Virus record (IMG/VR): IMGVR_UViG_3300015615_000196
Coordinates: 128,001 to 192,000 of that record
Reading direction: 5' to 3' (one strand)
DNA: 64,000 nucleotides
Source of the DNA: a virus
Lineage: Duplodnaviria > Caudoviricetes
Positions within the stretch are counted from its first letter, which is position 1, and each line of letters opens with the position of its first letter. Under the pieces are notes generated by a model, which saw only the letters and a program-made list of their open reading frames with translations, made no database searches and was not told the origin of the DNA. Positions 1-64,000 of this stretch are shown piece by piece. A program made the position numbers and the translations under genes.

Positions 1-1
1 A

Positions 2-673
2 TGGACTCCTGAACTTGCACAAGACGTGTCAGCGTTCCACAACATTGACGCAGAAGCAGAATTGACTGCCTTGTTATCTGAGCAAATGGCTGCTGAAATC
101 GACCGTGAAATCCTTCGTGATTTGCGTAGAGGTGCAGCGTGGGTAACCCGTTGGGACTACGATGGTCTCCGTAAGCAATCAACTAACTACTACGGTACTC
201 AAAAGGACTGGAACCAGACCTTGATTACCAAGATCAACCAGATCAGTGCACAAATCCACAAGTCAACTCTTCGTGGTGGCGCATCATGGGTAGTAGTATC
301 ACCTGAAATCAGTGCTGTTCTTGATGACTTAGAATACTTCCACGTATCTAACGCATCACCTGAGCAGGACAAGTACAACATGGGTATCGAAAAGATTGGT
401 GTGTTGTCAGGCCGTTACCAAGTGTACCGTGACCCGTATGCACCAGCAAACACCATGTTGGTTGGTCACAAGGGTTCTTCAATCCTTGAAAGCGGTTACA
501 TCTACGCACCATACGTGCCGATGCAATTGACCCCGGTTATGTACAATCCGTTCGACTTCAAGCCGATCAGAGGTATCATGACTCGTTACGCGAAGAAGTT
601 CATCTTAAACCGTTACTACGGTAAGATTCTTTGCGATGGCTTGACCACGTTCGGTATCGGTGACTTGATGTAA
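2..673 (+). CDS. Major capsid protein (T4 gp23-like), C-terminal part, 5'-truncated by the window
   Basis: Frame open from position 2 (WTPELAQDVSAFHNIDAEAELTALLSEQMAAEIDREI...YAPYVPMQ...GIMTRYA), typical of the gp23 C-terminus. Confidence 0.95.
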   Translation, partial: WTPELAQDVSAFHNIDAEAELTALLSEQMAAEIDREILRDLRRGAAWVTRWDYDGLRKQSTNYYGTQKDWNQTLITKINQISAQIHKSTLRGGASWVVVSPEISAVLDDLEYFHVSNASPEQDKYNMGIEKIGVLSGRYQVYRDPYAPANTMLVGHKGSSILESGYIYAPYVPMQLTPVMYNPFDFKPIRGIMTRYAKKFILNRYYGKILCDGLTTFGIGDLM

Positions 674-692
674 TAGTTAAGTAAACTAAATC

Positions 693-725
693 AAAATGGG
701 TTGTGAAAACAACCCATTTTTTTTT
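693..725 (+). terminator. Intrinsic terminator after capsid gene
   Basis: AAAATGGGTTGT-GAAA-ACAACCCATTTT followed by a T-run. Confidence 0.9.
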
Positions 726-771
726 GTCCTCTCAGCCAGAAAAAAGTATTTATAGGTGTAGAAAACTAAAT

Positions 772-1080
772 ATGCTTTTAAATTACATTTACTCATTTGT
801 GTTGTCATTTGCAATGTCATTCGTGACACTTCTTCAAACGGTTGAAGGTATCGATGCTGGCGAAGCTATCAATAGCTTGCGTCAGAATAATGCCGTTGTC
901 GGTATTCTCTACTTCATAGTAGTGGTAGAGGCTACTGTCATCGTAATCCTTTGGAGAAACGTGAACAACTTACAAAAGGAACGTGTAGAAGACCTCAAAG
1001 CACGACTACAGTCGGAAGAGGACTTGAGAAAAGAAATTCAGGAAGTATACGCTAAACTAAATCTTGAAAAGAAACGCTAA
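772..1080 (+). CDS. Small membrane protein with C-terminal coiled coil (holin-like candidate)
   Basis: Two hydrophobic segments; ATG 772 follows the late motif GTATTTATA (746-754). Confidence 0.55.
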   Translation: MLLNYIYSFVLSFAMSFVTLLQTVEGIDAGEAINSLRQNNAVVGILYFIVVVEATVIVILWRNVNNLQKERVEDLKARLQSEEDLRKEIQEVYAKLNLEKKR

Positions 1081-1084
1081 ACCA

Positions 1085-1477
1085 ATGGGCACATTATCAA
1101 CAGACGAAAAATCAAATATCTGGACAAAGATCGGAATGATCGGGTTCATGTTTTTCATAATTGTATTCGTATCATTCAGTTCATGGATTTACTTCAACAA
1201 CAATAATAACGTTGCAATCCGTATTCAAACGGACAATGAAGTAAACAAAGAAAAGACTGCGGTTAATGAGGCTCTTACAAAAACGCTCGTATTAAAAAAC
1301 GATAGTATTACATCGTACAAGACGGAAGTGAAAAAGAAGGATAGTCTTCTTATCAATGAAATCAAGTACTTCAAACAGGAATTAGAAAAGGAAAAACATG
1401 AAAAAGATTCTCTTGTTAATATTCTTCGTCATTTTAAGCAAAGCGACATTCAGCCAGTCAGAAAATCAACCAATTAA
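1085..1477 (+). CDS. Membrane-anchored coiled-coil protein (i-spanin-like candidate)
   Basis: N-terminal TM (IGMIGFMFFIIVFVSFSSWIYF) followed by a helical charged region. Confidence 0.5.
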   Translation: MGTLSTDEKSNIWTKIGMIGFMFFIIVFVSFSSWIYFNNNNNVAIRIQTDNEVNKEKTAVNEALTKTLVLKNDSITSYKTEVKKKDSLLINEIKYFKQELEKEKHEKDSLVNILRHFKQSDIQPVRKSTN

Positions 1478-1895
1478 CAACGACACGGGTGATCTAATCA
1501 TCATGACCAAAGCAAAGCACGAAGCCTTGCGCAGGGACATCGAAGATTACAAGATACTGCTGATCAAGTACCAAAGTCTTAGAATCGAACAAGAAACTCT
1601 TGCTGCTGATTTAGATCGCCAATCAAAGTTATTGGAGTCTAAAGCAGAAAACTTAGAGGCTTCTCGAAAGCGTATTGAGTTTCTTGAAAGTGAAATCAAT
1701 ACTCTCCGTATTCAAATCGAACAACAACAAAAGAAGATCACGGAAATGGATGCCGTGTACAAAAACATCTACCGCAACTACTACGCTGAAAAAGCAAAGG
1801 TATACAGGATGCAAAAAGGACAAGCCAATCTGCGTGTGTGGCAAGGTGCTGCCTTATTCTTTTTCTTCGCAATGTTAATTGTTGGGAGTCAGTAA
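1398..1895 (+). CDS. Secreted coiled-coil protein with C-terminal TM
   Basis: Signal peptide MKKILLLIFFVILSKATFSQ, long heptad region, hydrophobic C-terminus. Confidence 0.6.
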   Translation: MKKILLLIFFVILSKATFSQSENQPINNDTGDLIIMTKAKHEALRRDIEDYKILLIKYQSLRIEQETLAADLDRQSKLLESKAENLEASRKRIEFLESEINTLRIQIEQQQKKITEMDAVYKNIYRNYYAEKAKVYRMQKGQANLRVWQGAALFFFFAMLIVGSQ

Positions 1896-3446
1896 TCAGT
1901 CTCCCATGAACACAGGTTTGCTCGACTTATTAACCTGTGCTTCCAGACGACTAATTCCTTCCGTTTCGGCAATGGAGTGAATGTCATCTTCTCTCCAATC
2001 GTAGTCGTATACCAACTCGTTCTTCGCACGAGTGATTGCAATGTACTTGAGGTTCAATTCCTGCTGGTACATCCAACCTTTCGATACACCCAACGGTATC
2101 TCGTCAGGACGCACGATAAAGACTCTATTAGCTTCCAGACCCTTTGCCTTGTGAACGGTACTCAGGATGATTCCTTCCGTTACGTTATCCTTGAAGATGC
2201 TCAAGATCATGGACTTCAACTCGTTGATCGAATCGACCATTTTCATGAGGAATCGGAGTACGTCAATCTTGTCGGCAAGCAGTACATATCCCGTATGCTC
2301 GTCCACGTTTATAACCCCCGATTTTTGTAGCTTTTCCCTCAGTGCCGAAAGCTGGTTTGTCAGTTTAGCGCCCAATTGGGCAAGGCTCTTTTCCCCCTCA
2401 ATCATGTGAATCAGGTTGACCCCCAAATCACTGCCCTTTATTGAGGCTTTTTTCTTCATTACAAGGAAATTAAAGAACAATCGGATCAGGGGTAGGGTTT
2501 TCCTTGCCAACACGAAATCACCGTCTTCTGCCTCGTCTAAAACGCTTCCAGAGCGCACTATACCATCTACGGCAGTTTCCATAGGTCGAAGGTCTGGAAC
2601 GAGCGTATTGGCCTCTAAAACGATATTCTTGGCACACCTGAACGTAATGGTCAACGGGAGGACTTTGGTATTGGGTAAACGGGTCAAATTCTCGAAAGAA
2701 TGGGTATCGGCTCCCGTGAACGCATAGATCGATTGAAGGTCATCCCCGCAGAAGATAAGACGGGTGGTTGGCTTCCCCGTTGCTTTATCCCATTTGATCA
2801 GTTTCTTGATCAATTCGTGTTGGGCTTTGCAAAGGTCTTGGGCTTCATCCACAAGTACGAAGTCCTGTGGGAACAACCAGATTTTCTTGTCAACACACGG
2901 CAAGTAGACCATATCCGTGAAGTCCATTGTTTTCTTGTCATTGAGCATTTCTTCCAAGATCATGAATGCTCGGTTGGTGTCTTCCAGATCGAACTTGATG
3001 TCATAACGTTCTGCAAGTTCAAGAACACGGTTCTTGTCCAGAGTCAAAGTCAATCGAATAAGATTGAGCATTTGCTTCATGTTGGTCACGTACTCCATTG
3101 GGTTTGCCACTTGCGACATATCCCAATTTTTCATTTGCTTGTTGAGTACTTTGTCTGCTTTGAATTCGTCTACCTCACAGTCTTTGTACTTGCGTTTGAT
3201 CGCAGAGTAACCCAAGCCATGTGAAGTGTAGCAGAATGTTTCAGTCGGGAGTTTGCCTTTCAACTCCATCTGAATGTGTTTGTTGAAGGCTAAGAATGTT
3301 TTTGATTTTCCTTGCGGAAGTATCTTTGCAATATTGACGAGTGTCGTTGTCTTACCTGCACCAGCACGGGCACGAATAACTAAATTGCCATCATCGAATC
3401 TGACCCAATCGTAGATAGCTAACTGTTCTTCTGTGTCTTTGAACAT
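1896..3446 (-). CDS. UvrD/Rep-like superfamily 1 helicase
   Basis: Walker A ARAGAGKTT, VDEAQD, GDDLQSIYAF, STVHKAKGLE, YIAITRAK. Confidence 0.93.
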   Translation of the reverse strand: MFKDTEEQLAIYDWVRFDDGNLVIRARAGAGKTTTLVNIAKILPQGKSKTFLAFNKHIQMELKGKLPTETFCYTSHGLGYSAIKRKYKDCEVDEFKADKVLNKQMKNWDMSQVANPMEYVTNMKQMLNLIRLTLTLDKNRVLELAERYDIKFDLEDTNRAFMILEEMLNDKKTMDFTDMVYLPCVDKKIWLFPQDFVLVDEAQDLCKAQHELIKKLIKWDKATGKPTTRLIFCGDDLQSIYAFTGADTHSFENLTRLPNTKVLPLTITFRCAKNIVLEANTLVPDLRPMETAVDGIVRSGSVLDEAEDGDFVLARKTLPLIRLFFNFLVMKKKASIKGSDLGVNLIHMIEGEKSLAQLGAKLTNQLSALREKLQKSGVINVDEHTGYVLLADKIDVLRFLMKMVDSINELKSMILSIFKDNVTEGIILSTVHKAKGLEANRVFIVRPDEIPLGVSKGWMYQQELNLKYIAITRAKNELVYDYDWREDDIHSIAETEGISRLEAQVNKSSKPVFMGD

Positions 3447-3601
3447 CTTCGTACTTGTATTTATCGAATTTCTTAATTAATTTTTTAATGCTGGCTTTTG
3501 TGTGTCCGGGGAAGCAATCCTTTATTCTCGCATAGCCCCTACGCTTAACTGTCCAGTTGAGATAAATATACGTAAGTTCGTAGTAAAAGTTGCGGAGACG
3601 C

Positions 3602-3817
3602 TTAAATTTTTTGGTGCGCTTTTTGAAATTCCGCATATATTGATCTGTAGTCACCATTGAGGTAATCATTCTTGGCAAGCCATTTAAATACGTCTTCTAT
3701 ATCGAATCCGTTAACGGCTTTTGTTATTTTTTCTCTTTGGTTTGGTGAGACGTTTTTCCATTCATGACCACATTCGCAAGGGGTCATCCAACATTCGGGA
3801 CAGTCTGATAGTGCCAT
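3602..3817 (-). CDS. Small hypothetical protein with a CxxC...CxC putative Zn motif
   Basis: CPECWMTPCECGH; part of the minus-strand gene run. Confidence 0.6.
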   Translation of the reverse strand: MALSDCPECWMTPCECGHEWKNVSPNQREKITKAVNGFDIEDVFKWLAKNDYLNGDYRSIYAEFQKAHQKI

Positions 3818-3824
3818 AACTTAT

Positions 3825-4310
3825 TTAAATTTCTTTCCAATGTTCATTGTCAACACCACCCTGTAACTCGAAGACTTGCCCGGTCTGAATGACCTTGACT
3901 CGCAGTCCTTCTTTACGTGTAAAAATTTGATCATCGTAGATGATTCCGTTATAGTTTAAACCATCACGTTCTTCAAGAGTGAGAACACTGATGTCGAAAT
4001 TTTTGTTAATTAATCTGTCAGCAATTCCGAACAATTCAAATTGTTCTTTGATCGTAACGGCAAAGATGTTTCCTAATCTTGTGATCTCTCGTTCAAGATG
4101 CTTGAGTCGTTCAAGTTCTTCTGGTGGTAGTGGTCGTCTTTTCGGATTCTCTTCGTGAAGATCAATCGTAGAAGTAACTACACTACGAGCCATTTCCAAT
4201 GCCATGAACTTATGCTCAACAAAGGACATTTCTTTTTCGGTTCCGTCTACCGGAGTAATATACGGACGACCGTCCGTGTTAATCTCTATGTCGTACTTAA
4301 AATTAAACAT
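3825..4310 (-). CDS. Hypothetical protein
   Basis: 161 aa ORF tightly packed in the minus-strand operon. Confidence 0.7.
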   Translation of the reverse strand: MFNFKYDIEINTDGRPYITPVDGTEKEMSFVEHKFMALEMARSVVTSTIDLHEENPKRRPLPPEELERLKHLEREITRLGNIFAVTIKEQFELFGIADRLINKNFDISVLTLEERDGLNYNGIIYDDQIFTRKEGLRVKVIQTGQVFELQGGVDNEHWKEI

Positions 4311-4521
4311 CCTTCATTTTGTTTTTGTATAGAATTATCTTGTGGCAGATTTCATAGTTTTCCAGTCGTTCGTGGAACGAAAGAAGCCTGTCAACCAGAC
4401 CATTACTCATAGCATGGGTCAAAGTCACCTTTTCGAAGTTTTCAAGTTCGAAAACCATAAAACGTGTTGCTACCCAATTAAAATTTTCTTGCAATGCAAC
4501 GCTTTCCGGCAGAACTACCAT
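4303..4521 (-). CDS. Small hypothetical protein
   Basis: 72 aa ORF overlapping the next gene by 8 nt. Confidence 0.5.
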   Translation of the reverse strand: MVVLPESVALQENFNWVATRFMVFELENFEKVTLTHAMSNGLVDRLLSFHERLENYEICHKIILYKNKMKDV

Positions 4522-4556
4522 TATGAATTGTCAGTATTTATGTAAAAGTAGGAATT

Positions 4557-5675
4557 ATGCCTCAGATTACAAAAGCCGACAAGCAAAAACTTTACCTTCA
4601 AATCAAGCACGAATTGGGCTATCCCAAGAGACCGTTTGAGTTGGATGAACCGATGATGGATTCATATTACGAAATGGCCGTTGAAGACTACAGTAGCATT
4701 GTCAATCAGTGGTTAATCGAGCAACAGTGGGTTAGTTTACAAGGTCTCCAAGTTGATAGCGCAAACTTCATCGATGCGTACACAAACAAGAACAATGATT
4801 TCATGCGTAGTTTCACCTACGCCTATTCAAAGCAAGTTGGCTTGGGTACGAACGCTCCGTCAGGAGAAACTTGGCATTTGAAGAAAGACTTCGTAGTCAT
4901 TTCTGCTGACACACAAGTATATTCAATTCCTGCTGGACGTGAAGTTAACGAAGTTCTTTGGGTAACACCACCACAAATTGATAGTGGTCTTGTTGATCCG
5001 TTTGCACTTACGAACTGGTCACCGGGAACTTACGGTTGGTCATACTTAGGTAGACCCGCCAGCTATATGCAGCCAACGTATTCCTTGTTGCTTTCAGCAC
5101 AGGATCGTCATACAAAGAAAAGAATTCTTCAATCAGAACTTACCTACCGTATCACTGGTGGCCCTAACGGAACAAAACTTTTGTACTTGTATCCAATTCC
5201 GGGAGATCGCGCAGAGATTACTAATGGTTGGGGTAAACATTTTGAAGGAGCCAAAGTATGGTACTTCTACTACGATGTGAATAACAAGGGTAGAAAGAAA
5301 TGTCTTGAAAATAACAGTGACATTATTAAACTTCCGAGCGATGCGCCAATCAATACTTTGAAGTGGAAGACAATCAACAGTGTTGCAAGAACCAACATTC
5401 GTGACTTGCTCATTTCAAGAGTTAAAATCAATCTTGGTAATATCAGAGGTTTCTACAGTGGTGACATCGGTGCAACAACCAAGCAACTTACTTTGGACTA
5501 CCGTATGCTTATCGAGCAGGGTGAAACGTTGAAAGAACAAGTTCGTACATCGATCTTAGAATCGTTGACTAAACTTTCTCTTGTACAACTTACCAGAGAT
5601 CGTGCAGAAATTGCTGCAAACGTAAACAAAGAAAGAGGCTTCCAGCCTGTAGATCACGCAATCATTACTTTGTAA
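4557..5675 (+). CDS. Neck protein (T4 gp13-like)
   Basis: N-terminus LYLQIKHELGYPKRPFELDE...AVEDY resembles gp13; late motif at 4534-4541. Confidence 0.75.
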   Translation: MPQITKADKQKLYLQIKHELGYPKRPFELDEPMMDSYYEMAVEDYSSIVNQWLIEQQWVSLQGLQVDSANFIDAYTNKNNDFMRSFTYAYSKQVGLGTNAPSGETWHLKKDFVVISADTQVYSIPAGREVNEVLWVTPPQIDSGLVDPFALTNWSPGTYGWSYLGRPASYMQPTYSLLLSAQDRHTKKRILQSELTYRITGGPNGTKLLYLYPIPGDRAEITNGWGKHFEGAKVWYFYYDVNNKGRKKCLENNSDIIKLPSDAPINTLKWKTINSVARTNIRDLLISRVKINLGNIRGFYSGDIGATTKQLTLDYRMLIEQGETLKEQVRTSILESLTKLSLVQLTRDRAEIAANVNKERGFQPVDHAIITL

Positions 5676-5676
5676 T

Positions 5677-6213
5677 ATGCCAAAGTCGAAGAAAGACCAT
5701 ATTGATTTTGAAGACGACAGATATGGATTATTCATGTCGGAGAACAGTTACGATCTTGACGTTATGTACGGTAGAGAGTATTTGAAGACTGATAGTCCAT
5801 TCTATGTGAACTACTACAAAGTAAACGTGTTGGAGTCTAAAGTTGATGACCTGTACGGTGAATCAAAACCTACAGACAAAAAATTCTTCCCGCCAATCAA
5901 ATTGAATGTGATGATGGACATCACCGAAGGAAACGAAAAATTTTTCAGTGAAAGTGGCGTGTTGAGAGACGATGTGGGCAATCTTGTATTCGGTGTCTTC
6001 TTTGAAGAATTGAAAGAGAAACAAATTGAGATTGTTCTCGGAGACTTTGTTTCTATTAACGTAGGCAGCAGAGAAAGATTCTTCGAAATCTCTGACCCGA
6101 ATTACGTAAGTGACGATACTACCAAATCAAGAGGTGGTTTCAGAAACGACTACTGGAAATCTATTGAGGCAACTCCTGTGAAGGAGGACGTTGTTCCTGA
6201 GATAATGAATTAA
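5677..6213 (+). CDS. Head completion/neck protein (T4 gp14-like)
   Basis: Follows the gp13-like gene; DDLYGES...KKF motif. Confidence 0.65.
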   Translation: MPKSKKDHIDFEDDRYGLFMSENSYDLDVMYGREYLKTDSPFYVNYYKVNVLESKVDDLYGESKPTDKKFFPPIKLNVMMDITEGNEKFFSESGVLRDDVGNLVFGVFFEELKEKQIEIVLGDFVSINVGSRERFFEISDPNYVSDDTTKSRGGFRNDYWKSIEATPVKEDVVPEIMN

Positions 6214-6475
6214 TCTTCGGTATTAATTTTTCGTGACGAATACGTTCGAGTTCTCGAACGATATATTGATGCTGCTCTTTGGAGTGGATGTTCAAATCCT
6301 TTGCATACTTTATGTACATGTCAAGAGTGAATTCTAAGAATTCGAGTTCTTTCTTAGAAAGAAAATTTGCTTGCTCCTGAAACTGTTGAAGTTTCTTCTT
6401 GAAGCGTATAGCATACAAGAACAACCCAACACTTAAAAGAACAAGCAATCCACATATTGCCCATGCAAGTATCAT
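6161..6475 (-). CDS. Small membrane-anchored hypothetical protein
   Basis: N-terminal TM helix; directly downstream of thyX. Confidence 0.6.
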   Translation of the reverse strand: MILAWAICGLLVLLSVGLFLYAIRFKKKLQQFQEQANFLSKKELEFLEFTLDMYIKYAKDLNIHSKEQHQYIVRELERIRHEKLIPKINSLSQEQRPPSQELPQ

Positions 6476-6476
6476 T

Positions 6477-7448
6477 TTATTTTACCAATACTCGTGCATC
6501 TTTTCGGTTTTCGTTGGCGAAGATTTTACGATATTGAAGGAAGCCTCTGAAATTTCCTGACCATCCCCACGTACCTTCTTCTCCGTCATCAGCATTGAAT
6601 GAGGAATCAAATGCGAATTCGTAATCGCTCATTGATCTTCCGCAGTGTTCCATCGGAGACCAGTGACCAGAAGAAACAAGACGATCATGAAGTTTAATAT
6701 CGTTCTCGTAGTTATCTGGTTTTCCTTCTTCTCCCACTACCGTGTACGAAATTCTTGCGCAACGAGCAGAAGCAATCTTCAATCGAATTTCATCGACCAG
6801 TTCTTTGTGTCGTTCGCTACCGTATGCCCAACGTAACGGCTCACCGTATTCTTTGGTAAGAATTGCGGTAATCATTTCTTCATCGATCTTATCACCGAAT
6901 GGAATGTGCCATTCACCCGGTTGCAAAATCTTAGGTTCAGATACGTTGTAGGCTGCAAGCATTTCTTCTGCCAACTTCTGAATGTGAATGTCAGCAAACT
7001 CACTTGCGCGAAGTGCATAATAGTTTTCCCATTCCGTTGCAGTCACGATTACCGTGTGCCACATGTAGGGTTCAAGAACTCTATTTGCAATTTGTTTTGT
7101 CACACCCAATGATCCGTTTAGAATTTCGGCATGGGTTGCAGCACTGTCTCTCGCTTGAAGCCAAGCATCAACACGCACATCAACATCGGCAGGATAATTC
7201 CAATATTCATTCCCCTGCATACCGGGATGATCTTTCATCCACTTGAGGGGAATGAATGGGTTCTCTTTCACAGCCTGTATCATTTTCTTAAATGGTATTG
7301 CTCTGGAAGAAGCACTGTTACGTGTAAACATTCTGTGAGTGTTGAACTCAGCAAGAATGTACCGGGGGAAAGTTATGACGAAAGTCGTGAGTCTGTTGCC
7401 GAATTGATTCTTAGAATCGGCAACAATTTGTGCACTTATCTTAGTCAT
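6477..7448 (-). CDS. thyX: Flavin-dependent thymidylate synthase
   Basis: AEFNTHRMFTRNSASSRAIP (ThyX motif), ARCARISY, HWSPMEH. Confidence 0.9.
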   Translation of the reverse strand: MTKISAQIVADSKNQFGNRLTTFVITFPRYILAEFNTHRMFTRNSASSRAIPFKKMIQAVKENPFIPLKWMKDHPGMQGNEYWNYPADVDVRVDAWLQARDSAATHAEILNGSLGVTKQIANRVLEPYMWHTVIVTATEWENYYALRASEFADIHIQKLAEEMLAAYNVSEPKILQPGEWHIPFGDKIDEEMITAILTKEYGEPLRWAYGSERHKELVDEIRLKIASARCARISYTVVGEEGKPDNYENDIKLHDRLVSSGHWSPMEHCGRSMSDYEFAFDSSFNADDGEEGTWGWSGNFRGFLQYRKIFANENRKDARVLVK

Positions 7449-7457
7449 CAAAAGTAG

Positions 7458-8651
7458 TTACTTGTAAAATGATTTCCTGTACTCGATTAGAGCATGGTTC
7501 AGATACTCGTAGTCAGGAACTTCCGGCAAGTTACTATTTTTGTACAACTCAGGCAAATCTTTCATGATTTTTTCGGCATAGGCCATTGCATCCTCATATT
7601 CCACCAATCCGTACTTAATATCCATCAAGAATTGGCGGTCGTGAGTACGCTCCAAAATAAGCCCTTTACCTTCTCCGATCTCTTTGGCAACGCTCAACAG
7701 ACGAACGCAATGGGAGATATTTTTCGTATCGTAATTTTGCTTGAGGTTATTGTTGTAACGCTCAGGGTTACGATGCTTCACCCAATGCCAGTATTGTTCG
7801 TAATCTTTGCAATGCTTAATGTATCCATCCTTGTTATAAGAAATGTTACCAAGAAACATTACTTCACCAGAAGGAATTGATTCCATCTTAGGAACGGACG
7901 AAAGACGAATCTCGTTGGAGTCTTCCAGTTCAATTCCTTTGAATCCGTAACCCATCGGCTTGCCTTGTGATCTACGAAGTTCTTTAATTTGTTCGACTTC
8001 TTGTGCAGGGACTTTGCCACTGAACAGTTCGTCAGAAACTACATCGTAGTAAAGAGCATATGAATCTCTTGCGTTTGCAAGGTTAACAACCCCGCAAAAC
8101 TTTTGATCCATAGTATGCTTTGCCAGCCACTTGCGGAGATCAAGAGTTTTTCCACCATCCATCAGTGAGCAGAAATCAAGAGGGGTCTTGCGTTCTTCAC
8201 CAACAGGGTTGACAATCTTTTTGTTAAGACCACGAGCCTTCTTGATTTGTGCAATAGCGTAATCACCAAAAGACTTCTCACACTTCCTTGAAAGGATGCG
8301 TGACATATCAAGTTGAAATGGAAGATCAACCATTGTCTTCTTAATCGCAACTGATAGTTCAAGTACGTTTGGATTGTTTGCGTTCAGAAGTTCGATGAAC
8401 TTTCCAATCTCCATATAGGTGATGTCATTGTCTTCCGGTTGTTCTTTTACCACCACGTCCTTGAAGTCGGCTTCGATACGGTGATGTAGTGAAAAGAAAT
8501 CATCCTTGTGAAGATAGAAGATACCGTACATGTCAATGTCGGATTTCTCGTTGTGAAGGTTAAAAGCATGACTGCCGATAACCGCCTCAGCGATAATCAG
8601 GTTGTTCTCCCGAATGAACTTCTGGTTATATTTATTTTTTAGATACGTCAT
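7458..8651 (-). CDS. Pol-beta superfamily nucleotidyltransferase (RlaP/YcgL-like)
   Basis: GSHAFNLHNEKSDIDMYGIF (GS...DxD), NPNVLE, YDTKNISHCVRLL. Confidence 0.85.
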   Translation of the reverse strand: MTYLKNKYNQKFIRENNLIIAEAVIGSHAFNLHNEKSDIDMYGIFYLHKDDFFSLHHRIEADFKDVVVKEQPEDNDITYMEIGKFIELLNANNPNVLELSVAIKKTMVDLPFQLDMSRILSRKCEKSFGDYAIAQIKKARGLNKKIVNPVGEERKTPLDFCSLMDGGKTLDLRKWLAKHTMDQKFCGVVNLANARDSYALYYDVVSDELFSGKVPAQEVEQIKELRRSQGKPMGYGFKGIELEDSNEIRLSSVPKMESIPSGEVMFLGNISYNKDGYIKHCKDYEQYWHWVKHRNPERYNNNLKQNYDTKNISHCVRLLSVAKEIGEGKGLILERTHDRQFLMDIKYGLVEYEDAMAYAEKIMKDLPELYKNSNLPEVPDYEYLNHALIEYRKSFYK

Positions 8652-8853
8652 GTTTTATTCTCGATACGAATATTTTGCTTTTGATCTGACAGGCGTTACA
8701 CTGAAAGAACCAACGAACATAGTGGACAGCTTTAAACAATTTTGGTCGTGGTGTTGGGTCTTTAACTTGTAGCCAATGTCCTTTGCAATCTCCGCAGATT
8801 ACATCCGCAGGTTCAAACTCTTCTACCTTAACCGTTGTTGTCGTTCCGCTCAC
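8632..8853 (-). CDS. Small Zn-ribbon-like protein
   Basis: CGDC...CNAC. Confidence 0.55.
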   Translation of the reverse strand: MSGTTTTVKVEEFEPADVICGDCKGHWLQVKDPTPRPKLFKAVHYVRWFFQCNACQIKSKIFVSRIKHDVSKK

Positions 8854-9277
8854 TTACTTCGTCTTTTCCTTTTAAAATTACTTCCTCACTTATTTTGTAT
8901 GCAAGAACTGCTTCCTGTTCGTAGTGCTTGATTGTGAAGTCAATGATCTTCTCGATTTCACTTCTGGTGCATTTGATTCGACAAGGAATCATCCTGTCTT
9001 TGAATCTCCTGCTGTCCGGGCTTACCCACTCTCCCTTTGCCGTCTTCATTACGGTAAGACCACCAGAAATGGTGATTACGAACTCGTCCCACTGCTTATG
9101 ATGTTCATACGTAAATTCCTGACTTTTGTTGGAGGCAGGGACTAAAATTTCCCACATTTTTTGTTTGACCTTTTCAGCACCCTTTTCCTTCACCTTGATT
9201 TTGTACTTGGTCAAGAAATACGTAGCCAATCCCATCATCAGCACGTAGGCAATAAAATCGTGGTTAATTGCTTCCAT
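8828..9277 (-). CDS. Hypothetical protein with N-terminal TM
   Basis: Likely start MEAINHDF overlapping the end of the upstream gene. Confidence 0.6.
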   Translation of the reverse strand: MEAINHDFIAYVLMMGLATYFLTKYKIKVKEKGAEKVKQKMWEILVPASNKSQEFTYEHHKQWDEFVITISGGLTVMKTAKGEWVSPDSRRFKDRMIPCRIKCTRSEIEKIIDFTIKHYEQEAVLAYKISEEVILKGKDEVSERNDNNG

Positions 9278-9815
9278 CGAACATGTAATCAATGTAGTCA
9301 AACATTTCTTTGTAGTCTTCGTTATACACCTGAGCCTTGAAGTGAGGATGCTCTTTCTTGTACATATCAGCTTTGCCTTTGAACTCGATGTTTGCAATAC
9401 GGTCGCAAAGTTTTACGAACGTAGCACCTTCCGTTTCACGGATGTCTTTGTAAATGAAGTCAGGCATTCTTTCTTCACGGTTACGACCGCGAGTGTAGTT
9501 TGTTACTGCACGAACGATTTCAGCGACCGGAATAGAATTCAATGCCTTCTTAACATCATTGTACGACAACCTTGCATCCTCAATTGAATCATGCAACCAG
9601 CAAGCAGCAATAACAATCGGACGTAAATGGAGCGGAATCAAATGGATGAAACGATACGCCACATCAACCACATGGGAAAGGTGGATCGTATACGATGCAT
9701 CACCGTACATATGGTTTGTATCATTGTGTCCCTTCGTTGCAAGCACGATGGCTTTCAGCACCATCGCACCGTGCTGTTTCGGAAGGAATGTCAAATTGTT
9801 TTCAACAGTATTCAT
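9264..9815 (-). CDS. HD-domain phosphohydrolase (Mesh1/small alarmone hydrolase-like)
   Basis: YTIHLSHV, ACWLHDSIED, VKLCDRIAN. Confidence 0.85.
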   Translation of the reverse strand: MNTVENNLTFLPKQHGAMVLKAIVLATKGHNDTNHMYGDASYTIHLSHVVDVAYRFIHLIPLHLRPIVIAACWLHDSIEDARLSYNDVKKALNSIPVAEIVRAVTNYTRGRNREERMPDFIYKDIRETEGATFVKLCDRIANIEFKGKADMYKKEHPHFKAQVYNEDYKEMFDYIDYMFDGSN

Positions 9816-10797
9816 TTTCTTGTGCGTTTTCTAAAAAGTTGTAAAATTGAACGATGTCCTCTTCGATCTGTTTCGTGTTTGAATTCAACATGAAATGTTC
9901 GAAGCTATCGCCACGATATTTCTTGTACATGCCGATGAACTTACCGAGAGGTTCACCATCCAAACCAAGCAAACTCATTACAACGTGTCCGTTGAATTTC
10001 TTGGAAACCTTCTCAAGGATTTCCTGACGCTTGATATGTTGTGCATATGCAGTCTTCAATTCCGAACCGAAGAAAGCATCGATTTCGTCAAGGTAAACTT
10101 CCTTCGTTTTCACGAAAGGATAATTTTTGTCCGGGGCATTGGTTTCTACGTAATCCAAAAACTTCATGAAGTCAGGACGTTCAAGTCTGCCAACGAAGTT
10201 TCCTTTCTGATATGAGGTTGCACAGAAATATTTGCTGGCGATTACATAATCGAAAATTTCTTGAACGTTGTCGAATCCTTGTTTCCAACGCTCATACGAC
10301 AAACCAACGAACTCCAACATTTTTTCCATGTCTCTTGTCACGCTGATCTCTTTTGAGATATGATTGTTGAACCCTCTCAACACGTAGAACAATCCATCTT
10401 CACCATAGCGAAGGTTGAACTTGTGGTAGATACGACCAATCAAATTTCCGAGAATGTTGTACGACATGAAATTGTATGTGCTTTCCAGCTTACGGCTTCC
10501 AACAAGAAACACGTCAACTTGAAAATCCATATAAAGCATGGAGTAGACGTTTCGCACCGACTGAGTTTCGGTTACGCCTAAGTCCTTGATCAATTCCTTC
10601 TTCCACTGAGGTTTATTCAAAATGATTGCTGCATCGACAATAATGTCAACGTCTCCGTAGTCGGCCTTCTCACGGTAGGCAACGGGAATACGATAAGACT
10701 CGCCAAAGTGTTTGTCGAGAATTGGTATCAATGAAGCAACGATTTGAAAATATCGTTCCTTTGATACACGTCCAGCTTTGAATAAATTACCGCCCAT
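9802..10797 (-). CDS. Putative nucleotidyltransferase-fold protein
   Basis: KADYGDVDIIV (G-DxD) and FQVDVF third acidic residue. Confidence 0.6.
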   Translation of the reverse strand: MGGNLFKAGRVSKERYFQIVASLIPILDKHFGESYRIPVAYREKADYGDVDIIVDAAIILNKPQWKKELIKDLGVTETQSVRNVYSMLYMDFQVDVFLVGSRKLESTYNFMSYNILGNLIGRIYHKFNLRYGEDGLFYVLRGFNNHISKEISVTRDMEKMLEFVGLSYERWKQGFDNVQEIFDYVIASKYFCATSYQKGNFVGRLERPDFMKFLDYVETNAPDKNYPFVKTKEVYLDEIDAFFGSELKTAYAQHIKRQEILEKVSKKFNGHVVMSLLGLDGEPLGKFIGMYKKYRGDSFEHFMLNSNTKQIEEDIVQFYNFLENAQENEYC

Positions 10798-11051
10798 TAC
10801 TTTAGTTTTGAAATATCGTCAATCAATTTTTTTATCTCTTCCGGTGAACCAGCTTCTTGTGTTTGTTTCAAGTATTCTTCATACGATGATTCAAACTTGT
10901 TCATTGTGGCTTCGATCTGCTTTACCTGCTCAATCGCGAACCTTGCTTGGAAGCCACGATCTTTTTTCATTTGATCGTTATCGTAGTTTGCTTCGTCAGC
11001 ATAAAATTTTAGTGTCTCTGTTAATCTTGCAAGAACGTTTTCAATTTCCAT
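10797..11051 (-). CDS. Hypothetical protein
   Basis: 84 aa ORF coupled to its neighbours. Confidence 0.6.
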   Translation of the reverse strand: MEIENVLARLTETLKFYADEANYDNDQMKKDRGFQARFAIEQVKQIEATMNKFESSYEEYLKQTQEAGSPEEIKKLIDDISKLK

Positions 11052-11409
11052 ACATTACATCGTCAATTTTGTCGAGTGCTTCATCTATCGATGTTGTATA
11101 AATGCCACCCTTATTAAAGTCATCATCCAACAAGGTGATACTGAGTAATACTTCAAAAGATTTATTCTCAAACCACTCAAGGTAGATGTATTTGTGCTCG
11201 AATCGTATAACGAAAACCAGTGTGTTCAGTCGGTTGATATGGCAGACAATGTTTTCCGGTTTATGTTTGTAGACCCGGTTCAGTATCTTAAAAAAAGGCT
11301 CGTCATATACCTTCATTTTGTCGTAGCCCTTCAATGCCAATTCCTCACGGAACTCCCTGATTACCTTTTCTTTCTTGACTTGTACTTTATCCATAACTGC
11401 TACTTCCAT
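11041..11409 (-). CDS. Hypothetical protein
   Basis: 122 aa ORF with an ECF-like promoter just upstream. Confidence 0.6.
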   Translation of the reverse strand: MEVAVMDKVQVKKEKVIREFREELALKGYDKMKVYDEPFFKILNRVYKHKPENIVCHINRLNTLVFVIRFEHKYIYLEWFENKSFEVLLSITLLDDDFNKGGIYTTSIDEALDKIDDVMYGN

Positions 11410-11429
11410 ACCCCCTTATACGTAAAAAG

Positions 11430-11777
11430 TCACTTTTGGTTACGCTCGGCCAAGATTTGTTTCTGTTCTTCAATCAATGCCAGCATGTCCTTTCGTTCAA
11501 ATTCATACAGTTTGTACTCCCTGTAATATGCACAAACCGGATTCTTTTGAATGTTACGAGAGAAGTAAACACCTTGAGAATCAGAATTTTCGAAGCCCAC
11601 GTACATTTCATTTTCAACATTGAAGTACGAGTAAACCACCCCTTTTTTGAAAAAAATGAAAAGCATATTCCGTGTGGGATAATACACTGATTTCATGATG
11701 TTCGAAGAATCAAAAAGTGCCTCAACGTACAATTCCTGAGTTTCTTCGTCTTTCAATTCCTTACGTTCAAGTAGCAT
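11430..11777 (-). CDS. KTSC-domain protein
   Basis: DSSNIMKSVYY...LFIFFKKGVVYSYFNV...SDSQGVYFSRNI matches the KTSC pattern. Confidence 0.8.
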   Translation of the reverse strand: MLLERKELKDEETQELYVEALFDSSNIMKSVYYPTRNMLFIFFKKGVVYSYFNVENEMYVGFENSDSQGVYFSRNIQKNPVCAYYREYKLYEFERKDMLALIEEQKQILAERNQK

Positions 11778-11797
11778 GGTATGAAGTATTTATCTGT

Positions 11798-12622
11798 ATG
11801 GCGTACCCTAAAATCAAGAAAACAAACTTTGTTCTTAATCCACCAAAAGTGGGGTCGGAATATCTTAAATACGGTTTAGAGCGTATTGAGACGTTAATGG
11901 TCAAGTCCGACAAGAAGACCAACTACCTTCCAAAAGGTGTCTCCATTAAAGACATTGATCAAGCAGCCTTTGATTTCGTTAAAAACAAAGATAGCAAAAT
12001 AATCATCGATGGGAAGGATGTACCTGTGATTTTTTTGACCAATGAACGTTGGGCCGAATTCGCCAAAACGTGGCAATATGTCGATCTTGACAAGAACTTA
12101 GTCACACCGTTCATTACAGTGGTACGATCAAATTTCAATCCAGAAGGAACCCGCCTTGGCAAGCGATACAATGTAGCACAGAGAAGATCATTCCGATACC
12201 TTGACGTACCCATTTTAGATGAAGGTCAAGTCATCAATTTACGATTCAAAATTCCTGAACCCGTGAATGTTGACCTCACCTATGAAGTTCGTTTGTTCAC
12301 GAAATATCAAACCAACGTAAACATCTTTGATGAAAAGATTGCAAGAGCATTTGCAAGTAGACAAGCCTACACTTGGATCAAAGGTAATCCTATGCCTATT
12401 ATTCGAGAAGGTACTGCAATGAACAACACCGTTCAAGATGTAAAAGGCGACAGAATGTACGTTCAACAACACACGATTAAAGTACTCGGATTTCTTCAAT
12501 CAGAAGATGACTTCTCAATTGTGAAAACTACGAGACTTCCGAATATCGGAATCGTTATTGATAAAGGTGAGAATATTGGAACTACTGTGAATACTGCTCA
12601 AGTCAACCCACCACAGGAGTAG
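11798..12622 (+). CDS. Tail completion/terminator-like structural protein (gp15-like)
   Basis: VPVIFLTNERW, PEPVNVDLTYEV; late motif 11786-11793 places the start at 11798. Confidence 0.6.
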   Translation: MAYPKIKKTNFVLNPPKVGSEYLKYGLERIETLMVKSDKKTNYLPKGVSIKDIDQAAFDFVKNKDSKIIIDGKDVPVIFLTNERWAEFAKTWQYVDLDKNLVTPFITVVRSNFNPEGTRLGKRYNVAQRRSFRYLDVPILDEGQVINLRFKIPEPVNVDLTYEVRLFTKYQTNVNIFDEKIARAFASRQAYTWIKGNPMPIIREGTAMNNTVQDVKGDRMYVQQHTIKVLGFLQSEDDFSIVKTTRLPNIGIVIDKGENIGTTVNTAQVNPPQE

Positions 12623-13280
12623 CTATGATCGCTGGTTCTACCGGAACATAATTCACACGTAAAAGCAAAATCACATCCCACGCATCTGAAAGTGCTTCAT
12701 GCGTAACTGGCCCACGAAGGTTCACACGCTTTTTGCAAAGATCAGTTGATGGTGGTACTTCGTCTGTTTCCCAATCGATGAATTTCAAACTTGGATCGAG
12801 TGATCTGTAGTGAAATTTTATTCCATTTGTTCCCAACGATCCAATGTTGTCGTAGGGATTCCGTCCGACATTTTCGAGAAAACGTTTGTCAAATGAGGCA
12901 AAGTTTTTTCCTGCTGCAACAATTTCAACAACACCACTGGCGTTCTCTTTGAAACCATTTGCAAGTAACCAAAGTCTGAAATCAGCAAATAACTCTTCTA
13001 TGGTAAGAGCATGTTCAGTCAAGAAAGGACTGTTCTCCAATGGAATCTTTATTCCGCTTTTGATGTCGGCAATTGTCGCCATCAATTTCGCATTCATCTT
13101 TGCAGCAACGGCACTAAACATATATTCATCATTTGCTGCGATGATGATTCTACGATACTTCTTCGATTCTTCGTAGGACTTTGGATTCTTGGTGTCCTCA
13201 ATGATGGCGGCAAATTCGAGAATCTGATTTTTCTCGCTATCAATGCCTGTGGTTTCAATGTCTATGGAAACGTAACGCAT
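12603..13280 (-). CDS. DEDDh 3'-5' exonuclease (DnaQ/oligoribonuclease-like)
   Basis: SIDIETTG, AGKNFASFD, HEALSDA. Confidence 0.88.
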   Translation of the reverse strand: MRYVSIDIETTGIDSEKNQILEFAAIIEDTKNPKSYEESKKYRRIIIAANDEYMFSAVAAKMNAKLMATIADIKSGIKIPLENSPFLTEHALTIEELFADFRLWLLANGFKENASGVVEIVAAGKNFASFDKRFLENVGRNPYDNIGSLGTNGIKFHYRSLDPSLKFIDWETDEVPPSTDLCKKRVNLRGPVTHEALSDAWDVILLLRVNYVPVEPAIIATPVVG

Positions 13281-13316
13281 AAAAAAAGGGTTAACTCCAC
13301 AAAGCTAACCCTTTTT
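13281..13316. terminator. Bidirectional terminator-like hairpin overlapping a Bacteroidota -7 promoter element
   Basis: AAAAAAAGGGTTAAC-TCCACAAA-GCTAACCCTTTTT; the minus strand reads TAGCTTTG (13300-13307). Confidence 0.7.
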
Positions 13317-13333
13317 CTGAATATTTCAAATTC

Positions 13334-14113
13334 TTATGCTACCTTCAATGATGCCAAGACTTGAGGAATAATTTCTTCTACTGCCGGAACAAGTTCACTT
13401 GCCTTGATTGCAGACAATCCGCTTTCTCCTGCTGCAAGTGCACCATGACCAGCTTGTGCTGCATGAATTGCACCGCCAATGCTTGCTGCGAATAGTCCTG
13501 CAACAAGAGTATAAAACACAATATTGTTAACTTTGTCCTTCTTATCTTGCGGAAGGTTCTTGGTGAATGGTGCTGTTAATCTACCAATAAAATCAATGTA
13601 TTTGTGGTGCATATCATGACCCCACTTTTGAGCCTTCTGTCCCCACACGTTTAAATCACCACTACCAACTTTTTTGCCCAAGAACGAAGCAGCTTTACCG
13701 AGTAAATTTGCCATTGATGGGATTGCTGCTGCAACTCCTGCTGCGGTAGCTAAAAGTTCGTTAAGTTGTCCTTGTACTTCTTCTCTGAGTGCTTGCGCCT
13801 CTGCTACTCTTTGTGCTGGTTGCGTTGCTTGCTGCGCTGGTGCTGCCTGTTGTTGACTACCATCATTTACATTCAATTGACCATCATGATTTGCATCTGC
13901 CTTCTGTAAATCGGCAGGAAGTTTTTGAATGAGTTGGTTCATTGCTGCTTCCAATTCTCTTTCCAGATTCGGATCGACTTGTGTCGGATTTTGATTCTGA
14001 GGTTGTTGCGGTGCAGGAGCGGGTTGTATATCTTCGTTGATGCGTTTTTTGACGTTATAGTCCGTCAAATATTTCATTCTTTCAACATGCTCTTTCAAGG
14101 TTTTTTTGCTCAT
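13334..14113 (-). CDS. Putative internal head/virion protein
   Basis: Late motif 14131-14139; N-terminal KTLKEHVERMKY...INE; Q/P/A-rich linker; hydrophobic helices. Confidence 0.6.
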   Translation of the reverse strand: MSKKTLKEHVERMKYLTDYNVKKRINEDIQPAPAPQQPQNQNPTQVDPNLERELEAAMNQLIQKLPADLQKADANHDGQLNVNDGSQQQAAPAQQATQPAQRVAEAQALREEVQGQLNELLATAAGVAAAIPSMANLLGKAASFLGKKVGSGDLNVWGQKAQKWGHDMHHKYIDFIGRLTAPFTKNLPQDKKDKVNNIVFYTLVAGLFAASIGGAIHAAQAGHGALAAGESGLSAIKASELVPAVEEIIPQVLASLKVA

Positions 14114-14139
14114 AAAAGACGTGATTTCTCTATAAATAC

Positions 14140-14898
14140 TTAGATAGTAACGTAATTCCCATCAATTGTGAAGGTGTTTCCAGAAGGGTAATTTGTTTTC
14201 TCAATCGGGAATGATTCTGTTGGTGCATTCACAAACTGATCAAATTCAGGATTTACAAGTTCTTTTAGAATCATCTGACTTGGCGCAAGAGAATATGTCA
14301 TAGTTGACATATTCAAAGTAAATTGAACATACAATTTTTCTTGTGTTGTTAATGAACTATTATCATTCACAAACGAATAAAACTTGCCAGATTTTGCAGA
14401 ATAAAATAAAAATTTGGCATAGATCGTTGTTCCTGTTATTGTGTCAATGAAGTCCTGTGACAGATACAGATTGCTGAATTCCATCGTTGCAGTATATTGA
14501 TAGATCGATGACAAAGTCGTCTTCGCAAAATCATAACCATTAAAATATCCAGTATGTATTTTTTTACTGATCTCGTCTTTATAACTATTAAAAATTTGAA
14601 TAATATAAAAACTATTCTTTGCTGCTGTCGTTGTATATGCAGTTGATGCAAATTCTGTTGGTGCAACAGAAGTAACAAATGCAAACCCATTCCAAAATTT
14701 AAATTGAATACTGTAATCGATTGCCGGGTTAAAGCGTCTAACCTCTGCGTCTGACACACCATTAATTGAATCAATTGTCTGATCTTCCACTAAAGAAAGC
14801 ACATCATCATCATAACCCAAAAGATTTCCAGCACCAGTTATTGGGATGGTTATTTTTTGATCGACAAGGCCGTTTAATTTAATTTTGAATCTATTCAT
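14140..14898 (-). CDS. Putative virion structural protein
   Basis: Late operon with the upstream gene; N/T/S/F-rich. Confidence 0.55.
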   Translation of the reverse strand: MNRFKIKLNGLVDQKITIPITGAGNLLGYDDDVLSLVEDQTIDSINGVSDAEVRRFNPAIDYSIQFKFWNGFAFVTSVAPTEFASTAYTTTAAKNSFYIIQIFNSYKDEISKKIHTGYFNGYDFAKTTLSSIYQYTATMEFSNLYLSQDFIDTITGTTIYAKFLFYSAKSGKFYSFVNDNSSLTTQEKLYVQFTLNMSTMTYSLAPSQMILKELVNPEFDQFVNAPTESFPIEKTNYPSGNTFTIDGNYVTI

Positions 14899-14899
14899 G

Positions 14900-16060
14900 T
14901 TATGCACAACGATTGCCTAAGTTATTCAAATTACTCGATGGTTTCTTGTTTACTAAACTATTAGGGCCAAACAGTATGTCACCAAATACTGCATTTGTGT
15001 TCGGGTGATTCAAATCAGGATTTAATGGTAATACAATGTTGTTAAAAAGGTAATGTCTCTTATTCACAAAAGGATAATCGACACCCCTTCCACTAATTGG
15101 ATCAATGTAGCCATTTGGTAGTAGGTCTTTCCATATATAATTTCCTCGATTGTCTACTTTCACAGCATAAGAAGGAATGATCAAATCATTTTCCGTACCA
15201 CCAGTCGCATTTGCTGTTATTGTTTCATCCCCATAATCTCTAATTTTTAACGGAATAAACGGATTGTATTTGAACTGTAGATTTCCGAGATCGTATGGAA
15301 ATAAAACATAATACTCCATTTGATCTTTCAACTCTTCTTCGAAATTAGTATCAACATAAATTACTCGATCACCCTCAAGTACTTGACCGGGATTATATGG
15401 TGGATGTGCCAAAATTGGAATTATTGTTTTGTCTGGTGTGTTGGGGCCAGTAAAATGGATTTGGCTTACTGTTTCTGTTTGAGAATTGCCGTTTTGATTC
15501 GGGTGAAAATCAAAAAACAAATAAAAATTAGTATAGGGTTTTTTGAAAGAATCAACAGCACCTTCGATGTTGAAGTCCATATTAAAATCAAATGCGTACT
15601 CGTAATTGAAAAAAATGTTTCTCGCAAATCCTGCCTTATACACTTCTGCATTACTTAGTTTAGTTACTACTGTATAATTTCTAATGAATGTATTTACTGA
15701 AAGTGCTGTATGTCCTGTTGAAGGATAACACAGGTATACATCAAAACAAGTAAGAAGATTTTTTGTCACTCCGCTCAATTCTTCACCCAAACGTGGAGGA
15801 AAAAAGAAATCTGGAAGTTTTTTGTAAAGTCTTTTTAAACCATTAATGTTTGAAAGAAAATCAATGTTACCATACACACGATATGATTCACTTTCTTGTC
15901 TTTCGGCATTGAATAAATCACTCACACTGATAACAGATGATTCATTATAGGAAAGAAGTTCTTTCGTTGAACTGGTCAAATTGATATTGAAATTCTGATC
16001 AACAACAACCCCATCTACGTTCTTAGCTGAACCCAACTGTAACTGTAATTCTTCACTCAT
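14900..16060 (-). CDS. Putative virion structural (baseplate/tail-associated) protein
   Basis: Late motif 16065-16072 immediately upstream; WKDLLPNGYID...VDYPFVN. Confidence 0.6.
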   Translation of the reverse strand: MSEELQLQLGSAKNVDGVVVDQNFNINLTSSTKELLSYNESSVISVSDLFNAERQESESYRVYGNIDFLSNINGLKRLYKKLPDFFFPPRLGEELSGVTKNLLTCFDVYLCYPSTGHTALSVNTFIRNYTVVTKLSNAEVYKAGFARNIFFNYEYAFDFNMDFNIEGAVDSFKKPYTNFYLFFDFHPNQNGNSQTETVSQIHFTGPNTPDKTIIPILAHPPYNPGQVLEGDRVIYVDTNFEEELKDQMEYYVLFPYDLGNLQFKYNPFIPLKIRDYGDETITANATGGTENDLIIPSYAVKVDNRGNYIWKDLLPNGYIDPISGRGVDYPFVNKRHYLFNNIVLPLNPDLNHPNTNAVFGDILFGPNSLVNKKPSSNLNNLGNRCA

Positions 16061-16165
16061 ATGGTATAAATAATGAAGATTAAATAAATTTTAGAATCGG
16101 GACAACCTTTAGTAAAAAACCTCGTATAACCAAGCAAAGGGTTAAAAATTTAAACAAAAAACACT

Positions 16166-16711
16166 ATGAAAAGCATGAAAAACGTATTTTCGATCTTTAT
16201 GGTCGCTCTGATTCTGGTCGCATCCAGTTGTTCAAAATCGGATGATCCGACCCCGTCCACACCATCAACACCTACCCAAAGCAATTTGGACAAAGTGAAG
16301 GCTACGTTAAGTGGCACATGGACTTTCCAACAGTTTGTACTGACGGAAGTAGCCAACAGCAAAACTAAGACAATCACATCTTGTGATAAGTCTTCTTTGA
16401 CTGGTTATTTTTCCAATACGAATTGGACAAATCTGACTCCTGAGTTTAATTTTGTTTATGCCAGTGGTATTTCGGCAACAGGAACCAATGCTTGTATTTC
16501 AGCGTCAGCATCATATACGATTACTGTTGTTGAAAATACGGATCATACGGTAACTGTCACGTTGGATGCGGGTGGTAGTGCAAAACAAGTGTACAATGTC
16601 AATGTTAACGACATCACAGCCACTTCGATAAAAGGTACGTTGATCAGCAATGGTAGTGCCGTTTCTTCAACCAACGGTTACACGGTCGTATACACATACA
16701 CGCGATCATAA
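16166..16711 (+). CDS. Bacteroidota-type lipoprotein (lipocalin-like)
   Basis: Lipobox LVASSC followed by SKSDDPTP; LSGTWTF motif; own promoter and terminator. Confidence 0.8.
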   Translation: MKSMKNVFSIFMVALILVASSCSKSDDPTPSTPSTPTQSNLDKVKATLSGTWTFQQFVLTEVANSKTKTITSCDKSSLTGYFSNTNWTNLTPEFNFVYASGISATGTNACISASASYTITVVENTDHTVTVTLDAGGSAKQVYNVNVNDITATSIKGTLISNGSAVSSTNGYTVVYTYTRS

Positions 16712-16730
16712 TTTGAAATAACCAACCAAG

Positions 16731-16760
16731 AAAAGCCTCGCAGATTGTGGGGCTTTTTTT
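16731..16760. terminator. Bidirectional intrinsic terminator
   Basis: AAAAGCCTCGCA-GAT-TGTGGGGCTTTTTTT between convergent genes. Confidence 0.85.
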
Positions 16761-18795
16761 ATATAAGACCAATTCGATTTAAGAATGCAATACAATCAGC
16801 ACTTCCAAACCCCTTAAAAAAATAAGTTCCGGCTTGACCGTTACTGTAAGGGATTGTCATGTGTTTATAATCTGTACCAGTTAATGGTGTCACATCATAT
16901 GGTGGATCAATGCCATTTCTAAATCCTTTCGGTGATGTATCATTCAATGTTGCGTCTCTTAGTATGACTAAATCACTTTTGGGAACATTTATAAAATTTG
17001 TTTCGTGTAGATCAGCACGAGCCATATGAATTGTATTTTTTATTGGCCCACCTATTAATTGTGAGTTATCTTCTGATCCTGCTTTAACTCTATTGTTTGC
17101 ATTTAGCAATTTTGTTCTTCCTGCTTCGTTATCATCTAATCTACTATTGTATACATACTGAGGGAAATACAAACAGAAATTCATGTGCTCTGATGCAAAT
17201 AATCTTATGCTTCCATTGTTAACGTCTGTACCGTTACTTGGGAATTCGTTTACTGTTGTTCCAGTTTCAGCATTGGTCACAACTGCACCTGACGAATAAA
17301 CTATTGTTCTCTTATTTAAGAAATTAGGTAAGGTATTACCTTCATTGTCGTTTCCATCGCTATTTGCAATACCATAAAATTTCGCAACACTATAAAATTC
17401 ACCTGCCAAGAATTTTTTATTTTGTCTTCTCCAATTATTGTTTTGAGTTAAATGTGTTGTGTCGTCCGTATGATATACTGGCGAGTTGTTGTTCTGATCT
17501 GCAACGTTAGCATATTGAGGTATTTTCAATCTCATTCGTCTTGTATTATTTACTCTACTTCTGTAGTCATCTGCTCTATCCATTGGTAGTGCGGTGTCGT
17601 CCGAATAATCAAGAACCATGAATCCATTAAACTCAATGAATACACCTCTTGGATCGTCATCCGGTACAACAACTTCTTGACCGAGTTCGTCTGTGATAAT
17701 TTTTTTTCTATTGCATGGGACAATGTATACGAATTGTCCATTTTCGACATATCTCGTATATTGATCTTGAGTGAGTAATTTATATGCTGTTGGATCAAAC
17801 GAATTACCTGTGATCTGAGCATCAGTAATTGTATTGGGCAAATACAACAACGTCTCGTTGATCAATCCGTTTCGTTTTGTTGCAATCGATGCATTTAAAA
17901 CTTCTCCCGGCCCCTTATCCTCCATTGCATACAATTGTTTAATTGTGTTCCCACCACGACCCCAATGTGCCGATTGACCATCAGTAAATGCTGCCCCAAA
18001 AATTGTGAATGATGCGATTAGTAATGCTCGAATCTTAAAATCTTGTCGAGTAATGCCAATTTCAAAATTTTCTTCATCACCCCAAAATGGTTTTACATCA
18101 ACAGCAACTTCTTGTGTTTCAACATTTGGTAATGTTTCAAGGTCAGTAGAGAATTTTACTTTTGTCCCGTTGTCAGTAAAAAGAACTGGTGAGTAACCAA
18201 GATTGTTAATCATTGTTCCCGGTGTCATCGAATACTTACCAATGTCAGTAATGTCTACTGACATGGTCATTGTTTGAACACCAATTGGTACACCAAAAAT
18301 CATGTAGTCACCAGATTGATTTGTAACTGTCGTGTACTTGTAGTATTTTTTATATACCTCTAAAAATGTAGGGTTCGTTGTGATCTCTTCTTTTGTTGGA
18401 AACGTACCAACGGGTACTGTCGGTGCGTATTGTCCGGCTACAAGGAATGGATTATTGACTGCTACTCTTGGAAGGAGGTTGTATTTTACCCCATCAAGGT
18501 CTTTGTCTCTTGGGGATGAATAGGGGTACACCGCATAGATTTCACCGTTTGCCTTGTCTTCGTCTGATACTGGAATGAAGACTGATATTTTAGCATTCGG
18601 TATCCCAATGCCTCCATTTGCTATTACTCTACCAACTACAACCCCGTAGTTGGCATTGAAGGTTCCATAGATGTCTTTTTGGCTTATTTTGAGGGATAAA
18701 ATCTCGAAGAAATCAACATCGTTTTCCAGACGCATCGTCAAGTATTTATCTGTACCACCCGCAGTGGTGCGTAGTCTGACGGACTTGTTTCCCAT
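16759..18795 (-). CDS. Virion structural protein (baseplate/tail-associated; Ig/carboxypeptidase-regulatory-like N-domain)
   Basis: GVVVGRVIANGGIGIPNAKISVF, TVTNQSGDYMIFGVP; late motif 18816-18824. Confidence 0.65.
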   Translation of the reverse strand: MGNKSVRLRTTAGGTDKYLTMRLENDVDFFEILSLKISQKDIYGTFNANYGVVVGRVIANGGIGIPNAKISVFIPVSDEDKANGEIYAVYPYSSPRDKDLDGVKYNLLPRVAVNNPFLVAGQYAPTVPVGTFPTKEEITTNPTFLEVYKKYYKYTTVTNQSGDYMIFGVPIGVQTMTMSVDITDIGKYSMTPGTMINNLGYSPVLFTDNGTKVKFSTDLETLPNVETQEVAVDVKPFWGDEENFEIGITRQDFKIRALLIASFTIFGAAFTDGQSAHWGRGGNTIKQLYAMEDKGPGEVLNASIATKRNGLINETLLYLPNTITDAQITGNSFDPTAYKLLTQDQYTRYVENGQFVYIVPCNRKKIITDELGQEVVVPDDDPRGVFIEFNGFMVLDYSDDTALPMDRADDYRSRVNNTRRMRLKIPQYANVADQNNNSPVYHTDDTTHLTQNNNWRRQNKKFLAGEFYSVAKFYGIANSDGNDNEGNTLPNFLNKRTIVYSSGAVVTNAETGTTVNEFPSNGTDVNNGSIRLFASEHMNFCLYFPQYVYNSRLDDNEAGRTKLLNANNRVKAGSEDNSQLIGGPIKNTIHMARADLHETNFINVPKSDLVILRDATLNDTSPKGFRNGIDPPYDVTPLTGTDYKHMTIPYSNGQAGTYFFKGFGSADCIAFLNRIGLI

Positions 18796-18931
18796 AGAAT
18801 TTGACTATTGTTTTTTATAAATACAAATTAAAGAAATTCCTGATTTTGCCCTGAAAGAAAGTATTTATAAAAAAAAGTTTGAATTCACAGTCGAATTTAA
18901 TCATATAAACTAAATCATTCAAAGACAAAAC

Positions 18932-21667
18932 ATGGCAAGCAATTTTGTATTCGTGTCTCCGGGAGTTAAGTTCAAAGAAAGAGACCTTTCATTTGTTTCA
19001 AAAAACGTTGGTTTAACAACCCTTGGTTTGGTCGGTGAGACCCCTAAAGGGCCAGCGTTCCAACCCATCGCAGTTTCAAGCAAAGCGGATTTAACTTCAA
19101 GATTTGGGAGTCAATCAGTTGAAAAGTACCCTAACGGAGATTTGAAGTTCCAACTTCCTTACGTTGCAAACGCATACATGGATGAATCAGACCAGTTAGT
19201 AGTCACCAGATTACTCGGTCTATCGGGTTATCAAGCAGGAACAGCTTGGGGTTTAAGAGTAAGTGCTGGTATTGATCTTTCAACAACTGGCGTTACTTCA
19301 ACCGGAACATCAGTAGCAGCATTCAGTGGTAGCATGTACTTAGGTACACCAATTACTAATGTTGGACAAACTGGAACCATCTTCACAGGTTACACCAAAT
19401 TCAACGCAACACAATTCCAAACAATTGTAAGAGACTTCAAAGTACTCACCCTTTCATTAGGTTCAGGTACTGTTCAAGTAACAGGCACTACAGTAACTGG
19501 TTCTTCACTTTCAGAATTCGAAGGAATGGTATTGGCAGTTGTAAGATCAAGAGCAAATATTGAAGACGTTGTTGACGGTTCACCTGTAACAACCTTCGAT
19601 GCGACTCAACTCCAAATGGTTGCCAACAACACCACACTTGGTGCTGGTGACTTCTTCGGCAAATTTACATTGAGAGCAGGAACTGGTATCACGAACACGG
19701 AAGACTATATCGTGTCGTTGAATCCTGACGGAAGAGAATTCATCACAAACGTACTTGGTGACAAACCAAAAGGTAAGAACACCAAAGTATACGTTGAGTC
19801 AGTATATCCTGACCTTATCAGAAAATTAGACGCTGATGGTGTTGCTTACGGTATAAGCACGTCAATCATCAACGCAACAACAAATACATTCACCGACTAC
19901 CGCGAGTCATTCAAGACTCCTGAAACCCCTTGGGTTGTAAGTGAATTGAGAGGTAACAAAATCGAAAGATTATTCAAGTTTATTTCGATTTCAGACGGTA
20001 ACATGGCTAACCAAGAGATTAAAGTCTCTATCGCCAACATCGATCCGATCTCAAGAGAGTTCGACATCGTTGTTCGTGACTTCTATGATACTGATGCGAA
20101 CGTAAACGTTCTTGAGTCATTCACTCGTTGCTCAATGCAAAAGGGATTGACCAACTACATCGGTGCTCGTGTTGGTACTGCTGATGGTGAGTTCACTATT
20201 CAAAGCAACTACTTCGTAGTTGAAATTGATTCAAACGCTCCGGGCGATTCGTTCCCTGCTGGTTTCGAAGGTTACGTAGTCTTCGATTGGGCAAGTGGTT
20301 CAACTGGTTCAGGAGTAAACGGTCAATCACCTGAAATTCTTTACAAGACTGGTTACACAGCATCTGATAGAGTTAACCGAGTTTACTTGGGTATTTCTGA
20401 AAGAGCATTTGATGCAAACGGTTTAGTTGGTACAGGTATCGACCAGAACTTCTACAACTACAACGGACTTGACATTAGCGCAAGCAACGGTAACGCACCG
20501 TCTGGCTATATCAAGACCAAAGGTTATCACTTAGATTCAGCAGCAACTGGCTCAAGCTATGTTGATGGATTGAATGTAATTGGATCATTCGTAGTTGGTG
20601 CTGCATCTTTCCAGACTGCAAGTGATGTAACTAACCCATCAAATCCTTACAGCAACAAAGCTGCACGTAAGTTTACATTCGCACCTTACGGTGGTTTCGA
20701 TGGTTGGAACGAACACAGATTCGTAAGAAGTATCACAGACCTTTACAAGAAAGGTGGTATCTATGATGGTGTTCCAGCAGGTGCAACTCCGAACAACGAT
20801 TACCAAGCATGGGAATTGGGTGTTGCAACATTCCAGAACAGTGAGGAAGTTACGATCAACGTATTTGCAACTCCGGGTATCAATTGGAGTGACAACATCG
20901 GCCTCGTAAACGAAACAATCGAAATGATCGAACAGAAGAGAGCAGACTCGTTGTATATCATCGATGCTCCTGATGTTGAAGATTCTCCTTCAATGGCAGA
21001 TGATCTTGTCGATCTTCTTGACAGCACAGACATTGATTCAAACTACAGTGCAACATTTGCACCTTGGGTTCAAATCAAAGACTCTATCAATAACCAGAAC
21101 GTATACATCCCGCCTACCGCAGAAGTTGTGAAGTCAATTGCCTTCACTGACAATATCAAGTTCCCTTGGTTTGCACCTGCTGGTTTGCAGAGAGGCGTTA
21201 CTGACGCGATCAGAGCAAGAAGAAAACTTTCTCTTGATGAAAGAGACACATTGTACGCAGGTCGTATCAACCCTATGGCAACATTCGCTGATACTGGCGT
21301 AGCAATCTTCGGTCAAAAGACATTGCAGAAGAAAGAGTCTGCTCTTGACAGAATCAACGTAAGAAGACTGTTGTTACAGTTGAGAGTGTTGATCTCTAAC
21401 ATCGCAGTAAGATTACTTTTCGAACAGAACGATCAAACTACAATCGATGAATTCTTAGCAAAGGTTAATCCAATCTTGGAAACCGTTAAGAGAGAAAGAG
21501 GACTTGAAGACTTCAAGGTTGTAATGGATAGTTCAAATAATACTCCTGAAACAAGAGACAGAAATGAATTGTATGGTGAAATCTTCATCAAGCCTACCAA
21601 GGCAGTTGAATTTATCGGTTTGACCTTTACGATTACTCCTTCTGGTGCTTCTTTCGATAATATCTAA
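18932..21667 (+). CDS. Tail sheath protein (gp18-like)
   Basis: FVSPGVKFKERD start; PWFAPAGLQRG, INP, GQKTLQ, DRINVRRLL, FEQND. Confidence 0.96.
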   Translation: MASNFVFVSPGVKFKERDLSFVSKNVGLTTLGLVGETPKGPAFQPIAVSSKADLTSRFGSQSVEKYPNGDLKFQLPYVANAYMDESDQLVVTRLLGLSGYQAGTAWGLRVSAGIDLSTTGVTSTGTSVAAFSGSMYLGTPITNVGQTGTIFTGYTKFNATQFQTIVRDFKVLTLSLGSGTVQVTGTTVTGSSLSEFEGMVLAVVRSRANIEDVVDGSPVTTFDATQLQMVANNTTLGAGDFFGKFTLRAGTGITNTEDYIVSLNPDGREFITNVLGDKPKGKNTKVYVESVYPDLIRKLDADGVAYGISTSIINATTNTFTDYRESFKTPETPWVVSELRGNKIERLFKFISISDGNMANQEIKVSIANIDPISREFDIVVRDFYDTDANVNVLESFTRCSMQKGLTNYIGARVGTADGEFTIQSNYFVVEIDSNAPGDSFPAGFEGYVVFDWASGSTGSGVNGQSPEILYKTGYTASDRVNRVYLGISERAFDANGLVGTGIDQNFYNYNGLDISASNGNAPSGYIKTKGYHLDSAATGSSYVDGLNVIGSFVVGAASFQTASDVTNPSNPYSNKAARKFTFAPYGGFDGWNEHRFVRSITDLYKKGGIYDGVPAGATPNNDYQAWELGVATFQNSEEVTINVFATPGINWSDNIGLVNETIEMIEQKRADSLYIIDAPDVEDSPSMADDLVDLLDSTDIDSNYSATFAPWVQIKDSINNQNVYIPPTAEVVKSIAFTDNIKFPWFAPAGLQRGVTDAIRARRKLSLDERDTLYAGRINPMATFADTGVAIFGQKTLQKKESALDRINVRRLLLQLRVLISNIAVRLLFEQNDQTTIDEFLAKVNPILETVKRERGLEDFKVVMDSSNNTPETRDRNELYGEIFIKPTKAVEFIGLTFTITPSGASFDNI

Positions 21668-21721
21668 AATGGTAGTATTTATCAGAAAAGCAATAACATT
21701 AAAGTTTTGAACTAAAAAATA

Positions 21722-22210
21722 ATGGCAGAATTACTCAGAGGTATCCCGGTTGACTTTGAACCTAAAAGAAAGAACCGATTCGTATTAGAGTTCCCTACTG
21801 AACTTGGGATCGAATCGTGGAAAGTCCAGACCGTTACCAGACCAAAGTTGGAAATCAACTCTGTTGAAGTTCATTGGATCAACACCGTGAACTATGTAGC
21901 AGGTAAAGGTAAGTGGCAACCAATCGACATCGAATTTATCGATACGCAAGGCCCATCTACTTCTACTGAATTGATGGAATGGGTTCGTCTTGAATTCGAA
22001 TCGTTGACTGGTCGTATGGGTTATGCAGCAGGATACAAGAAGACACTCATTTTGAAAGCACTTGACCCAACTGGTGTTGAAGTTGAAAAGTGGGAATTGA
22101 GAGAGTGTATGATCACCAACGTAGAGTTCGGTGAAAACTCACAAGAAGATGATGGATTGCAAACCGTAAAAATCACGGTACAACCATTCATGTGTATCCT
22201 CAACTACTAA
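21722..22210 (+). CDS. Tail tube protein (gp19-like)
   Basis: EPKRKNRF, GYAAGYKK, LDPTGVEVEKW; follows the sheath gene. Confidence 0.92.
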   Translation: MAELLRGIPVDFEPKRKNRFVLEFPTELGIESWKVQTVTRPKLEINSVEVHWINTVNYVAGKGKWQPIDIEFIDTQGPSTSTELMEWVRLEFESLTGRMGYAAGYKKTLILKALDPTGVEVEKWELRECMITNVEFGENSQEDDGLQTVKITVQPFMCILNY

Positions 22211-22245
22211 TAGCCTTTTTTACCTTAGAAGGATTAGTTATAGAC

Positions 22246-22277
22246 AAAAAAAGACCGCTTCGCTGGCGGTCTTTTTT
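22246..22277. terminator. Bidirectional intrinsic terminator
   Basis: AAAAAAAGACCGCT-TCGC-TGGCGGTCTTTTTT. Confidence 0.88.
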
Positions 22278-22295
22278 ATTTACGGTAGGTTTCGA

Positions 22296-22535
22296 TTAAG
22301 CCATTGTGTACTTAACGACCTTCGTGCCTTTCTGGTTCACGATGTTCGTCTTGATGTTGGTGTAGCCGTCATTCAAGCGAAGATCAGAAATTGTCGCTCT
22401 CAAGTTTTCAACTCCGAAACGAGTTCTTGCAGTTTCGTAAGTGAGCGTCTTACCAGCTTTCAAAGCACTCAATACTTGAGCCTTCTTTGCGGTCTTCGTT
22501 TTACCCGTGTTCTTTGTCGTCTTAGTTTTTGACAT
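22296..22535 (-). CDS. Small basic winged-HTH DNA-binding protein
   Basis: VLSALKAGKTLT...ARTRFGVENLRATISDLR...GY. Confidence 0.7.
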   Translation of the reverse strand: MSKTKTTKNTGKTKTAKKAQVLSALKAGKTLTYETARTRFGVENLRATISDLRLNDGYTNIKTNIVNQKGTKVVKYTMA

Positions 22536-22599
22536 AGTAGTAAATGTTAAAATGAAGTTATGAACTGTAAATATAAGGCTAAAATCTGGAATTCCAAAT

Positions 22600-23331
22600 T
22601 TATCGCTCTAATTGTTCTTGAGAATATACCGTTAATTTTGACCAGTCGGCATCAAAAATTTCATCAGCCAGACCAAAGTCAACGGCCTCTTTTGCAGTAA
22701 GATATACGTCCTCTTCTTTGTCCATACGATTACGGAGCCACTTCTTTATTTGAATCTGGCTCTTGTCTTTCATACTTCCACCGAATTTCATTGATCGGGC
22801 GTAGATGTCCAACATGGTTTTTTCAGCCAGTTTATCAAACTTGACGGCTGATCGTACTTGCTTTACCGTACCCTCAATGCCCATTGTCCCGTCATGGAAC
22901 AGGAAGTAACTATTGGGCATCATTACCCTCTTATTCCCTGCTTGAAAGATCAACGATGACATTGATCGTGCATGGCTGTAGTTGAGGATGGTTACAGGCC
23001 AAGGGAATGATCGAATAGCATCATAGATCGCCATACCTTCCGTCCAATCTCCCCCACATGTTTTCATATGGATCACCAATGGTATCTCAGGATTCACACG
23101 CATACAAACGTTTAGGTTTCTGATGAATCGGTTTGCCATTACAAACTCCACACCCGGTTCATTTGTTTCTTGATGACCTACTCCTGTTATGTACGACTCA
23201 ATACCGAAAAGGTAAATATGATTCGATTTTAAATCAAGGTCGCCCTCCAAAACGTAGTAGAGAGGATCGTCCTGTTTAAACTTCAACTTATGGTCTAACT
23301 TATAGTTTTTTTCTTCTTTGCTTCTTCCCAT
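22600..23331 (-). CDS. ClpP-like serine protease
   Basis: TCGGDWTEGMAIYDAI, ARSMSS (Ser), FLFHDG (His), YLTAKEAVDFGLADEI. Confidence 0.9.
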   Translation of the reverse strand: MGRSKEEKNYKLDHKLKFKQDDPLYYVLEGDLDLKSNHIYLFGIESYITGVGHQETNEPGVEFVMANRFIRNLNVCMRVNPEIPLVIHMKTCGGDWTEGMAIYDAIRSFPWPVTILNYSHARSMSSLIFQAGNKRVMMPNSYFLFHDGTMGIEGTVKQVRSAVKFDKLAEKTMLDIYARSMKFGGSMKDKSQIQIKKWLRNRMDKEEDVYLTAKEAVDFGLADEIFDADWSKLTVYSQEQLER

Positions 23332-23332
23332 G

Positions 23333-24163
23333 TTAAAATGCTCTTGACATAATCATGTTAACTTCGTTGCTGTAGTCATCACATGGAATAATCTGGTAGT
23401 TCTCGTTAACCTCATTGAACCACACGATGTAGCAACCATCGATTTTAATTCCTATATTCCGCTCAAGAATTCTTTTGTATGTCGTTAACTGTAAGCAGTA
23501 GATACTGTATTCACAGTCCGGCAAGTGGGATACGATCCCTTTCAAATTCTTTCGGAACTTGCTTTCCTTATTGAGTTCCTTGTTCGTCTTCCAATCCCAT
23601 ACTTGAAAACATTGCTTCTTCACATTCCAGAAAAGAATGTCCATCATCCCTGCCAATTCCCACTCTTCATCGAAGACAACGAATTCAGTTTTGATCGGAA
23701 TCAGTTTTCCGTTTGTGTCAGCGTGAAACTTGTCAACGTATTTTATTACGATGTCGTATTCCTCTTTCACAGTTTTCTCGCCACGAGATTTCAGAATGTC
23801 AATGTTTTCCTTCCCTAACTTTGCATCGGCAAGTTCCGGGTCAAACTTGTACACTTTGTTGTTGAACAGTAGTTCAGCGTAATTGTGCACGGCTGATCCC
23901 TTTACTTGGGACTTAATGTTGAGGGCTTTCCAATACGCAAGAACTTGATCCTGCGTCATCTTCAATTCACCTTTCTTGATGTTCGACCAATAGTATTCAT
24001 CGAATTCTTCTTGGTACTTATGTAACATCGTAGTCACCGAAATTAAGTTCTTGTCGCCCACAAAGTATTTGTGAACATCATCATGAAACTTGATTCCGTT
24101 GAACTTAGTAAATAATTCCATCGGGATTGGAACACCAGTCCAATCACTTCGCAATTCACCCAT
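23333..24163 (-). CDS. PD-(D/E)XK (Cas4-like) exonuclease
   Basis: ISVTT, GSAVH, AGMMD, VWDWKT, YCLQLTTY. Confidence 0.85.
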   Translation of the reverse strand: MGELRSDWTGVPIPMELFTKFNGIKFHDDVHKYFVGDKNLISVTTMLHKYQEEFDEYYWSNIKKGELKMTQDQVLAYWKALNIKSQVKGSAVHNYAELLFNNKVYKFDPELADAKLGKENIDILKSRGEKTVKEEYDIVIKYVDKFHADTNGKLIPIKTEFVVFDEEWELAGMMDILFWNVKKQCFQVWDWKTNKELNKESKFRKNLKGIVSHLPDCEYSIYCLQLTTYKRILERNIGIKIDGCYIVWFNEVNENYQIIPCDDYSNEVNMIMSRAF

Positions 24164-24175
24164 TTAGCAAATATA

Positions 24176-25078
24176 TTAATTAATCCTGATATTTGGCTGC
24201 AAAATCTTCGAAAAATCAATGTTTTGTAACTGATTGATTATACCTGACTTATCTGCCGGAAGACCAGAATATCCGTGTATGTGTTGGAGAATGGCATCAC
24301 GTATAACCTCAAGGGCTTCTACTGCAAGGTCGCCACGCATCATTGGGTGACCCTCGTTAAAAATACGATCCATGTCCGTTTTCTCTAACCCATTTGACTT
24401 GAACTTAGGGATACCGTCATGTGATAGTAACGCAATCTTATCAGCCATCATCACGGATGTGCTTAGTGTTGTTTTTGTATTGTTGTTGTTTGGTAGCTGG
24501 AAAAAATTCATTTGGAGGAACGCAGGATTCTCTTTGTTCAATGCCAAAATGTTGTCGATTTGGTGTTTACCAGCACGGATTAACACCTCTTTATCTTTTA
24601 ATAAAACGTCCGTGTTCTTTCTCCCTACAAGGGCAATGTCTTCGTTGTCCGGGAATACTCCGATAGCGTCCGGGATAGAAGACGGGTTCTTGTCAGGATT
24701 GACAACAGAAACGTTTGTAGTTGCTAATGCTGTGAAGTAACCATCGTAAGGAATTTTGTGTGGTTGTGAGATTACACTTCCAATCCAATGTCTTCCTCTT
24801 TGAGGGTAGCGAGTATCTTCAAGGAAAATACGAACAACCTCTCCTACCTGTGGAAGTATCCAAAAATGCTTTGGAAGCATCGGCATTGCCAATGGAAGTT
24901 GGGCATCGTTTGTTTTAGTATCCAAGTCAGGAATACGTGCTGCAATACGACCACCTTCGGCAGTATCGACAATACTAACCACCTCACCGTAGTAGACGTT
25001 TCTAACCGGATTCTCTTTGTTAGTTTGCTTCTTGTACGGGTTACTGGTCTGAATGTAATGTTTGTCGTAGCCGTTCAT
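24176..25078 (-). CDS. Baseplate spike/hub protein (gp5/gpV OB-fold)
   Basis: GEVVSIVD...GRIAARIPDLD...LPQVGEVV...WIGS; C-terminal HIH. Confidence 0.8.
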   Translation of the reverse strand: MNGYDKHYIQTSNPYKKQTNKENPVRNVYYGEVVSIVDTAEGGRIAARIPDLDTKTNDAQLPLAMPMLPKHFWILPQVGEVVRIFLEDTRYPQRGRHWIGSVISQPHKIPYDGYFTALATTNVSVVNPDKNPSSIPDAIGVFPDNEDIALVGRKNTDVLLKDKEVLIRAGKHQIDNILALNKENPAFLQMNFFQLPNNNNTKTTLSTSVMMADKIALLSHDGIPKFKSNGLEKTDMDRIFNEGHPMMRGDLAVEALEVIRDAILQHIHGYSGLPADKSGIINQLQNIDFSKILQPNIRIN

Positions 25079-25278
25079 TAGTCAATGATGTTTTTTAGGT
25101 TCGCAGCGTATTGCTCTTCAATGTTATAAAGTTCTTGTTCAAGAGTATTGTATTGCTCTTCAAGTATCTTGTTTGCTTCAACGATCTTGAGCATTTCATT
25201 CTTTACTTGTTCGTGACGATCCTGCAACGACTTTGAAATCTTGAGATATTCTTCTTTGCTTACTTTTACTTCTTCCAT
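25078..25278 (-). CDS. Small coiled-coil protein
   Basis: 66 aa, coupled to its neighbours. Confidence 0.6.
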   Translation of the reverse strand: MEEVKVSKEEYLKISKSLQDRHEQVKNEMLKIVEANKILEEQYNTLEQELYNIEEQYAANLKNIID

Positions 25279-25280
25279 AG

Positions 25281-25688
25281 TTACTGAATTACACCGTAGG
25301 CGGTCGTTAATGTGATGGTTGAACCAATAACGTTTACTGGCCCCGAAGGTGAAGAACCAGCAGCCGTAAGGGTTGTACCCGGTGGTACGGCAACAGTGAT
25401 CTTTGCATCTTCTTGAAGTGCTTTGATTATCTCTTCAACACGGATACGCTCCATAAGTTCATCTGGACTCACTCCACCGCTCGGCAATGCACCAACAGGA
25501 AGACCAGCTTCGGTCTTACGCTGAATAATACGGCTTGCAATCTTGGTAGGTGATAGTCCTGATCTGGTCGGTGAACCAATCAAAATCAAAGGTGTAGGCA
25601 CGGTCGTAGCCGACCCACCTTGAATCTTCAAGATTTTCTTGATACCGTTGAGTATAGATGTGAACTTACTAAAGTCGATTTCTGCCAT
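25281..25688 (-). CDS. Putative baseplate-associated protein
   Basis: 135 aa, in the operon with the gp5-like gene. Confidence 0.55.
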   Translation of the reverse strand: MAEIDFSKFTSILNGIKKILKIQGGSATTVPTPLILIGSPTRSGLSPTKIASRIIQRKTEAGLPVGALPSGGVSPDELMERIRVEEIIKALQEDAKITVAVPPGTTLTAAGSSPSGPVNVIGSTITLTTAYGVIQ

Positions 25689-25694
25689 ACTCTT

Positions 25695-26999
25695 TTAGAA
25701 CAAACTTTGGATGATGCGAATAAACGCTTGTAATTTCTCTTGAACAATGATCGTTACCACAGGGATAACCAACTTGATCAATTCAGCCTTGAGAAGGTTG
25801 AATATAAACTCATTCACTAAAGCCCCCGAAGCGTCTGACAAACACTTGATAAAGTTCTTTTGCGAGTTAATGTCATCGGCAGGGTTGTGAGGGAAGTTAA
25901 CGTTGTCGTTGTTTTTGAAACCATTGAGCATCATCATCAAAACACGGATTTGCGGTGTTGATGTTAATGCAAAAACAATGGCTGCGGTGATTGTCTTGAT
26001 TAGTCTCTTAAAGAAGCCATCACGTACAGCATTCTTGTTTTGTGGATTTACTTGTGCTGGATTCTTGCCGAAACTTTTCTCCATCAAATTATTGTAGGAG
26101 TTACCAACCTGAACTGGATCGGTGCTACCCGTATTTGTTCTAATTAAGTCTTCAATGTCGGATAATGAAATATCGCTATCAATGATAGAACAACCAACAT
26201 CCACAGGAACAAGACCAAGTGATTTATTCTTGGCAAGTTCTTGAAGTGCTGCAAGTTCATCATCACTCAATACTGCGGTGTCATCACCTTCAATAAGTTT
26301 TTGAATAAGTGCACGAATCTTCTCTTCCTCTGCCATTGAGTTCAATGGTTTCTTCGAACCTTTTGAGGCAGTGCCGTAGATCGTATCCAATACGGTTGTA
26401 GTAAATTCTTTCTCGTCAATCAACTTGAGGTCGGGATGATCAATATAACCCGTCACGAATGATCCAATGGTCTGTGAAGGGTTGAGGGGTTTAACAGTCA
26501 TCTTATCAAGTGCACTGTCGTAGTTCATCTTAATGTTACCGAAGGTTACATCCGTTCCCGGACTTACCATTGCATCGTATGCTTTCTTGTCAAATCCTGC
26601 TGGTGAATCAGCGTAGAGCAATGATCCAGATGCCGATGCAGGATCGGTCTTTAACTTATTAAAAAGGTCTATCTTCTTTACGGGCACGGCATATCCAGAA
26701 GCAAAGCCAGAAGGTAGCGTTGCATTTGAATTGAATGTTACCGATTGTTTTTTGAGGTTGGTCTTGAGATCGGGTTCTACTGTACGAACGAACTTCGTCA
26801 TCACATTTCCTGTTGTTCGTTGCAATGCCTCACTACCGATGGTAGCGGTAAGCAAATCGAGCATGAATGGGACTGGTTCGTTTTTTGTGTTTACAGATGG
26901 GTACGTAAAATTTGGATCGGGTAGCTTGGCAGTTTTGCCAATTGAATTCATAACCCCGATGTCAGTAACAATGGATTGTTTGTCATTTACGATACTCAT
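25695..26999 (-). CDS. Hypothetical (probably virion) protein
   Basis: 434 aa; first gene after structured leader copy 1. Confidence 0.65.
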   Translation of the reverse strand: MSIVNDKQSIVTDIGVMNSIGKTAKLPDPNFTYPSVNTKNEPVPFMLDLLTATIGSEALQRTTGNVMTKFVRTVEPDLKTNLKKQSVTFNSNATLPSGFASGYAVPVKKIDLFNKLKTDPASASGSLLYADSPAGFDKKAYDAMVSPGTDVTFGNIKMNYDSALDKMTVKPLNPSQTIGSFVTGYIDHPDLKLIDEKEFTTTVLDTIYGTASKGSKKPLNSMAEEEKIRALIQKLIEGDDTAVLSDDELAALQELAKNKSLGLVPVDVGCSIIDSDISLSDIEDLIRTNTGSTDPVQVGNSYNNLMEKSFGKNPAQVNPQNKNAVRDGFFKRLIKTITAAIVFALTSTPQIRVLMMMLNGFKNNDNVNFPHNPADDINSQKNFIKCLSDASGALVNEFIFNLLKAELIKLVIPVVTIIVQEKLQAFIRIIQSLF

Positions 27000-27136
27000 T
27001 TTGTTGTGACTATTTTAGTATTAAAATATTAGCGAGAGTTATAATATGTGCGACAATTGCACATTATTAACCAAGGTCATAACCTCACCTTTGCGTTTCA
27101 TCCCATAGCGGGAGTGTTTAACACAACTAACACTTA
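27000..27136 (-). promoter_or_regulatory. Riboswitch-like structured 5' leader, copy 1
   Basis: 56 bp (27081-27136) identical to 32818-32873; covarying P3 stem; ends CACAACAAA-ATG. Confidence 0.75.
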
Positions 27137-27151
27137 ACTTTTTTAATGTTA

Positions 27152-27544
27152 TTATATCTGTATTTCACCACGTTCTCTGGCTTCCTGAATCAATTGTCTC
27201 AACTTATCTTTCGAATCGTCTGACAATGTTTCGGTTGCATCTGCTGTTTTAGATGATGATGTTTTACCTTGTCCACTGGCTCCTTTATCCTTAAAGACAA
27301 TATCACTCAACACTTTCATTAACGTAATTTTCTGGTCTTGGTTTCTTGCAAGAGCATTGATAAGTGCAACGATCTCTTTACCAGTAGCTGCGATTTCACC
27401 TTGTTCCTTTACCTTCGAATTCCAGTTGTTGAACAATGCAATGATCGTTGATCTGATTTGATGTGCATCATTGTATGTCTCCTGCATTAAAGACTTAACG
27501 CTTTCTTCGTTGATTTCAATCTGTTTTCTCTTAATACGTGCCAT
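27152..27544 (-). CDS. Hypothetical helical protein
   Basis: Start MARIKRK downstream of late-like CTATTTAT (27561-27568, minus). Confidence 0.65.
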   Translation of the reverse strand: MARIKRKQIEINEESVKSLMQETYNDAHQIRSTIIALFNNWNSKVKEQGEIAATGKEIVALINALARNQDQKITLMKVLSDIVFKDKGASGQGKTSSSKTADATETLSDDSKDKLRQLIQEARERGEIQI

Positions 27545-27580
27545 ATTCTTAGTTTTGCTAATAAATAGTTCAGGCAAGAA

Positions 27581-28474
27581 TTAATTTTCGTTGAAAAAGC
27601 CGTTCTTTTCAAGGAAATAGAGTTCTCTGAATTGCTTCATCGAAGAACGTATCTCTTTGGTTGTGAGGCTGGTTTGTTCTTTCAAATAGAGTAAAATCTT
27701 GTTCTTAGTATAGTTGTTGGAGACCTTTCGGCCATACTTACCGTATGTGCCTTCCTCCAAGAACAGCACGTTCCAATTCAAAAGTACGTTGATAATGGCT
27801 TCACCTACAATGATCTCGTTTTTCTTGAGGGTCTTATCCGTATCGATTTTAACACGAAGACTTTCAATGATCTTGTTGATCAACTCCTGCAACTCAAGGT
27901 CATTGCTGTGATCCATTTCGTACATGTATTCTTCCTTGGTCTCAATTTCTTCATGGAAGTCTTCGAAGGCAAGGTTCTGAATTTTTTCATTGTAGCTTTT
28001 CTTTCCGTGATCACGGAAAAAGTTTCGAACAATGGTTTGGCAGTAGCTGAATGCTTTCGAACTGAATATTCGATAGTTATTCTTGTTGTCACCACTGATG
28101 TAATCCTTCAAACCCTTCTCGGCATCTTCAATGTAGAAGTACTTTCCTTCTGCACCACACTTATTCCACTTATCATCGTCTTCGGCTTTCTTGCTTCTGT
28201 ATTCAATAATAAACGGGCGGTATTTTACCATCTGCTCAATTAAGTGAGAAGTAGCATAGAATTCCAAATCCTCAGTCTCATAGTTACCAATGTGAATAGG
28301 GTAACGTCTGAGAATGGATTCAATCATTCTCTTGAATGGTTTTTGTAGAATATCCTTGTAGAGTTTATTTCGTTCATCATGTGAATTAGTCATCACATAA
28401 CGAAGTGCTGCCTCTTCTTCTCTTTCTGCAAAATATAGTTTTGTGGTATCACTACTTTTCTTTTTTCTTGGCAT
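27581..28474 (-). CDS. Phage late-transcription sigma factor (T4 gp55-like)
   Basis: LYFAEREEEA...RNKLY...KRMIESI...SKAFSYCQTIVRNFF (region 2 motif of gp55-like sigmas). Confidence 0.72.
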   Translation of the reverse strand: MPRKKKSSDTTKLYFAEREEEAALRYVMTNSHDERNKLYKDILQKPFKRMIESILRRYPIHIGNYETEDLEFYATSHLIEQMVKYRPFIIEYRSKKAEDDDKWNKCGAEGKYFYIEDAEKGLKDYISGDNKNNYRIFSSKAFSYCQTIVRNFFRDHGKKSYNEKIQNLAFEDFHEEIETKEEYMYEMDHSNDLELQELINKIIESLRVKIDTDKTLKKNEIIVGEAIINVLLNWNVLFLEEGTYGKYGRKVSNNYTKNKILLYLKEQTSLTTKEIRSSMKQFRELYFLEKNGFFNEN

Positions 28475-28498
28475 ATCATAAACACAGAGAAGATCAGA

Positions 28499-29320
28499 TT
28501 ATTGTTGCACTGGTTCTGCAACTACTGCCTTCCTTGCATCGATGATACGGTCGTTGAAAAAGTGTGATTCCTTCTTTGCGGTTTCAAACCAAAATCTTCT
28601 GTCGTCTTGGGTTAAGATCGCACCAAGTCCCATGAACAAACTTCCATCACGGTTGATGGTGTGCTTGTATCCATACTTCGGAATAACATATATCTTGTTA
28701 CCGTTGTTCAAGAATCTCAAGATGAATTCGTATGAGAACGATAACACGATGTTTGATTTCAAACCACCGACAGCCAAGAAGTCTTGAGTGTTGATAACTG
28801 CACCACCAAGAGTATAGAATGAAAACTCATTCAATGATCTTGAGTTGAGGTATCCCAACACACCGTTTTCTCCAACGTATCCGTTCGACCAGATATTTTG
28901 GTTCACGAGTTGGAGTGGCATACCCGTCTTGTCGTCCGTATCAATTGTGATCGGTAAGAACATAGACACGTCCTTCAACTTCGCAGCATACTTCTCTGCG
29001 TTTCTGAAATAAATGATGCCGTACTCGTCATCAAATTCAAGAATAGAGAAATACTTTGTCTTCACGCTCTTTGCAGCGAAAGTGATTTGACCACAGAAGT
29101 CAGTCTTCTCTTCGTTCTTCAACGTAGTAACACGTTCTCCGTAGTTTCTTTCTGCAAGGTAATTCAACAACCCGCCTTCTTCGGCTCTGTGGCTGTATAC
29201 GATTAGTAACTCAGGAGTTGCATCCACCTGCTTCATGAGTGAGTTGATGGCCAAGTCTAAGTACTTCTCAGTACCTTCAATAAATTCGTGGATTGGCAAT
29301 ATTGCTGTGATATTATTCAT
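28499..29320 (-). CDS. Glycosyltransferase family 2-like
   Basis: ITAILPIH, FSILEFDD (DxD-like), YEFILR. Confidence 0.75.
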   Translation of the reverse strand: MNNITAILPIHEFIEGTEKYLDLAINSLMKQVDATPELLIVYSHRAEEGGLLNYLAERNYGERVTTLKNEEKTDFCGQITFAAKSVKTKYFSILEFDDEYGIIYFRNAEKYAAKLKDVSMFLPITIDTDDKTGMPLQLVNQNIWSNGYVGENGVLGYLNSRSLNEFSFYTLGGAVINTQDFLAVGGLKSNIVLSFSYEFILRFLNNGNKIYVIPKYGYKHTINRDGSLFMGLGAILTQDDRRFWFETAKKESHFFNDRIIDARKAVVAEPVQQ

Positions 29321-29345
29321 TTTCTTATTTAAGTTTTAGGTTGAA

Positions 29346-30488
29346 TTATGCTTGTGATTCAGCAGGAGCCGTTTCGGTCTTTGTTTCCTGTGCTTCTAAT
29401 GCTTCAAGCGTCTTATTTAACGAATCAACTCTTTCATTGAAATACGTGGTGTAGATCGCAATCAATTGATTCTTTGAAACCTCCGGTGAATACGCATCCG
29501 TGATCTTCTTCATGTCTGCATATACGTTTGCTCCGATTTCGTCATCAAGGAACTTTCTGAGCGTGTCTGCAATAAGTCCCGGAATTTGATAAAAGTCATC
29601 GCTCCACACTCCGCAATTCTCAAGTGCCTTTCCATCCGGCCCAATCAAATATTCAGGAGTTACATCAGGAAGAAGAGAGATCGGCACAGTGCCAACCTTC
29701 ATACATTCAAGAGGGAAAAGTGCGTGGCTTGAAATTCTATCCAACCACAATGCTGCGAAATTCTTTCCGAGTCTGTCAGCAAAGTCTTTACGTCTCAAAT
29801 GCTTCGGTGGCTTCGAATCCGTTACAAGCGGTTCAAAGTTGATCCATCTGTATTGCGGGAATTTAGCGAAGAACAACTTCACGATCTTATCAAGTTCTCT
29901 CTCGTTTCTTACCAAGATAGAAATGACCGGACGCTTCAACTCTTCCTTGTTCTGGAAGTAGTCTGGAACCGATACATTGTAAGAACGAATACGAAACTTT
30001 CCTTTTCCGAAGAACTCTTCAACGAAACGTTCCATCGTCTTGCTGGTAGTTAAAACGTTGTTTATACCAAACGTAGTCCAGTCAAAACCCGGAAGCAATG
30101 CCTTCGTAGCATTGTCGATAGACTGGAACAATACGACTCTCATGCAAGGCAATTTCTTGGTTTGCTCCATTACGTTCGTGAAGATTTCAGGAATCACGAG
30201 CATATCTTCGGGAGAAACACTAATACCAGCAGAATCAGCAGCGACATGTTCCAAATCCAACAATTCAGGTTCAATGAAGTCGGGCTTCACGAACTTTCCT
30301 GTTTCGGTTAAAATCACTACGTTATAGCCGAGACTTTTAAGTACCGTACCATGAAAGTAGATTTCATAAATTGATGCAGCAGGTGCGCCCTGTAAGTCAG
30401 GAAGGAAGAACATGATCTTGTTCTTCTTGCTCTCCAAGTTTGCCAAAGAGAGTTTTAATTTTTCAATATTTGTTTTTTCTGCACTCAT
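29346..30488 (-). CDS. GT-B fold glycosyltransferase-like
   Basis: SPEDMLVIPE, ALFPLECMKVGTVPI (ExxxxG-like). Confidence 0.7.
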   Translation of the reverse strand: MSAEKTNIEKLKLSLANLESKKNKIMFFLPDLQGAPAASIYEIYFHGTVLKSLGYNVVILTETGKFVKPDFIEPELLDLEHVAADSAGISVSPEDMLVIPEIFTNVMEQTKKLPCMRVVLFQSIDNATKALLPGFDWTTFGINNVLTTSKTMERFVEEFFGKGKFRIRSYNVSVPDYFQNKEELKRPVISILVRNERELDKIVKLFFAKFPQYRWINFEPLVTDSKPPKHLRRKDFADRLGKNFAALWLDRISSHALFPLECMKVGTVPISLLPDVTPEYLIGPDGKALENCGVWSDDFYQIPGLIADTLRKFLDDEIGANVYADMKKITDAYSPEVSKNQLIAIYTTYFNERVDSLNKTLEALEAQETKTETAPAESQA

Positions 30489-30489
30489 T

Positions 30490-31263
30490 TTATTGTGCGT
30501 TAAGGTTTAGTTTATTCACTACATAATCTCTGAAAACGTTTTTGGTTGCGTCTTCTTCGGTGGCTGCAATCAGTCCACCAATACCGTAGTCTTCTATATA
30601 ATCAGCAGTACTATCGGCATTATATATACGGGTCAGCTTGACAGTTGTCTTGCCTTCCGGTTTCTTATTTAAGATATTCGGATCGGTGGTAAGTACCCAA
30701 TCAAACTTATCCCATACTTCTTGATCATCATAAGCGATGAAAATGTTCTTTGCTTCAACACGCATCTTGCTCAAGAAGAACAATGTTGCAGGAATTGCAA
30801 CCTTTCTGGTCTTTGCATAGAAGTAGATGTCGAAGTACTTCTCGAACAACTTAATGAACGTGGTCATATCAACATCAGCATTCATATACAACTTCGGAGC
30901 ACTACCGTGAATTTCGAATACGAAGTCCTCATAAAGGAATTTCTCGAATACTTGTTGTGCTGTGAGCATTGTTTTCTCAGTATTGAATGCGAAGTCATCT
31001 ACACCAGCCTTACCTGTTTCCTGATTGACAACATATTCAGTAGGGGAAACCTTCTGCATGTTCTCGTCTTCCAAGAACTTCTCATTGAGGAAGTCTTCAA
31101 CCACTTCTGTGTCCTTAAACTCATAGTGGTTCATAAGGTCATAGGTGTCAAAGGGTTCTTTAATTCCCTGCTCCCCGAATTCATCTGCATAGTATCGATC
31201 AAACGCAAGCCACTTGGCTCTTAATACTTCGTCAATGTCGATACCTAATTTTGGTTTACTCAT
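30490..31263 (-). CDS. HAD-family 5'(3')-deoxyribonucleotidase-like protein
   Basis: LGIDIDEVLR (DxDxV) at the N-terminus. Confidence 0.65.
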   Translation of the reverse strand: MSKPKLGIDIDEVLRAKWLAFDRYYADEFGEQGIKEPFDTYDLMNHYEFKDTEVVEDFLNEKFLEDENMQKVSPTEYVVNQETGKAGVDDFAFNTEKTMLTAQQVFEKFLYEDFVFEIHGSAPKLYMNADVDMTTFIKLFEKYFDIYFYAKTRKVAIPATLFFLSKMRVEAKNIFIAYDDQEVWDKFDWVLTTDPNILNKKPEGKTTVKLTRIYNADSTADYIEDYGIGGLIAATEEDATKNVFRDYVVNKLNLNAQ

Positions 31264-31658
31264 AGTTCTTTTGGTTTTTTATGTGATACTGGAATAATGA
31301 TCACCGCATCTTCTACGGTAGTCGTCAATACATCGTTTACTTCGTTAACACCCTCACCCAAATAAATCGGATCAAGGTATACTTTGTAGTTCTTATCTTC
31401 TTGGGCAATGTGTTTTACAAAATCCTCAAGTCTCATTGCCGGAGAGTTTCTTGGTAAAGTGAACTTGTCACCTTGCATGTGTTCAGCATAATCCTCTGTT
31501 TCAGGATAAATCTGATAGAGCAAATGAAATTCACATCCTACTTCCTTTTCCATATTCGCAAGGAACTCAAGAATTCGAGCATGGCGTTCTGGATCGTGCA
31601 TTTTCTCACGAACTTCTGCCATCCTACGCTCATATTCTTCGTTAAAGTTCTTTCCCAT
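31260..31658 (-). CDS. Hypothetical protein
   Basis: 132 aa, overlapping its neighbours. Confidence 0.6.
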   Translation of the reverse strand: MGKNFNEEYERRMAEVREKMHDPERHARILEFLANMEKEVGCEFHLLYQIYPETEDYAEHMQGDKFTLPRNSPAMRLEDFVKHIAQEDKNYKVYLDPIYLGEGVNEVNDVLTTTVEDAVIIIPVSHKKPKEL

Positions 31659-31941
31659 TGACCGGGGCTTTTTGTACGATGAAGTGATTTAAATTCTCAT
31701 TTAAGATTTCCAAATTTTTTCTGTATTGATCGAATAAATCCTGATCAAGAACATAATGTGGATTTATACATTCAAGTCTTGTTCCTTCCCCTCTTCTTGG
31801 AATGACGAACACGGTAGCATCAAGATTCCTTACCACTTCTTCCGGCAGTAATCCTTTTGAGACTCGTCTTACAAATTCAGTAACATCTTTATCTTCCATG
31901 TTACCAACATCCACATAAAGCACTAAAATCATGTTATCCAT
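31642..31941 (-). CDS. Hypothetical protein
   Basis: 99 aa, coupled to phoH. Confidence 0.6.
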   Translation of the reverse strand: MDNMILVLYVDVGNMEDKDVTEFVRRVSKGLLPEEVVRNLDATVFVIPRRGEGTRLECINPHYVLDQDLFDQYRKNLEILNENLNHFIVQKAPVNGKEL

Positions 31942-32731
31942 TCAATTGTTGTTTTTTGGGTTCCTTACTGTTATAATGATCTTTAAACTTGTTCTCGATT
32001 ACATTGATAATCGGGTTACGACAGTTCTCGTCATTTTCATCCATCGATACACATCCAATGTCCGGTGTCTCTTTGAAAATCTTCAATAACACTTCCAATG
32101 AACTCTCGGCTTTGTTTCGTAAATCAATTTGATTGGTATCACCAAGACAAATGATTTTCGAGTTTTCTCCGATACGTGTCATCAAAGTTCTTGCGTTATC
32201 AACACTTACGTTTTGAGTTTCGTCAAGAATGATAATGCTGTTGTCGAGATTTGTACCTCTGATGTATGCCAACGGTAAAAAATGAATGATGCTGCTTTCG
32301 AACAATCCATCAACATTGGTGATTGAGAAGAGTTTCTTTGCATTGCTCTTAAAACTTTCCATGAACGGATCAACCTTTTCTCTAAGATCGCCTTTCAAAA
32401 AACCAAGTTCTTCATTTTTAAGTACGGTGACTGATTTTACCAACAGAATTTTCTGGTACATATTTCCACGTTCACGGAGTAACGATAGTGCCATGTAAAT
32501 TGAACATAAGGTTTTTCCTGTTCCTGCTCTACCATTACAGATCGTGATCTGGTTTTCTTTTATCGACTTCAACAACTTTTTTTGACTCTCGTTCTTCGCA
32601 CTCAAGTTTACCTTCTCAACAACCATGCTGCTGATAAGGTCTTTTTGTCGTGTGTTAATTTCCTCCTTATTTATTTCAAAGGATTCAATATTCTTCTTTT
32701 TCTTCGTAGTACTCTTTGAGTTTTTACCCAT
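31934..32731 (-). CDS. phoH: PhoH-like ATPase
   Basis: GRAGTGKT, LGFLKGDLREK, PLAYIRG, ILDETQN, TRIGENSK, GDTNQID. Confidence 0.93.
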   Translation of the reverse strand: MGKNSKSTTKKKKNIESFEINKEEINTRQKDLISSMVVEKVNLSAKNESQKKLLKSIKENQITICNGRAGTGKTLCSIYMALSLLRERGNMYQKILLVKSVTVLKNEELGFLKGDLREKVDPFMESFKSNAKKLFSITNVDGLFESSIIHFLPLAYIRGTNLDNSIIILDETQNVSVDNARTLMTRIGENSKIICLGDTNQIDLRNKAESSLEVLLKIFKETPDIGCVSMDENDENCRNPIINVIENKFKDHYNSKEPKKQQLNG

Positions 32732-32873
32732 TGTTGTGACAACTAATTTTATTTTTTATTAGTATTAGCGAGTGTCCAAACATTCACCACAATAGCGAAT
32801 AATTATCCTATGGCCTGAACCTCACCTTTGCGTTTCATCCCATAGCGGGAGTGTTTAACACAACTAACACTTA
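32732..32873 (-). promoter_or_regulatory. Riboswitch-like structured 5' leader, copy 2
   Basis: 56 bp identical to copy 1; compensatory stem changes; ends CACAACA-ATG of phoH. Confidence 0.75.
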
Positions 32874-32970
32874 TAATATTATTTCCTCTTTAGTATATTA
32901 TACGGAAAACTTAATTAAATCTTGAAAAATTATTTAAGATTTACTATTTATTATAAAAAAGTATAACACT

Positions 32971-33876
32971 ATGGATGACAATAAAGATGTGAAGAAGTCC
33001 TTGGACAACTTCTACAACAACAGAAAAGAAGAGAAAACGGCAGCTACTGCAACCGTACCCCTTCAAAACGACAAACCTGCAATGCCTAAGTATGAATCGG
33101 CAGAGTATGATCAAAAGATCAATCAAATGATGAAAGATTCAGACCTTGAGGTAGGGTTCGATACTGTTAAATTACCCTCAAAAGGTATATTTTACCGTAG
33201 TAAGATCGGTGAACTCGTAGTCGAATATCTTACATCAAAGGACGAAGACATCCTTACAACTCCTGCACTTATCGAGAACAATACACTCGTTGACGTTCTC
33301 TTGAGAAAGAAAATCAAGTCAAAAGGGTTAGAGGTTGAGGAAATGCTTGCCGGGGACAAGAACGCCATACTGGTGTTTTTAAGAGCATCCTCATACGGTA
33401 AGAACTACGATGTCAATGTAACCGATCCATTTACCCAAAACGTATTCAAGTCGTCTGTAGACCTCACCAAACTCAAATACAAGGACATTCAGACTCTACC
33501 TGATGAAAATCTCTTGTTCTCGGTGGAACTTCCTATGCGTAAGAAATGGGTGAAGTTCAGATTGATCACGGATAATGAACTCAAGAAAATCATCAAGCAA
33601 GCCGAAACCAAAAAAGATGCTACTGGTGAACCGTTTCTTGAATTGCTCACCATGAGACTTAAAGCTGCAATCGTAAGTATCGAAGGCAACAAAGACCGTG
33701 CATACATCAGCAAGTTTGTTGATGCAATGCCAGCACTTGACTCGTTGACCTTGAGACGTAAGATTGATGAAGTAACTCCTGACGTAGACTTTAGCTACGA
33801 ATTCGTATCACCTGCTGGTTACACATTTGAAGCTGGCATTTCTGTAGGAGCAGATTTCTTCTTCCCAAAAACTTAG
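32971..33876 (+). CDS. Baseplate hub/tail assembly chaperone (T4 gp26-like)
   Basis: VKLPSKGIFY, LTSKDEDIL, GDKNAILVFLR, DFFFP end; lies upstream of the tape-measure gene. Confidence 0.75.
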   Translation: MDDNKDVKKSLDNFYNNRKEEKTAATATVPLQNDKPAMPKYESAEYDQKINQMMKDSDLEVGFDTVKLPSKGIFYRSKIGELVVEYLTSKDEDILTTPALIENNTLVDVLLRKKIKSKGLEVEEMLAGDKNAILVFLRASSYGKNYDVNVTDPFTQNVFKSSVDLTKLKYKDIQTLPDENLLFSVELPMRKKWVKFRLITDNELKKIIKQAETKKDATGEPFLELLTMRLKAAIVSIEGNKDRAYISKFVDAMPALDSLTLRRKIDEVTPDVDFSYEFVSPAGYTFEAGISVGADFFFPKT

Positions 33877-33893
33877 CGGGAAAGTATAAAGAG

Positions 33894-34076
33894 ATGGTGA
33901 TGCAGGAAATCTATATACTGCAAAAACACGCCAACTTTTCCGCGCAATATATAGAATCGATTCCTACTTGGAAGAGACGATACTTCATTAACCTGCTCGA
34001 ACAAGAGGTTGAAGAAACCAAACGTCAACAGGAGGCATCGGTGCGAAGAGCCAAATCCGCTACAAGACGCAAATAA
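33894..34076 (+). CDS. Small tail chaperone extension (probably the -1 frameshift product)
   Basis: IESIPTWKRRYFI motif; open in the -1 frame from slippery CCCAAAA at 33864-33870. Confidence 0.7.
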   Translation: MVMQEIYILQKHANFSAQYIESIPTWKRRYFINLLEQEVEETKRQQEASVRRAKSATRRK

Positions 34077-34081
34077 CATTG

Positions 34082-34108
34082 AAAATCCAGTTTTTGACTG
34101 GATTTTTT
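34082..34108 (+). terminator. Intrinsic terminator
   Basis: AAAATCCAGT-TTTTG-ACTGGATTTTTT. Confidence 0.8.
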
Positions 34109-34143
34109 GTTTCTACCTATTTATGAATATCCGATAAAGCAGC

Positions 34144-36651
34144 ATGGCAAAAAAGGTCAACAAAGGCGATTTCGACAAGAATGTAAACGACCAAATCAGG
34201 GGGTACAACACACTCATTGATCTTCAAAAAAGAGAATTGAGCGGGTTGAGTCATATCTTCGACCTTGAAGCACAACGTGTCAAGCAACAACTCTCCCTTC
34301 AACAAGCTGAGAACGAACGAAATGTCCGTATGCAAAACTATATGGACTTGCAGCAAAAAGCTGCACAAGGTCAAGCGACCATCAGCAAGGCTACGTTGAC
34401 TGCAATTGAAAAACAACTCAAGAAAGAAACTGATCGTATCAAAGTTTTGAAGACTCAAGAAAAAATCTTGAGCACAATCTCGAAGATGGGATTCGGTAAT
34501 CTCCAAAACTTTATCGCAGAATTAAACAAACTTAACGTATTCAACGACAAACCAATTCGTGAAGCAATTCAGGAAATGGGATTCGGTGCTGAGAAGGGCC
34601 AATTGATCCGTCAAGCATTTTACGAAGCTGCTCCGAAGGCTGCACAATTGGGTGCATCAATGAAAGAGTTGGCTGAGATTCAAAGATCGTATACGGAAGA
34701 ATCAGGTCGTGCACTCGCATTCACTGGTAAACAACTTACAGATGTGACTGAAATTGCAAAGGGAACAAGACTCGGTGTAACCGAAGCTGGTAAACTTGCA
34801 GCACAGTTTGAACTTCTCGGTGTGAACACGGCAACTGCAAAAGATGCAATTCAAGGAATCGTAGACTCTTCTGAAAGAATGGGAGTAAACGTAAATAAGG
34901 TTTTGAAAGTCGTTAGCGGTAACTTCAAGCAACTCAACACGTTCGCCTTCAAAGAAGGTGTGAAGGGTATGGCGAAGATGGCACAATACGCTGAGAAATT
35001 CAAAGTTGATTTCAACGACTCAATCAATAGTGCTGGTCAAGCAAGAACACTTGAAGGTGCAATCGAAATGGCTGCACAACTTCAAACATTGGGAGGTGAA
35101 TTTACAAAGTCCGATCCATTCGAACTTTTCCATCTTTCACGTAACGACCCGGCTAAGTTCACACAGAAGTTGAACGAAATGACGAAGGGCATGGCCCAAC
35201 TTGTTAAGACCGCAGACGGATTCCAATTCCAAGTTTCACCTATGGATTTGGATAGACTTCGTGTTGCTGCTGAGGCAACTGGTCAGAGTTTCGATAATCT
35301 TGTTCAGCAAGCCCAAAGAATGGGTGAGATTCAAGCAATGAACCGTCAAATGGCAGGAACTGCTTTCAGCAAACAAGATCGTGAACTCATTCAGTCAATG
35401 GCAAAACTTGATACCAAGTCAGGTATCTACAAAGTATTAGGTAAAGACATCAATAAACTTTCTCAACAAGAAATTGAATCGTTGAAGATTCAACAGAACA
35501 CGTTGAAACAAAGAGCGGAAGCATCGCAAACTTTCGATGAAAAATTCCAAAACACAATTGAGTCGATGAAGTTAACACTTCTTCCGATTCTTGATGGGAT
35601 CAATGCCGTGTTCGATACAATCCATCCATACTTGAAAGGTATTGCTGATTGGATGGGATCAATGCCGAAGTGGATGAAGAGCGGACTTGGTTTCGCTGGA
35701 TTACTTGTTGGTGGTGGCGTACTTCTTGGTAAAGCTGCTGCTGCATTCAAAGCAATTCCATTCCTCGGAAACTTAATCGGAGGTGGTGCTGGTAAAGTTG
35801 CGACATCTGCTGGCGGTGGTGTTGCCTCTGCTTTAGGTGGAGGTGGCGGGGCTGCTGGTGGTGGTAGTTTCGGGGCTGGTGCAGGTAAGGGTGCAGGGGT
35901 CGGTCTGGCTGCTGCCGGAATAGGGGCAGGTATTGGTGTCGCGGCTGTAGGAATTGCGAAATTGGCCGATTCTATGGCAAAATTGAACGATAAACAGGTA
36001 GATGCCCTTAAAACCATAGGCATGACTTTGGCCATTACATTCCCTCTTGCAGCAATCGGAATTGGTATCGTAGCTGCTGTGGCTGCTCCTGCAACTCCGG
36101 TATTGCTGGCTCTCGGTGCTGCCGTATTTTTGGTTGGTGCTGCTGTGGGTATTGCTGCTGCCGGAATTGGTTATATGGCTCAAGGATTTTCAACATTGTT
36201 GACATCTGCTGAACCTGAAAAAGTATTCGCACTTGCTGCTGGAATTTATGCACTCGGTGGAGCAATGATGGCTCTCGGTGCAGGTAGCATTGTCTCGTTG
36301 TTTACTGGTGGAGGTGTTCTTGCTGAACTTGCAATTGTTGCAGCACTCGCACCTCAATTGAACAAAGTCGGAGAATCATTCAAAAATATTGGTGCAGTAC
36401 TCAATGCAAATCCTGAGTCAATGCAGAGATTCAAAGAAACATTGGATTCAATCTCCAACTTCAAAGCCAACAGTGGTATCTCTGAGTTGAAAGGATTGTT
36501 TGAGAAGCCATTGAAGGTTGAATTTGCTGATAAGAACGTTTCAATGAATATCGATATTTCACTTGAAGTAGATTCTGATGTTCTTGCTAAGAAGACAGCT
36601 AAGAAGATTGTTGTTCTACACAATGATCAACAACAGGGTAGAGCAAGTTAA
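34144..36651 (+). CDS. Tape measure protein
   Basis: Long helical A/Q/K-rich protein with G/A-rich hydrophobic C-terminal region; follows the chaperone genes. Confidence 0.85.
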   Translation: MAKKVNKGDFDKNVNDQIRGYNTLIDLQKRELSGLSHIFDLEAQRVKQQLSLQQAENERNVRMQNYMDLQQKAAQGQATISKATLTAIEKQLKKETDRIKVLKTQEKILSTISKMGFGNLQNFIAELNKLNVFNDKPIREAIQEMGFGAEKGQLIRQAFYEAAPKAAQLGASMKELAEIQRSYTEESGRALAFTGKQLTDVTEIAKGTRLGVTEAGKLAAQFELLGVNTATAKDAIQGIVDSSERMGVNVNKVLKVVSGNFKQLNTFAFKEGVKGMAKMAQYAEKFKVDFNDSINSAGQARTLEGAIEMAAQLQTLGGEFTKSDPFELFHLSRNDPAKFTQKLNEMTKGMAQLVKTADGFQFQVSPMDLDRLRVAAEATGQSFDNLVQQAQRMGEIQAMNRQMAGTAFSKQDRELIQSMAKLDTKSGIYKVLGKDINKLSQQEIESLKIQQNTLKQRAEASQTFDEKFQNTIESMKLTLLPILDGINAVFDTIHPYLKGIADWMGSMPKWMKSGLGFAGLLVGGGVLLGKAAAAFKAIPFLGNLIGGGAGKVATSAGGGVASALGGGGGAAGGGSFGAGAGKGAGVGLAAAGIGAGIGVAAVGIAKLADSMAKLNDKQVDALKTIGMTLAITFPLAAIGIGIVAAVAAPATPVLLALGAAVFLVGAAVGIAAAGIGYMAQGFSTLLTSAEPEKVFALAAGIYALGGAMMALGAGSIVSLFTGGGVLAELAIVAALAPQLNKVGESFKNIGAVLNANPESMQRFKETLDSISNFKANSGISELKGLFEKPLKVEFADKNVSMNIDISLEVDSDVLAKKTAKKIVVLHNDQQQGRAS

Positions 36652-36714
36652 TGGCATTAACATTGGCCCCCTTAATATGAAATAATTAAGGTTAAAAAAA
36701 TAACCTTGAAACTC

Positions 36715-37000
36715 AATTTACTTCGTTAGGAACGGTGTAAGGATGGACTCTCCCCTACCCATAAACCTATAGATTTTGAGGTGAGTCCTTCACATGATAC
36801 TTCGTTGAGGTATCGGTGTAATACAACCGTAGGTGGTGTACTATCTCTCGCTACTTGTGATAATTTCCTACTTACCAGTTAAGAACCCTTCGAGATTTAG
36901 GAGTGGGTGTATGCAAATCTTAACTCCCCTTTGGCAGCATACTTTAGGGATTGCCTACATGCCAAAGGTGTTTACCCAACCATGTAGGAAACGCAATCAT
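36715..37000. ncRNA. Unassigned structured non-coding element
   Basis: ~450 nt intergenic gap with many 6-9 bp complementary pairs and an imperfect direct repeat; no credible ORF. Confidence 0.5.
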
Positions 37001-37101
37001 AGCCAGAAAATACCAGAAATAAAAATCGGGGTTCAAAATTGGCCCGTAACACGCTGAGGAATAGCAAGAAAACTATTCAAAAAATGCGTATTTATGGTAG
37101 A

Positions 37102-40020
37102 ATGGCAAACATCCGTACAAATTCAGAATATGATCAAATTCGTAACGCTTTAACAGCAAGAAACCTGTTTACGCCCACGAATCCGTATCAAATCGACAGT
37201 CCAAGACTTGTTACTGCAATCAATAGCATTGCAGGTTTGATACCGGGAAAGTCATTTGACATCACGAACACGGTCATCGGGAGACTTGCGGGGCCAAATA
37301 CACCAATTGCACAGATTGGTCTTCAACAGTACAGTAAGCACTTGGCGCAGAGCGTTACAAGCTATGCAATCTCTGATGCACTTCCTGCTGTAAATTTAAG
37401 AAATCTTTTCGATGGTGATCCGACAACGAGATTGCTTACCAAGAAAGAAGACTATCGAATCACAAGAGACGAAACGAAGACATCGATTGGTAGAATCATT
37501 GAAGACATCACCAATCAAAGTCCGAAGTTATCGAACAGTGTTTTCACTGGCGTAGGTAACTTAGCACCGTTTGATAAAACCCCGAATCAGTTTGATTACA
37601 TTCGAAACACAGGTAAGGGACAATTGAATCAATACTATGGTTCAATCGGCAAGAATTTATACATTCAGACGAGCGAAGATTTTATTGCTGTTGCTTCTGA
37701 TCAGGGTTATAAAATCAACAAGGTTACAAAGACATTGTTGAACAAGACATTCTTCCCTACTAATGATCCAGATAATTTTCCGTTCGGTCAAGATGCGAGT
37801 GATGACGTGCGTTCTGAAATCGTATTGTTCAGAGAAACAAGTCCTGAGCAAAGAATTTCTGAATACGGTAGCAATGCAACGACTACGGCAATGGGTAAGG
37901 CCAAGAAGACGCAGTTGCCGAACAAAGCACAGAACTTACCTAATCAGGAACGCGATGATGATTTTGAATTCGAGACAACTGGTTTCGGATTTGTTGAAGA
38001 CACGAGCAACCAAATTATTTGGGGTCGTGATGAAGATTTTGCAAACAAGTACGGTGTACGTGCCGGAGCATTGCTTTACACCAAAGGTTTATTGCAAGCA
38101 AGAGGTGCAAGAGCGTATTTTGATCAAACCAAAAAGAAATATACTGCCCGTGATGGTAGTTTGATGTACAATGGTTCTCCGTTGACCAGAGAAATCGATG
38201 GAACGGTTAATCGTAGCAGACAGCATACAGTGCTTGATCCGTACAACAACTATGCGAAGGCAATTCGATTCACGGGTAACAGCGTTTACAACGCACCGTC
38301 TGAATCAGTAATCAATAAGACAGTAATTCCAAAATTCCATCCGATAGTTAAGTCGAACAAGGAAGTTGACAATACAAACATGATGTTCTCGATTGAGAAC
38401 TTGGCGTATGTGTTGAATGACAAAGGTTATCTCGGTGATCACAAGGGTACAAAAGTACCGATTAGTGAAGTCGGCCCAAGCAAAGGACGTTTGATGTGGT
38501 TTGCACCTTACAATGTTGAGGTGAATGAAACTGCAATGGCAAAATATGAAACAACACAGTTCATTGGACGAAGCGAACCGTTGTATACGTATCAATCATC
38601 GGAAAGAACAGCAAGACTTTCTTTCAAGTTGATTGTTGACTACCCGCCACAAGTTGACGGACAGTCGCATGGTGACATTTCAAAGTTCTTTGCATTCGGT
38701 GGTAAGTTCAACGCAAGTGATTTGAATAACGTTGACATTGACAAAGAACAAGCTAAGTTGAAAGACTTAGAAGCACAGCACGATGCAATCAAGGAAACAG
38801 AAACGTTGACACCGCCTCAAGATTTGAAAGTTGGTGATCCAGTTAAATTCTATTTCCACAATGACGGTCGTGATGTAAAGTTTGATGTTGACAATGGATA
38901 CGAGAATGGAAATCCTTCATCGAGTGGGGATAGTACCAACTATGGATTGAACCAACCTTTCCTTAATGACGTAAACACTCTTATCACGCAAATCTTAAAT
39001 CCAACAACCGCGAAATACTATTCATTAAGTTTTCTTGGTAGTGCAAGTAGATTGTATTACGATAAAACATTGCAAGCTGGTTACAACAAGCAATTAGGTT
39101 TGGATCGTGCAAAGAGTCTTCAACAATACATCGAAAAAATATTTGCAACTGCCAACAACGGATTGACTTTCGCAAAGGCAGGAGTAAAAGTAGCAATCAA
39201 CACGATTGGTTCTGACACAGGATCAACGGCAGGTGCACTCACAGCAAACATTTCAAAGAAACCAGTAAAGGAAGAAAGATATGCTGTGGTACGTGTTTCT
39301 GCAAGTGGTGTTCAAGAGAAGAAGACAATTCCGCTCACACCAAGTCAAGTAGCACAGAAGGCAGTTCTTGAAGATCAGATCAACAAAACAAAGGAACTTA
39401 TCAATCAAGCATCGAAAGTTCAGAGTGACGAAAGATTTTTCAATCCGATTAAGAGAAGCGATAGAGCATTGAGAGGTTTTGAGGCAATGAAAAAAATCAT
39501 CTTCTCACCTGCCTTTCACTCACAGACACCGGAAGACTTCCATAGACGATTAACGTTCTTACATCAGTGTACAAGACAAGGTAACTCTGTCATCAACACG
39601 TCAACTACACAGTCAGGAATTGCTGCACCAATAAATTCAGTATTTGGTCGTCCACCAATTTGTATCTTGAGACTTGGTGATATGTTTCACAGTAAAGTGG
39701 TAATTGAAACAGTCGATTTCGATTTCTCGGAATCAGTATGGGATGTGAATCCAGAAGGTATGGGTATGCAGTTTATGATTGCAGACGTTACGCTTTCAAT
39801 GAAGATCATTGGTGGTCAGTCGTTGAAGAGTGCAATTGATGTCATCCAGAACGCAGAGAGTTTCAACTACTATGCAAATTCAACTTACTTCGTCAACGAT
39901 GTTTATCGTTATGCACGTAAAGTGGAAGAAGCACAGACCCAAGCAAATGAAACATTGTTGAATGCAAAACAGAAGGCACGTTTCGGAAATAACACGAATG
40001 GAAGCGGAGACAACATTTAA
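37102..40020 (+). CDS. Large baseplate/tube-initiator-like protein with an internal OmpA-like domain
   Basis: FIGRSEPLYTY, RPPICILRLGD, WDVNPEG; GSAS...YNKQLGLDRAKSL; late motif 37088-37095 places the start at 37102. Confidence 0.7.
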   Translation: MANIRTNSEYDQIRNALTARNLFTPTNPYQIDSPRLVTAINSIAGLIPGKSFDITNTVIGRLAGPNTPIAQIGLQQYSKHLAQSVTSYAISDALPAVNLRNLFDGDPTTRLLTKKEDYRITRDETKTSIGRIIEDITNQSPKLSNSVFTGVGNLAPFDKTPNQFDYIRNTGKGQLNQYYGSIGKNLYIQTSEDFIAVASDQGYKINKVTKTLLNKTFFPTNDPDNFPFGQDASDDVRSEIVLFRETSPEQRISEYGSNATTTAMGKAKKTQLPNKAQNLPNQERDDDFEFETTGFGFVEDTSNQIIWGRDEDFANKYGVRAGALLYTKGLLQARGARAYFDQTKKKYTARDGSLMYNGSPLTREIDGTVNRSRQHTVLDPYNNYAKAIRFTGNSVYNAPSESVINKTVIPKFHPIVKSNKEVDNTNMMFSIENLAYVLNDKGYLGDHKGTKVPISEVGPSKGRLMWFAPYNVEVNETAMAKYETTQFIGRSEPLYTYQSSERTARLSFKLIVDYPPQVDGQSHGDISKFFAFGGKFNASDLNNVDIDKEQAKLKDLEAQHDAIKETETLTPPQDLKVGDPVKFYFHNDGRDVKFDVDNGYENGNPSSSGDSTNYGLNQPFLNDVNTLITQILNPTTAKYYSLSFLGSASRLYYDKTLQAGYNKQLGLDRAKSLQQYIEKIFATANNGLTFAKAGVKVAINTIGSDTGSTAGALTANISKKPVKEERYAVVRVSASGVQEKKTIPLTPSQVAQKAVLEDQINKTKELINQASKVQSDERFFNPIKRSDRALRGFEAMKKIIFSPAFHSQTPEDFHRRLTFLHQCTRQGNSVINTSTTQSGIAAPINSVFGRPPICILRLGDMFHSKVVIETVDFDFSESVWDVNPEGMGMQFMIADVTLSMKIIGGQSLKSAIDVIQNAESFNYYANSTYFVNDVYRYARKVEEAQTQANETLLNAKQKARFGNNTNGSGDNI

Positions 40021-40022
40021 GT

Positions 40023-40337
40023 ATGGCACGTAAAGACTACGATAGATACGAAATCATGAAAAACACCGATGGAACCATTGATTGGTTGCCATTCGTGCCG
40101 ATTTCAAAGAATGATTCTGACTTGAGCGAATTATGGGTTCAAGGTAGAAGCCGATTGGACAAATTGGCATTAAAATACTACAATAACCCATTTTATGATT
40201 TCTTGATCCTTTATGCCAACCCTCAGTATATCGATCAGTTTGACATCCCGGACGGTACGTTGATTCGTATACCTTTTCCACTCAACAGAGTAAAACTCGA
40301 ATACGAAACATTTTTGAGAACGTACAAGGAAAGTTAA
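40023..40337 (+). CDS. Baseplate wedge/LysM-like protein (gp53/tail X-like)
   Basis: SRLDKLALKYYNNP...ILYANP...IPDGTLIRIP. Confidence 0.8.
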   Translation: MARKDYDRYEIMKNTDGTIDWLPFVPISKNDSDLSELWVQGRSRLDKLALKYYNNPFYDFLILYANPQYIDQFDIPDGTLIRIPFPLNRVKLEYETFLRTYKES

Positions 40338-40362
40338 TCTTTTTTTGTTATGTTTGCTCACT

Positions 40363-41073
40363 ATGAAAAAACTGTCCGTAGTATTCAGTAGTCACCACTC
40401 TGACGAAGACAATCAAAAATTTATAGATCATCTGAAAACCACTGTTGGTACGGGGGTTGACTTTCATGTTGAATGCGTGAAGAACATGAATGAGTTCTCG
40501 TTGACGCAAGCCTACAACATTGGATGGAAACGCTTGGATGATTTGGATAGAGGAAAAGACATCATTGTTTTTTGTCACAACGACATTACGATTTTAACGA
40601 AGGGTTGGGGAAAGAAATTGTTGTTCTTTTTTAGCAATTTTTCAGACTACGATATTCTCGGAATTGCTGGAACTACGGAATTGAATGAACATGGGTGCTG
40701 GTGGTTGGGTAAAGATCAAAAGATGAATGCAACCAAGATGTTCGGCAGGGTGTGGCACACAAATGGAATCAGAAATTGGGAGAGTGTTTACTCTCCAAGT
40801 ATCTCAGGAGTAAAGGAAGCGGTGATTGTTGACGGTTTATTTATTGCAGTCAATGGTGAAACGGTCTTGAAACGCTTCAATGAGACGTTCACAAACTTCC
40901 ACTTTTACGACATCACCTTTTGTTTCGACAATTATTTGGAAGGATGTAATATCGGGGTCATTGATAAAATATCGGTACTCCATCAGTCAGTTGGACAAAC
41001 CAACGATAAGTGGGAAGCCAACAGACAGCAATTCGCGGAGACATACCGTGAAGAATTACCAGTATCAATATGA
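40363..41073 (+). CDS. Glycosyltransferase-like (GT-A)
   Basis: SLTQAYN, VFCHNDI, VDGLFIA, FHFYD; host-type promoter TATGTTTG at 40349-40356. Confidence 0.8.
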   Translation: MKKLSVVFSSHHSDEDNQKFIDHLKTTVGTGVDFHVECVKNMNEFSLTQAYNIGWKRLDDLDRGKDIIVFCHNDITILTKGWGKKLLFFFSNFSDYDILGIAGTTELNEHGCWWLGKDQKMNATKMFGRVWHTNGIRNWESVYSPSISGVKEAVIVDGLFIAVNGETVLKRFNETFTNFHFYDITFCFDNYLEGCNIGVIDKISVLHQSVGQTNDKWEANRQQFAETYREELPVSI

Positions 41074-41279
41074 TGTTAGAATTTCAAAATCCAATACCAG
41101 TCATCGTTGAAGGCAACAAAGAAGGTTATGCAATATACGTGACGAACGGTGGTGCTTTTGAAAATGATTTTTGGTGTGTGACTCTTTGTGATGGCGGTAT
41201 GGTTAGACATTACCGTAGTGATCAGATCAAGATTCACCATAACGCGACTTTAGATTTAAAAAAACATGATAACAGTTGA
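41070..41279 (+). CDS. Small hypothetical protein
   Basis: 69 aa, coupled to its neighbours. Confidence 0.6.
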   Translation: MMLEFQNPIPVIVEGNKEGYAIYVTNGGAFENDFWCVTLCDGGMVRHYRSDQIKIHHNATLDLKKHDNS

Positions 41280-41925
41280 TAAACTACACGAAGACTTTGA
41301 CGATACATTGCCGATCTCTGTGATCGTACCAATGAGCGAGAAGCGCAAGCACTTCTTCTACAACTTTGTGTACCCCCTGTTGGAAGCCAACAGACCAGCC
41401 GAAATTATCGTCAACAGTAACTTTGGTGGAGCACCGAAGAAAAGAAATGATGGGTTCGACAAATCAACCCAACCCTACGTATTTTTCTGCGATGATGACA
41501 TCTTGCTTGCAGCAGACTACTTCAAGAAATTGTATGATCTGTTACAGAAGAATCCGAACAAAGCATACGCTTACACCGGGTACTACGGGATTGTGATGCA
41601 TCCAGAAACGCATCCGTTGAAGAATAATTTTCAGATACCATCAATACCTTTCAATGCTGAAAGATTGAGACAAGGAAATTTTATTTCAACAATGTCTCTT
41701 GTTCGTAGAGAGGCTTTTCCGCGATTTGATGAATCTCTCAAGAGACTTCAAGATTGGGACTTATGGTTAACAATGCTTGAAAATGGACATGAAGGAGTTC
41801 TTTTGGAAGGTAAAGAGAATATGTATCATGCATATTACCTTGATGAAGGAATTACTTCCAACAGCAACAATGAACAAGCAGGACTCATGGCTGTTGTGAC
41901 TAAACATAATTTATTAGGCCGTTGA
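41266..41925 (+). CDS. Glycosyltransferase family 2
   Basis: ISVIVP, RNDG, FFCDDD, FDESLKRLQDWDLW. Confidence 0.9.
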   Translation: MITVDKLHEDFDDTLPISVIVPMSEKRKHFFYNFVYPLLEANRPAEIIVNSNFGGAPKKRNDGFDKSTQPYVFFCDDDILLAADYFKKLYDLLQKNPNKAYAYTGYYGIVMHPETHPLKNNFQIPSIPFNAERLRQGNFISTMSLVRREAFPRFDESLKRLQDWDLWLTMLENGHEGVLLEGKENMYHAYYLDEGITSNSNNEQAGLMAVVTKHNLLGR

Positions 41926-42920
41926 AAGTAATAAAGCCAAAACTGAACATAAAGAAAGTCATTAAGGCTAAGTTAGAATTAGCACAGAAACCGAACCAAA
42001 CAAAACCAATTCTCAATAAAAAAGCAGAGAAGAAAGTTACGGTAGAAAGGTATAAATCGGTTTACAATCAATTCACTAAGTCGAAAAAAGACTATAACGA
42101 ATACACACCAAGTGATCGTCTTGTGTTGATTGAAAATTATCGAGCACTTTATGAGTCGATAAAGAAACCCGGACAAAAGAGATTGATGGATGTTGATTAC
42201 GATGTGATCGTATGTATCTCGTCATATAATCGCTTTGAAAAAATCGATAAATTACTCTCGATGTTCTATGAGCAGAAATCGAAATATTCATTTAAAATTA
42301 TTTTAATGAATGATGGCTCTGATGATGTACGATATGAGACGTTAAAGAAAAAATATCCGTTGCTGGACTACCAGAAGAACGCCAAAAATAATGGAAGAAG
42401 GTTATACTGGTATACTGTAACTCAATTATGGCAACGAGCAAAAATAAACACATCAAATACACTGTTAATGATTGATGATGATTTTCTTCTTTGTTCTGGC
42501 TTTCTTGATACGATTTGTGATTTTTATTTTTGGATAAAGGAAGAGAATGATAATGTGGCAGGTATTGCGCCACATCTACATTCGTATTTGATGGGAGTGG
42601 AATTCATGTCTTGGTGGTATAACGCACATTCTGTTGATGGAATATGTTTGTTTGATAGAAAATTCATTGAATCCTTTGACCACAAACTTGAACCAGTAAG
42701 TGAAGCAGAATTACATGCAGTAGCACATGCACATGGCTGGTCGCAATTGCAAAATAAAATTTTACGTGAAAATAGAATGGCATACAAAACGAGATATAGC
42801 CTTGTATACCATGATGGGAACGATGAATCAAAAATGGGTGCATCAAATGCCAGAAAAACAAAAGCTTTCACGTATTACTTCAAAAAAGACGGAGTAAATT
42901 TCAAAGATTTGAAAGTATGA
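41922..42920 (+). CDS. Glycosyltransferase family 2-like
   Basis: ISSYNR, MNDGSDD, MIDDDF. Confidence 0.8.
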   Translation: MKVIKPKLNIKKVIKAKLELAQKPNQTKPILNKKAEKKVTVERYKSVYNQFTKSKKDYNEYTPSDRLVLIENYRALYESIKKPGQKRLMDVDYDVIVCISSYNRFEKIDKLLSMFYEQKSKYSFKIILMNDGSDDVRYETLKKKYPLLDYQKNAKNNGRRLYWYTVTQLWQRAKINTSNTLLMIDDDFLLCSGFLDTICDFYFWIKEENDNVAGIAPHLHSYLMGVEFMSWWYNAHSVDGICLFDRKFIESFDHKLEPVSEAELHAVAHAHGWSQLQNKILRENRMAYKTRYSLVYHDGNDESKMGASNARKTKAFTYYFKKDGVNFKDLKV

Positions 42921-43573
42921 AAATAGTTTTCGCACATAACGTATATACACGATTTCAAACTCTTTATGAAAATATTCAGATGGAGAAGAAATTGTTTCCA
43001 GATTCGCAATCTGTTATTGGATATAACGTTGATAGTCCAGCAAATGCATTAAAGGAATTTCCAAATGTTGAGTGTTTTAAGTTTCACGGTACTGCACATA
43101 AAATTGGGTGCACAAATGGATGTATTACAACAATACAAGCAGCATTAAAATATGAGCCTGATGTGATAATTTTCTCGCATGACGATGTGAGAATCAATCC
43201 AAGTTTTAAAAATGTTGTGCTCTCAAATATTGAAAAAATTACCAGTGGTAAATTTGATGCTATTTGTCGGAAACCACTTCCTGCTGATGTATATGGTGAA
43301 GAATATTATATGATGGAAGTTTTCTTTTTGTCTAAAAGGGCAGCAGTTGTTGCTTTCAAAGATAGACCAACATTTGTCACAGAAGTAACGATTCCGAAAG
43401 ATGTCAGAGGATCAATTTCACCAGAGGTGTTTTTATATCAAGCATTACAGGGTAAAGGATTAAAAATAGAAGAATCGGGGTACATTCACACGATTCAAAA
43501 TTACAATGAAACACTTTCTACTTTATTTGGATTTGTGCATAAAAATGCAGGACAAAGAGGTTGGGAAGATTAA
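42917..43573 (+). CDS. Putative glycosyltransferase
   Basis: IIFSHDDV (DxD-like); within the GT cluster. Confidence 0.55.
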   Translation: MKIVFAHNVYTRFQTLYENIQMEKKLFPDSQSVIGYNVDSPANALKEFPNVECFKFHGTAHKIGCTNGCITTIQAALKYEPDVIIFSHDDVRINPSFKNVVLSNIEKITSGKFDAICRKPLPADVYGEEYYMMEVFFLSKRAAVVAFKDRPTFVTEVTIPKDVRGSISPEVFLYQALQGKGLKIEESGYIHTIQNYNETLSTLFGFVHKNAGQRGWED

Positions 43574-43584
43574 ACACTTAAACT

Positions 43585-44223
43585 ATGGAACAAGAACAAA
43601 TCAAATTCATCGAAGCATATGGGAAATTTTTCTCAGATCAATTTAATGCAACAAATGAAGACCTGTTGAGTCTTATAGAAGCATCGAACTACAAAGGATT
43701 TCCTCAAGAACCCGGTGGTAGTGTTTGGACAAGTGAAGGTCAGTCAATATACGTTCTGATACGCTTGTTGAAGCCAAAAAGAATTTTGGAAATTGGAAAT
43801 TTTTTGGGACGTAGTTCTAATTTTATTTTGAAGGCCGTTCAAGACAATGGATTGGGTGATGTTACACTTCTTGATATTGAAGAACGTATTCAATATGATA
43901 AACTACATCCGGGAGTAAAGTATGAACGTGTTCTTGAAGATTCATTGAAATACGTTGCTCGACCAATGAATTTTGATTTATATGTAGTAGACGGATGTCA
44001 TGAATATTTGCATGTAAAAAAAGAAATGGAGTTGATCATAAAGAACACATCAAATCCATTTTGGGTTTGGTCACACGATTATTTTACTGTACGTCCACCA
44101 CAATGTGAAGTAGGTAGAGCACTTGATGAAGTTGTTGCTGCAAACAAAGACAAAGTAAAACTTTTTGCACCAATGATTGATAGTGGTAGTAATTGTGGAC
44201 TTGTAATTGCCAGATACGAATAA
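43585..44223 (+). CDS. Class I SAM-dependent methyltransferase
   Basis: ILEIGNFLGRS, VVDGCHEY, HDY. Confidence 0.85.
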   Translation: MEQEQIKFIEAYGKFFSDQFNATNEDLLSLIEASNYKGFPQEPGGSVWTSEGQSIYVLIRLLKPKRILEIGNFLGRSSNFILKAVQDNGLGDVTLLDIEERIQYDKLHPGVKYERVLEDSLKYVARPMNFDLYVVDGCHEYLHVKKEMELIIKNTSNPFWVWSHDYFTVRPPQCEVGRALDEVVAANKDKVKLFAPMIDSGSNCGLVIARYE

Positions 44224-44224
44224 T

Positions 44225-44962
44225 ATGAAAGACATCACAGTCATTTTAAACGTCTATAATAGAGGCTACACGCTTGAGCAACAGCTTGCAGCAGTAAAAG
44301 CACAGACGTACAGGATTCAAGACGAGAATATTTGGATTTGGTACAACAAAGGCACAAATCCACAAGCAATGCCACAGAATCCGAAGCACAGGACTTTTGT
44401 GTGTAATCAAAATACAAAATTTCACGGACGATTTGCAGCAGCATTGCTTGCAAAAACAGAATATGTTGCGTTGCTTGATGATGACATTATTCCCGGCACT
44501 CGTTGGTTCGAAAATTGTGTTGATTCAATTGAGAAATGCAATGGAATTTTGGGTGGTAGCGGAGTAACGATCAAAGCGAAGGGTTATCAGCAGCATGTAA
44601 AGCACGGATGGAATGGAAATATTAAACCGCTTCAAATTACTCGTGTGGATTTGGTGGGTCATGCGTGGTTTATGAAAACAGAATGGTTGAAATACATGTG
44701 GTATGAAAAACCATTCTCATGGGACAACGGGGAAGACATTATGTTCTCGTATTTATGTCAGAAGTACGGAGGGATCAACACATTTGTACCGCCTCACCCC
44801 CATAACGATCTGACTCTATGGAGCAATGTGGACGGAAATCGGTATGGAAGCGATAAAAACGCTTCTTTCATAAACAATCCGAATCACTACGCTGAAAGGG
44901 ATTTTGTTTGTGCCAAGTGCATTGATAACGGCTGGAAAACCGTACTCAATGTACCAAAATGA
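44225..44962 (+). CDS. Glycosyltransferase family 2-like
   Basis: ITVILNVYNR, LLDDDIIPG, GEDI. Confidence 0.8.
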   Translation: MKDITVILNVYNRGYTLEQQLAAVKAQTYRIQDENIWIWYNKGTNPQAMPQNPKHRTFVCNQNTKFHGRFAAALLAKTEYVALLDDDIIPGTRWFENCVDSIEKCNGILGGSGVTIKAKGYQQHVKHGWNGNIKPLQITRVDLVGHAWFMKTEWLKYMWYEKPFSWDNGEDIMFSYLCQKYGGINTFVPPHPHNDLTLWSNVDGNRYGSDKNASFINNPNHYAERDFVCAKCIDNGWKTVLNVPK

Positions 44963-45159
44963 AGAAATTTTTAGTAGTTTTGTTGTTGCTCACTTCATGT
45001 GCGTCACAACACAAAGGTCACTACACGAATAAAGAAGGTAGAACCAAGCAAAAGTATTACGATGCGATTCAGTATGGTGACAAAGGTTCAGTTTCGAGCA
45101 GTGGCAAGAAAATGGACAAGGTCATGAAGAAGAAAAGAGAAAAAACAAAGAGGAAATGA
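44959..45159 (+). CDS. Small basic lipoprotein
   Basis: MKKFLVVLLLLTSC lipobox. Confidence 0.65.
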   Translation: MKKFLVVLLLLTSCASQHKGHYTNKEGRTKQKYYDAIQYGDKGSVSSSGKKMDKVMKKKREKTKRK

Positions 45160-45884
45160 AAACGTTCAAGGGTGATTTCGATATGTTCGTCAACAAAGTG
45201 AAAAATGGTGAGCATTTTTCATTGTCTCGTTGGGGCGATGGCGAATTAATGATCCTTGAAAACAAAACGCTGGACTTGACCAGCAAAGGGGACGGTGAAT
45301 TTAAGCACGATCCGAATAGTCCACTACACGCTAAGATGCGTCAGGTGTTACTCAACTCCTACAAACACAAAGACAAAAATTACTACATCGGTGTTGCTTG
45401 TCAATGCTGTGTAGGAAAGGAAAAGTTTGAATACATGAAAAAGTTGTCTGAGCAACCAGAAGAGAACTTGACATGGGCGAACATATTTGTCAATTCAAAC
45501 TATCCTTTTTTCATATCAGAATTTCTTCCCGTTCTAAAGGACAAGAAAATTATTCTCGTAGCAAATAAGAACGGAGCAGGAAATGTAAATGACCTTCCGT
45601 TTAAACCAGCAACCTATTATTCCATTGGAACGGATGCTTGGACTGCCAATTATCCATTGTCGCAACATCTTCAACAGGAAATCGGAGAGTTCAACATCAG
45701 AGATCACGTATTTCTTTTTGCTGCTGGCCCATTTGCAAATGTTCTCACGTATGAACTTTGGAAGTACAATAAAAACAATACGTACATCGACATCGGTTCA
45801 ACTCTTGACAAATACTTGGGGTTAACCATTACCAGAGGCTACCTTCAAGGTGCTGCCACTCTTAAAAAAACCTGTATATGGTAA
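45156..45884 (+). CDS. GT-D fold (DUF1792-like) glycosyltransferase
   Basis: FSLSRWGDGE, AAGP, IDIGS. Confidence 0.7.
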   Translation: MKTFKGDFDMFVNKVKNGEHFSLSRWGDGELMILENKTLDLTSKGDGEFKHDPNSPLHAKMRQVLLNSYKHKDKNYYIGVACQCCVGKEKFEYMKKLSEQPEENLTWANIFVNSNYPFFISEFLPVLKDKKIILVANKNGAGNVNDLPFKPATYYSIGTDAWTANYPLSQHLQQEIGEFNIRDHVFLFAAGPFANVLTYELWKYNKNNTYIDIGSTLDKYLGLTITRGYLQGAATLKKTCIW

Positions 45885-46507
45885 TAACAAAATACAAAAA
45901 CGATGGATGGGGTCTCTCTGCAAAAGAGTTTGAATTGCTATATCAATTTTTGAAGTCCAATTCCAAACCACTAAATGTGGTGGAGTTTGGTTCTGGACGC
46001 TCTACTGAATTTTTGGTAGATGTAATGACAGAAACAGGAAACCAGTTAAACATTTATTCGTTCGATGATTCGAAGGAATACGCCTTCTCTGGAACACATC
46101 CAAATTTGAAACTTAATATTGTTCCTCTTGTTGAATGCAGCGACACTAACTTTGAATTGATGTTTAACGATAAGAAATATCAAGAGGGAAATTTTACACT
46201 AAAAACAACACCAGTGCATACTCGTCAGCGAAACACTTTCTATAAGATTGATGATGAAATGTTGCCAGAGAAAATTGATTTGATGATTTTAGACGGCCCT
46301 CACGGGAATGGACGAAGCATAGGTTTTTTAAGATGTGTAGATCGTCTGAAAGAAGGATCGGTTGTTTTGATTGATGATGCATCACACTATCCGTTTTTTG
46401 AAAATTTAAAAAGGCTCAAAAATGTTGAGATTCAGTATGAGCAACACAACAGAGATAATAAATGGTATGGTGGAGGTGATTTTGTGCTGTGTAAAATTTT
46501 AAAGTGA
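45878..46507 (+). CDS. Class I SAM-dependent methyltransferase
   Basis: VVEFGSGRST, ILDGP, LIDD. Confidence 0.8.
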   Translation: MVITKYKNDGWGLSAKEFELLYQFLKSNSKPLNVVEFGSGRSTEFLVDVMTETGNQLNIYSFDDSKEYAFSGTHPNLKLNIVPLVECSDTNFELMFNDKKYQEGNFTLKTTPVHTRQRNTFYKIDDEMLPEKIDLMILDGPHGNGRSIGFLRCVDRLKEGSVVLIDDASHYPFFENLKRLKNVEIQYEQHNRDNKWYGGGDFVLCKILK

Positions 46508-46509
46508 TT

Positions 46510-47121
46510 ATGTACAACCCGGAACAATATTGGAAATTAGAAAAAGGTAACGAGCAAGCATGGAAGAATGATGCTGATACCAATCAAAGCATAGTGAAAT
46601 CAATTGAGCGTGTAAAAACATTGATCATTCCTGAAATGAAGAAACGCCTCACGACAGTGGAAGGTGTGCTTGACGCAGGATGTGGGTCTGGTTATGCAAT
46701 CAACGCTTTTAAAGAAAGTGGTCTTTGGAACAAATGTTACGGTGTGGATTTCCAGCAACATCGTATTGACTACAGCAAGGCAAAGTATCCAGAGGGAATT
46801 GAGTTTTCGTGTGGAAATTTAAATACACTTCCCATCACTGACAAGTCACTTTCAACGATCTACACAGGAGCAGTGCTCATGCACATTCCAATAGAAAACA
46901 AGATCAAAGTTATTCAGGAGTTCAAGCGTGTCCTTTCCGACAACGGATTTTATTTCGGACATGAAATCGTAGAAGACATACATGAAATAAATGACACGGG
47001 TGCTCACGTCATAAATACCAATTTGAATTGGTTGCAAAAACAATTTGCACCGTTCAAAGTTGAGGTCTTGAAGTACCATTACGACACTTACGATTTTCAA
47101 ATCATTTACGCTCACAAATGA
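46510..47121 (+). CDS. Class I SAM-dependent methyltransferase
   Basis: VLDAGCGSG, VLMHI, EFKRVL. Confidence 0.88.
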   Translation: MYNPEQYWKLEKGNEQAWKNDADTNQSIVKSIERVKTLIIPEMKKRLTTVEGVLDAGCGSGYAINAFKESGLWNKCYGVDFQQHRIDYSKAKYPEGIEFSCGNLNTLPITDKSLSTIYTGAVLMHIPIENKIKVIQEFKRVLSDNGFYFGHEIVEDIHEINDTGAHVINTNLNWLQKQFAPFKVEVLKYHYDTYDFQIIYAHK

Positions 47122-48080
47122 AGATAGCATTTCATTGTAACCAACTTTCAATAAGAGGCACAGAGGTTGCGATGTATGATTACGCTCACTACAATGAAAA
47201 ATTGTTGGGAAATGAAAGTATCGTACTTGCGAGAAACCCTTCGTGGTGGAAGTATTCCGATCCAGAAGCAATAGAAAAATTCAAGAAAAGATTTCCTGTT
47301 TACTTCTATGACAAGATAGAAGACATAGAAAAAATTCTTGACGATAATAGAGTTGATCTTTTCTATGCACAGAAGTCAGGACACAATGACGGAGTGATTT
47401 CAAAGAACAGAAAGACTGTGGTACATGCTGTGTTTCAGGATTACGATCCGCATGGTGACGTGTACGCTTTCATTTCAGAATGGCTTTCAAAAATTTACAG
47501 CAATGTAAAACCATTTGTACCATACATGGTGGATTTGCCAGATCACGACAAGGATATGAGAGAAGAATTGGGGATACCAAAACACGCTTTGGTTTTTGGT
47601 CGTCACGGTGGAATTGAAACATTCGATATTCCTTGGGTCAAGACCCATATTGTTGAATTGGTGAATACTCGAAAGGATTTGTACTTCGTGTTTTTAAACA
47701 CACAAAAATTTGCAGATCATCCGCAGATAATCTTTCTTGATCCGATTGCTGATTTGATTAGAAAGACTGAATTTATAAACACCTGCAACGCAATGATTCA
47801 TGCACGGTTCAAGGGTGAAACATTTGGACTTGCAGTAGCGGAATTTTCGATTCGCAACAAACCAGTGATCACCTACGGTGCTTCACCGGACATGGCACAT
47901 GGAATGATTCTTGGTCTTGATGCTTTTTATTACAAGACTCTCACTGATTTGCAGTTGATATTTTATTGCTTTGAGGCACACATGAAAAACAATCCCGATA
48001 AGCAATGGAACAAATACAAAGATTTCTCACCAGAGAAAGTAATGGCAAAGTTTAAACAGGTTTTCATTGATGGGAAATAA
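47118..48080 (+). CDS. GT-B (family 4-like) glycosyltransferase
   Basis: RGTEVAMYDYA, GETFGLAVAEF...KPVI. Confidence 0.85.
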   Translation: MKIAFHCNQLSIRGTEVAMYDYAHYNEKLLGNESIVLARNPSWWKYSDPEAIEKFKKRFPVYFYDKIEDIEKILDDNRVDLFYAQKSGHNDGVISKNRKTVVHAVFQDYDPHGDVYAFISEWLSKIYSNVKPFVPYMVDLPDHDKDMREELGIPKHALVFGRHGGIETFDIPWVKTHIVELVNTRKDLYFVFLNTQKFADHPQIIFLDPIADLIRKTEFINTCNAMIHARFKGETFGLAVAEFSIRNKPVITYGASPDMAHGMILGLDAFYYKTLTDLQLIFYCFEAHMKNNPDKQWNKYKDFSPEKVMAKFKQVFIDGK

Positions 48081-48849
48081 AATAGCAACACACGTTGTTC
48101 TTTTTGGACAAGACAAATGGATAATGAGGAACATTGAAAATGCGTATCCTCACGTAGAGAAAATTTATGTTGCATACAGCGACAAGCCTTGGGCATACAA
48201 TCCAAATGCAAGATCACAGTACACGAATAGTTTCGATTTGAACGTTCTTCGTAATTCAAAGTATACAGATAAAATTCATATCATTGAAGGAGTATGGGAC
48301 ACAGAAGAACAACAACGAAATGCCTGTGCTGAACAAGCACAAAAGGATGGTATGGAATTCATGCTTATTCATGATGCGGACGAATTTTATCATCATACTG
48401 ACTTCGGAAATCTTTTGAAGTACATCCAGCAAAATCAAAATTATGACTACTATAAAGTGGCATGGTATTGCTTTTGGAAAAACTTTAATTATGTTTTGCT
48501 CGGCTCGGATAGAGATAAAATTGTTGGGTATCCAGAGTTTGCAATCAATCTGAAAAGAGGTGTGCGATTTAGTTCAAAAAGAAAACCAGTTCAAACCATT
48601 TTCAAAATTATCCCACCAGAATTTGGCATTTGTTATCACGGTTCATATGTGTTAACCAATGACGAATTACTTCAAAAAATCAATACTTGGGGTCACACAA
48701 ATGACTTTAACAAAGAACGTTGGTATACCGACAAATGGTTGAAGTGGAAAGAGGGAGACCGTGATCTTCACTTAGTTACACCGAGTGCGTGGTCGGAAGC
48801 CGTCTGGTTCGATGGTAATTTACCAGAGGTGATTGCGGATATGCGATAA
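48070..48849 (+). CDS. Glycosyltransferase family 2-like
   Basis: EEQQRN, IHDADEFY, CYHGSY. Confidence 0.75.
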   Translation: MGNKIATHVVLFGQDKWIMRNIENAYPHVEKIYVAYSDKPWAYNPNARSQYTNSFDLNVLRNSKYTDKIHIIEGVWDTEEQQRNACAEQAQKDGMEFMLIHDADEFYHHTDFGNLLKYIQQNQNYDYYKVAWYCFWKNFNYVLLGSDRDKIVGYPEFAINLKRGVRFSSKRKPVQTIFKIIPPEFGICYHGSYVLTNDELLQKINTWGHTNDFNKERWYTDKWLKWKEGDRDLHLVTPSAWSEAVWFDGNLPEVIADMR

Positions 48850-48868
48850 AATTCTTAACATTGCAAGA

Positions 48869-49894
48869 ATGATCTTAGTTGTTTTCGGTACTCGCCCTGA
48901 GTTTTTAAAAGTAAAACCACTTCTTGAAGAACTTACAAGAAGAGGACTGGAATTTTATACCCTGTTCACTTCTCAGCATAAGGACATCGTTCCAAAAGAA
49001 ATACCCATTAGCCTTACACTTCCTGAGCCAATAGAAGCGGGGAATAGATTGCTTTCTGTATTGTCACATACACTATACAACATCGGAGTTGTGTTGGAGG
49101 CAAATCCACAAATCAAATATGTACTTGTGCAGGGTGATACCACATCAGCATTAGGTGGTGCACTTGCAGCAGTAAATTGCAAAGTAAAGGTGATTCATCT
49201 TGAAGCTGGTTTAAGAACTTATGATCCAGAGAATCCATATCCAGAAGAGTACAACCGTCAACTCATTTCAAGAATAACCGACATTCACCTTTGTCCTACC
49301 ACACAAAACAAAGCCAATCTCGAAAGCGAAAAGGCTCCGGGTAAATTTTATGTTGTGGGTAATACCATCCTTGATACGTTGGTTAATCTACAAGGTTCAG
49401 TAGAATACAGCAATAAAATATTGGTTACTCTACATCGCAGAGAAAACCATGACAAAATTGACCGTTGGTTCAAAGAGATAAATCGTTTGGCGAGAATCAA
49501 TAACGACTACGAATTCATATTGCCTCTTCATCCGAATCCAAACGTTCAAAAGCACAAAGGGATTTTAACCGATGTGAAGGTTGTTGATCCTTTGTCGCAC
49601 GAAGAATTTTTAAAGTTACTGGTCAAGTGTAGAATGGTAATCAGTGATAGCGGTGGCGTTCAAGAAGAATGTGCATTCTTTAGAAAGAAGGTAATCGTCT
49701 GCCGAAAGATTACGGAAAGACCGGAGTCTGTTGGTACAACCAGTATCATGTGTGCAGAGCCGGAAAAACTCGTATCTTTGTTCTCGTTACATGACTACGA
49801 CATTACTGTTAAAGAAGGCGTTTGTCCATTTGGAGACGGTACTTCGAGTCAGCAGATAGTTGATATTTTTGTAGACGAAATCTACGGTGGGTGA
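48869..49894 (+). CDS. wecB: UDP-N-acetylglucosamine 2-epimerase (non-hydrolysing)
   Basis: FGTRPE, VQGDT, HLEAGLR, PEEYNR, TLHRREN, SDSGGVQEE, TERPE, FGDG. Confidence 0.95.
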   Translation: MILVVFGTRPEFLKVKPLLEELTRRGLEFYTLFTSQHKDIVPKEIPISLTLPEPIEAGNRLLSVLSHTLYNIGVVLEANPQIKYVLVQGDTTSALGGALAAVNCKVKVIHLEAGLRTYDPENPYPEEYNRQLISRITDIHLCPTTQNKANLESEKAPGKFYVVGNTILDTLVNLQGSVEYSNKILVTLHRRENHDKIDRWFKEINRLARINNDYEFILPLHPNPNVQKHKGILTDVKVVDPLSHEEFLKLLVKCRMVISDSGGVQEECAFFRKKVIVCRKITERPESVGTTSIMCAEPEKLVSLFSLHDYDITVKEGVCPFGDGTSSQQIVDIFVDEIYGG

Positions 49895-50592
49895 TACAAA
49901 AGATTGCATATATTGTTTCCGACAAGGAACTATCCAACCATAAAAAATTGGACTGGATCAACTATGTAATTTTGAATGGCGAACCATTTCATAGTTTCAC
50001 AACAACTCAAGACGGTAAAGTGCAGTTCGATGCACCACGATACAACTCGTACTATCCAACATTGATAATCGGATGGGAATTATTCAATACAACACATAAA
50101 GAATTTAACCCGGACATTCTCGAAAAAACAAAATCAAGACCGTATAATGTAGAATGGGAATTTTCCGTTGACGAAAGAATTGTAGATCACTTTGAAGGTG
50201 TTGCCAATTTCATAAAGACAGCACCAAGAAAATACGTGGAGCAATTTCGTTACAAGAACATCGATCCAATCATAGATAAAATTGAGAAGGAAGAAGACGT
50301 GTTGGAGTTGGTAAAGAAGTATCAATACTTGGATCACATCAGAACTTACCAATACAAAGACGAAGTCATTTATCTTTTTGATCGGGGTTCAAGCACTCCG
50401 ATGCTCGGCATTTATCTCACTGCATTCAAGTATTTCAAGTACGATGTGGAGAAGATAAAATCGCTGATTTACTCGGCAATTAAGCCGGAGCATATTTTTC
50501 TCGACCCGGACGGGCAGAATTACGGTACATATTACAAACAATTCCCCGATTTTGACCAATTGAAGCGTTCAATGGTGCTTTTTTTAGCGTAG
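49891..50592 (+). CDS. Hypothetical protein
   Basis: 233 aa, last gene of the cluster. Confidence 0.65.
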   Translation: MIQKIAYIVSDKELSNHKKLDWINYVILNGEPFHSFTTTQDGKVQFDAPRYNSYYPTLIIGWELFNTTHKEFNPDILEKTKSRPYNVEWEFSVDERIVDHFEGVANFIKTAPRKYVEQFRYKNIDPIIDKIEKEEDVLELVKKYQYLDHIRTYQYKDEVIYLFDRGSSTPMLGIYLTAFKYFKYDVEKIKSLIYSAIKPEHIFLDPDGQNYGTYYKQFPDFDQLKRSMVLFLA

Positions 50593-50622
50593 TTCCGTAT
50601 TTATAGGAAACTGTACGGAAGT

Positions 50623-50799
50623 ATGAGTAACACGAAGAAAAAGCAAACTGCTATTGATCGTTTTCTTAATTCTGGTCAACCTGTAAAGGTAAGAGAATCT
50701 AAGAAAGCTATTTTGGACGAAAGAGAAGGCTTGATTGAAAGAATCGACCGTATCATCGTCACTAAAGATGGCAAACAATTACTTAGAGAACAATACTAA
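50623..50799 (+). CDS. Small late protein (58 aa, absent from the ORF track)
   Basis: MSNTKKKQTAIDRFL...KDGKQLLREQY; late motif GTATTTATA at 50597-50605. Confidence 0.75.
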   Translation: MSNTKKKQTAIDRFLNSGQPVKVRESKKAILDEREGLIERIDRIIVTKDGKQLLREQY

Positions 50800-50810
50800 G
50801 TCGTAAAGAC

Positions 50811-51566
50811 ATGGGTAAAAAACAATCGCTTCAAGAGTCTCTTGAACGCATGAAGTACGTCTCAAAATACGTCATCAATGAATCTCCTGTTTACAAGAGT
50901 TTGGTTGGTAACGGTGGGATGGATGCACTTCCAGAGTATCTTATGAAGGAAGCAGATTCAGGTGCAACTGCAAATCAGCCAGCACCAGAACTTCCTCCAT
51001 TGCCAGCAACCCCGGATGCCGGAGCACCTGCTCCCGCACCAGCAGCAGGTGGCGCAGCCCCTGCACCTACGGCAGCAGCACCCGCTCCTGCTCCTGCACC
51101 AGAAGGTGGCGCAGACAATGTTGAGTTAAACAAGAACGTTGATATTACCACAAGTGCCCCGGCAGGAGAACCAGCAATGGAAGCACCGCCAATGGGTGGT
51201 GAACCAATGGAGTCACCTGAGAAGAAAGTAATGGAACTTCAACTGGATGCACTCAAGAAAATGAGTTACAAGATTGAAGACCTCGGCAGTGCCGTTGACA
51301 GTTTGAACGACAGAATGCGTTTGTATTCTGATGAAGTTGAGAAAGTAAGAGAACCATCCGACATGGAGAAGTTCGAAAATAGAAAAAATGACAGCAGTCC
51401 GTATTATTTCAATTTGAATGACCTTTGGAAGGACGACAATTTCAAATCAAGAATGGATCAGTTCGGAAAAGGATACGTAAAAACAGAAGACGGATATGTT
51501 GCAGATTTCGATGATCTTCCTAAATTAGCCCCTCATGAAGTGAAGGCGAGTTTTGACGATTACTAA
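50811..51566 (+). CDS. Putative internal head/scaffold protein with a Pro/Ala-rich linker
   Basis: KQSLQESLERMKY...INE N-terminus, PAPA repeats, acidic coiled coil. Confidence 0.65.
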   Translation: MGKKQSLQESLERMKYVSKYVINESPVYKSLVGNGGMDALPEYLMKEADSGATANQPAPELPPLPATPDAGAPAPAPAAGGAAPAPTAAAPAPAPAPEGGADNVELNKNVDITTSAPAGEPAMEAPPMGGEPMESPEKKVMELQLDALKKMSYKIEDLGSAVDSLNDRMRLYSDEVEKVREPSDMEKFENRKNDSSPYYFNLNDLWKDDNFKSRMDQFGKGYVKTEDGYVADFDDLPKLAPHEVKASFDDY

Positions 51567-51619
51567 GATAGCATCACCCAAAGGGTGAAGGCACTGGTCA
51601 GGGGATGCCGAAATCCCAC

Positions 51620-51644
51620 AATGCATCTACGGGATGCATTTTTT
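51620..51644 (+). terminator. Intrinsic terminator
   Basis: AATGCATC-TACGG-GATGCATTTTTT. Confidence 0.75.
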
Positions 51645-51743
51645 ATTGCACATGCTACCATTTGGAGATATGTGTTTCGAGGCACGGTACGACAAGATTT
51701 GTATCGTGCCTTGCGTTTTTTAGAGTATTTATAAAAAAACTCC

Positions 51744-53147
51744 ATGAGCGTATACCGTAGCTACTTTGCTAAGAATAATACTCTGATTCAGAACAACGAA
51801 TTAAACGTATCACAGAACCCCGTAGGTGAGATTTCATACGGGACTATGCAGCATACGGTAAGCCGCATTATCTTCAAACCTGACCTCTCTTTACTCGCTC
51901 AAAAACTCACTGACGAAGGCATTGACGTAACCAAAATTAAATCACATAGATTGGGCATGTCAAACACCATTGGATTGAGTGGAGACATCGGAGGTTTCTC
52001 GTACTCACGTATCATTGAAAGAGCAACCAGTTTTCAATTGGACTTGTTCACCGTAGTCGAAGATTGGGATGAAGGTGGAGGATATACCTTCCAGTACGAT
52101 GACGACAATTTGGTCAATCTTCCAGCAAGCGCAAGCAACTGGTATTTCAGAAAAACCAACGTACCTTGGTCAGTAGCCGGAGCCTATGTTTCAGGTGCTA
52201 CAGGAACCACTGGTATGACGGGAACTTCCGTGATCATTGGTAGTCAGGTATTCGAAAAGGGTAATGAAGCATTAAGCATTGACGTAACAGATTACGTTAA
52301 CCAGATACTTTACAGTGGTCTTACCGACAACGGTCTTGGACTTAAAATGATCGATGGTCTTGAGGCACTTGATACAATCAGACGCAGAGCCGTTGCCTTC
52401 CATTTGAAGAACACGAACACGGCATTTGATCCGTACATTGAGACAATCATTGATGACGGTATTGCTGATGATCGTAACTACTTCTTCATGGACAAGGACA
52501 ACGATCTTTACCTTTACTCGAATAAAGGAGACGTGATGATTTCAGGTGTCACCATCTACGACTATGAAGGTGAGGTATTTGAGGTTATCCCGGCAAGTGG
52601 AGTGACCAGAGTACGTAAGGGGGTCTATAAGATCACGGTAAACATCCCATCGGATACATACCCTGATGCCGTGTTGTTCAAGGACGTTTGGACGCTGTTC
52701 CAGAACGGAAAAGAAAAGGATATTTCTTTTGATTTTTATTTGGTAAGTTCGGATAATTTTTATAGTTTTGGTTTGTCTAACAGATTAAACCCCGACAACT
52801 ACCATTTTTCTTACTTCGGTGTCAACTCAGGAGAATACGTAAAGAGAGGTGACAAGAGAAGAATATCAATCAGTGTCAAGCAGTTATACAAGAACCAAGA
52901 TAGTAACTTACCGTTAAGTCTTGAGTATCGCTTGTTTACCAAGCAAAGTAGCGATGTTGAAATAGACATCATTCCTTACACAGCAGTAGATCGTACCTCA
53001 AGTGGATACGAGTTTACGTTGGATACCTCATGGTTAATTCCACAAGATTACTTCATTGACTTGAAAATTTCTGACGGGTCAGTATTTATAAGAAGAACGC
53101 CAGTCGGATTCACTATTGTATCTGATGAAGCATTCCCAAGTAGTTAA
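51744..53147 (+). CDS. Virion structural protein
   Basis: Late motif 51725-51733; WDEGGG, SNWYFR, IDVTDYVN. Confidence 0.65.
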   Translation: MSVYRSYFAKNNTLIQNNELNVSQNPVGEISYGTMQHTVSRIIFKPDLSLLAQKLTDEGIDVTKIKSHRLGMSNTIGLSGDIGGFSYSRIIERATSFQLDLFTVVEDWDEGGGYTFQYDDDNLVNLPASASNWYFRKTNVPWSVAGAYVSGATGTTGMTGTSVIIGSQVFEKGNEALSIDVTDYVNQILYSGLTDNGLGLKMIDGLEALDTIRRRAVAFHLKNTNTAFDPYIETIIDDGIADDRNYFFMDKDNDLYLYSNKGDVMISGVTIYDYEGEVFEVIPASGVTRVRKGVYKITVNIPSDTYPDAVLFKDVWTLFQNGKEKDISFDFYLVSSDNFYSFGLSNRLNPDNYHFSYFGVNSGEYVKRGDKRRISISVKQLYKNQDSNLPLSLEYRLFTKQSSDVEIDIIPYTAVDRTSSGYEFTLDTSWLIPQDYFIDLKISDGSVFIRRTPVGFTIVSDEAFPSS

Positions 53148-53267
53148 GAAAATTTGTTGAAAAAATATTTTTGTTGAATAGTTTGTAGTTGTTGAGTTTT
53201 GATTTGTAAGTTTGTTTTGTAAGTAAATTTTGTTGTTATAATTTAATTTAAACTGTTGATTCATTTT

Positions 53268-54494
53268 ATGGAGCAATTAGAAAACTCCGTAGTCGGACAA
53301 GGTTCCGAAGCGGAAGCACTTGAGGGTCTCTTCGCCAAGTATAAAGAGAGAGACGAAAAAAAGAAGAAATTTCTGAGCAAAGAAGAAATTCTTGCACGTT
53401 ACTTCAACCCAAGAAAGGACACAGAAATTTTCCGAGCACTTCCTAAACGCGAAGGCGAAGAAGTAATTGAGGAAGGCTGGTTCCACAAAGTTCAAGCGGG
53501 GAAATTCATTTCCAATACCACTGCGGTATACTGCCCTGCGAACAATAACCCCAAAGTACAAGCAAAGGACAAAGATGGAAATCTTGTTTCTGACCAAGCA
53601 GGAAACCCTGTGATGGTGAAGCAGTATTGCCCTTTGTGTGCTAAGGCAGCTTCTATCAAAGCAAAGCAAGACAAGAGCATTGCTGGAAAGAAAGAAAAGG
53701 ACATCACTGATCCGAACGAGAAGGCAATCTTCGAAAAGAACAAAGCGATCTTCAAAAGATCAAGTGCGTTCGAAGCGAAGCAATACTACATTGTTCGTGG
53801 TATCGACAGAGGTGCAGAGAAAGACGGCATCAAATTCTGGCGATTCAAGCACAACTTCAAGAACCAAGGTGTTCATGACAAGTTGATGCCGATCATTAAG
53901 GACTACTACAAGCAGACTGGCAAAGTCTATTCGAATTCCGAACAAGGAATCGACTTGATGATCAGCGTGGTTGACAACGAATTCATGGGAAGAAAATTCC
54001 GTGATGTGTCGGCAATCATCCCACGTATGCCATCAAAACTTCACTCTGATCCTGTGATCATGAAGCAATTACTCGATGACAAGACGACTTGGAAAGAAGT
54101 TTTCAAGCCGAAGAAAGCACCGGGTATTGACGAAGTCACTTACCTCAAACTCGCAGCAGAGGAACGCGAACTTGGTCAGAAGACCGACATGCGTAACACT
54201 CCGTTCTACGATGAAGAAGTGAAGAAGTGGGTATTCCCGAATCACCCCGATCTTGAAGAAGCAGCGAATACGAAGAATCGTAATCTCGATGCTGATCAAG
54301 GCGACCAATACGATGCTCCCGATGAAGACGGGTACGTAGCAGCAGCAACGTCAGTTGTTAGTCAAAAGAACACACCAGACATCACTGAAATGAGTACGTC
54401 TGCTGCCCCAACTGCAACCAATAACAATCTTGGTTCAGTAAACGTAGGTGCACCTGCAAATGCTGGTGGAGCCTATGATGATCTTCCGTTCTAA
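53268..54494 (+). CDS. Single-stranded DNA-binding protein (T4 gp32-like)
   Basis: FRALP, FHKV, YCP...CPLC, IKFWRF, acidic tail ending DDLPF; next to UvsX. Confidence 0.8.
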   Translation: MEQLENSVVGQGSEAEALEGLFAKYKERDEKKKKFLSKEEILARYFNPRKDTEIFRALPKREGEEVIEEGWFHKVQAGKFISNTTAVYCPANNNPKVQAKDKDGNLVSDQAGNPVMVKQYCPLCAKAASIKAKQDKSIAGKKEKDITDPNEKAIFEKNKAIFKRSSAFEAKQYYIVRGIDRGAEKDGIKFWRFKHNFKNQGVHDKLMPIIKDYYKQTGKVYSNSEQGIDLMISVVDNEFMGRKFRDVSAIIPRMPSKLHSDPVIMKQLLDDKTTWKEVFKPKKAPGIDEVTYLKLAAEERELGQKTDMRNTPFYDEEVKKWVFPNHPDLEEAANTKNRNLDADQGDQYDAPDEDGYVAAATSVVSQKNTPDITEMSTSAAPTATNNNLGSVNVGAPANAGGAYDDLPF

Positions 54495-54520
54495 AAGCAG
54501 AAGCCAGATCATAAATTTTG

Positions 54521-54550
54521 ACGAGAAGCGAGTAACATCGCTTCTCGTTT
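54521..54550 (+). terminator. Hairpin/terminator
   Basis: ACGAGAAGCGA-GTAACA-TCGCTTCTCGT-TT. Confidence 0.65.
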
Positions 54551-54578
54551 AAATAACCTTATCCATAAAGTTTATGGA

Positions 54579-55667
54579 ATGGAACCGCAAAAGAGACCAA
54601 TACCAAAAAAGACTTTTTCTTTAGAAGATTTCAAAAAGAAAACGGGTGGTGCAGATGTACCGGATAAAGCAACAGAATTTATTCCACTTTCACCAGCGTT
54701 TCAAAAAGCAACCGGACTTCCCGGTATACCAAAAGGATATACGACTTTGTTCAGAGGTTTTTCAAACACTGGCAAGTCAACTGCACTTTGTGAAACTCTT
54801 GTAGCATATCAAAAGGCAGGAGTTCTCCCGATTATCATTGATACTGAAAACAACCTCGGAAGAGAGCGTTTGAAGGCAATGGGATTCAATTGGGATGATG
54901 GATTTTATATCGACATCGATAACGAATTCTTACTTGAAACATTCGGCAAGAAAAAAGAACCGAATAAGTTGGAGGCAACAATTGAGGACTTGGGTGATGC
55001 AATTCACTTCTACCTTGACAAGCAAGCCTCTGGCGAACTACCATACGAATTGATTTTCGCAATCGACTCGTTGGGTACGTTGGATTGTGATTTGACAGTA
55101 AGAGCGAAAGCAAACGACACGTCAAATAACAACATGTGGAATGCCGGAGCATTCGAAAGAACATTCAAATCAATTTTGAACTATCGTATTCCGGGTTCAC
55201 GTAAGACCAACAAACAATACACCAACACTTTAGTTGCTGTTCAAAAAATTTGGTTGGAAGCACAACCAGTTGGACAGCCTGTGGTAAGACACAAAGGTGG
55301 TGATGCATTTTTGTTCGGTGCACGTTTGATTGTACATCATGGTGGAAAGAAAACACAGGGTGTAAAATACATCAGTGCAACGTCAAAGGGAACTGAAATA
55401 TCATTCGGTATTCAAACTGCAATTGAAGCAGTGAAGAACCAGATTGATGGCCCTTACGGTGGTATCTCGATCCAAGGAGATATAATCTCAACACCACATG
55501 GATTCATTGGAACATCACCAGAAGACATTACGGCATACAAGAAGAAGAACCTCTCGTACTTCCGTGATAAATTGGGATCGGACTTGAAGGAATCAGACAT
55601 CGATACAAAATTCGATGTATCCAACATGGACGATAACGATGTGAAATCATTGTTGAACGAAATGTAA
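54579..55667 (+). CDS. RecA/UvsX-like recombinase
   Basis: GIPKG, GFSNTGKST, IIDTE, IDSLG, KGG. Confidence 0.9.
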   Translation: MEPQKRPIPKKTFSLEDFKKKTGGADVPDKATEFIPLSPAFQKATGLPGIPKGYTTLFRGFSNTGKSTALCETLVAYQKAGVLPIIIDTENNLGRERLKAMGFNWDDGFYIDIDNEFLLETFGKKKEPNKLEATIEDLGDAIHFYLDKQASGELPYELIFAIDSLGTLDCDLTVRAKANDTSNNNMWNAGAFERTFKSILNYRIPGSRKTNKQYTNTLVAVQKIWLEAQPVGQPVVRHKGGDAFLFGARLIVHHGGKKTQGVKYISATSKGTEISFGIQTAIEAVKNQIDGPYGGISIQGDIISTPHGFIGTSPEDITAYKKKNLSYFRDKLGSDLKESDIDTKFDVSNMDDNDVKSLLNEM

Positions 55668-55673
55668 ATTATG

Positions 55674-55703
55674 TCCGGGACTCATTTCTGAGTCCCGGAT
55701 TTT
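55674..55703 (+). terminator. Hairpin/terminator
   Basis: TCCGGGACTCA-TTTC-TGAGTCCCGGA-TTTT. Confidence 0.7.
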
Positions 55704-55708
55704 ACCTT

Positions 55709-56752
55709 ATGGATGCTAAAACACTACTCGTAGATGCTTCGTACTTATTCAAACGCTCCCTTCACGGTGTCAAGAACAGTTACGATAAACAAGGTCATCA
55801 CATCGGAGCCGTATATGGTTTCTTAACCAAGATACGTAAGCTGATCAAAGACTATACAATCAATAAAGTGGTGTTGGCATGGGATGGGGAGAACGGTGGT
55901 ATTCATCGTCACCAGATTGACTACATGTACAAGTCCAATAGAAAGGACAAGTCGTGGTATACACCAATCGAATTGACGGACGAAGAAATCAGAGCCGAGA
56001 AAGAGAAAAAAGAATCGGTTCTTCTTCAACGTAAGAGAGTACAACTGTATGCGGAGGAATTGTTTTTCCGTCAACTGGAAGTGAATGATATTGAGGCAGA
56101 TGATTTGATCGCAGCATATTGCGTGAAGCATCACAAGACCGAAGACATCTTGTTGTATACCAACGATAAAGACTTCCTTCAACTGTTGACGCTGGACATC
56201 AAGATTTATCTTGAAAGCGTGGGCAAGATTGTAGAGGCCGGGAATTTCTTTGAATTCTTTCCGTACTTCTACAAGAATGCACTAACCCTCAAAATCCTTT
56301 GTGGTGACGATAGTGATATGATCGAAGGTGTGAAAGGCATCAAAGAGACTACGCTATTGAAGCATTTTCCAGAACTCATTGATAGTGAGGTGAGTGTTCG
56401 TCACATCTGCAAACGTTCGGTAGAAATTAATGAACAAAGAAAATTAGAAAAAAAGAAGCCGTTGGCAGCTATTGCCAACATAACCAGCAACATAGATCGA
56501 TTGAGGATGAATCACCAACTGATGAATCTCTTCGAACCGTTTCTTAATGAGGCTGCTTATCAGGCACTTGAAGATTTGAGCATACCGTTGTCGGCAGATG
56601 ACCGGGGAGGTAACAACCTCTACAAGATTGTACAGGAAGACGACTTGCTGGCATCGTACTCCAACTACGGTAACTACTCAAGCTACATGCAACCATTTTA
56701 TCAAGTCATATCGAGAGAAAAAGATTTGTTGAAAAAGTTTTGCCAACAATAA
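55709..56752 (+). CDS. 5'-3' exonuclease / T4 RNase H-like flap nuclease
   Basis: LLVDAS, AWDG, YKSNR, EADDLIA, TNDKDFLQ, GDDSDMIEGVKGI. Confidence 0.92.
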   Translation: MDAKTLLVDASYLFKRSLHGVKNSYDKQGHHIGAVYGFLTKIRKLIKDYTINKVVLAWDGENGGIHRHQIDYMYKSNRKDKSWYTPIELTDEEIRAEKEKKESVLLQRKRVQLYAEELFFRQLEVNDIEADDLIAAYCVKHHKTEDILLYTNDKDFLQLLTLDIKIYLESVGKIVEAGNFFEFFPYFYKNALTLKILCGDDSDMIEGVKGIKETTLLKHFPELIDSEVSVRHICKRSVEINEQRKLEKKKPLAAIANITSNIDRLRMNHQLMNLFEPFLNEAAYQALEDLSIPLSADDRGGNNLYKIVQEDDLLASYSNYGNYSSYMQPFYQVISREKDLLKKFCQQ

Positions 56753-56800
56753 ATCATTTTAGTAAAATTGCTTTGTGCAACCCTTTAAAGAAAGACATTT

Positions 56801-57472
56801 ATGTCAGAAGAAAAAAAACAGGAAAACTTTTTTAAGTTTGGACTTTATCTCAGAGGCGAAAAGATATTCGAAAGAATATTCAGTGCTGATCTGTATAATC
56901 CTGTTGTTCGTTACTCAGTAGATATTCGTGACAAGAGTCCGAATATCATTGCAAACATTCAAAACGTACTCCAATCAACAGAATTGACCTTCGAAGATTT
57001 CTTGGGACAAAACACCAAGAACTACTACAAGCATATCTGTAAGATAAACAGAATGGCTCCGATCAAGTTGTTTGTGCCAACAAACTACAGAGACAAGGAT
57101 CGTGATGCTCAACAGAAATCCAAGTTTCAAGGTAAGGGAACGGAATTCAAGTTCGGATTGTATATCAACAACAACCCAATTGTCGAGCGTAATTTCTACG
57201 TAGACAATTACAATCCAGATGCAAGATTCTCGAATGAACTCTACACCTTGCTCAATGAGATCGTAGACTTTCTCGTCTCGTACCTCAAAACTCGCGATGT
57301 AAATCACATGTGGAACGATTACGATTTGATCACTGCCTACGAGTTGAACATTCAACAAGTAAGGGAACTGTCAAAGGAAAAGCGTGAAGAATTCTTACGT
57401 AGAAAGGGCGATCTTGCTTTCATCGAGAAGGTGAGAACCGACTACAACAAGAACTCTGAATACGCAGCGTAA
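56801..57472 (+). CDS. Hypothetical protein with an internal duplication
   Basis: FKFGLY...ERIF..D.YNP.VRYS occurs twice (second copy FKFGLY...ERNF..D.YNP.ARFS). Confidence 0.7.
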   Translation: MSEEKKQENFFKFGLYLRGEKIFERIFSADLYNPVVRYSVDIRDKSPNIIANIQNVLQSTELTFEDFLGQNTKNYYKHICKINRMAPIKLFVPTNYRDKDRDAQQKSKFQGKGTEFKFGLYINNNPIVERNFYVDNYNPDARFSNELYTLLNEIVDFLVSYLKTRDVNHMWNDYDLITAYELNIQQVRELSKEKREEFLRRKGDLAFIEKVRTDYNKNSEYAA

Positions 57473-57484
57473 TCACTACATAAC

Positions 57485-59086
57485 ATGAGCGAAGAGAGCA
57501 AAGATAATAAAGATGTTCTTGGATACTTAGGTCAATCGTTTCAGGAAAAGGTCTTGTGGCAACTACTGGTTCATCCAGAGTTTGCTGAAATGGCTATCCC
57601 AAGTCTGAGTACGACTTACTTCGATAATCAGCAGCATAAGTTCATTATGAGCATGATTAAGAAGTATTTCGAGCAGAACAATATTCCCGCAACACTCAGA
57701 AACAGATCAATCTACGAATTCATCAATGCAACCAACAAATCATTGGTTGACAAGGAAACTGCGTTCGGTGTTTTAAATCGTATGATGAATTACGATGTGA
57801 ACATTGCGAACGGAGTGATCCTTAATGATGGAGAAAGTGTGCAGAAGACCGTCTGGTTCTTCATCAAACAGCAGGAGTCAAAGATACTTGCCAACGACAT
57901 TTTTGATAAAATCAAAACCGGATCGTTGGAAGATAACGTTCATTTCTTTGAAGATAAATTCAAAGAGATTATGAAATTGGGCGAGAAGCATGACTTTGGT
58001 GAAGATGTATTCCACAACATCGAAGATGCTCTTAAAGAAGACTACCGTCAACCAATTCCCACTGGCATCAAAGCGATTGATGAAGCAATGGCAGGTGGTT
58101 TGGGTAAGGGTGAAATGGGTATTGCACTTATGGCATATGGCGTTGGTAAGACAACGTTCTTGACCAAGTGTGCAAATACCGCTTACAACATGGGTAAGAA
58201 CGTTCTTCAAATATTCTTTGAAGATAACGAAAGCGACATCAAGAGAAAGCATTATACATTGTGGTCAAAGATTCCGTTGTCGGAGTTGAAGGAAAAACGT
58301 GAGACTGCAATTGAGTTGGTGAAGAAGTTTTACGATGACCGTAAGGCGGGGAACGTGGGTGGTAGATTGATCTTGAAGAAGATGGATCAAGAGAACACAA
58401 CGATTCCGATGATCAAGAACTGGATTCTAAACTACGAGAAGTTGAACGGTATCAAGTTTGATTTGATTCTTCTTGACTATCTCGATTGCGTTGAACCACA
58501 TAAGCCAACACAGGGAGATCAGAACAAAGGCGAATTGATTGTAGTCAAAGCGTTTGAAGCATTGATTGCAGAACTCGATATTCCGGGATGGACAGCCGTA
58601 CAGGGTAACCGTAGTGCTGTACGTTCAGAATTCGTGCATGGTGATCAAATGGGTGGTAACATCAAGAGAGCGCAAAAAACACACTTCCTGTTTTCTGTAG
58701 CTAAATCACAGGAGCAGAAGCAGGATAATCTTGCAAACGTTCAAATCATCAAGTCGCGTATGACCAAAGACGGTCAAGTGTACGAGAATGCGATCTATAA
58801 TAACGATACGCTTGAAATCAGATGTATTGAAGGAATCCGTCCAAGCGAAACATCAAGTGCAAAAAAAGCAAATGCTCGTAAGGACAAACAGTTAGATGTT
58901 GCAGGAACATTATTTTCAAGTGCTGAGATTGTGCAAATGAGTGAGGACGAGATACGACAAAGAAAAGAGGCGTATATTAGAAAGCAACAACAAGAACAAG
59001 AGAAAAACAACGAAGTAAAAAACGATTCTTCTGATAATCAATCAGATAAAATTGTCGAAAATATTTCTGTTGAATTGAAAGAATAA
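57485..59086 (+). CDS. Replicative DNA helicase (DnaB/T4 gp41-like)
   Basis: IPTG, GGLGKGE, AYGVGKTT, FFED, LDYLD, WTAVQGNR. Confidence 0.92.
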   Translation: MSEESKDNKDVLGYLGQSFQEKVLWQLLVHPEFAEMAIPSLSTTYFDNQQHKFIMSMIKKYFEQNNIPATLRNRSIYEFINATNKSLVDKETAFGVLNRMMNYDVNIANGVILNDGESVQKTVWFFIKQQESKILANDIFDKIKTGSLEDNVHFFEDKFKEIMKLGEKHDFGEDVFHNIEDALKEDYRQPIPTGIKAIDEAMAGGLGKGEMGIALMAYGVGKTTFLTKCANTAYNMGKNVLQIFFEDNESDIKRKHYTLWSKIPLSELKEKRETAIELVKKFYDDRKAGNVGGRLILKKMDQENTTIPMIKNWILNYEKLNGIKFDLILLDYLDCVEPHKPTQGDQNKGELIVVKAFEALIAELDIPGWTAVQGNRSAVRSEFVHGDQMGGNIKRAQKTHFLFSVAKSQEQKQDNLANVQIIKSRMTKDGQVYENAIYNNDTLEIRCIEGIRPSETSSAKKANARKDKQLDVAGTLFSSAEIVQMSEDEIRQRKEAYIRKQQQEQEKNNEVKNDSSDNQSDKIVENISVELKE

Positions 59087-59181
59087 TGTAAGTTGCATCG
59101 CTATTTATGTTGACACTTCGCTACGTAGAATAGCACCAAAAAATTTATTTTATTTTATAAAAATTCATAAGAAATAATCGT

Positions 59182-61509
59182 ATGAGTAGCACCGTTTTCG
59201 TCATAAAAAGAAATGGCACAAGAGAAGAACTCAATTTTGACAAGATAAACAACGTTTTAATGTGGGCATGTGAAGGCATCAAGAATGTAAGTGCCTCCGA
59301 CATTGCGATGAACGCAAAACTTCAAATGGTAGATGGTGTAAAGACCATCGACATTCACAACATCCTGATTCAATCCGCATGTGATTTGATTTCAGAGGAC
59401 ACTCCGAACTATCAGTATGTTGCATCAAACCTTCTGAACTACTTGTTGAGAAAACAAGTGTTTGAAGCGAAAGACGCTCTCCCCTCTCTCTACGATGTAA
59501 TCAAGAAAAATGTAGAATGGGAAATTTACGATTCCCTTCTGCTTGAAAAATATTCAAAGGAAGAAATCAATCAAATCGACAAGTGGATAAAGCACAGTCG
59601 TGATTTCAACCTTACCTACGCTGGTATTCAGCAATTGGTGGACAAGTACCTGTTGAAAGATCGTTTCACTGGTAAGTTGTATGAGACCCCTCAATTCATG
59701 TATATGCTTATCGCCATGACTATTTTCATGGACTATAAGACCGATAGATTGAAGTGGGTGAAGAAGTTCTACGATCATATTTCTCTCTTTAAATTAAGCC
59801 TTCCTACGCCCATTATGGCAGGTGTACGCACACCAAATCGCCAGTGGTCTTCATGTACCCTGATTGATGTTGGTGATGATCTTGACTCTATATTTACGTC
59901 AAACAGTGCCATTGGGTATTACAGTGCGAAACGAGCAGGTATTGGGTTAAATTTTGGCCGTATTCGCGCTCTCGGAGATAAAATTCGTGGTGGGGAGGTT
60001 GTACACACGGGCGTAATCCCGTATTTGAAGATGTTTGAATCAACCGTGAAGTCCGTTACACAAAACGGAATTCGCGGGGGTTCAGCAACTGCGTACTTCC
60101 CTTGGTGGCATAAAGAAACGATGGACATTCTTGTGTTGAAGAACAACAAGGGTACGGATGATAACCGTGTTCGTAAATTAGACTACGCAATTCAGTTCAA
60201 TCGTTTATTCTATCAACGTGTAATTGAAGATGGTACAGTAACCCTCTTCTCACCCAATGACATTCCCAATCTTTATGAATCATTCTTTGAATCAAATGAA
60301 AAGTTCGAAGAGATTTACTTGAAGTACGAGAACAACAAGAATTTCAAGACCAAGAAAGTAAAGGCAAGAGAACTCTTCAATTCATTTTTACAGGAACGCA
60401 TTTCAACAGGTAGAATCTACTTGATGAATGTAGACCATGCAAACTCACACAGTTCATTCATCGACAAAATATACACATCGAATTTGTGCACGGAAGTAAC
60501 ACTCCCAACGACTCCGATGAAGCACATTGATGACGATGATTCAACTGCTGCTGAAATTGCTCTCTGTGTTCTTGCTGCTGTAAACTTGGGTGAGATCAAA
60601 GACATTGCAGAAATTGAAGAGATCATGGAGTCTGCTGTTCGTGCACTTGACTTTGTGATTGAACACCAAGACTATCCGGTGAAAGCAGCACTCAAGATGC
60701 TCAAGAGAAGATCATTGGGTATCGGTATCACCAACCTTGCATACTATCTTGCAAAGAATGATGTTGGATACGAAGACAAAGGTGCATTGAAGTTGGTAGA
60801 TCAAACAATGGAAGCTATTCAATTCTTTGGCATCAAAGCCAGTGTAAAACTTGCGAAAGAATTTGGCAAGTGTGAATGGTTCGACAAAACGAAATACTCA
60901 TTGGGTATTCTCCCAATTGACACATACAAAAAGGAAGTTGATGGTTTGACTAATCGTAAACACACATACGATTGGGAAGAACTTCGTGCAGAAGTTCAAG
61001 AGCATGGGATGCGTAATTCATGCATCACTGCTGAAATGCCATGTGAGTCATCTTCATTGGTAACAAATTCAACGAATGGTATGGAACCAGTTCGTGCATT
61101 GATCACCAGTAAGAAGTCAAAGCAGGGAATCATCAAAGTTGTAGTTCCAGATTTCAACAAACTCAAAAACAAATACACACTCGCCTTCGATATGAAGGAC
61201 AACAAGAGCATCACCAACATTCAGGCGGTAATGCAGAAGTGGATCGATCAGGCAATTTCTTCAAACCACTACTACGATTTCACGAAGTCGGATGATGGAG
61301 AAATTTCGTTGTCGGAGTTGGGTATGGACATTCTTTACGCCTACAAAATGGGTGCGAAGACCCTGTACTACGCAAATTCGAATGATGGGAAGTCAGATGA
61401 CCATGAAAAACAGCTAAAACGACTTGACATTAACGAACCAAAAGACGTATCTTTGGCTGTGGCTCAGACCGATGAAGCAGGATGCGAGTCGGGTGCATGT
61501 AGCGTGTAA
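59182..61509 (+). CDS. nrdA: Ribonucleotide reductase class Ia alpha subunit (with ATP cone)
   Basis: VIKRNG ATP cone, LPTPIMAG, SSC, SNLCTE, KTLYY, CESGAC. Confidence 0.97.
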   Translation: MSSTVFVIKRNGTREELNFDKINNVLMWACEGIKNVSASDIAMNAKLQMVDGVKTIDIHNILIQSACDLISEDTPNYQYVASNLLNYLLRKQVFEAKDALPSLYDVIKKNVEWEIYDSLLLEKYSKEEINQIDKWIKHSRDFNLTYAGIQQLVDKYLLKDRFTGKLYETPQFMYMLIAMTIFMDYKTDRLKWVKKFYDHISLFKLSLPTPIMAGVRTPNRQWSSCTLIDVGDDLDSIFTSNSAIGYYSAKRAGIGLNFGRIRALGDKIRGGEVVHTGVIPYLKMFESTVKSVTQNGIRGGSATAYFPWWHKETMDILVLKNNKGTDDNRVRKLDYAIQFNRLFYQRVIEDGTVTLFSPNDIPNLYESFFESNEKFEEIYLKYENNKNFKTKKVKARELFNSFLQERISTGRIYLMNVDHANSHSSFIDKIYTSNLCTEVTLPTTPMKHIDDDDSTAAEIALCVLAAVNLGEIKDIAEIEEIMESAVRALDFVIEHQDYPVKAALKMLKRRSLGIGITNLAYYLAKNDVGYEDKGALKLVDQTMEAIQFFGIKASVKLAKEFGKCEWFDKTKYSLGILPIDTYKKEVDGLTNRKHTYDWEELRAEVQEHGMRNSCITAEMPCESSSLVTNSTNGMEPVRALITSKKSKQGIIKVVVPDFNKLKNKYTLAFDMKDNKSITNIQAVMQKWIDQAISSNHYYDFTKSDDGEISLSELGMDILYAYKMGAKTLYYANSNDGKSDDHEKQLKRLDINEPKDVSLAVAQTDEAGCESGACSV

Positions 61510-61523
61510 CTAAAACTCAGGAA

Positions 61524-62609
61524 ATGAGCGAAAAATCAATTATCAACGTAAAGCAAGTTGACTTTACGAAGGAACCTATTTTCTTTGGAGAAAAATTGAA
61601 TCTCCAACGGTATGATCGTTTCAAATACGAGAATATCTTCGGCATGTTCAAAAAACAAATGGGATTCTTTTGGAGACCAGAAGAAATTGCATTGGGCGGG
61701 AAGGAACGTGGCGACTACAATTCGTTGACTGATCACCAGAAGTTCATCTTCACAAAAAATTTGGGCTACCAGATTTTATTGGACAGTGTTCAGAGCCGGG
61801 GTATCTCGAATCTGTTGGAAAATTGTTCAAATCCAGAAGTTGAGGCATTCGCCAAGATATGGGAATTCTATGAAACCCTGCACTCCTACTCCTACACATA
61901 TATTATAAAGAATGTGTACTCAAATCCGAGTGAGGTGTTTGATCAAATTCTGGTAGATGAAGAAATTATCAAGCGCACAACGTCCGTGACCAAGTACTAC
62001 GATGCGTTGATCAATTCCATTTCAAATGGGAACGCCACCGAATACAGCCAGAAGAAAGCATTGTACCTGACTTTGATGTCGATCAATATTCTTGAGGGCA
62101 TTCGATTCTATGTAAGTTTCGCTTGCTCGTTCTCATTTGCAGAAAACAAGAAAATGGAAGGTAATGCCAAAATTATTAGTTTCATCGCCCGTGACGAAAA
62201 CTTGCATTTGGGCTTTACTCAGTTCTTGATCAAATTACTCCGTACCGATCCATCGGAAGGCTTCACTCAAGTAGCGAAAGACTGTGAAAAAATCGTCTAC
62301 GGTATGTTTGAGGATGCTGCAAAAGAAGAGATCGAATGGGCAGAATATCTTTTCAAAGATGGCTCATTATTAGGACTTAACGCTGAAATCTTAACGCAAT
62401 ACATGAAGTGGTTGACCAACCAAAGAATGAAGGCAATAGGATTGAAGCCAATGTTCGACCAAGCAAACAATCCGATCAACTGGATGCGCAATTGGATTGA
62501 TTCTAAAGCAGTTCAGAATGCACCACAAGAAACGGAGATCGAATCGTATGTTGTTGGTTCAGTGAAAAACGACTTGGATAGTGCCGATTTCTCGGACTTC
62601 AAACTTTAA
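61524..62609 (+). CDS. nrdB: Ribonucleotide reductase class Ia beta subunit
   Basis: FFWRPEE, LDSVQ, ETLHSYSY, LEGIRFY, RDENLH, APQETE. Confidence 0.97.
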   Translation: MSEKSIINVKQVDFTKEPIFFGEKLNLQRYDRFKYENIFGMFKKQMGFFWRPEEIALGGKERGDYNSLTDHQKFIFTKNLGYQILLDSVQSRGISNLLENCSNPEVEAFAKIWEFYETLHSYSYTYIIKNVYSNPSEVFDQILVDEEIIKRTTSVTKYYDALINSISNGNATEYSQKKALYLTLMSINILEGIRFYVSFACSFSFAENKKMEGNAKIISFIARDENLHLGFTQFLIKLLRTDPSEGFTQVAKDCEKIVYGMFEDAAKEEIEWAEYLFKDGSLLGLNAEILTQYMKWLTNQRMKAIGLKPMFDQANNPINWMRNWIDSKAVQNAPQETEIESYVVGSVKNDLDSADFSDFKL

Positions 62610-62633
62610 GTGAAATTTTTTACTGTTTTTTAT

Positions 62634-62732
62634 AACCTTTTATAGAAAACTTCGTATTTATCTTTACCCTCAAAAAAAAGTTGAAAAATTTTTGATGGGG
62701 GCTTGACAAAGAGAAAAGTATTAGTACCTTTG
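62634..62732 (+). promoter_or_regulatory. Stacked promoters: ECF-like AACC-N15-CGTAT, late GTATTTAT, host TTG-N19-TACCTTTG
   Basis: AACC 62634-62637 with CGTAT 62653-62657; GTATTTAT 62654-62661; TTG 62703-62705 with TACCTTTG 62725-62732. Confidence 0.7.
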
Positions 62733-62739
62733 TCCTCCC

Positions 62740-63595
62740 GTCCCGATCAAAAGGGACAAACAAAACGTTCTTTAAAATCTTAAAAATATGGGCTGCTTGA
62801 AGTCCATAAGATAAATCCAGCAATGGATATAAAGGGGGTGTGGTAGTAACGCCATACTTTCGATCCCTGACCGCAAGGAAAGGGATACAGTCAAGCAAGC
62901 ACACCGTTTGGTGTTTCTTTGGATCAGTCGCAAGGCTGGTTCTCCTGTGTTGGAGGTAAACTCCATCATGGGTCTGAAAGGGCAACTGCCAGTAGGGAGA
63001 GACATTAAGCCTGACTACGGAAGTCAGGATAAATCCAGAAATGGAAGATCAGGAATGTGTAGATCAATCGGTCTGAACTCCGCAAGAGCGTAGGGCTGGT
63101 GTCATTTAGTGTTGGTCAGATGGTCAGAGTAAAATCCCCGTCCCGGTGCTAAACGTAAGCCGCAAGCCACAGAAGGTTGTTTGGTATTGGCTACTCAAAA
63201 GGTAGTTAGCCGAAGTCTCAGCCACATCCTTCAAAGTCCGTACACAATCACACATGGTCTTAGAAACCATTTGCCATTTAAGCAAACTTGTAACAAAAGA
63301 ACAAGTGCTGAGACGTTAGAGCAGAAAGTCGCATACCACTGATGCAACATACAGTGGTGGTTGATCCTCAAGATTGGCCATATGATACGACTTGTTGTTG
63401 GAAGGCATCTTCCTTAGCTTGCTATGAAAGGAGTAGGGCAGTGATGGGCGTAATTGAAAATGCTTTAACGAGAACGATTGGTCTCCGAAAGAGACTTGCG
63501 ATTGTAGCAGACGTTCCGCAAGGGGCGTGGATACGAAGCGAACCGAAAGGATAATGCTTCTAAGGTGCTACTGTTATGCTGTAATCTCAAGCATA
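62740..63595 (+). ncRNA. Large structured ncRNA, GOLLD-like
   Basis: ~800-850 nt without a credible ORF; many GCAA/GAAA-capped hairpins; long-range GTCTCAGC/GCTGAGAC pair; 3' hairpin ATGCT-GTAATCTCA-AGCAT; adjacent tRNA-like genes. Confidence 0.7.
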
Positions 63596-63734
63596 TTTCG
63601 AACATAAATCACGGGAGTGATTATGATTCGAAAACAAAAAATCAGTACATCGATTTATCGGTGTATCTCTGGACAGAAATCATGAGAATGATGTATGCCC
63701 GGAACAAATCCTCGGTTTGAAACCGGGGTAAACT

Positions 63735-63806
63735 GGATTTGTAGCTTAATTATTAGAGCGGTTCCCGTTGAGGGAATAGATAGGGGTGTGAATCCCTTCG
63801 AGTCCA
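63735..63806 (+). tRNA. Degenerate tRNA-like element (nominal anticodon UUG, Gln)
   Basis: Acceptor GGATTTG/CGAGTCC, D GCTT/GAGC, anticodon GTTCC/GGAAT with loop CGTTGAG, T AGGGG/CCCTT with loop TGTGAAT (non-canonical). Confidence 0.65.
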
Positions 63807-63811
63807 CACAA

Positions 63812-63881
63812 GATTTTGTCGTCCAAACTACAGGACACCACCCTACAGGTGGAAATTTGGGAGTGTACCCCTTCAAAGTCT
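63812..63881 (+). tRNA. Highly degenerate tRNA-like element
   Basis: Acceptor GATTTTG/CAAAGTC, D GTCC/GGAC, anticodon CCACC/GGTGG with a 5-nt loop CTACA, weak T arm. Confidence 0.45.
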
Positions 63882-64000
63882 CACAACTGGCTATTAACTG
63901 AGTTACTTCAACTTTGTTCTATAAACAAAACAACCACTTGGTTTGCTTTCCAGTTTCGTTCTTTAAAGTATGTTTTGGTCAAGCCTCTTCCCCTTGTGGG

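Follow-up and report, generated by a model that had tools for sequence, protein, structure and literature searches.

The locus analyzed here raises the question of what is encoded by the 856 nt (62740-63595) that follow nrdAB in a 64,000-nt stretch of phage DNA (the window; positions 128,001 to 192,000 of IMG/VR record IMGVR_UViG_3300015615_000196). A sequence-only reading of the window had proposed an ornate noncoding RNA of ~800 nt in a large phage of Bacteroidota, either a member of the GOLLD family or a new relative of it. Its size and setting held up: nrdA and nrdB stand immediately upstream (Table 1), and the RNA has a core of ~807 nt (62788-63594), or ~855 nt when counted from the predicted transcription start. 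The phage is indeed large, the record being a complete genome of 362,603 bp with direct terminal repeats, in which the RNA occupies 190.7-191.6 kb. GOLLD RNAs rank with the largest structured RNAs of bacteria and phages, and their cages have no known function.

The identity of the RNA was determined with covariance models, the check that had been proposed along with the original reading. Rfam model RF02032 (GOLLD) matched 63172-63593 on the + strand over its full length (model positions 1-416) and scored 159.8 bits (gathering score 150; E = 6e-43), and an Rfam scan of the whole 362,603-bp genome located this one copy. Only half of the 856 nt was matched because the Rfam model, like the alignment published with the cryo-EM structure, represents the conserved 3' domain alone. 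No match to ROOL was obtained in a gathering-score scan of the whole window or at E ≤ 1 across 62000-69000, and other Rfam families were ruled out as the identity of 62740-63595, with no match beside GOLLD. A blastn search of 50,697 phage records with the RNA as query found nothing. Of the two affiliations first offered, membership in GOLLD stands, on the score of 159.8 bits and on a homologous 5' domain (described below), and the new relative does not: the RNA is a new member in a divergent, low-scoring subgroup of the family (here only ~10 bits over the cut-off), and the definition of the family is unchanged. The reading adopted here, very probably the correct one, is that 62788-63594 constitutes a genuine full-length GOLLD RNA gene, noncoding and with a fold belonging to a single strand; the putative operon and cage discussed below are part of the same explanation.

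The folding of the GOLLD stretch greatly exceeded chance and was strand-specific (MFE z-scores: + strand, -10.1; - strand, -1.0), and six GNRA-capped hairpins were counted on the + strand against 0.75 expected from shuffles, with none on the opposite strand. The hairpins singled out in the sequence-only reading were all recovered (Table 1), including the terminal hairpin with its loop GTAATCTCA. A protein-coding reading of the stretch was rejected, there being no conserved ORF among relatives and 11-16 of the 15-19 indels in each relative not being multiples of three; the longest overlapping ORFs had no Pfam match. The absence of a credible ORF, as first described, was thereby confirmed.

In the 3' domain, the perfect long-range pair reported earlier (8/8 Watson-Crick) is the linker-closing pseudoknot of GOLLD, formed between the P14 internal loop and the nucleotides that immediately precede P17. 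It carries one compensatory exchange, G-C to C-G, within the subgroup (L045), and the helix was present with differing sequences in 9/9 diverse GOLLDs read from Rfam alignments. Its counterpart in a published supplementary table is the set of covarying pairs 467-471:555-559; the pseudoknot is already in published covariation data and is not new. The second long-range pairing likewise corresponds to published covarying pairs 576-580:743-747. The signature loops of GOLLD are retained, namely the L14 A-run UCAAAAG, the GC of L21a (GGCAUC in P21a) and L27 GUAAUCUCA. In many other phage GOLLDs, tRNA-model matches were observed within the J13/15 linker (Table 1).

The 5' half was analyzed with two further covariance models. 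Model R1 comprised 62765-62916 (152 nt) with four hairpins, the pairing of the H1 loop being deliberately omitted, and matched 40 of 98 sources. All 39 matches accompanied by a recognizable 3' motif were on the same strand as that motif and preceded the GOLLD 3' end by 748-954 nt, the distance in the window being 828 nt. In the R1 alignment 93% of cells were paired, slid controls giving 35-45%, and the observed values were reached by 0/500 shuffles. For the 5' pseudoknot, absent from the model, 89% of cells were paired and changes on both sides were seen in 4/6 pairs: the H1 loop GCUUGA (62795-62800) covaries with UCAAGC (62891-62896) in at least 10 loop/partner combinations, variants among GOLLDs including GUUUAG/CUAAAC, GCAUGG/CCAUGC and GCUUCG/CGAAGC. 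The earlier suggestion that TGCTTGA (62794-62800) could pair with either 62891-62897 or the 3' end (63587-63593) was correct in that complementarity to both sites is 7/7; covariation upholds the first, and pairing with the 3' end is refuted because GOLLDs with a different H1 loop pair at only 2-3/6 positions there, as against 6/6 at the 62891 site. Model R2 (62999-63106) was significant only inside the subgroup; its marginal matches in the canonical GOLLDs L020 and L038 fell just after the R1 matches and in the same hairpin order. That the R1 and R2 matches are in register argues that the whole 5' domain belongs to the GOLLD family. Judged from these alignments, 62788-63171 is the variable 5' domain of the family, with lineage-specific inserts at 62917-62965, and the RNA shows the GOLLD trait of a 5' domain ~400 nt long that is structured, is less conserved and precedes the 3' domain. 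The R1 covariation tests the 5'-terminal module and the 5' pseudoknot independently, and could help to extend the GOLLD model to full length, since both the Rfam model and the published alignment omit that region.

Table 1. Positions of the GOLLD RNA, its structural elements and neighboring features (window coordinates unless a locus is named).
Feature	Position	Strand	Detail
nrdA	59182-61509		upstream of GOLLD
nrdB	61524-62609		upstream of GOLLD
Putative Bacteroidota-type housekeeping promoter	62703-62732	+	TTG 62703-62705, N19, TAccTTTG 62725-62732
Predicted transcribed leader	62740-62786	+	hairpin, boxA-like motif, A-rich spacer
Leader hairpin	62740-62757	+	GTCCC-N8-GGGAC
boxA-like motif (putative role)	62767-62776	+	GTTCTTTAAA
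Conserved 5'-terminal module of 5' domain	62788-62916	+	covariance model R1, covariation
H1	62788-62807	+	loop GCUUGA
H2	62816-62827	+	GCAA loop; AUAAAG after it
H3	62834-62861	+	5' module
H4	62863-62886	+	GCAA loop
5' pseudoknot	loop 62795-62800 with 62891-62896	+	covariation
Variable/central part of 5' domain	62917-63171	+	RNAalifold compensatory changes, 7 subgroup sequences
Window-specific inserted hairpins	within 62917-62965	+	including 62922-62941 (8-bp stem, GCAA loop)
Hairpins of central 5' domain	63010-63028 and 63070-63098	+	
GAAA-capped hairpin	63034-63045	+	candidate L11a
GCAA element	63161-63166	+	central 5' domain
Conserved GOLLD 3' domain P14-P27	63172-63593	+	RF02032 match
P14	63172-63232	+	L14 loop UCAAAAG at 63195-63201
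Linker-closing pseudoknot, probably P15	63215-63222 with 63307-63314	+	8 bp
Variable linker J13/15	63233-63306	+	enclosed by linker-closing pseudoknot, no tRNA
P17	63314-63323/63461-63470	+	
Second long-range pairing	63328-63332 with 63498-63502	+	GUCGC with GCGAU, 5/5 pairs
P21b	63412-63437	+	loop AUGAAAGG
Hairpin	63481-63495	+	5 bp, CGAAA loop
Hairpin	63511-63528	+	7 bp, GCAA loop
P27 (terminal hairpin)	63576-63594	+	L27 GUAAUCUCA at 63581-63589
tRNA-like unit	63735-63807	+	Rfam tRNA 46.8 bits, ARAGORN; Gln, anticodon UUG, G replaces U33
tRNA-model matches in J13/15 linkers of other phage GOLLDs	L078 655-717; L010 1425-1496; L065 2322-2394; L076 5442-5513; L085 10957-11028; L060 2532-2601; L063 2679-2732		

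Relatives were collected by a pattern search of IMG/VR for the 3' motif, which returned 96 GOLLD stretches, several lying on 250-600-kb contigs. Four of these (L009, L042, L045 and L051) match the window GOLLD in both halves, and later searches added L105, L149 and the partial copy L119; the subgroup thus holds six relatives with both halves, all above the cut-off, and a partial seventh (L119). RNAalifold applied to the 7-sequence subgroup alignment predicted 185 pairs, 52 of them with compensatory change, many in the 5' half. The 18-mer GGGCTGCTTGAAGTCCAT was discarded as a probe for the subgroup, as most of its 41 metagenome matches and half of its 10 viral-contig matches were due to chance.

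Cryo-EM has shown that GOLLD RNAs form RNA-only cages, the env-38 RNA a 14-mer (PDB 9MEE) and that of S. agalactiae a 12-mer (PDB 9L0R), its 3' domain by itself giving a 10-mer, with 3' domains as rings, 5' domains as caps and the linker facing inward (Kretsch et al.; reviewed in PMC12990946). By homology with these two RNAs, the window GOLLD would likewise build an RNA-only cage, of roughly 12-14 copies, from rings of 3' domains capped by 5' domains, with the 84-nt linker turned inward. The subunit count is tuned by peripheral helices, P21b among them (PMC12990946). The kissing loop L21b is bridge B9 of the 14-mer; here P21b is present with a changed loop sequence (AUGAAAGG versus the CGCAAG type in 8/9 other GOLLDs read), and the hairpin is missing from the relative L042. 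An equatorial kissing contact known from the 14-mer may accordingly be missing here, and the altered P21b makes the number of subunits unpredictable. The outer P21 helix has four non-canonical pairs in the Rfam alignment, and neither here nor in the relatives read did the J13/15 linker contain a convincing partner for the L20 loop CUCAAG (the bridge B7 contact).

These departures bear on the alternative that survives best, namely that the RNA is a divergent descendant of GOLLD which has kept the single-chain fold and lost the closed cage, existing as a monomer, a half-shell or in some other stoichiometry, and may act otherwise, for example by providing a platform to which a phage or host factor binds. 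Such a descendant would fit the borderline score, the low scores of the whole subgroup (156-174 bits, against 198-312 bits for other phage GOLLDs), the mispaired outer P21 and the altered or missing P21b, loss of helices of this kind being known to change stoichiometry (PMC12990946). It is nevertheless considered unlikely: the contacts that can be checked (the L14 A-run, the L21a GC, L27 and both pseudoknots) are kept, the 5' cap module is conserved, and the S. agalactiae GOLLD closes as a 12-mer with no P21b at all, so P21b is dispensable for the cage (PMC12990946).

For the full-length, cage-forming GOLLD favored here, transcription is predicted to start at ~62739-62742, downstream of a putative promoter of the Bacteroidota housekeeping type that is conserved in L042, L051 and the GOLLD-less L003. 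Sites of the form TTG-N17-21-TAnnTTTG number 75 genome-wide, against 45.6 +/- 3.5 expected, and the N19 form precedes both GOLLD and three tRNA islands. The boxA-like motif in the leader has the core TTCTTT, which occurs at the 5' edge of 20/40 aligned GOLLD 5' ends, and the full motif has 18 copies in the genome against 7.2 +/- 3.1 expected, some of which lie in coding sequence. The boxA-like GTTCTTT(A/G)AA also occurs between small-RNA units downstream (63958-63967), and copies of the motif were seen inside two tRNA islands (genome 98172 and 82379, - strand). No further TAnnTTTG promoter was found between GOLLD and p725, a downstream protein gene, and a single strong terminator was found on the + strand, after p725 at window coordinates 66463-66491 (L002 9463-9491), past the end of the window.

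An operon is proposed because the same promoter heads the downstream RNAs in L003, there is no internal promoter and one strong terminator, and promoters of the same type stand upstream of tRNA islands. In principle, the host RNA polymerase would transcribe GOLLD from the TTG-N19-TAnnTTTG promoter and pass through the leader, whose hairpin and boxA-like element may act in antitermination. GOLLD would be the first cistron, and the transcript would run on through tRNA-like units, three small RNAs and p725 to the terminator. RNase P or RNase Z could then cut at the tRNA-like units and release GOLLD; the first unit, as its sequence and placement suggest, is probably the processing site that frees the GOLLD 3' end.

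The position of the tRNA-like unit after GOLLD is conserved in L042, L051 and L149. Odd anticodon loops were noted in the tRNA-like units of several phages (window 63735-63886, L042 4959-5030, L003 5622-5691 and L045 ~2100-2200). As read from the alignment, the anticodon is UUG in the window and L051 and UCG in L042, and L003 and L045 have UUA, which would decode the stop codon UAA; a second unit in the window has a 5-nt anticodon loop. Three tandem small-RNA units of 67-82 nt extend from 63885 past the window end (L002 6885-7170), sharing the pattern GGCTAT...GTTACTTC...AACTAC...TTTCCAG, and are conserved in five phages, the GOLLD-less L003 among them. They had no Rfam match even at E ≤ 1, and are probably an undescribed small-RNA family. 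The product of p725 (725 aa; 64210-66387, L002 7210-9387) is a member of phrog_33734 with more than 1,600 relatives, all unannotated and many on 300-550-kb contigs; it had no Pfam match even at E ≤ 10, and its language-model look-alikes are auto-named TerD. Beyond the window, p847 and p1212 (L002 10588-16771) share long similar segments, as they do in relatives, which fits duplication.

The place of GOLLD in this operon was assessed by comparison with phages that lack one or the other component. L003, a complete 371.5-kb sister phage, has no GOLLD anywhere in its genome and retains nrdAB, an identical promoter sequence, the tRNA-like unit, the three small-RNA units and p725. Among six further p725 loci, GOLLD was found only in the closest, L149 (73% identity), and the other five (L150-L154) are without it; in L009, GOLLD is present and p725 absent. 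From these comparisons GOLLD appears as a removable first cistron, confined to one sub-clade and free of any obligate tie to p725, and an obligate GOLLD-p725 partnership was rejected on the evidence of the same loci. We infer from gene content that GOLLD, as first cistron, is optional in a conserved stable-RNA operon and accessory for this phage lineage. What is new here is local: GOLLD as the optional head of an operon, within one sub-clade. That GOLLD acts mainly in cis, as a long structured leader controlling the transcription, processing or stability of the downstream RNAs and p725 with no free RNA particle, is very improbable, for while it does lie after the operon promoter and ahead of the other RNAs, lacking a promoter or terminator of its own, the operon is conserved without it in L003 and L150-L154, L009 carries it without p725, and the GOLLDs of other phages stand in unrelated contexts.

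Under the favored account of a released, cage-forming GOLLD, a further and quite unlikely step would be that an older stable-RNA operon acquired GOLLD as its first cistron and that the GOLLD cage works with the co-transcribed products, for example by enclosing or organizing them. If this were so, a GOLLD cage would for the first time have defined candidates for its cargo or partners, namely the tRNA-like RNAs, the 70-80-nt RNAs and p725. A natural comparison is provided by complete, closely related jumbo phages that share the operon with and without GOLLD, and the window GOLLD offers a defined host-type promoter and leader.

Of the 61 tRNA genes of the phage, the majority are clustered in islands at 54-103 kb. 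The description of the RNA as lying near tRNA genes is right for one or two odd tRNA-like units downstream and wrong for the other 57 tRNAs, which are at least ~88 kb away (~88-137 kb upstream of GOLLD or at least 105 kb downstream); with the first unit 141 nt downstream, the GOLLD trait of a phage location next to tRNA genes is seen here. At other GOLLD phage loci, tmRNA genes were observed within large tRNA arrays (L085 5067-5412, L046 3050-3394 and L035 5489-5882), and one such locus has a group I intron in its tRNA array (L085 12532-12733).

The assignment to Bacteroidota gains indirect support from the promoter type, from the failure to find Shine-Dalgarno enrichment (motif in 6% of ORFs versus 9% background) and from the taxa of the p725 look-alikes, which are mostly from Bacteroidota or phages; on these sequence features a Bacteroidota host is likely. 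NrdA is ~53% identical to cyanophage and pelagiphage NrdA, an identity too distant to be informative on the host. Outside the window, a tRNA with anticodon CUA, which would read TAG, was noted at genome 299220-299292, and TAG terminates only 16/250 long ORFs; TAG may be suppressed or recoded in part of the phage.

Compared with known systems, the window RNA resembles the env-38 and S. agalactiae GOLLDs in its full 3'-domain match, both long-range pairings and the L14 and L27 loops, and known GOLLDs generally in its variable J13/15 linker, homologous 5' cap domain, length of ~0.8 kb, phage location and adjacent tRNA-like gene. It differs from them in its low score, altered P21b loop and extra hairpins at 62917-62965, and from many phage GOLLDs in having a linker (84 nt) without an embedded tRNA. 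It heads an operon of small RNAs and a protein gene at least ~88 kb from the main tRNA islands. Like ROOL, which forms octameric or hexameric cages, it is a large, ornate, GNRA-rich phage RNA near tRNAs and probably cage-forming; unlike ROOL, it has two separate domains in the GOLLD arrangement and does not match the ROOL model. Its upstream region recalls the leaders of bacterial rRNA operons (promoter, boxB hairpin, boxA) in combining a host-type promoter, a hairpin and the U-rich GTTCTTTAAA. The putative boxA motif differs from that of rRNA leaders in also occurring in coding regions, and it shares with them its recurrence in arrays of stable RNAs, in this case those of the phage.
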